From NCBI GenBank assembly GCA_019308785.1, contig JAFDHL010000060.1:1-17175 (forward strand): a DNA stretch of 17,175 nucleotides, read 5' to 3'. This DNA comes from Deltaproteobacteria bacterium. Its GTDB lineage: Bacteria; Desulfobacterota; DSM-4660; Desulfatiglandales; Desulfatiglandaceae. The number at the start of each line of letters is the position of its first letter. Within the stretch, counting starts at the first letter, position 1. The notes beneath the pieces are model-generated. The model searched no databases. It had not been told where the DNA came from and worked only from the letters and a program-made list of their open reading frames with translations. Made by a program: the position numbers and the translations under genes. This document shows, piece after piece, positions 1-17,175 of this stretch.

Positions 1-183
1 AAGTAGATCTCTAATGATTGCCACTCGGGAGGTCAGTCCCGTTAAATTCATTCGCCTGTTCCATTCACATAGTTCATCCAGATAAATGCCAAAAAGATTA
101 ATCTGGGAGACCGATAGTTCTACGCAAATATCACGTGCCCATGAGAGGAGAACAGCCTCTTCTTCCCTGTTCAGGTTAGACAA
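1..183 (-). CDS. rsmG: 16S rRNA m7G527 methyltransferase RsmG (GidB), N-terminal 61 codons; gene continues past the left edge
   Basis: Edge-open ORF, absent from the supplied track. Minus-strand translation from TTG 183-181: MSNLNREEEAVLLSWARDICVELSVSQINLFGIYLDELCEWNRRMNLTGLTSRVAIIRDLL. The F..Y...L..WN...NLT block is the characteristic RsmG N-terminal signature. An in-frame TGA lies immediately upstream of the TTG, and the next ATG falls inside the conserved block, so TTG is the only plausible start. It overlaps the LOG stop by 8 nt (GTGATTGTCTAA). Confidence 0.5.
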   Translation of the reverse strand, partial: MSNLNREEEAVLLSWARDICVELSVSQINLFGIYLDELCEWNRRMNLTGLTSRVAIIRDLL

Positions 184-829
184 TCACCCGCCTCTTTATT
201 ATAGCCACGGCTTCTTCTGGCGTATCCACGACATTAAAAATATTAAAGTCCGACTCCGAGACAGTGTCTTCCTTTACCAGCGTGCCTTTAACCCAATCGA
301 GGAGGCCATTCCAGAATTTGGAGTCCATAAGGATAACGGGAAAATACCTGATTCTTTTCGTTTGAATAAGGGTCAGGGCCTCGAAGAGCTCATCAAGTGT
401 TCCAAAACCGCCTGGCATGATAATATACGCCACCGCATATTTCACGAACATAACCTTCCTGATGAAGAAATACTTGAATCCGAGCCGAACATTAGCGTAT
501 TCATTGGGCTTCTGCTCGTTGGGAAGTTCAATATGAAGGCCGACCGACTTACCTCCGGCCTCGGCAGCCCCTCTGTTGGCTGCTTCCATAATGCCGGGAC
601 CCCCGCCAGAAATGACATTAAAGCCATTCTCAACCAACAAACGGGCCACTTCAAGAGTGGTCTTGTAGATAGTACTTTGGGGTTTGGCCCGGGATGAGCC
701 GAAGATAGTTACGGCCGGCGAAACTTCCGGGAGAACTTCAAAGCCTTCCACAAATTCCGCCAAAAACCGGAACATCCTCCACGAATCTTTTAAAGTAATA
801 TCGTCAACAAGATATTGTTTTTCACCCAT
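176..829 (-). CDS. LOG family protein (TIGR00730 Rossmann-fold nucleotide-binding protein; cytokinin riboside 5'-monophosphate phosphoribohydrolase-like)
   Basis: The GGGPGIMEA and PGGFGTLDELFE motifs are diagnostic of the LOG family. The track start at 871 is TTG. The ATG at 829 (MGEKQYL) has AAAGGA about 10 nt upstream and is preferred. Confidence 0.9.
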   Translation of the reverse strand: MGEKQYLVDDITLKDSWRMFRFLAEFVEGFEVLPEVSPAVTIFGSSRAKPQSTIYKTTLEVARLLVENGFNVISGGGPGIMEAANRGAAEAGGKSVGLHIELPNEQKPNEYANVRLGFKYFFIRKVMFVKYAVAYIIMPGGFGTLDELFEALTLIQTKRIRYFPVILMDSKFWNGLLDWVKGTLVKEDTVSESDFNIFNVVDTPEEAVAIIKRRVIV

Positions 830-929
830 AATACAGTTCCATCCTTTCTGCCTCTGTTCAAGTAATACCAAAGGAAATTTTCGTTGATTTTTAGAATTTT
901 ATTGTTTAGCTTTCAGGCTAAATCTTTTG

Positions 930-1273
930 GTAATGTTCAAAACTGTTCGCATGGGATATGAATTCATCCGATTCCCGTGTATGGATTCTCAAGTCTGGTG
1001 CCTAAAAATCCAGACCAATCTTGTCAAAGCGAAGGGTATGGGGCTCTTTTTTCAGAATCGACTCGGCCAGAGCGCTGGCTTTGGCAATCCTGCAAACCAA
1101 GGCGGGCGGCGGGCTGCCCAGGTTTATGCCCTATCCTGTGTCTTGGGCGTGAAGCACAGCAAGCTACCCGCCCGCCTCAGGTAGCAGGGACATGTACAAT
1201 CCAGCAACCAATTTCTCGATTCCTGAAAAAAGAGTCCCATGCCCTTCAAGATGCGAACACTTTTGAACGATAC
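930..1273. repeat. Long imperfect foldback (inverted-repeat) element or candidate structured RNA in the LOG/aminotransferase divergent intergenic region
   Basis: Arm pairs read by eye. 930-952 pairs with 1251-1273 (20/23 complementary). 1031-1061 pairs with 1217-1248 (29/31 plus a 1-nt bulge). 1089-1093 plus 1100-1108 pairs with 1169-1177 plus 1184-1188 (CCTGC/GCAGG and AGGCGGGCG/CGCCCGCCT). The left arm carries a 78-nt insertion (953-1030) with its own hairpins: the ATGAATTCAT palindrome and GTCTGG..CCAGAC. There is a local hairpin, GCCAG-agcg-CTGGC, at about 1065-1078. Confidence 0.6.
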
Positions 1274-1290
1274 TAATCTTTTAGAATAAT
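1263..1290 (+). promoter_or_regulatory. Candidate sigma70 promoter for the aminotransferase operon (TTGAAC - 16 nt - AATAAT)
   Basis: The -35-like TTGAAC (1263-1268) lies inside the right foldback arm. The -10-like AATAAT is at 1285-1290, about 40 nt upstream of the start codon. Pattern match only. Confidence 0.25.
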
Positions 1291-1326
1291 AGGTTTGAGT
1301 TATATCTGTGTCAAGGTATAGTCGTT

Positions 1327-2322
1327 GTGATCATGAAAATTCCATTGATTAATAAAAATGATTTTTTTTCTTACCTCAAAGAACAAGGAAAGCCATGGCA
1401 AAATGACTATCTGAGCATGTACTCCAGTCAGTGGCACGGTATCACTACCGATCCGGACTTAATGGTTATTCCCATTGATGATCATCTGGTCCACAGGGGC
1501 GATGGCGTATTTGATGTGATTCGGTGTGTCAGAGGTAAAATGTACCAGATGGAGCAGCATCTTCAACGTCTCGAACGCTCGGCCAAGGCCATTTCACTTA
1601 ATCCGCCGCCTGAGTATGAAAGTATAAGAGAATTGATAAAACGCCTGGTTTCAATGGGAGGCGAAAAGGATTGCCTTATCAGAATCGTCTTATCCAGAGG
1701 ACCCGGAAGCTTCAGTACCAATCCCTTCGACTGCCCTTCCAGTCAAATATATCTGAATGTTATCCGTTTCAGGAGTCTACCAGGTACATATTACCAGGAC
1801 GGAGTCGCCCTTGTTACCAGCCATATTCCCATTAAAAAATCCTTTTTCGCCACGATTAAGTCATGCAATTACCTGCCTAATGTCCTGATTAAAATGGCGG
1901 CTATTGAGGCAAACGCCCAGTATGCTGTAGCTCTGGACGAGGATGGATTCCTTGCAGAAGGCTCCATTGAGAATATCTCTGTGTTAAACGCGGAAAAGAT
2001 TTTGAAATTCCCGGGATTTGAAAGGACCTTGTCTGGCATAACTGCCAATCGCGTTTTCCAATTGGCGGATAAACTTGTAAGGGAGAACATGATCAAGGAT
2101 GTGAAATTCGCCATGATATCACCCGAGGAGGCATATCAGGCCAGAGAAATATTTCTTACAGGTACTTCCGTAAATATAATTCCCGTCGTCAGCTACGATG
2201 GGAAACGCATCGGGGAGGGTTCCCCGGGGCCTGTTTATTCCAGGTTATCAACTCTCTTGTGGGAAGACATGACACAGAACCGGGAACTCCTGACCGAAAT
2301 TGATTGGGAACCGGGAAAATAA
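1327..2322 (+). CDS. Fold-type IV PLP aminotransferase (branched-chain/D-amino-acid aminotransferase family)
   Basis: Class IV hallmarks: HRGDGVFD near the N-terminus, a catalytic-lysine context (TIKSCNYLPNVL), and EGS..N and LTGTS motifs. The track start 1327 is GTG; ATG at 1333 (MKIPL) is an equally plausible start. Substrate cannot be assigned from sequence. Confidence 0.85.
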   Translation: MIMKIPLINKNDFFSYLKEQGKPWQNDYLSMYSSQWHGITTDPDLMVIPIDDHLVHRGDGVFDVIRCVRGKMYQMEQHLQRLERSAKAISLNPPPEYESIRELIKRLVSMGGEKDCLIRIVLSRGPGSFSTNPFDCPSSQIYLNVIRFRSLPGTYYQDGVALVTSHIPIKKSFFATIKSCNYLPNVLIKMAAIEANAQYAVALDEDGFLAEGSIENISVLNAEKILKFPGFERTLSGITANRVFQLADKLVRENMIKDVKFAMISPEEAYQAREIFLTGTSVNIIPVVSYDGKRIGEGSPGPVYSRLSTLLWEDMTQNRELLTEIDWEPGK

Positions 2323-2334
2323 GGAGGACAAGTC

Positions 2335-2541
2335 ATGGAACGTGTAGCAAGGATTTCAGAGATCATCGGTGCGTCGCCCGTCAGTTTTGATGAAGCCATC
2401 AGAGTTGGCTTTGAAAGGGCCAATCGGACCTTAAGAGGGATCACCGGACTGAAGGTCCTCGAGCAACGGGTGTCTGTTGAAGATGGCAAGATAGAGGAGT
2501 ATCGGGTAAGAATGGAAATCATTTTTGTGCTTGAAAGCTGA
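2335..2541 (+). CDS. Dodecin family flavin-binding protein (68 aa)
   Basis: The length and pattern match bacterial dodecins: ARISEIIGASPVSFDEAIRVGFERANRTLRGI...VEDGKIEEYRVRMEIIFVLE. A strong AGGAGG sits 6-12 nt upstream of the ATG. Confidence 0.8.
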   Translation: MERVARISEIIGASPVSFDEAIRVGFERANRTLRGITGLKVLEQRVSVEDGKIEEYRVRMEIIFVLES

Positions 2542-2559
2542 TGTGTGAATTCCGAAATT

Positions 2560-2763
2560 ATGGCTGAGATAATGTTCATAGAAGAGCGTTGTAAGGGTTG
2601 CGGTCTGTGTGTGACTGCATGTCCCAAAGACCTTTTGAGTGTAAGTTCCAAGATAAATCGCGCAGGGTACCCTGTGGCACAAATTGAAGACATGGACTCA
2701 TGCAATGGGTGTGCGCTATGTGCGGAGATGTGTCCGGACGTGGTGATTATGGTTTTTAAATGA
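2560..2763 (+). CDS. 2-oxoacid:ferredoxin oxidoreductase delta subunit (2x[4Fe-4S] ferredoxin)
   Basis: Two CxxCxxCxxxCP motifs (CKGCGLCVTACP and CNGCALCAEMCP) in a ~68-aa protein placed directly before the alpha/beta/gamma genes. The track start 2545 is GTG. ATG at 2560 (MAEIMFIEERCKGCG) fits the typical N-terminus. Confidence 0.85.
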   Translation: MAEIMFIEERCKGCGLCVTACPKDLLSVSSKINRAGYPVAQIEDMDSCNGCALCAEMCPDVVIMVFK

Positions 2764-2769
2764 TTATAT

Positions 2770-3044
2770 TTTTATACTCAGGTTATTTAGGCTGAAGGTC
2801 CCGCGAAACGCGGGATTAGTAAAGGCTATGAACATCGAACATCGAATCACGCTACAAGCGTGATCGAATTTTGAATAAGGTATTCTGCTAATTTATAAAC
2901 TGGCGGAGCGAAGTGATTTCATCATTCGATGTTCAAAAAACGGTTCTCTTTTCCCTTCCCGTCCTCCGTCCCGCTCAAGCGGGACTACGGAGGGTGGACA
3001 GTCTTCAGTCTAAACACCTTCAGCCTGACTACGTGAGTAGTCAC
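2770..3044 (+). mobile_element. MITE-like structured repeat, copy A (degenerate left end, perfect right end), inserted between korD and korA
   Basis: 130-nt core 2816-2945 matches 6781-6910 at 129/130. Right segment 2985-3044 matches 6974-7033 at 59/60. The right 27-nt terminal repeat 3018-3044 is intact. The left terminus (about 2773-2797) is degenerate and retains only AGGCTGAAG. Extra hairpin TCCCGCG-aaa-CGCGGGA at 2799-2815. Confidence 0.7.
2871..2899 (+). promoter_or_regulatory. Near-consensus sigma70 promoter inside repeat copy A, facing korA (TTGAAT - 17 nt - TATAAA)
   Basis: TTGAAT at 2871-2876, a 17-nt spacer, and TATAAA at 2894-2899. Identical sequence is present in copy B. Pattern match only. 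Confidence 0.4.
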
Positions 3045-3085
3045 ATATTTTTTAATAATATCCCCGCTTATTTCAGGAGAGACAA

Positions 3086-4147
3086 TTGACAGAAACTGTG
3101 CTTGTCAAGGGAAATGAAGCCATAGCCATGGGGGCTATAGAGGCCGGATGTCGTTTCTATTTTGGATACCCCATCACCCCGCAAAACGAGATTCCGGAGT
3201 ATATGTCCAAACACCTCCCCGAGGTGGGCGGGACATTCATTCAAGCGGAAAGTGAGATTGCGTCCATAAACATGCTCCTGGGAGCGAGTGCCACAGGTTC
3301 CAGGGCAATGACCTCTTCCTCCAGTCCCGGGATTTCGTTAAAACAGGAAGGTATTTCATACTTATGCGGTAGCCAGATCCCCGGAGTCATCGTTAATATG
3401 AGCAGAAGCGGCCCGGGCTTAGGAGGCATTTCCCCCTCCCAGGGGGACTATTTCCAGGCAACCAGGGGGGGTGGCCACGGCGACTACCGTACAATAGTGC
3501 TCGCTCCTCATTCGGTTCAGGAGAACTATGATCTTACAATGAAAGCATTTGATCTATCTGATAAGTACAGGAATCCTGTCATGATATTAGGGGATGCCCT
3601 TTTAGGCCAAATAAAAGAGCCCCTAAAAATCCATAAATACAAAAAGAAAGAATTTTCAAAGGACTGGATCCTGACAGGAACAAAGGGAAGAGAACCCAGG
3701 CTGCTGAAGTCCCTTTACCTTTCCGAAGGAGAGCTTACGGAACATAACTGGATGTTATCCAAGAAATATCAGCGGATGAAGCGTTCGATTATGTTCGAGA
3801 CGCATTTCCTGGAGGGTTCAAAGCTCGTTGTTGTGGCCTTCGGTTCCGTGGCGAGAATCCTGAAGACATCCGTTCAGATGGTTAGAGACAGGGGTATGAA
3901 GGTAGGGCTGTTCCGTCCCATAACCCTTTTCCCCTTTCCCTATGACGCATTAGAAAGAATATCTCTCTCCATCAGGAACTTCATGGCAGTAGAATTGAAT
4001 ACGGGCCAGATGGTCGAAGACGTGAAATTGGCAGTTGGGCATAAAAAGAACCAGGTCGATTTTTACGGCCGGCCACCCGGTTCAATCCCGTCGCCTGACG
4101 AGCTTTTCAACGAGATAAAAAAGATTTATAAGAAAAGGATCGGATAA
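3086..4147 (+). CDS. 2-oxoacid:ferredoxin oxidoreductase alpha subunit (KorA/OorA-type)
   Basis: Typical N-terminus: KGNEAIAMGAIEAGCRFYFGYPITPQNEI. The 353-aa size fits the short KorA class. TTG start with AGGAGAG 5 nt upstream. Confidence 0.9.
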   Translation: MTETVLVKGNEAIAMGAIEAGCRFYFGYPITPQNEIPEYMSKHLPEVGGTFIQAESEIASINMLLGASATGSRAMTSSSSPGISLKQEGISYLCGSQIPGVIVNMSRSGPGLGGISPSQGDYFQATRGGGHGDYRTIVLAPHSVQENYDLTMKAFDLSDKYRNPVMILGDALLGQIKEPLKIHKYKKKEFSKDWILTGTKGREPRLLKSLYLSEGELTEHNWMLSKKYQRMKRSIMFETHFLEGSKLVVVAFGSVARILKTSVQMVRDRGMKVGLFRPITLFPFPYDALERISLSIRNFMAVELNTGQMVEDVKLAVGHKKNQVDFYGRPPGSIPSPDELFNEIKKIYKKRIG

Positions 4148-4888
4148 ATGAAACAGGTATTCAAAAGGCCGGAAGCCCTTATCGATGTTCCATTTCATTT
4201 CTGCCCCGGATGCCATCATGGAATCGTTCACAGACTGGTAGCCGAATGTATCGACAGGTACGGGCTGAGGGAAAAAACCATCGGCGTTGCTTCGGTGGGT
4301 TGTTCTGTCTTTCTCTATGACTATTTTTATGTGGATGTAGTGGAGGCACCCCACGGAAGGGCTGCTGCAGTGGCAACAGGGGTCAAAAGGGCCTGTCCAG
4401 AAAGCTTTGTATTTACCTACCAGGGGGACGGCGATCTGGCAGCCATAGGTACGGCGGAGATCATACATGCAGCAAATCGGGGCGAGCTCCTGACAGTGGT
4501 CTTCGTAAACAACGCCGTCTTTGGTATGACAGGGGGACAGATGGCACCAACGACCCTGGCCGGACAGGAGACAACAACCACTCCCTCCGGCCGGGAAACC
4601 GTAACTAACGGATTTCCCATTAAGATGGCTGAACTGCTTTCCGTACTTCCCGGAACCACCTTTGTTGCCAGGGCGGCAGTGAATAACCCCAAAAACCTTA
4701 TGAGGGCAAAAAAGCTGTTGAGAAAAGCGTTTGAAGTCCAGACAAACAACCAGGGATTCGGCTTTGTGGAGTTTCTTTCCGCCTGCCCGACCAACTGGAA
4801 AATGTCCCCGGATCAGGCCAACAAATGGGTTGCGGAGGAAATGATACCATACTTTCCCTTAGGCATCTTCAAAGGGGAGACTGTCTGA
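4148..4888 (+). CDS. 2-oxoacid:ferredoxin oxidoreductase beta subunit (TPP-binding, KorB/OorB-type)
   Basis: CPGCHHG cysteine motif and the TPP motif [11 protein letters not shown]...[11 protein letters not shown]. The ATG immediately follows the alpha-subunit TAA. Confidence 0.9.
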
Positions 4889-6186
4889 TGTATTTTGATT
4901 GTATCATAGCCGGGTTCGGTGGCCAGGGGGTTATGCTTATGGGCAATATCCTAACCTATGCCGCCATGGCTGAAAACAAGAAGGCCACATACATGCCCGT
5001 ATACGGAGTGGAAATGAGAGGTGGGACAGCCAACTGCACTGTAGTTATTTCCGATCGTGAAATCGGCTCCCCCATCATACAAAGGCCTCTGTCTGCCATT
5101 GTTATGAACCGCCCATCCTTAGAAAAATTCGGTCCCAGGGTCAGAAAAGGCGGCTTACTCTTTGTAAATTCCTCTTTGATCCCTGAAAAGGAGGTCAAAT
5201 TCAAGGGAATTGACTGTCTCATGATCCCAACCAGGGAACTGGCCTTGGAGGTGGGCAACGAAAGACTGGCCAACATGGTAATGCTGGGATTTGCCGTTAA
5301 GAAGAGTGGCATGGTTAAACTGGAAGCCTTGAAAAAGGCACTTTATCCAGCCCTTGACCCCAGATATCACAAGATGATAGACATAAACATACTGGCCATG
5401 GAGCGGGGTGCCCATTTTGTTGAGGATGGCAGAGTTAAAACCCGCGTTAACGGCTCAAAGGCCTCTAAAGACAGGGAACCTATTATGGAAGAAAAAAAGG
5501 ACGAGAAGACCGGAAAACACGCCTACGAAGATTTTTTAGCGGACGTAAGCGACCATTTTGCCAGTGGGGATCAAGAAAAGCAATTTATTGATAGCATCAG
5601 CCTTGAGCCCCCACAAGAGGATATCCAGGTTAACGTTGGAGTGCGTGTAAGAGAAGTAAGGGAAAACCGCGGCCTGAGTATTGAGGATATTTCCCAGAGG
5701 ACCGGTATCGCTGTTTCCCTTTTGGAGGAAATCGAGGATGAGGCTGTTGCGCCCCCACTGGGGACTGTGATAAAGCTGGCAAAGGCCCTTGAGATGAAAA
5801 TGGGTTTCTTTATCTCAGGAAAAGAAGACAGGCCTTTTACAATTGTTCGTGTGGATGATCGAAAAGTGATCTCCCGATATGATTCCAAGAAGGGGAAGCA
5901 TTACGGGTATGAATACGAGTCCCTTGCCCCCCACAAAAAAAACCGGCATATGGAACCCTTTCTGGTTACCCTTGAACCTGTGGATACCGAAGAAGAAAGA
6001 TCGACCCATGACGGACAGGAATTCATTTATGTGCTGGAGGGAAGCATGGAGGTCCGCCTGGGAGAGGAGATCCACATCCTTAAACCGGGCGATTCAATAT
6101 ATTATGATTCAACGGTACCACACCTTGTGAAGTGCCATGGGGATAAGAAGACGAAGATCCTGGCTGTCCTTTACGCTGAAAGGTAA
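4888..6186 (+). CDS. Fusion protein: 2-oxoacid:ferredoxin oxidoreductase gamma subunit (KorC-type) + XRE-family HTH + cupin domain
   Basis: ATG 4888 overlaps the korB stop (TGATG), with AAAGGGGAGA upstream. The gamma domain ([15 protein letters not shown]...) runs to about 5430. A charged linker follows. The HTH is at about 5635-5800 (VREVRENRGLSIEDISQRTGIAVSLLEEIE...PPLGTVIKLAKAL). The cupin is at about 5990-6130 (HDGQEFIYVLEGSMEVRLGEEIHILKPGDSIYY). There is no stop codon between the domains. The track extension back to 4825 lies inside korB and is not used. Confidence 0.8.
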   Translation: MYFDCIIAGFGGQGVMLMGNILTYAAMAENKKATYMPVYGVEMRGGTANCTVVISDREIGSPIIQRPLSAIVMNRPSLEKFGPRVRKGGLLFVNSSLIPEKEVKFKGIDCLMIPTRELALEVGNERLANMVMLGFAVKKSGMVKLEALKKALYPALDPRYHKMIDINILAMERGAHFVEDGRVKTRVNGSKASKDREPIMEEKKDEKTGKHAYEDFLADVSDHFASGDQEKQFIDSISLEPPQEDIQVNVGVRVREVRENRGLSIEDISQRTGIAVSLLEEIEDEAVAPPLGTVIKLAKALEMKMGFFISGKEDRPFTIVRVDDRKVISRYDSKKGKHYGYEYESLAPHKKNRHMEPFLVTLEPVDTEEERSTHDGQEFIYVLEGSMEVRLGEEIHILKPGDSIYYDSTVPHLVKCHGDKKTKILAVLYAER

Positions 6187-6192
6187 ATGATG

Positions 6193-6224
6193 GAGGTTAT
6201 CAAACTACGAGGTTATCAAACTTA
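6193..6224 (+). repeat. 16-bp tandem duplication (GAGGTTATCAAACTAC / GAGGTTATCAAACTTA) immediately upstream of the DUF1178 start
   Basis: Read directly. Unit 1 is 6193-6208 and unit 2 is 6209-6224 (14/16 identical). This duplicates the GAGG Shine-Dalgarno-like element. Confidence 0.8.
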
Positions 6225-6225
6225 G

Positions 6226-6654
6226 ATGATTGTATTTGATTTAGAGTGTTCACAGGGACATGTATTTGAAGGCTGGTTCGACAGCCTGGAGTCCTTTGAA
6301 CAACAAAATGTAAAAAACCTTGTTTGTTGCCCTTATTGCGATGATGCCAATATAAGGAGACTAATGTCACCTGTGGCTATTAAAAGATCGCATCCAGACA
6401 TCCGTAAACCACTAGATCCTATTGATTATCAGAGACTCGCAAGGGAAGTCGTCAACTATATCCAGGACAACTTCGAGGACGTAGGATCCAAATTCGCTGG
6501 AGAGGCCCTCAAAATTCACTACGGCGTATCCGAAAAAAGGAACATAAGGGGTTCAGCTACATCTGAAGAGGAAAAGAGTCTGAAAGAAGAAGGCATTGAA
6601 TTTTTCAAAGTCCCTGTGCCTAAAATAGATGATGACGCCGATAAGAAGAACTGA
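6226..6654 (+). CDS. DUF1178 family protein (zinc-ribbon-like N-terminus)
   Basis: N-terminus MIVFDLECSQGHVFEGWFDS...CCPYC and C-terminal block ALKIHYGVSEKRNIRGSATSEEEKSLKEEGIEF match the DUF1178 pattern as I recall it. Confidence 0.7.
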   Translation: MIVFDLECSQGHVFEGWFDSLESFEQQNVKNLVCCPYCDDANIRRLMSPVAIKRSHPDIRKPLDPIDYQRLAREVVNYIQDNFEDVGSKFAGEALKIHYGVSEKRNIRGSATSEEEKSLKEEGIEFFKVPVPKIDDDADKKN

Positions 6655-6749
6655 GAAATCCCATCTCCTTGTCCACCCTTTTGACCATTCTCCGAGTGCG
6701 GCACGGTTCTTTCTGCCCTTTCCGTCCCGCACATGACACAAGTTTTTTC

Positions 6750-7033
6750 GTGACTACTCACGTAGTCAGGCTGAAGACTGTTAGTAAAGGCTATGAACAT
6801 CGAACATCGAATCACGCTACAAGCGTGATCGAATTTTGAATAAGGTATTCTGCTAATTTATAAACTGGCGGAGCGAAGCGATTTCATCATTCGATGTTCA
6901 AAAAACGGTTTTTTTCCCCTTCCCGTCCTCCGTCCACCCTCCATAGCATTGCGGAGGACGGGCAGTAGCTTTGCTACGGAGGGTGGACAGTCTTCAGGCT
7001 AAACACCTTCAGCCTGACTACGTGAGTAGTCAC
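6750..7033 (+). mobile_element. MITE-like structured repeat, copy B (full length, perfect 27-bp terminal inverted repeats)
   Basis: Left TIR 6750-6776 (GTGACTACTCACGTAGTCAGGCTGAAG) is the exact reverse complement of right TIR 7007-7033. Each tip is itself a hairpin (GACTAC-tcac-GTAGTC). The core is almost identical to copy A. There is no coding capacity. Confidence 0.75.
6836..6864 (+). promoter_or_regulatory. Near-consensus sigma70 promoter inside repeat copy B, facing the purH-like gene (TTGAAT - 17 nt - TATAAA)
   Basis: Same sequence as 2871-2899. TTGAAT at 6836-6841 and TATAAA at 6859-6864. Confidence 0.4.
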
Positions 7034-7110
7034 GTTTTGTGTGCCCTGCCATGGTCTGCGTGGAAAAGTTCAAACCCCTTTATAAAAACACAGATTCAGG
7101 AGGTTATGAG

Positions 7111-7707
7111 ATGAGTAAGATCGAGAGGGCTATCATTAGCGTAACGGATAAGACAGGGAGTGTGGATTTTGCAAAATCGCTTTCCAAATTCAGGGTAGAG
7201 ATCCTTTCCACCGGAGGGACGGCCCGGATACTCCGCGACGGAGGAATCGAGGTGACCGACATTTCCGATTATACCGGGTTTCCTGAAATGATGGACGGCC
7301 GCGTAAAGACACTTCATCCAAAGGTACATGGTGGACTTTTGTGTATTAGGGACAACGCTGAACATGTCAAGATGATGAAGGAGCATGGAGTGAAACCCAT
7401 TGACATGGTGGTCGTTAACCTCTATCAGTTTGAAAAAGCGGTCTCCAAAGAGGGTGTAACCCTGGATGAAGCCATTGAAAATATCGATATCGGTGGTCCC
7501 TCCATGCTGCGATCCTCTGCCAAGAACTTCAAGTTTGTCACGGTCATTGTTGACCCTGCTGACTATGAGATCGTATTAAAAGAGATGGAAGAAACAGGCG
7601 GCGAGACAACATTGAAGACGAGATTTCGACTGGCGCGAAAGGTATTCGAACTGACCAATCAATACGACGGTGCCATTAGCCGGTATCTCGATAAGATCGA
7701 ACTTTAG
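7111..7707 (+). CDS. IMP cyclohydrolase (PurH N-terminal MGS-like domain only; AICAR transformylase domain absent)
   Basis: Strong match to the PurH N-terminus: [10 protein letters not shown]...STGGTA...[23 protein letters not shown]...VVVNLYQFE...[17 protein letters not shown]. The ORF stops about 198 aa in, right after the domain boundary ([10 protein letters not shown]). ATG 7111 has CAGGAGG 8 nt upstream. The track start 7039 lies just downstream of the repeat end (7033) and is unlikely. Confidence 0.85.
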
Positions 7708-7772
7708 GGCTCGTTACAACTTTATATCTCAACAGTCTCGCGGTACTCATTTGCCGGATGGTCTGTGATTCT

Positions 7773-8054
7773 TTACTGAAGCGTTATCTTCCCTCCCGGC
7801 TCTTCAGCAGATTGAATATTGCCAAACCTCTGCTCGTATTTGGAAATATTGTCCTGAAGGGCTTTGGCAATCCGTTTCATATGTCCGGGGCTCACAATTA
7901 TCCTTGCATTGACAGCCCCGGATGGAGGCGCCAGCATAATAAAATCCATAATAAATTCTTCCCTCGTATGGGAAACGGCCATGTTATTTGAATATACACC
8001 GCCAAATAATTCCTTTGGAAAGTCCACCCTTATTTCCTTTGGTTTGTCCTGCAT
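7773..8054 (-). CDS. DUF3467 domain-containing protein
   Basis: 93 aa. The pattern GVYSNNMAVSHTREEFIMDFI...ARIIVSPGHMKRIAKALQDNISKYEQRFG matches DUF3467. GAGAGGAG RBS upstream. Confidence 0.75.
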   Translation of the reverse strand: MQDKPKEIRVDFPKELFGGVYSNNMAVSHTREEFIMDFIMLAPPSGAVNARIIVSPGHMKRIAKALQDNISKYEQRFGNIQSAEEPGGKITLQ

Positions 8055-8089
8055 ATTTTTTCTCCTCTCACTTTACAATAAATCGGTAA

Positions 8090-8120
8090 CGTTCAAAAGT
8101 ATTCACATCTTGAAGGTCAC
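8090..8120. repeat. Solo copy of the foldback-arm repeat
   Basis: 8090-8120 (CGTTCAAAAGTATTCACATCTTGAAGGTCAC) matches the reverse complement of 1238-1269. By manual alignment, 25 of the first 27 positions are identical, with weaker matching beyond that. Confidence 0.55.
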
Positions 8121-8320
8121 CAATAAATCTGGTTACAGGTGCCGCTACCAACACCAGGTTTCCGAGAGATTTATTTCATTTAATCCCGGATTCTCTGTTT
8201 GAAACTATATTACGAAAGTAAATACGGCAACAAAAAGTTTTAGTGAATAATCCTTACACAGAGGACGTTGCTTTGATTCACCCTTGAAAGAGGTTATGAT
8301 CATAGATAATCTCAGGAGTG

Positions 8321-8358
8321 TAAAGTGACTAAAGTGATCTAAAGTGACTAAAGTTAAG
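8321..8358 (+). repeat. 19-bp tandem repeat (TAAAGTGACTAAAGTGATC / TAAAGTGACTAAAGTTAAG), itself built from 9-10-bp TAAAGTGAC units
   Basis: Read directly from the sequence. It overlaps the nominal start of the OYE-remnant ORF. Confidence 0.75.
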
Positions 8359-9030
8359 GAATTCCTTTATTCTATAAATAAGATGGAGCGAAGCGACACC
8401 ACAACCCTGGCCCAGACCGTTCACCAGCTCCATATACCTCTAAAGCTAAGTCTGAAATTAAGCATTGGCTGGACCAAACATAGTAAAGTCGCACCAGGGC
8501 GGGCTTTAGCTCATTTTAGGCACTATTTGGGGTTTATCCAGGCAATTAGAAAGGCGGTAGGCCCTGACTATCCTGTCCTGGTTAAGCTAAACTCCCGGGA
8601 TTTTGCAGAAAACGGGCTCAGCCTTGCAGATTCCGTCCGGGTCGGCGTAATGCTGAACTACAACGGCATAGATGCCATTGAATTGAGCGGCGGACTTCAC
8701 ATCAGCGGAAAGATGGGAGCCATTCGCACCGGGATCAAATCAGAGGCAGATGAGGCCTATTTCAGGGAAGAGGCCATGACCTTTAAAGAAAAAGTGCACA
8801 TTCCCTTGATCCTTGTTGGTGGAATCCGTTCCTTCCAGGTAGCAGAAAGGCTCGTGGAGCAGGGAATGGCCGACTATATCTCCATGAGCCGTCCCTTTAT
8901 CCGGAAGCCGGACCTGATCAATCGCTGGAGATCAGGGGATCTGAATAAGGCCAAATGTGTCTCCGACAACCGGTGTTTCGAGCCGATCGCGGAGGGTGGC
9001 AGTGTTCGTTGCGTGAGAGAAATGAAATGA
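8344..9030 (+). pseudogene. Old Yellow Enzyme family NADH:flavin oxidoreductase, C-terminal half only (5'-truncated remnant)
   Basis: From about 8530, the translation matches the second half of the OYE TIM barrel and its C-terminal Cys-rich tail: FIQAIRKAVGPDYPVLVKLNSRDF...GIDAIELSGG...IPLILVGGIRS...ADYISMSRPFIRKPDL...CVSDNRC. The first ~60 codons of the ORF are not OYE-like, and the N-terminal FMN-binding half (~190 aa) is missing. Confidence 0.6.
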
Positions 9031-9045
9031 AAGGAGAGACATAAC

Positions 9046-10557
9046 GTGAACATAGCAAAAAATCTGGAAAATGCGGCATTCTATTTTCCTGATCGGCCTG
9101 CGGTCATCGAGGGCGATCAAAAGATCAGTTTCCTCGAGTTCAATCAGGAGTCCAACCGGATCGCAACGGCACTGGCAGGCATGGGGATTCAGCCCGGTGA
9201 TCATGTGGCCCTGTGCGCACCTAATTCCTATCAATGGTTAACCTTTTACTTCGGGGTTCTCAAGGCCGGGGCAGTGGCCGTTACCCTCTCCAATACACTG
9301 AAAAAGGATGAACTGACCCGGATCATGGATGACGCTCGGCCAAAAATCCTGTTTACGGTCGATGAAAGGCTGGATGAGTTAAGTGACAGGAAGGACCGAT
9401 CCTACTTGGAAACGATAATCAGCACACAGGGAGACGTTCCTTACCAAAGGCTTGTTGAGAACGGCTCTTCCTCTTATAAGGCTATTGACTTGGAACGGAA
9501 AAGCACGGGTGCCATCCTTTATACGGGGGGAACAACAGGCATCCCAAAAGGGGTCATGTTGACGCACGAAAACGTGAACACCTCAATTCACAACGTCTCC
9601 CATTATGAACGCTCAACCAATGAAGATTGTGGCCTGTGCTTTCTTCCCCTCAACCATGTTTTTGGTCAGGTGCATATCATGAATTCCACCATATACACCG
9701 GGGGTAGCATAGTTCTTCAGCCATACTTTGATTTGGAAAAAGTCATCGATACCATTGAACGGAACCATGTAACCAAGTTTTACGCGGTGCCCACCATTTA
9801 TATCAGGCTGCTGGCCCTTGAGAACCTGAAGGAAAAATTGAGATCCCTCAGGTACTGTTTCTCGGCCGCGGCCAGTATGGCCGCCGAGTTGGTCCGTGAA
9901 TGGAAGAGCCGAACGGGCTTAGATATATATGAGTCTTATGGTATGACCGAGAGTGCAACCATGGTTACTTACAACCATTATTATCGTCATGTGGTCGGCT
10001 CTGTCGGCACTCCCGTCAGCACAATCGAAGTCCAGATAAGGGATAAGGAGGGTAACCTGCTGGGGCCGGGTTCCGAGGGGGAAATCTGCATCCGTGGTCC
10101 TAACATCATGATGGGATACCTGAACAGACCTGACGAAACCCGATCCGTTTTCTGGGATGAATGGTTTAGGAGCGAGGACATAGGGGTTATTGATGAAAAT
10201 GGATACCTTTTTATAGTTGACCGGTTGAAGGATATGATTATCACGGGTGGCGAAAACGTGTATCCAAGGGAGATAGAAGAGGTTCTTTATTCCAGACCGG
10301 AGGTGGGAGAATGCGCGGTAATTGGCCTGCCGGACAAAGAATATGGAGAAAAGGTGACCGCCTTTATTATCCCCAAACAAGGCCGGCAATTAAACCAGGC
10401 TGAATTGAAGTCCTATCTCAAAACAAAACTATCATCTTTCAAGGTCCCCAAGGAATTCATCAGTGTAGCCGACCTTCCCAAAAGCAGTACAGGTAAGATC
10501 CTGAAACGCGAATTGAAAAGGCAGATGCTGGAGGAGACAAAGAAAGGTTATAAATGA
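9046..10557 (+). CDS. AMP-dependent acyl-CoA synthetase/ligase (FadD-like; substrate unknown)
   Basis: AMP-binding motif YTGGTTGIPKGVMLTH, YGMTES, the GYLFIVDRLKDMIITGGENVYPREIE hinge region, and a C-terminal SSTGKILKREL. GTG start with AAAGGAGAGA upstream. Confidence 0.9.
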   Translation: MNIAKNLENAAFYFPDRPAVIEGDQKISFLEFNQESNRIATALAGMGIQPGDHVALCAPNSYQWLTFYFGVLKAGAVAVTLSNTLKKDELTRIMDDARPKILFTVDERLDELSDRKDRSYLETIISTQGDVPYQRLVENGSSSYKAIDLERKSTGAILYTGGTTGIPKGVMLTHENVNTSIHNVSHYERSTNEDCGLCFLPLNHVFGQVHIMNSTIYTGGSIVLQPYFDLEKVIDTIERNHVTKFYAVPTIYIRLLALENLKEKLRSLRYCFSAAASMAAELVREWKSRTGLDIYESYGMTESATMVTYNHYYRHVVGSVGTPVSTIEVQIRDKEGNLLGPGSEGEICIRGPNIMMGYLNRPDETRSVFWDEWFRSEDIGVIDENGYLFIVDRLKDMIITGGENVYPREIEEVLYSRPEVGECAVIGLPDKEYGEKVTAFIIPKQGRQLNQAELKSYLKTKLSSFKVPKEFISVADLPKSSTGKILKRELKRQMLEETKKGYK

Positions 10558-10593
10558 CAGGCACCTGGCTCTATTCGCCATTCCCGCGCAGAG

Positions 10594-10620
10594 CCCGCCC
10601 CCGCAAAGGCGTGGGGCGGG
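10594..10620 (+). other. GC-rich hairpin downstream of the ligase gene (CCCGCCCC - 11 nt - GGGGCGGG), with no U-tract
   Basis: 8-bp all-GC stem read directly. An alternative pairing, ATTCCCGC (10580-10587) with GCGGGAAT (10616-10623), is possible. Function unknown. Confidence 0.3.
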
Positions 10621-10678
10621 AATCCAGAGACCAAGGCCCCGATTTGTTGAGAAACCATATAAGGCACGTTTTGAGAAC

Positions 10679-10720
10679 AAAAGGGGTTGCCATCAATTAT
10701 AAATTACGCCAACCCCTTTT
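10679..10720. terminator. Candidate bidirectional intrinsic terminator between the convergent ligase and TRAP binding-protein genes
   Basis: AAAAGGGGTTG (10679-10689) pairs with CAACCCCTTTT (10710-10720). The GC core is flanked by an A-tract on one side and a T-tract on the other, so it reads as hairpin plus U-run on both strands. The 20-nt loop is larger than ideal. Confidence 0.55.
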
Positions 10721-10736
10721 GTTCCTCAGTCAATTA

Positions 10737-11768
10737 CTATTTGCTGTATTTTTTGACCCCTGCTTTTATAAAATCAACGTAGTCCTTAGCCGGCAATCCC
10801 TTGGCTGATTTGTCATTGATATAACCATCAAATACAGTTGCAACAGCATTGGCCCAGCGCGCACTCTCCGCTTTTGAGAGGGGGATGATCTTATTACCCA
10901 GGCTGAGTGTGAACTCCCGTCCTGCCTTGTCACTGTCATCCCATGCCTTGCCATGTTTGGCAATCCATTCTTTATTGACATCAAGAATGACCTTTTGGAC
11001 GTCCTTGGGCAGGGCATTCCATTTATTAAGATTCATGGCCACATAAAACCCTGCTGTATATCCTACAGAGTAGCATTCGATGGTATACTTGACCACTTCT
11101 CCCTGCTTCCAGCCTTTCAACACCTCGATAGGAGAAAAGGTTGCATCCACCACGCCCTTTTGGAGGGCCTCATACGTACCTCCCTGCCCCATAGCAACTG
11201 GTACGCCACCTAAGGCCTTGACAACCTTGGCGCTGAAGCCGGTGGCGCGAACCTTAAGACCTTTCAGATCATCCATGTTATTTACTACTTTTTTGCTGTG
11301 GAGCAGTCCGGGACCGTGTGCATGGAGGTACATGACTTTGACTTTTGAAAGCTCTTTGGGTTTAAACTTGTTATAAAAGTCGTTAATGATTGCGGTAGCA
11401 GCCTTACCATTGGGATAACCCATGGGAAGGTCCATTGCCTCCATTGAGGGAAAGACGCCCCGGCTGTAAGCAAAGACGGACATCCCTATATCGCTGATAC
11501 CCTTAAGAACGCCATCATAGATTTTGGGCCCCTTGAGAAGGGATCCACCGGGATAATATGTAATCTTCACTTTCCCCTTGGTGCGTTTTTCTATTTCTTT
11601 TGCCCACGAATCACCTAATTTGGCCTGAATATGTGTGGGTGGAAAGAAGTTGCTGTAGCTAAGTTCAATAGCCTTCGCCTGGGCCGTGTTTGCGCCAAAC
11701 ATAAAAAATACGCCCAGCACCATAATCAGAAAAAATACCAAAATCCCTCTTTTCGCGTTCATAGCCAT
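10737..11768 (-). CDS. TRAP transporter substrate-binding protein (DctP-type), with signal peptide
   Basis: N-terminal signal sequence (ILVFFLIMVLGVFFMFGANTAQA) followed by DctP-family features: ELSYSNFFPPTH, YYPGGSLL, LKGLKVRA. AAGGAGGATGG RBS region upstream. Confidence 0.85.
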   Translation of the reverse strand: MAMNAKRGILVFFLIMVLGVFFMFGANTAQAKAIELSYSNFFPPTHIQAKLGDSWAKEIEKRTKGKVKITYYPGGSLLKGPKIYDGVLKGISDIGMSVFAYSRGVFPSMEAMDLPMGYPNGKAATAIINDFYNKFKPKELSKVKVMYLHAHGPGLLHSKKVVNNMDDLKGLKVRATGFSAKVVKALGGVPVAMGQGGTYEALQKGVVDATFSPIEVLKGWKQGEVVKYTIECYSVGYTAGFYVAMNLNKWNALPKDVQKVILDVNKEWIAKHGKAWDDSDKAGREFTLSLGNKIIPLSKAESARWANAVATVFDGYINDKSAKGLPAKDYVDFIKAGVKKYSK

Positions 11769-11999
11769 CCTCCTTTTTATAAAAGAAATTCAAATTAAAA
11801 AACTTTTAAAATTAACCTCTTGTAACAATTCCGATAAAATGGCTACCTCCTTTCAATATGGTAATTTACCTATTGCCGATTATTGTTGTCAAGTCAAAAA
11901 CTACTACATTTCTCAATTGCTGAAAAGGGTTTTTCTCACTTACAGGAAGGCAACCAAAAGGAAAAGCTCATCCTTGTAAAAGACTTCATAGTCTATAAG

Positions 12000-12040
12000 A
12001 TTGTAACCGGAATTTCGCTCTGCTCAACTCCGTTTACAAT
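12000..12040. promoter_or_regulatory. Inverted repeat ATTGTAACCGG - 19 nt - CCGTTTACAAT; candidate upstream activator site for the sigma54 promoter
   Basis: 10/11 complementary half-sites at 12000-12010 and 12030-12040, about 170-210 nt upstream of the -24/-12 element. Position and symmetry only. Confidence 0.3.
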
Positions 12041-12210
12041 CTTTAACGTTATACGCTTTTTGTTGTCATCAAGTATTTAGGAGAAAAATTATCTTTGATC
12101 ACGTGCCAAGAAATTCCACCCCCTGCTCTGAGGGTACAATCTCCATCACTTCCCGGGTATTAATCCTATTATCAGACAATTACTCCAAATACTGAATTCT
12201 TACACCGGGC

Positions 12211-12226
12211 TGGCATGTAATTTGCT
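12211..12226 (+). promoter_or_regulatory. sigma54 (-24/-12) promoter upstream of dctQ: TGGCATG-taat-TTGCT
   Basis: Matches the TGGCACG-N4-TTGCW consensus in spacing and in the invariant GG and GC dinucleotides. It lies about 130 nt upstream of the dctQ ATG. Confidence 0.55.
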
Positions 12227-12354
12227 TTTCTTAACACATACTTAACGTTCCCGGTTTATGTCCTTTCCAGATACGATTTTTGTTGTTTTTTCGTGTTTTT
12301 TGTTCTAAAAGGGCGTAGCATAATCTCTAAATAGACAAATATCGCATTAACAAT

Positions 12355-12882
12355 ATGGAATTTTTAGAAAAACCATCCAAAGGTTTAGCAAAGATATTAT
12401 ATTGGGTAGCCGGCACTGCCATCGTCTCCATGATGCTCCTCACATGTGTCGATGTCATCCTTCGTTTAGGAGTAACCGCCTATCACCAATATCATTGGCG
12501 GTTTCTTTCTCCCTTCAGGCCAATTCCAGGAACATATGAACTGGTTTGCTTTCTGGGTGCGACAGCTGTCTCCTTTGCCATGGCCCATACCTCAGTGGAA
12601 AGGGGTCATGTAGCCGTAAGTATTATTGTTAACCTCCTTCCAAAAAAGGTCCAGTCCATTATTGAAACTATAACTACTATATTCGGACTTATCCTTTTTA
12701 TTTTACTTTCCTGGCAATCTGTTCTTTATGGCAATGACCTCAAGGCAAGCGGGGAGGTATCCCTGACCCTCGAGTTACCCTTTTACCCATTTGTGTATGG
12801 TATCGGGTTTGCCGCGGCTGCGGTTTGTCTTGTCCTGCTGGTGGACCTTTCCAAAAGCCTGCCCGAGGTGTTTCGCAAATGA
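12355..12882 (+). CDS. TRAP transporter small permease (DctQ-type)
   Basis: 175 aa with four hydrophobic segments, located immediately upstream of the DctM gene and overlapping it (ATGA). Confidence 0.8.
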   Translation: MEFLEKPSKGLAKILYWVAGTAIVSMMLLTCVDVILRLGVTAYHQYHWRFLSPFRPIPGTYELVCFLGATAVSFAMAHTSVERGHVAVSIIVNLLPKKVQSIIETITTIFGLILFILLSWQSVLYGNDLKASGEVSLTLELPFYPFVYGIGFAAAAVCLVLLVDLSKSLPEVFRK

Positions 12883-14166
12883 GCTTAACGGCAATAGGCA
12901 TAATCGGTATTATCATCCTGGTCATACTTCTGTTTTCCAAGATGCCGGTGGGCTTCGTAATGGGCTTCCTGGGTTTTCTTGGATTCAGCTATGTGGTCGC
13001 TCTTGGCCCAGGCCTTTGCCTTCTGGCAAGGGATGTTTTCGAAGTCTTTTCATCTTACGGTTTAACCGTTATCCCTCTTTTTGTCTTTATGGGCCAGATT
13101 GCCTTTCATTCCGGCATCAGCCGAAGGCTTTATGACTCTGCCTATGTACTGGTAGGAAATCGCAGGGGAGGACTTGCCATGGCCACTGTAGCTGCCTGTG
13201 CCGGTTTTTCAGCCATTTCAGGTTCTACAAATGCCACGGCCGCTACCATGGGCACTGTAACCATCCCTGAAATGAAACGATACAAGTACGACATGAGCCT
13301 GGCTACCGGCACGGTTGCTGCTGCCGGGAGTCTCGGTATTTTAATCCCGCCGAGCGTTATTTTTATAGTCTATGGGATCCTGACCGAACAGTCAATTGGC
13401 AAGCTTTTTGCCGCCGGCATTTTTCCCGGTATACTTCTTTCCTTCCTATTTTTATTGACCATCTATTTGCGTGTCCTGAAAAACCCTTCCCTGGCCCCGC
13501 CCGGACCCAAGACTACTTTCAGGGAGAAGATCAAGTCATTTGTGGGAGTCTTAGAGACCTTGATCCTGTTTGCAATGGTAATGGGCGGCATCTTTTTCGG
13601 CATCGGCCGCTGCAGCAGGTGCCTTCTTGACCATATTAATGGCTATTATCAGGAGACAACTAACCTGGCAGGGTTTTATCCAATCCCTGGCCGATACCAC
13701 CCGAATCAGTTGCATGGTTATGGTGATTGTGACCGGTGCCGTGATTTTTGGTCATTTTATGGCCGTTACCAGGTTGCCGTTTGACCTGGCAAACTGGGTA
13801 AGCACTCTTCCGTTACCGAGCTGGGCCATTATGGGCGTGATCATATTAGTATATCTTTTCGGGGGCTGCTTCATGGACGCCCTGGCCATGATTATGCTAA
13901 CGATTCCTATCTTCTTCCCGGTATCCCAGGCATTAGGATATGATCCAATCTGGTTTGGCGTGGTGATCGTACTGATTACGGAGATGGGTGTAATTACGCC
14001 GCCAGTGGGAGTCAATGTCTATGTTGTTCACGGCGTGGCCAAAGATGTGCCCTTAGAGGTCATATTTCGTGGAGTATTCCCCATGCTCATAGCCCTCCTA
14101 ATTTGCAACATAATCCTCCTGGTTTTCCCCCAGATTGCCCTGTTCTTACCCGGCCTCATGCGCTAA
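12879..14166 (+). pseudogene. TRAP transporter large permease (DctM-type), disrupted by a frameshifting deletion near 13605
   Basis: ORF 12825-13784 (real start ATG 12879, MSLTAIGIIG) reads as DctM up to MGGIFFGI and then becomes non-homologous. ORF 13627-14166, extended upstream in its own frame, reads AAAAGAFLTILMAIIRRQLTW and is DctM to the end. The family-conserved FTPTE segment between GGI..GI and AAA is missing. Confidence 0.7.
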
Positions 14167-14208
14167 TCAGCCAATCAAGAATATCCCGGCAGTATATAGC
14201 TAAACCAT

Positions 14209-15582
14209 TTATGTGATCGCCTCCCTTTTCAGGATGTCGTAATAGGTTAAGATCCTTTTCACATAGTTAACCGGCTCCGTGCCCCTGCAATACCCGTATC
14301 TGCTCTTCTTATAGTATTTTGCATAACGAAGAAGCGGAAGGATCTCCTTCAGATCTGACCAGCTATTGGGATCAAGACCCTTTTCCAGTGCGATCTCCCG
14401 GGCATCTAAGATATGCCCGCGTCCTACATTGTAACTGGCAATGGTGATAAGCAGCCTGTCCGGATCATTTGCATCACTCCAGCCTTTATAAAGCCTGTCA
14501 ATGTACTTGACACCCCCCATGATACTCTGCTCGGGATCACTACGATCCTTGATCCCCATCTCCTTGGCCGTTTCCCGGGTAAGCTGCATGATCCCTTTTA
14601 CTCCCGTAAAGCTCCTGGCCCCCGGGTCAAAGTGGGATTCCTGATAAATCACGGCGGCAATCAATCTCCAATCAAAACCGTATTTCAAGGCGGCCTGCCG
14701 GATGATCTTTTCATATTTTGGAAGCCTTGTCTTAATCCTCCGATGATATCTCTTCAGATCAGCATAATCAAAGATCTCCACATAGGCGTAATGCGTTTCA
14801 TAGAGCTTTCTAAGAGTTCCGTTTTCCTTTATTTTCTGGAGAAATTTATTTATCTTCTTCAGAAGCGCTCTTTCCCTTTTTTTCACTCCCCATCCCAGGG
14901 CTTGTGGCTTTTCTATGGCAAAGGCAATCTTAACATCCGGATAATAGCGGCGATTTAAAGCTGCTAAAGCTGCAATGTTTGAATCAGCCACGGTAATCTC
15001 AATCTCCTTTTCAGCTACCATTCTAATCAATTCTTCGGTGGGCGTATCTTCATGCAGCTTGATATTGATATGCATCCCCTCATATTTGAGCTGTCTTAAC
15101 CGCTCCTCATAAGAGGTGCCGAGCCGGACGTGAATGGTCTTTCCCTGCAAGTCTTCAATTCTTTGTATCTGATAATCATTCGCGTGGAGGATAACCTTCT
15201 GCTGGATGGAATTCTGCTGGATGGAAAGATATTCATCGGAAAAGTCTATCAGTTTCTTCCTTGATTCAGTTATGGTCATGCTTGCTGCGATGAAGTCTCC
15301 CTTCTCACTGTTAAGCGCATCAATAAGGCCCTCCCATGTGGGTGTAACCACTTTCAACTTAACACCTAAATACTCGCTGAATGCCCTGGCCAGGTCATAT
15401 TCAAATCCCGTGGGCTTATCCCGGTAAATATAATAACAGTGGGCGTTATTCCTGGTCAGAACGGTGATCTCGCCTGACTTCTCTATTCTGTCCAGCGCCT
15501 TGCCCCTGCCGCATGACGCAAAAATCGGGAGACCCAAAAAAACAAGGATCAAAAATAGATTTCTCCATTGTTTCCCTTTCAT
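14209..15582 (-). CDS. mltF: Membrane-bound lytic murein transglycosylase F-like protein (periplasmic solute-binding family 3 domain + SLT domain), probable lipoprotein
   Basis: N-terminal SBP_bac_3-like domain (LDRIEKSGEITVLT...GFEYDLA...DFIAASMTIT) and C-terminal SLT catalytic motifs (YQESHFDPGARSFTGVKGIMQL, SYNVGRGH). Lipobox-like IFASC after a basic/hydrophobic leader. The ORF opens at 15606. ATG 15582 (MKGKQWRNLF) has GGAG 6 nt upstream and is preferred. Confidence 0.85.
   Translation of the reverse strand: MKGKQWRNLFLILVFLGLPIFASCGRGKALDRIEKSGEITVLTRNNAHCYYIYRDKPTGFEYDLARAFSEYLGVKLKVVTPTWEGLIDALNSEKGDFIAASMTITESRKKLIDFSDEYLSIQQNSIQQKVILHANDYQIQRIEDLQGKTIHVRLGTSYEERLRQLKYEGMHINIKLHEDTPTEELIRMVAEKEIEITVADSNIAALAALNRRYYPDVKIAFAIEKPQALGWGVKKRERALLKKINKFLQKIKENGTLRKLYETHYAYVEIFDYADLKRYHRRIKTRLPKYEKIIRQAALKYGFDWRLIAAVIYQESHFDPGARSFTGVKGIMQLTRETAKEMGIKDRSDPEQSIMGGVKYIDRLYKGWSDANDPDRLLITIASYNVGRGHILDAREIALEKGLDPNSWSDLKEILPLLRYAKYYKKSRYGYCRGTEPVNYVKRILTYYDILKREAIT
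15197..15226. repeat. Perfect 15-bp tandem duplication (TTCTGCTGGATGGAA x2) inside the mltF-like gene
   Basis: Units at 15197-15211 and 15212-15226 are identical. In frame, they give ...SIQQNSIQQK... in the protein. Confidence 0.9.
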
Positions 15583-15727
15583 CATTATCTCCGGAAAACC
15601 TTTCATGGGCTATCTTCCGCCTTTTTACCAATGGATCTTGAGACCAAATTTCCGATAATCCTTGAATTTTCGATCACTGGATATCAACGTCATCTTCCGT
15701 TGAATGGCCTGCCAGATGATCAAACGG

Positions 15728-17056
15728 TCAATGGACTAATCCAGGCAGTTGCGATATGGCGTAAAGTGGCAGATTACAGATTTTTCCGTCCTTTTTGAAA
15801 TTAAGCAGATTTGTCCGCGCGAGCAGGGCCGGTTGGAACTGTAAATCATAAGACTTCAAGCTTTTACTTTTTGGATTAATACCGGCCTTAACCTCCAGAG
15901 GACAAATCTTGCCTTCGAATTCACAAAGAAAGTCAAGCTCGGCCTTTCCGCCTTTACTTCGCCAGTAATAAAGCGGCTGATGGAAATGCGAGACCAGTTG
16001 CTGGGCAACATAATTCTCCACAAAAGCGCCCTCATACTCATTGAAGAGCCGCTCTCCCTGCACCAACAGCTCAACGGACGACCTGGCCATAGCCCCTAAC
16101 AATCCGACATCCAGGGCATATGCTTTAAAACAACCGGTGTCCGCATAATGCATGAGGGGATGTTTATCGGTTTCAACCGCACTCGCCCGATGAATCAGAC
16201 CAGTATCATCCAGCCAGATCAGGGCATTTTCATACGCACGAGCCCGGGCCCCTTTTTTAATAGCAGAAAAAACAAACTTTTTATTTTCCCTTGCAAGGTG
16301 CTTCGGTATGGAATCCCAGATTAGTGTAAGCTTGGGTATGTCGGCTGCCGGGGCATGCTTGGCAAAATCAAAAACATAGGATTTGATGATTCCTTCCTGA
16401 ATCTCTCTGGCCTCCCGTCCGTTACCCGTCTCGGTAAAGTGCTTGACAGCTTCCGGCATACCCCCAACAAAATAATAACGGCGAAGCAGCTCGACCAAAC
16501 GTGAATGAAACGCCTCAGCCAGGGGAACAAGTGCCTCGACGTTTTCAATCAGCTTTCTGTATCTGGATTCCCCCATAGCATCAAGGAATTCCATAAATGT
16601 CATCGGATACAGATGGAGAAAATTCACCTTTCCTACCGGAAAAGATCCGTGACCGGACAGTTTCACGCCAAGGAGAGAGCCTGCCGCCGCTATGTGAACA
16701 TCGTTTTTCTGTTCAGCGAAATACTTCAGCGAATTCAGGGCACGATTTGAAACCTGGATTTCATCGAAGACCTGGATTTCATCGAAGACAATCAGATCGG
16801 CCTCTGGGTGGATCTCCAGGTTCATATAAATGGAGAGTTCTGATAGTATTCGCTCAGGATTCAGATCCCGTTGAAAAAACTGGCCAAGGCCGGGATCTTC
16901 CTCAAAGTTGCAGTATACAACTTTTCCGTATTCATTGCGGCCGAATTCCTTCAGTATGAATGTTTTTCCTGTTTGCCTGGCGCCTTGCAAGAGGAGCGGT
17001 TTTCTCCCGGAGGATGATTTCCATGCTAACAATTTAGCATATATATCTCTTTTCAT
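15728..17056 (-). CDS. AAA+ ATPase of the COG1373 / AAA_14 + DUF4143 family
   Basis: Walker A GARQTGKT, Walker B LIVFDEIQ (duplicated), and a C-terminal AELDFL...PLEVKAG block typical of the family. The ORF opens at GTG 17074. ATG 17056 (MKRDIYAKLLAWK) matches the usual family N-terminus. Confidence 0.8.
   Translation of the reverse strand: MKRDIYAKLLAWKSSSGRKPLLLQGARQTGKTFILKEFGRNEYGKVVYCNFEEDPGLGQFFQRDLNPERILSELSIYMNLEIHPEADLIVFDEIQVFDEIQVSNRALNSLKYFAEQKNDVHIAAAGSLLGVKLSGHGSFPVGKVNFLHLYPMTFMEFLDAMGESRYRKLIENVEALVPLAEAFHSRLVELLRRYYFVGGMPEAVKHFTETGNGREAREIQEGIIKSYVFDFAKHAPAADIPKLTLIWDSIPKHLARENKKFVFSAIKKGARARAYENALIWLDDTGLIHRASAVETDKHPLMHYADTGCFKAYALDVGLLGAMARSSVELLVQGERLFNEYEGAFVENYVAQQLVSHFHQPLYYWRSKGGKAELDFLCEFEGKICPLEVKAGINPKSKSLKSYDLQFQPALLARTNLLNFKKDGKICNLPLYAISQLPGLVH
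16752..16787. repeat. Perfect 18-bp tandem duplication (ACCTGGATTTCATCGAAG x2) inside the ATPase gene
   Basis: Units at 16752-16769 and 16770-16787 are identical. In frame, they give IVFDEIQVFDEIQV. Confidence 0.9.
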
Positions 17057-17175
17057 GGTATGGGATTTTGCCACGAATGGAAGTCGTTGTCAAGGATTTT
17101 CGGGTAAAATATGTGGTTATTATCACTTTATTCGGACGTAAAATGTGCTTTACTGCACAAAAGCCCCCGCATGGG

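Follow-up and report, generated by a model that had tools for sequence, protein, structure and literature searches.

Stop-codon loss joined an oxidoreductase gamma subunit to an XRE-cupin regulator that appears to retain its own expression signals

The window (the whole stretch of DNA analysed, 17,175 nucleotides) carried the gamma subunit gene of a 2-oxoacid:ferredoxin oxidoreductase (OFOR) fused in frame to the gene of an XRE-HTH/cupin regulator. As judged from alignments with related loci, the fusion is lineage-specific and was made by loss of the gamma stop codon, with 16 former intergenic codons now being translated. We favour, with moderate confidence, the reading that the gamma-tethered form created by this stop loss has been kept and that a free regulator is probably produced alongside it. 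The fused ORF was divided as follows.

4888..6186, + strand: fused ORF (OFOR gamma, spacer, XRE-HTH/cupin regulator), 432 codons plus stop, translating stop-free
4888..5436, + strand: gamma (domain III) part, residues 1-183, placed by PF01558 and by the termini of unfused gamma proteins
5437..5484, + strand: spacer, residues 184-199, made of translated DNA that once lay between the gamma and regulator genes
5485..6186, + strand: regulator gene in its ancestral extent (233 codons and a stop), its first residue being M200 of the fusion
5485..5637, + strand: extension at the N-terminus of the regulator family, residues 200-250, in which YEDFL and F-x-DSI motifs are conserved
5638..5805, + strand: XRE/lambda-repressor-type HTH, residues 251-306, with HTH_19, HTH_3, HTH_31 and HTH_25 above cut-off
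5962..6168, + strand: Cupin_2 barrel, residues 359-427 (PF07883, E 2e-18), with invariant H374, G376, E378, Y405, and H412

The original prediction of a single uninterrupted 432-codon ORF at 4888-6186 was borne out by the stop-free translation, and its three-part architecture by Pfam, which gave POR gamma, then HTH_19/HTH_3/HTH_31 and then Cupin_2. In the gamma part, PF01558 (POR) matched residues 11-175 (E 3e-35; 122.2 bits vs. a gathering cut-off of 27.4) and spanned profile positions 1-172 of 173; the nearest solved structures were the OFOR gamma subunits 3on3, 3g2e, and 9bt4_E. The HTH_19, HTH_3, and HTH_31 matches fell on residues 251-305 (E 1e-7 to 7e-7, each above its gathering cut-off), and the regulator part aligned to the HTH-cupin regulator 1y9q across both domains (E 2e-10). 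The acidic/lysine-rich linker of 65 residues, previously described as one piece, had to be divided. Native gamma proteins of unfused relatives terminated 4-7 residues past F177 and only residues ~184-199 were new sequence, residues 200-250 being the N-terminal extension present in all free-standing family members, in which F216 and L217 were invariant and D215 nearly so, free-standing members included. Use of the AF2 model of the full fusion (mean pLDDT 57) was limited to the HTH, the cupin and the tether of low confidence; the gamma half was poorly modelled because its alignment was shallow. Values of pLDDT were 86-90 for the HTH domain and 25-32 for residues 177-247, and the N-terminal extension, likewise at 25-32, presented two short predicted helices at 214-222 and 229-235. 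The automatic annotation of the 432-aa proteins, plainly "2-oxoglutarate ferredoxin oxidoreductase subunit gamma", is corrected by the fusion finding.

The genes surrounding the fused ORF were the following.

1327..2322, + strand: class-IV (branched-chain-type) aminotransferase (Aminotran_4, E 2e-41), syntenic in most loci reaching far enough upstream
2335..2541, + strand: dodecin (PF07311, E 2e-22), the upstream neighbour of the regulator where the OFOR cassette is absent
2545..2763, + strand: OFOR delta subunit (2x[4Fe-4S] ferredoxin; Fer4 families; PorD_KorD/OorD-like, below cut-offs)
3086..4147, + strand: OFOR alpha subunit, VorB subfamily (POR_N and PFOR_II; NF005507 VorB, 539.7 bits vs. 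a cut-off of 399)
4148..4888, + strand: OFOR beta subunit (TPP-binding; TPP_enzyme_C), its stop overlapping the gamma ATG at 4886-4888
6226..6654, + strand: DUF1178 protein (PF06676, E 3e-41), the conserved neighbour on the downstream side of the regulator

Delta, alpha, and beta lay immediately upstream of gamma on the same strand, a cassette found in 38 related loci, in the order usual for four-subunit OFORs (VOR/POR/KOR type) and with overlapping or adjacent stops and starts. As in those enzymes, gamma was a PF01558 (domain III) protein and alpha passed the VorB subfamily model, whereas the 249-residue C-terminal addition to gamma and a MITE-like insertion breaking the operon between delta and alpha set the window apart from them. 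The KorC label initially given to the enzyme did not stand: alpha passed VorB NF005507 but not the 2-oxoglutarate synthase alpha model NF007206 (257.7 vs. a cut-off of 579), and the gamma part passed no NCBIfam equivalog cut-off (51.8 vs. 216 for OorC NF006275; 108.5 vs. 235 for NF006323, the best generic gamma model). On these scores the oxidoreductase appears to be VOR-like rather than KorC, and the class-IV aminotransferase encoded upstream would fit branched-chain 2-oxoacid metabolism. Elsewhere in the window, at least one gene, dctM, was split into two frames (12825-13784 and 13627-14166).

The same in-frame fusion was present in 10 further loci from other assemblies, which together with the window made up 9 distinct junction sequences, and also in protein clusters P0001-P0014 (73-99% identity; sources JGI, ENA, Logan, and NCBI). 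Among the 161 related loci, 11 were fused, 27 had a separate gamma and 92 were devoid of any OFOR. The fused loci formed a single Desulfobacteraceae-like clade in the tree of alpha, beta, and gamma; the deep lineages in this clade number only about four, and the position of locus L085 was less secure in trees of single genes. An assembly or sequencing artefact joining two ordinary adjacent genes is extremely improbable. The split dctM would be in keeping with it, as would a distant apparent fusion (P0100) that proved to be a frameshift of an indel-rich assembly, but a missed stop or indel at 5400-5500 is ruled out for this window because the same frame recurs in the 10 other fused loci, obtained from different samples and assemblies, and the P0001-P0014 proteins were drawn from several sources.

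Comparison of orthologous loci gave the fused state in one clade and the two genes separate in 27 loci, where gamma was followed by a stop, a gap of 9-119 nt and then the regulator. In the alignments of 17 distinct unfused junctions, the site of the spacer corresponded to the stop plus 9-119 nt of intergenic region. Gamma is read through the spacer into the regulator in the fused loci, so that a 432-aa gamma-regulator protein is encoded in the operon mRNA.

This architecture was confined to one small clade among the 38 OFOR-containing loci. None of the best 150 matches of a phmmer search over 1.84 billion representatives held both halves in one protein, and long gamma homologues bore other additions (e.g., rubrerythrin in P0175) or nothing recognisable. 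We found no paper combining an OFOR gamma with an HTH/cupin fusion, and nothing specific to such a fusion in the literature on trigger enzymes; as far as searched, the gamma-regulator fusion is rare and uncatalogued, and not a widespread architecture. Two other candidates were discarded. P0100 (305 aa), which would have been a second independent fusion lineage, came from an indel-rich contig where alpha and beta were in fragments, the true end of gamma (AMERGEEFARTGK and stop) stood in another frame and a truncated regulator was followed by a MarR gene; it was rejected as a frameshift artefact. In L117/P0024 (283 aa) the regulator was in frame with a gamma 3' remnant only, which was read as a deletion product and not as a functional fusion.

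Around the junction, three short elements were considered.

5354..5383, + strand: promoter-like element in gamma codons 156-165 (TTGACC 5354-5359, 18-nt spacer, TG 5375-5376, TAGACA 5378-5383)
5365..5379, + strand: inverted repeat TATCA-N5-TGATA, a weak candidate operator overlying the promoter spacer and -10
5473..5478, + strand: Shine-Dalgarno (SD)-like AGGGAA, 6 nt before the internal ATG 5485

The ATG at 5485 with AGGGAA 6 nt upstream was present as originally described. Free-standing homologues of the regulator (237-260 aa, same architecture) begin at the position of M200; this position was an ATG in 88 of 106 distinct loci, and an in-frame stop at most 10 codons upstream of it, i.e., a forced start, occurred in 34 loci. 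SD-like 4-mers peaked at -12 over the 106 distinct loci. In the fusions the internal ATG (M200) was invariant and an SD-like AGG was found at -12 in every case, and the AGG codon (R196) did not vary at any of its three positions among 8 distinct fused genes, unlike the neighbouring codons. From these comparisons, ATG 5485 is the ancestral start of the regulator. The earlier suggestion that a free regulator could be made from it is favoured by the start codon of the homologues, the SD-like motif and a conserved promoter-like element upstream. Elongating ribosomes on the operon mRNA may suppress internal initiation, and the free form would therefore hang on the putative internal promoter.

The promoter-like element lay 131 nt upstream of ATG 5485, with TTGACC at -131 in 11 of 11 fused loci, and occurred at comparable positions in many unfused and OFOR-less loci, the latter keeping decayed gamma 3' tails that bear it. 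Gamma codons 155-166 constituted the lowest-entropy window in gamma, and the bias at synonymous sites coincided exactly with the -35 and -10 boxes (CTT at L156 in 88% vs. 30% in the background; ATA at I164 in 96% vs. 29%). In a PWM built from 38 non-redundant non-coding instances, anchored on TTGACC only, TG was found in 32 of 38, and the -10 had its T in 30 and its A in 32, with fixed spacing and random flanks; the conserved TTGACC and TGnTA were followed by an A/T-rich tract. Compared with the sigma-70 consensus, the window had a -35 (TTGACC) matching at 5/6 positions, an 18-nt spacer, the TG and a -10 (TAGACA) matching at 3/6. A simple sigma-70 scan of the window did not call the element at 5354-5383, because its -10 lacks the final T. 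From the comparative evidence we infer an internal promoter at this site, sigma-70-like with an extended -10, from which transcription would start near 5390.

The inverted repeat overlying this element was the single TATCA-N5-TGATA match in the window (0.59 expected by chance), no further copies being found there, including upstream of the operon. Over the 38 non-coding instances, 2.58 of 7 pairs were formed vs. a null of 2.22 (permutation P 0.011), and a control slid by 3 nt gave 2.42. With no second copy, weak covariation and a failed slide control, the repeat is not claimed as an operator.

The history starts from an arrangement, still present in related genomes, of VOR-like delta-alpha-beta-gamma, a stop, a short gap and a separate regulator gene of ~233 aa; loss of that stop in the clade of the window led gamma to be read through the 16 codons into the regulator. 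The regulator unit kept its own apparent signals, namely the embedded sigma-70-like promoter, the SD-like AGG(G/A) at -12 and the ancestral ATG 5485. Because the promoter-like element, the SD-like AGG and the ATG are retained, the locus most likely yields two products, a free 233-aa regulator, probably still made, and the gamma-tethered form. Full-length and C-terminal isoforms from one ORF are known for IF2 and ClpB; similarly, the in-frame internal start with its own SD would give here two forms, long and short, with the C-terminal part in common. In contrast to IF2 and ClpB, the short form would be the ancestral gene and the long form the novelty, and the short form also has a putative promoter of its own inside the upstream coding sequence. 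If the enzyme is dimeric, the ~70-residue tether, predicted to be disordered, could allow two tethered regulator modules to pair mutually or with free copies, and part of the regulator pool would thereby be tied to enzyme abundance. A bolder version, to which we attach a low probability, is a young enzyme-tethered system with two isoforms, the free repressor being made from the promoter within the gamma codons and the tethered copy from the operon mRNA. Tethered copies built into the complex would sequester or pair with the free repressor, because XRE-cupin proteins act as dimers, and repressor activity would thereby report the amount of enzyme complex: a trigger-enzyme-like feedback seen shortly after a single stop loss gave rise to it.

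Within the fused clade, dN/dS was 0.06-0.10 for the gamma part and 0.02-0.19 for the regulator part, values that point to purifying selection on both halves (0.02-0.19 overall), and dS exceeded 1 across the clade. The spacer presented dN/dS of 0.45-1.6 and a nucleotide divergence about equal to that of gamma third positions. Fused spacers differed at up to ~50% of their nucleotides, and many of their codons were a single step away from a stop; their frame was never broken, and no stops or indels appeared in the 9 distinct fused junctions. The distance from F177 to the ATG never departed from 69 nt in the 9 distinct fused junctions, as compared to 15 different lengths (30-140 nt) in the 17 distinct unfused ones, the clades being of only roughly similar depth. 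A spacer without stops or indels where unfused gaps vary widely is moderate evidence and suggests that selection keeps the fusion; in the same measure, the conservation of frame and length with a near-neutral sequence would correspond to the behaviour of a flexible interdomain tether. The stop-free spacer was dropped as a proof of selection, its P in a neutral simulation over four deep lineages being about 0.08-0.18, which is not significant alone.

On a neutral reading, which we regard as unlikely, chance removed the stop, the fused protein is tolerated as a by-product and has no role of its own, the free regulator made from the internal signals does all the regulation, and the C-terminus of gamma tolerates extensions. 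A spacer dN/dS about 1 is just as expected of unselected read-through, and the divergence close to that of gamma third positions and the non-significant lack of stops agree with it too. Other C-terminal fusions of gamma exist, such as that with rubrerythrin in P0175; domain III of single-chain PFORs runs on into further domains, and cluster P0079, in which the regulator is fused to DUF1178, suggests that tightly packed genes fuse easily. Against neutrality, however, stand the absence of spacer indels in 9 distinct fused junctions vs. 15 lengths in 17 unfused ones, the lack of any reversal to separate genes inside the clade despite dS > 1, and the abundance of near-stop codons in a spacer where regaining a stop should be neutral.

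Enzymes that carry a DNA-binding domain of their own, such as PutA, BirA, and NadR, are termed trigger enzymes, a concept reportedly introduced by Commichau and Stuelke; their fusion is old and shared by the whole family, and the ligand state of the enzyme is known to gate DNA binding. The fused ORF is similar to them, as read from its sequence, in having an enzyme part and a DNA-binding domain in one polypeptide encoded in the pathway's own cluster. It differs in being a recent stop-loss product of one small clade and in the separate sensor (cupin) and independent expression signals of its regulator. That the fusion already operates as such an enzyme seems to us distinctly improbable. The tethered regulator would then be the main form, and enzyme assembly or catalysis, or a 2-oxoacid or acyl-CoA sensed by the cupin, would gate the access of the HTH to DNA, making the enzyme a regulator of its own operon. 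Spacer frame and length kept across a clade with saturated dS, purifying selection on both halves, co-transcription of the regulator with the enzyme genes, a long tether whose predicted disorder would allow DNA contact, and the control of adjacent metabolic genes by XRE-cupin proteins (PMC7901475) are all consistent with this possibility. Among the 38 OFOR-containing loci, however, a single small clade has the fusion, the search for an operator gave no copy ahead of the operon, and the promoter-like element, SD and ATG present in every fusion argue that the free form is still needed. Moreover, the family is not enzyme-specific, an equally conserved regulator being kept in 92 of 161 loci without the oxidoreductase.

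In these 92 loci the regulator came directly after dodecin, and its conservation included the cupin pocket residues; the premise that the regulator belongs to the enzyme is thus weak. Since it is kept without the oxidoreductase there, its ligand and targets would predate the fusion and be independent of it, and the distribution of the family argues for autonomous sensing. Rather than the oxidoreductase, it is the class-IV aminotransferase, dodecin, and DUF1178 that are the constant partners of the regulator. Among the first 80 loci, DUF1178 followed the regulator at a distance of at most 400 nt in 55 of the 74 where it could be seen, and lay further downstream in most others; DUF1178 is essentially unstudied in the literature searched. 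With the XRE-cupin factors (PuuR, PauR, PsdR, ErfA; 1y9q) the regulator shares its layout, an XRE-type HTH at the N-terminus and a cupin barrel at the C-terminus, and a gene placed beside metabolic genes, as for characterised local repressors (PMC7901475). It differs from them in a conserved N-terminal extension of ~50 residues, predicted to be disordered, and, in the fused clade, in its covalent junction to an enzyme subunit. It is not a PuuR equivalog (NF007408, 53.5 bits vs. a cut-off of 211), and no puu genes were found in the genomic context of the window. XRE-cupin regulators are local, dimeric, promoter-occluding repressors that regulate neighbouring metabolic genes (PMC7901475), and by analogy the regulator may be a ligand-sensing dimeric local repressor acting on its own promoter or on adjacent genes.

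If the fused form is functional, it would represent a rare natural snapshot of a trigger-enzyme-like protein arising by the loss of one stop codon, with unfused sister lineages open to direct comparison. Whatever the role of the fusion, the putative regulator promoter lies within the 3' codons of the enzyme gene that precedes it, and the promoter-like element is apparently important enough for the gamma tail to be kept as non-coding DNA where the rest of the cassette has been deleted. This bears on annotation, such gamma remnants resembling junk, and on the constraints to operon deletions. The practical impact is modest, as it concerns a small clade of uncultured, sulfate-reducer-like bacteria. 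The order aminotransferase, dodecin, XRE-cupin, DUF1178, and IMP-cyclohydrolase-like gene made up a cluster, conserved and as yet uncharacterised, of Desulfobacteraceae- and Desulfatiglandales-like genomes.

The fused gene of the window (4888-6186, + strand) was translated as one uninterrupted ORF of 432 codons, its ATG overlapping the stop codon of the preceding gene for the TPP-binding beta subunit. Translation and Pfam bore out the original prediction of gamma, helix-turn-helix (HTH) and cupin parts in a single frame, and the internal ATG at 5485 was present as claimed, preceded by AGGGAA at a distance of six nt. Parts of the product (+ strand) were as follows:

Residues 11-175: POR gamma domain (Pfam, E 3e-35)
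Residues 184-199, nt 5437-5484: spacer, 16 codons, formerly intergenic DNA
Residues 251-305: XRE-type HTH (Pfam HTH_19, HTH_3, HTH_31 and HTH_25, every model above gathering score)
Residues 359-427: Cupin_2 (Pfam, E 2e-18)

Of the 65-aa linker proposed before, residues 184-199 stood as new spacer, whereas residues 200-250 are no linker but a conserved N-terminal extension of the regulator family (F216 and L217 invariant; motifs YEDFL and FxDSI). Members of the wider family stand alone, at about 237-260 aa; they covered about 54% of the fused query, most of the supposed linker included, and their starts aligned with M200, encoded by the ATG at 5485. An AlphaFold2 model of the fusion, weak as a whole and poor in the gamma half, gave pLDDT values of 25-32 at residues 177-247, 86-90 in the HTH and 70-88 in the cupin. 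The name KorC was not sustained: the gamma part reached no NCBIfam equivalog cut-off, with Kor/Oor models far below theirs, and since the alpha subunit fell in the VorB subfamily (540 bits vs. a cut-off of 399), the proper name should be VOR-like 2-oxoacid:ferredoxin oxidoreductase (OFOR) gamma. The PuuR equivalog was likewise rejected for the regulator (53.5 vs. a cut-off of 211; NCBIfam), whose nearest solved relative was the HTH-cupin protein 1y9q.

In a search of 5.8 billion proteins, 14 protein clusters, drawn from JGI, ENA, Logan and NCBI, shared this three-part build at 73-99% identity. DNA was retrieved for 160 related loci, 80 each from species genomes and metagenome contigs (161 loci with the window), and classification by frame showed the uninterrupted gamma-regulator frame in 10 of the 160. 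Nine distinct fused junction sequences were obtained, window included; spacer nucleotides differed by 27-54% between deep fused lineages and no junction was broken. An assembly artefact was rejected because the same frame occurred in 10 other loci and in 14 clusters from several sources. Another protein, P0100, an apparent distant fusion, was rejected as a frameshift artefact. Elsewhere in the window, dctM (TRAP transporter) is split into two overlapping ORFs (12825-13784 and 13627-14166) matching Pfam DctM positions 1-231 and 247-413, a frameshift that marks the gene as a pseudogene or else stems from faulty sequencing.

A separate gamma gene within a delta-alpha-beta-gamma cassette was present in 27/161 loci, and in 92/161 the regulator directly followed dodecin, with the oxidoreductase absent; in a single locus (L117, the same as protein P0024) all that precedes the regulator in frame is a 3' remnant of gamma. 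Unfused gamma ended 4-7 residues past F177 and was followed by a gap of 9-119 nt before the regulator ATG; since unfused relatives have this stop and gap, the fusion is a loss of the gamma stop codon, by which 16 formerly intergenic codons became coding. In an NJ tree of concatenated alpha, beta and gamma, all fused loci formed one clade, sister to the unfused locus L028; placement of L085 in short single-gene trees was less firm. MAGs with these loci were mostly named Desulfobacteraceae in genome records. Three contigs with a Desulfobacteraceae-type cluster, L004 (DATKYC010000033.1), L026 and L029, came from MAGs labelled Acidobacteriota, Bacteroidales and Anaerolineales; they are short and probably mis-binned.

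Within the fused clade, where dS exceeded 1, dN/dS was 0.06-0.10 for gamma, 0.02-0.19 for regulator segments and 0.45-1.6 for the spacer, which suggests nearly neutral evolution of the spacer sequence. Under neutral simulation, four deep lineages would all stay free of stops with a probability of about 0.08-0.18, which alone is not significant. The distance from F177 to the regulator ATG was 69 nt in 9/9 distinct fused junctions; 17 distinct unfused junctions displayed 15 different values (30-140 nt), and a single unfused subclade, about as deep as the fused clade, alone had four. Thus, frame and length were kept while sequence drifted, a pattern that fits a flexible interdomain tether, and maintenance of the fused frame by selection is moderately supported.

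The commonest 7-mer in dodecin-to-regulator gaps of OFOR-less loci was CTTGACC (42/77), which co-occurred with AAGATGATAGA; in the window the same nucleotides are codons for A-L-D-P-R-Y-H-K-M-I-D near the gamma end. TTGACC stood at -131 in 11/11 fused loci, and many unfused and OFOR-less loci had it at similar distances. When 38 non-redundant non-coding instances were anchored on TTGACC alone, TG appeared at +21/22 in 32/38 and, at +24/25, the -10 T in 30/38 and the -10 A in 32/38, followed by an A/T-rich tract, with flanks devoid of information. This is the layout expected of a sigma-70 promoter with an extended -10 and a spacer of 18 nt, whose activity we infer from comparison only. A simple promoter scan of the window did not call the element, the -10 there reading TAGACA. 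Synonymous choice in gamma was biased under the boxes (CTT at L156, 88% vs. 30% background; ATA at I164, 96% vs. 29%), and codons 155-166 were the lowest-entropy window of the gene. Decayed gamma 3' tails were recognisable in several OFOR-less dodecin-to-regulator gaps (loci L005, L006, L018, L039, L062, L067, L068, L010, L076 and L117). The delta-alpha-beta-gamma cassette was evidently deleted in these loci, possibly several times over, with a gamma tail of ~100-130 nt and its promoter-like element retained. The more solid new insight lies in this embedded element and its survival in gamma remnants.

The regulator also retained an apparent start codon and ribosome-binding site of its own. An ATG occupied the M200 position in 88/106 distinct loci, and this start is forced in 34 unfused loci by an in-frame stop ≤10 codons upstream. 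SD-like 4-mers peaked sharply at -12 from the ATG; among eight distinct fused genes, neither the ATG nor the AGG codon at -12 varied at any of its three positions, while adjacent codons varied freely.

The XRE-cupin proteins that have been characterised act locally as dimers, repressing adjacent metabolic genes by promoter occlusion (PMC7901475); by analogy, the regulator would be a local, dimeric repressor that senses a ligand. Two products are predicted on the best-supported reading: operon mRNA would give gamma covalently tethered to the regulator, and a free 233-aa regulator would come from initiation inside the ORF at M200, from the internal promoter, or from both. Only one candidate operator emerged, an inverted repeat at 5365-5379 that overlaps the -10; statistically it was unconvincing. 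Of the ways in which tethering might matter, the most interesting is that copies bound to the enzyme pair with free regulator or sequester it, with repression then tracking enzyme abundance; this seems improbable. The stronger claim made originally, of an enzyme-tethered regulator resembling a trigger enzyme, is weakened, because this regulator also operates, with identical invariant cupin residues, in the 92 loci that lack the enzyme.

Classic DNA-binding trigger enzymes include PutA, BirA and NadR. In contrast to these, the gamma-regulator fusion is young and clade-restricted, and predicted independent expression of the regulator is retained. Its components are ordinary; the combination was absent outside the fused clade among the best 150 matches of 1.84 billion representatives and from the literature searched. 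We consider it a new combination of known kinds of parts, of moderate interest. Two other fusions, a gamma homologue with C-terminal rubrerythrin (P0175, 375 aa; unrelated) and an apparent regulator-DUF1178 fusion from another lineage (P0079, 388 aa, NCBI MAG, six member sequences), in which DUF1178 follows the regulator C-terminus and the last cupin strand is replaced, suggest that gamma accepts other extensions at its C-terminus and that fusions among these tightly packed genes arise readily.

Conserved synteny comprised class-IV aminotransferase, dodecin, the optional OFOR cassette, regulator, an optional insert of ~850 bp, DUF1178 and an IMP-cyclohydrolase-like gene. As the cassette is optional, the constant partners of the regulator are dodecin and DUF1178, not the oxidoreductase. 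The extra ~850 nt occurred in about one third of related loci (e.g., L009, L013, L016, L020, L023, L036 and L047) and placed DUF1178 at about +1570 vs. about +720 otherwise, implying an additional gene, absent from the window. At 7039-7707 the window encodes a stand-alone protein of 222 aa, conserved in the cluster, that matches PurH only across its N-terminal IMP-cyclohydrolase/MGS region (profile 2-189 of 511). A 228-aa ORF downstream of it (8344-9030), possibly truncated, matched OYE/Oxidored_FMN enzymes over their C-terminal third alone (profile 203-337 of 342). A MITE-like element of ~290 nt with perfect 28-nt terminal inverted repeats (CGTGACTACTCACGTAGTCAGGCTGAAG) is present twice in the window, the copies sharing 95% identity over 144 + 65 nt. 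One copy (6749-7034) separates DUF1178 from the purH-like gene; the second (~2787-3044) lies inside the OFOR operon, in the delta/alpha gap, which is only 30-35 nt in the related loci L001 and L003, and its right-end hairpin and T-run gave a terminator-like score at 3026-3043.
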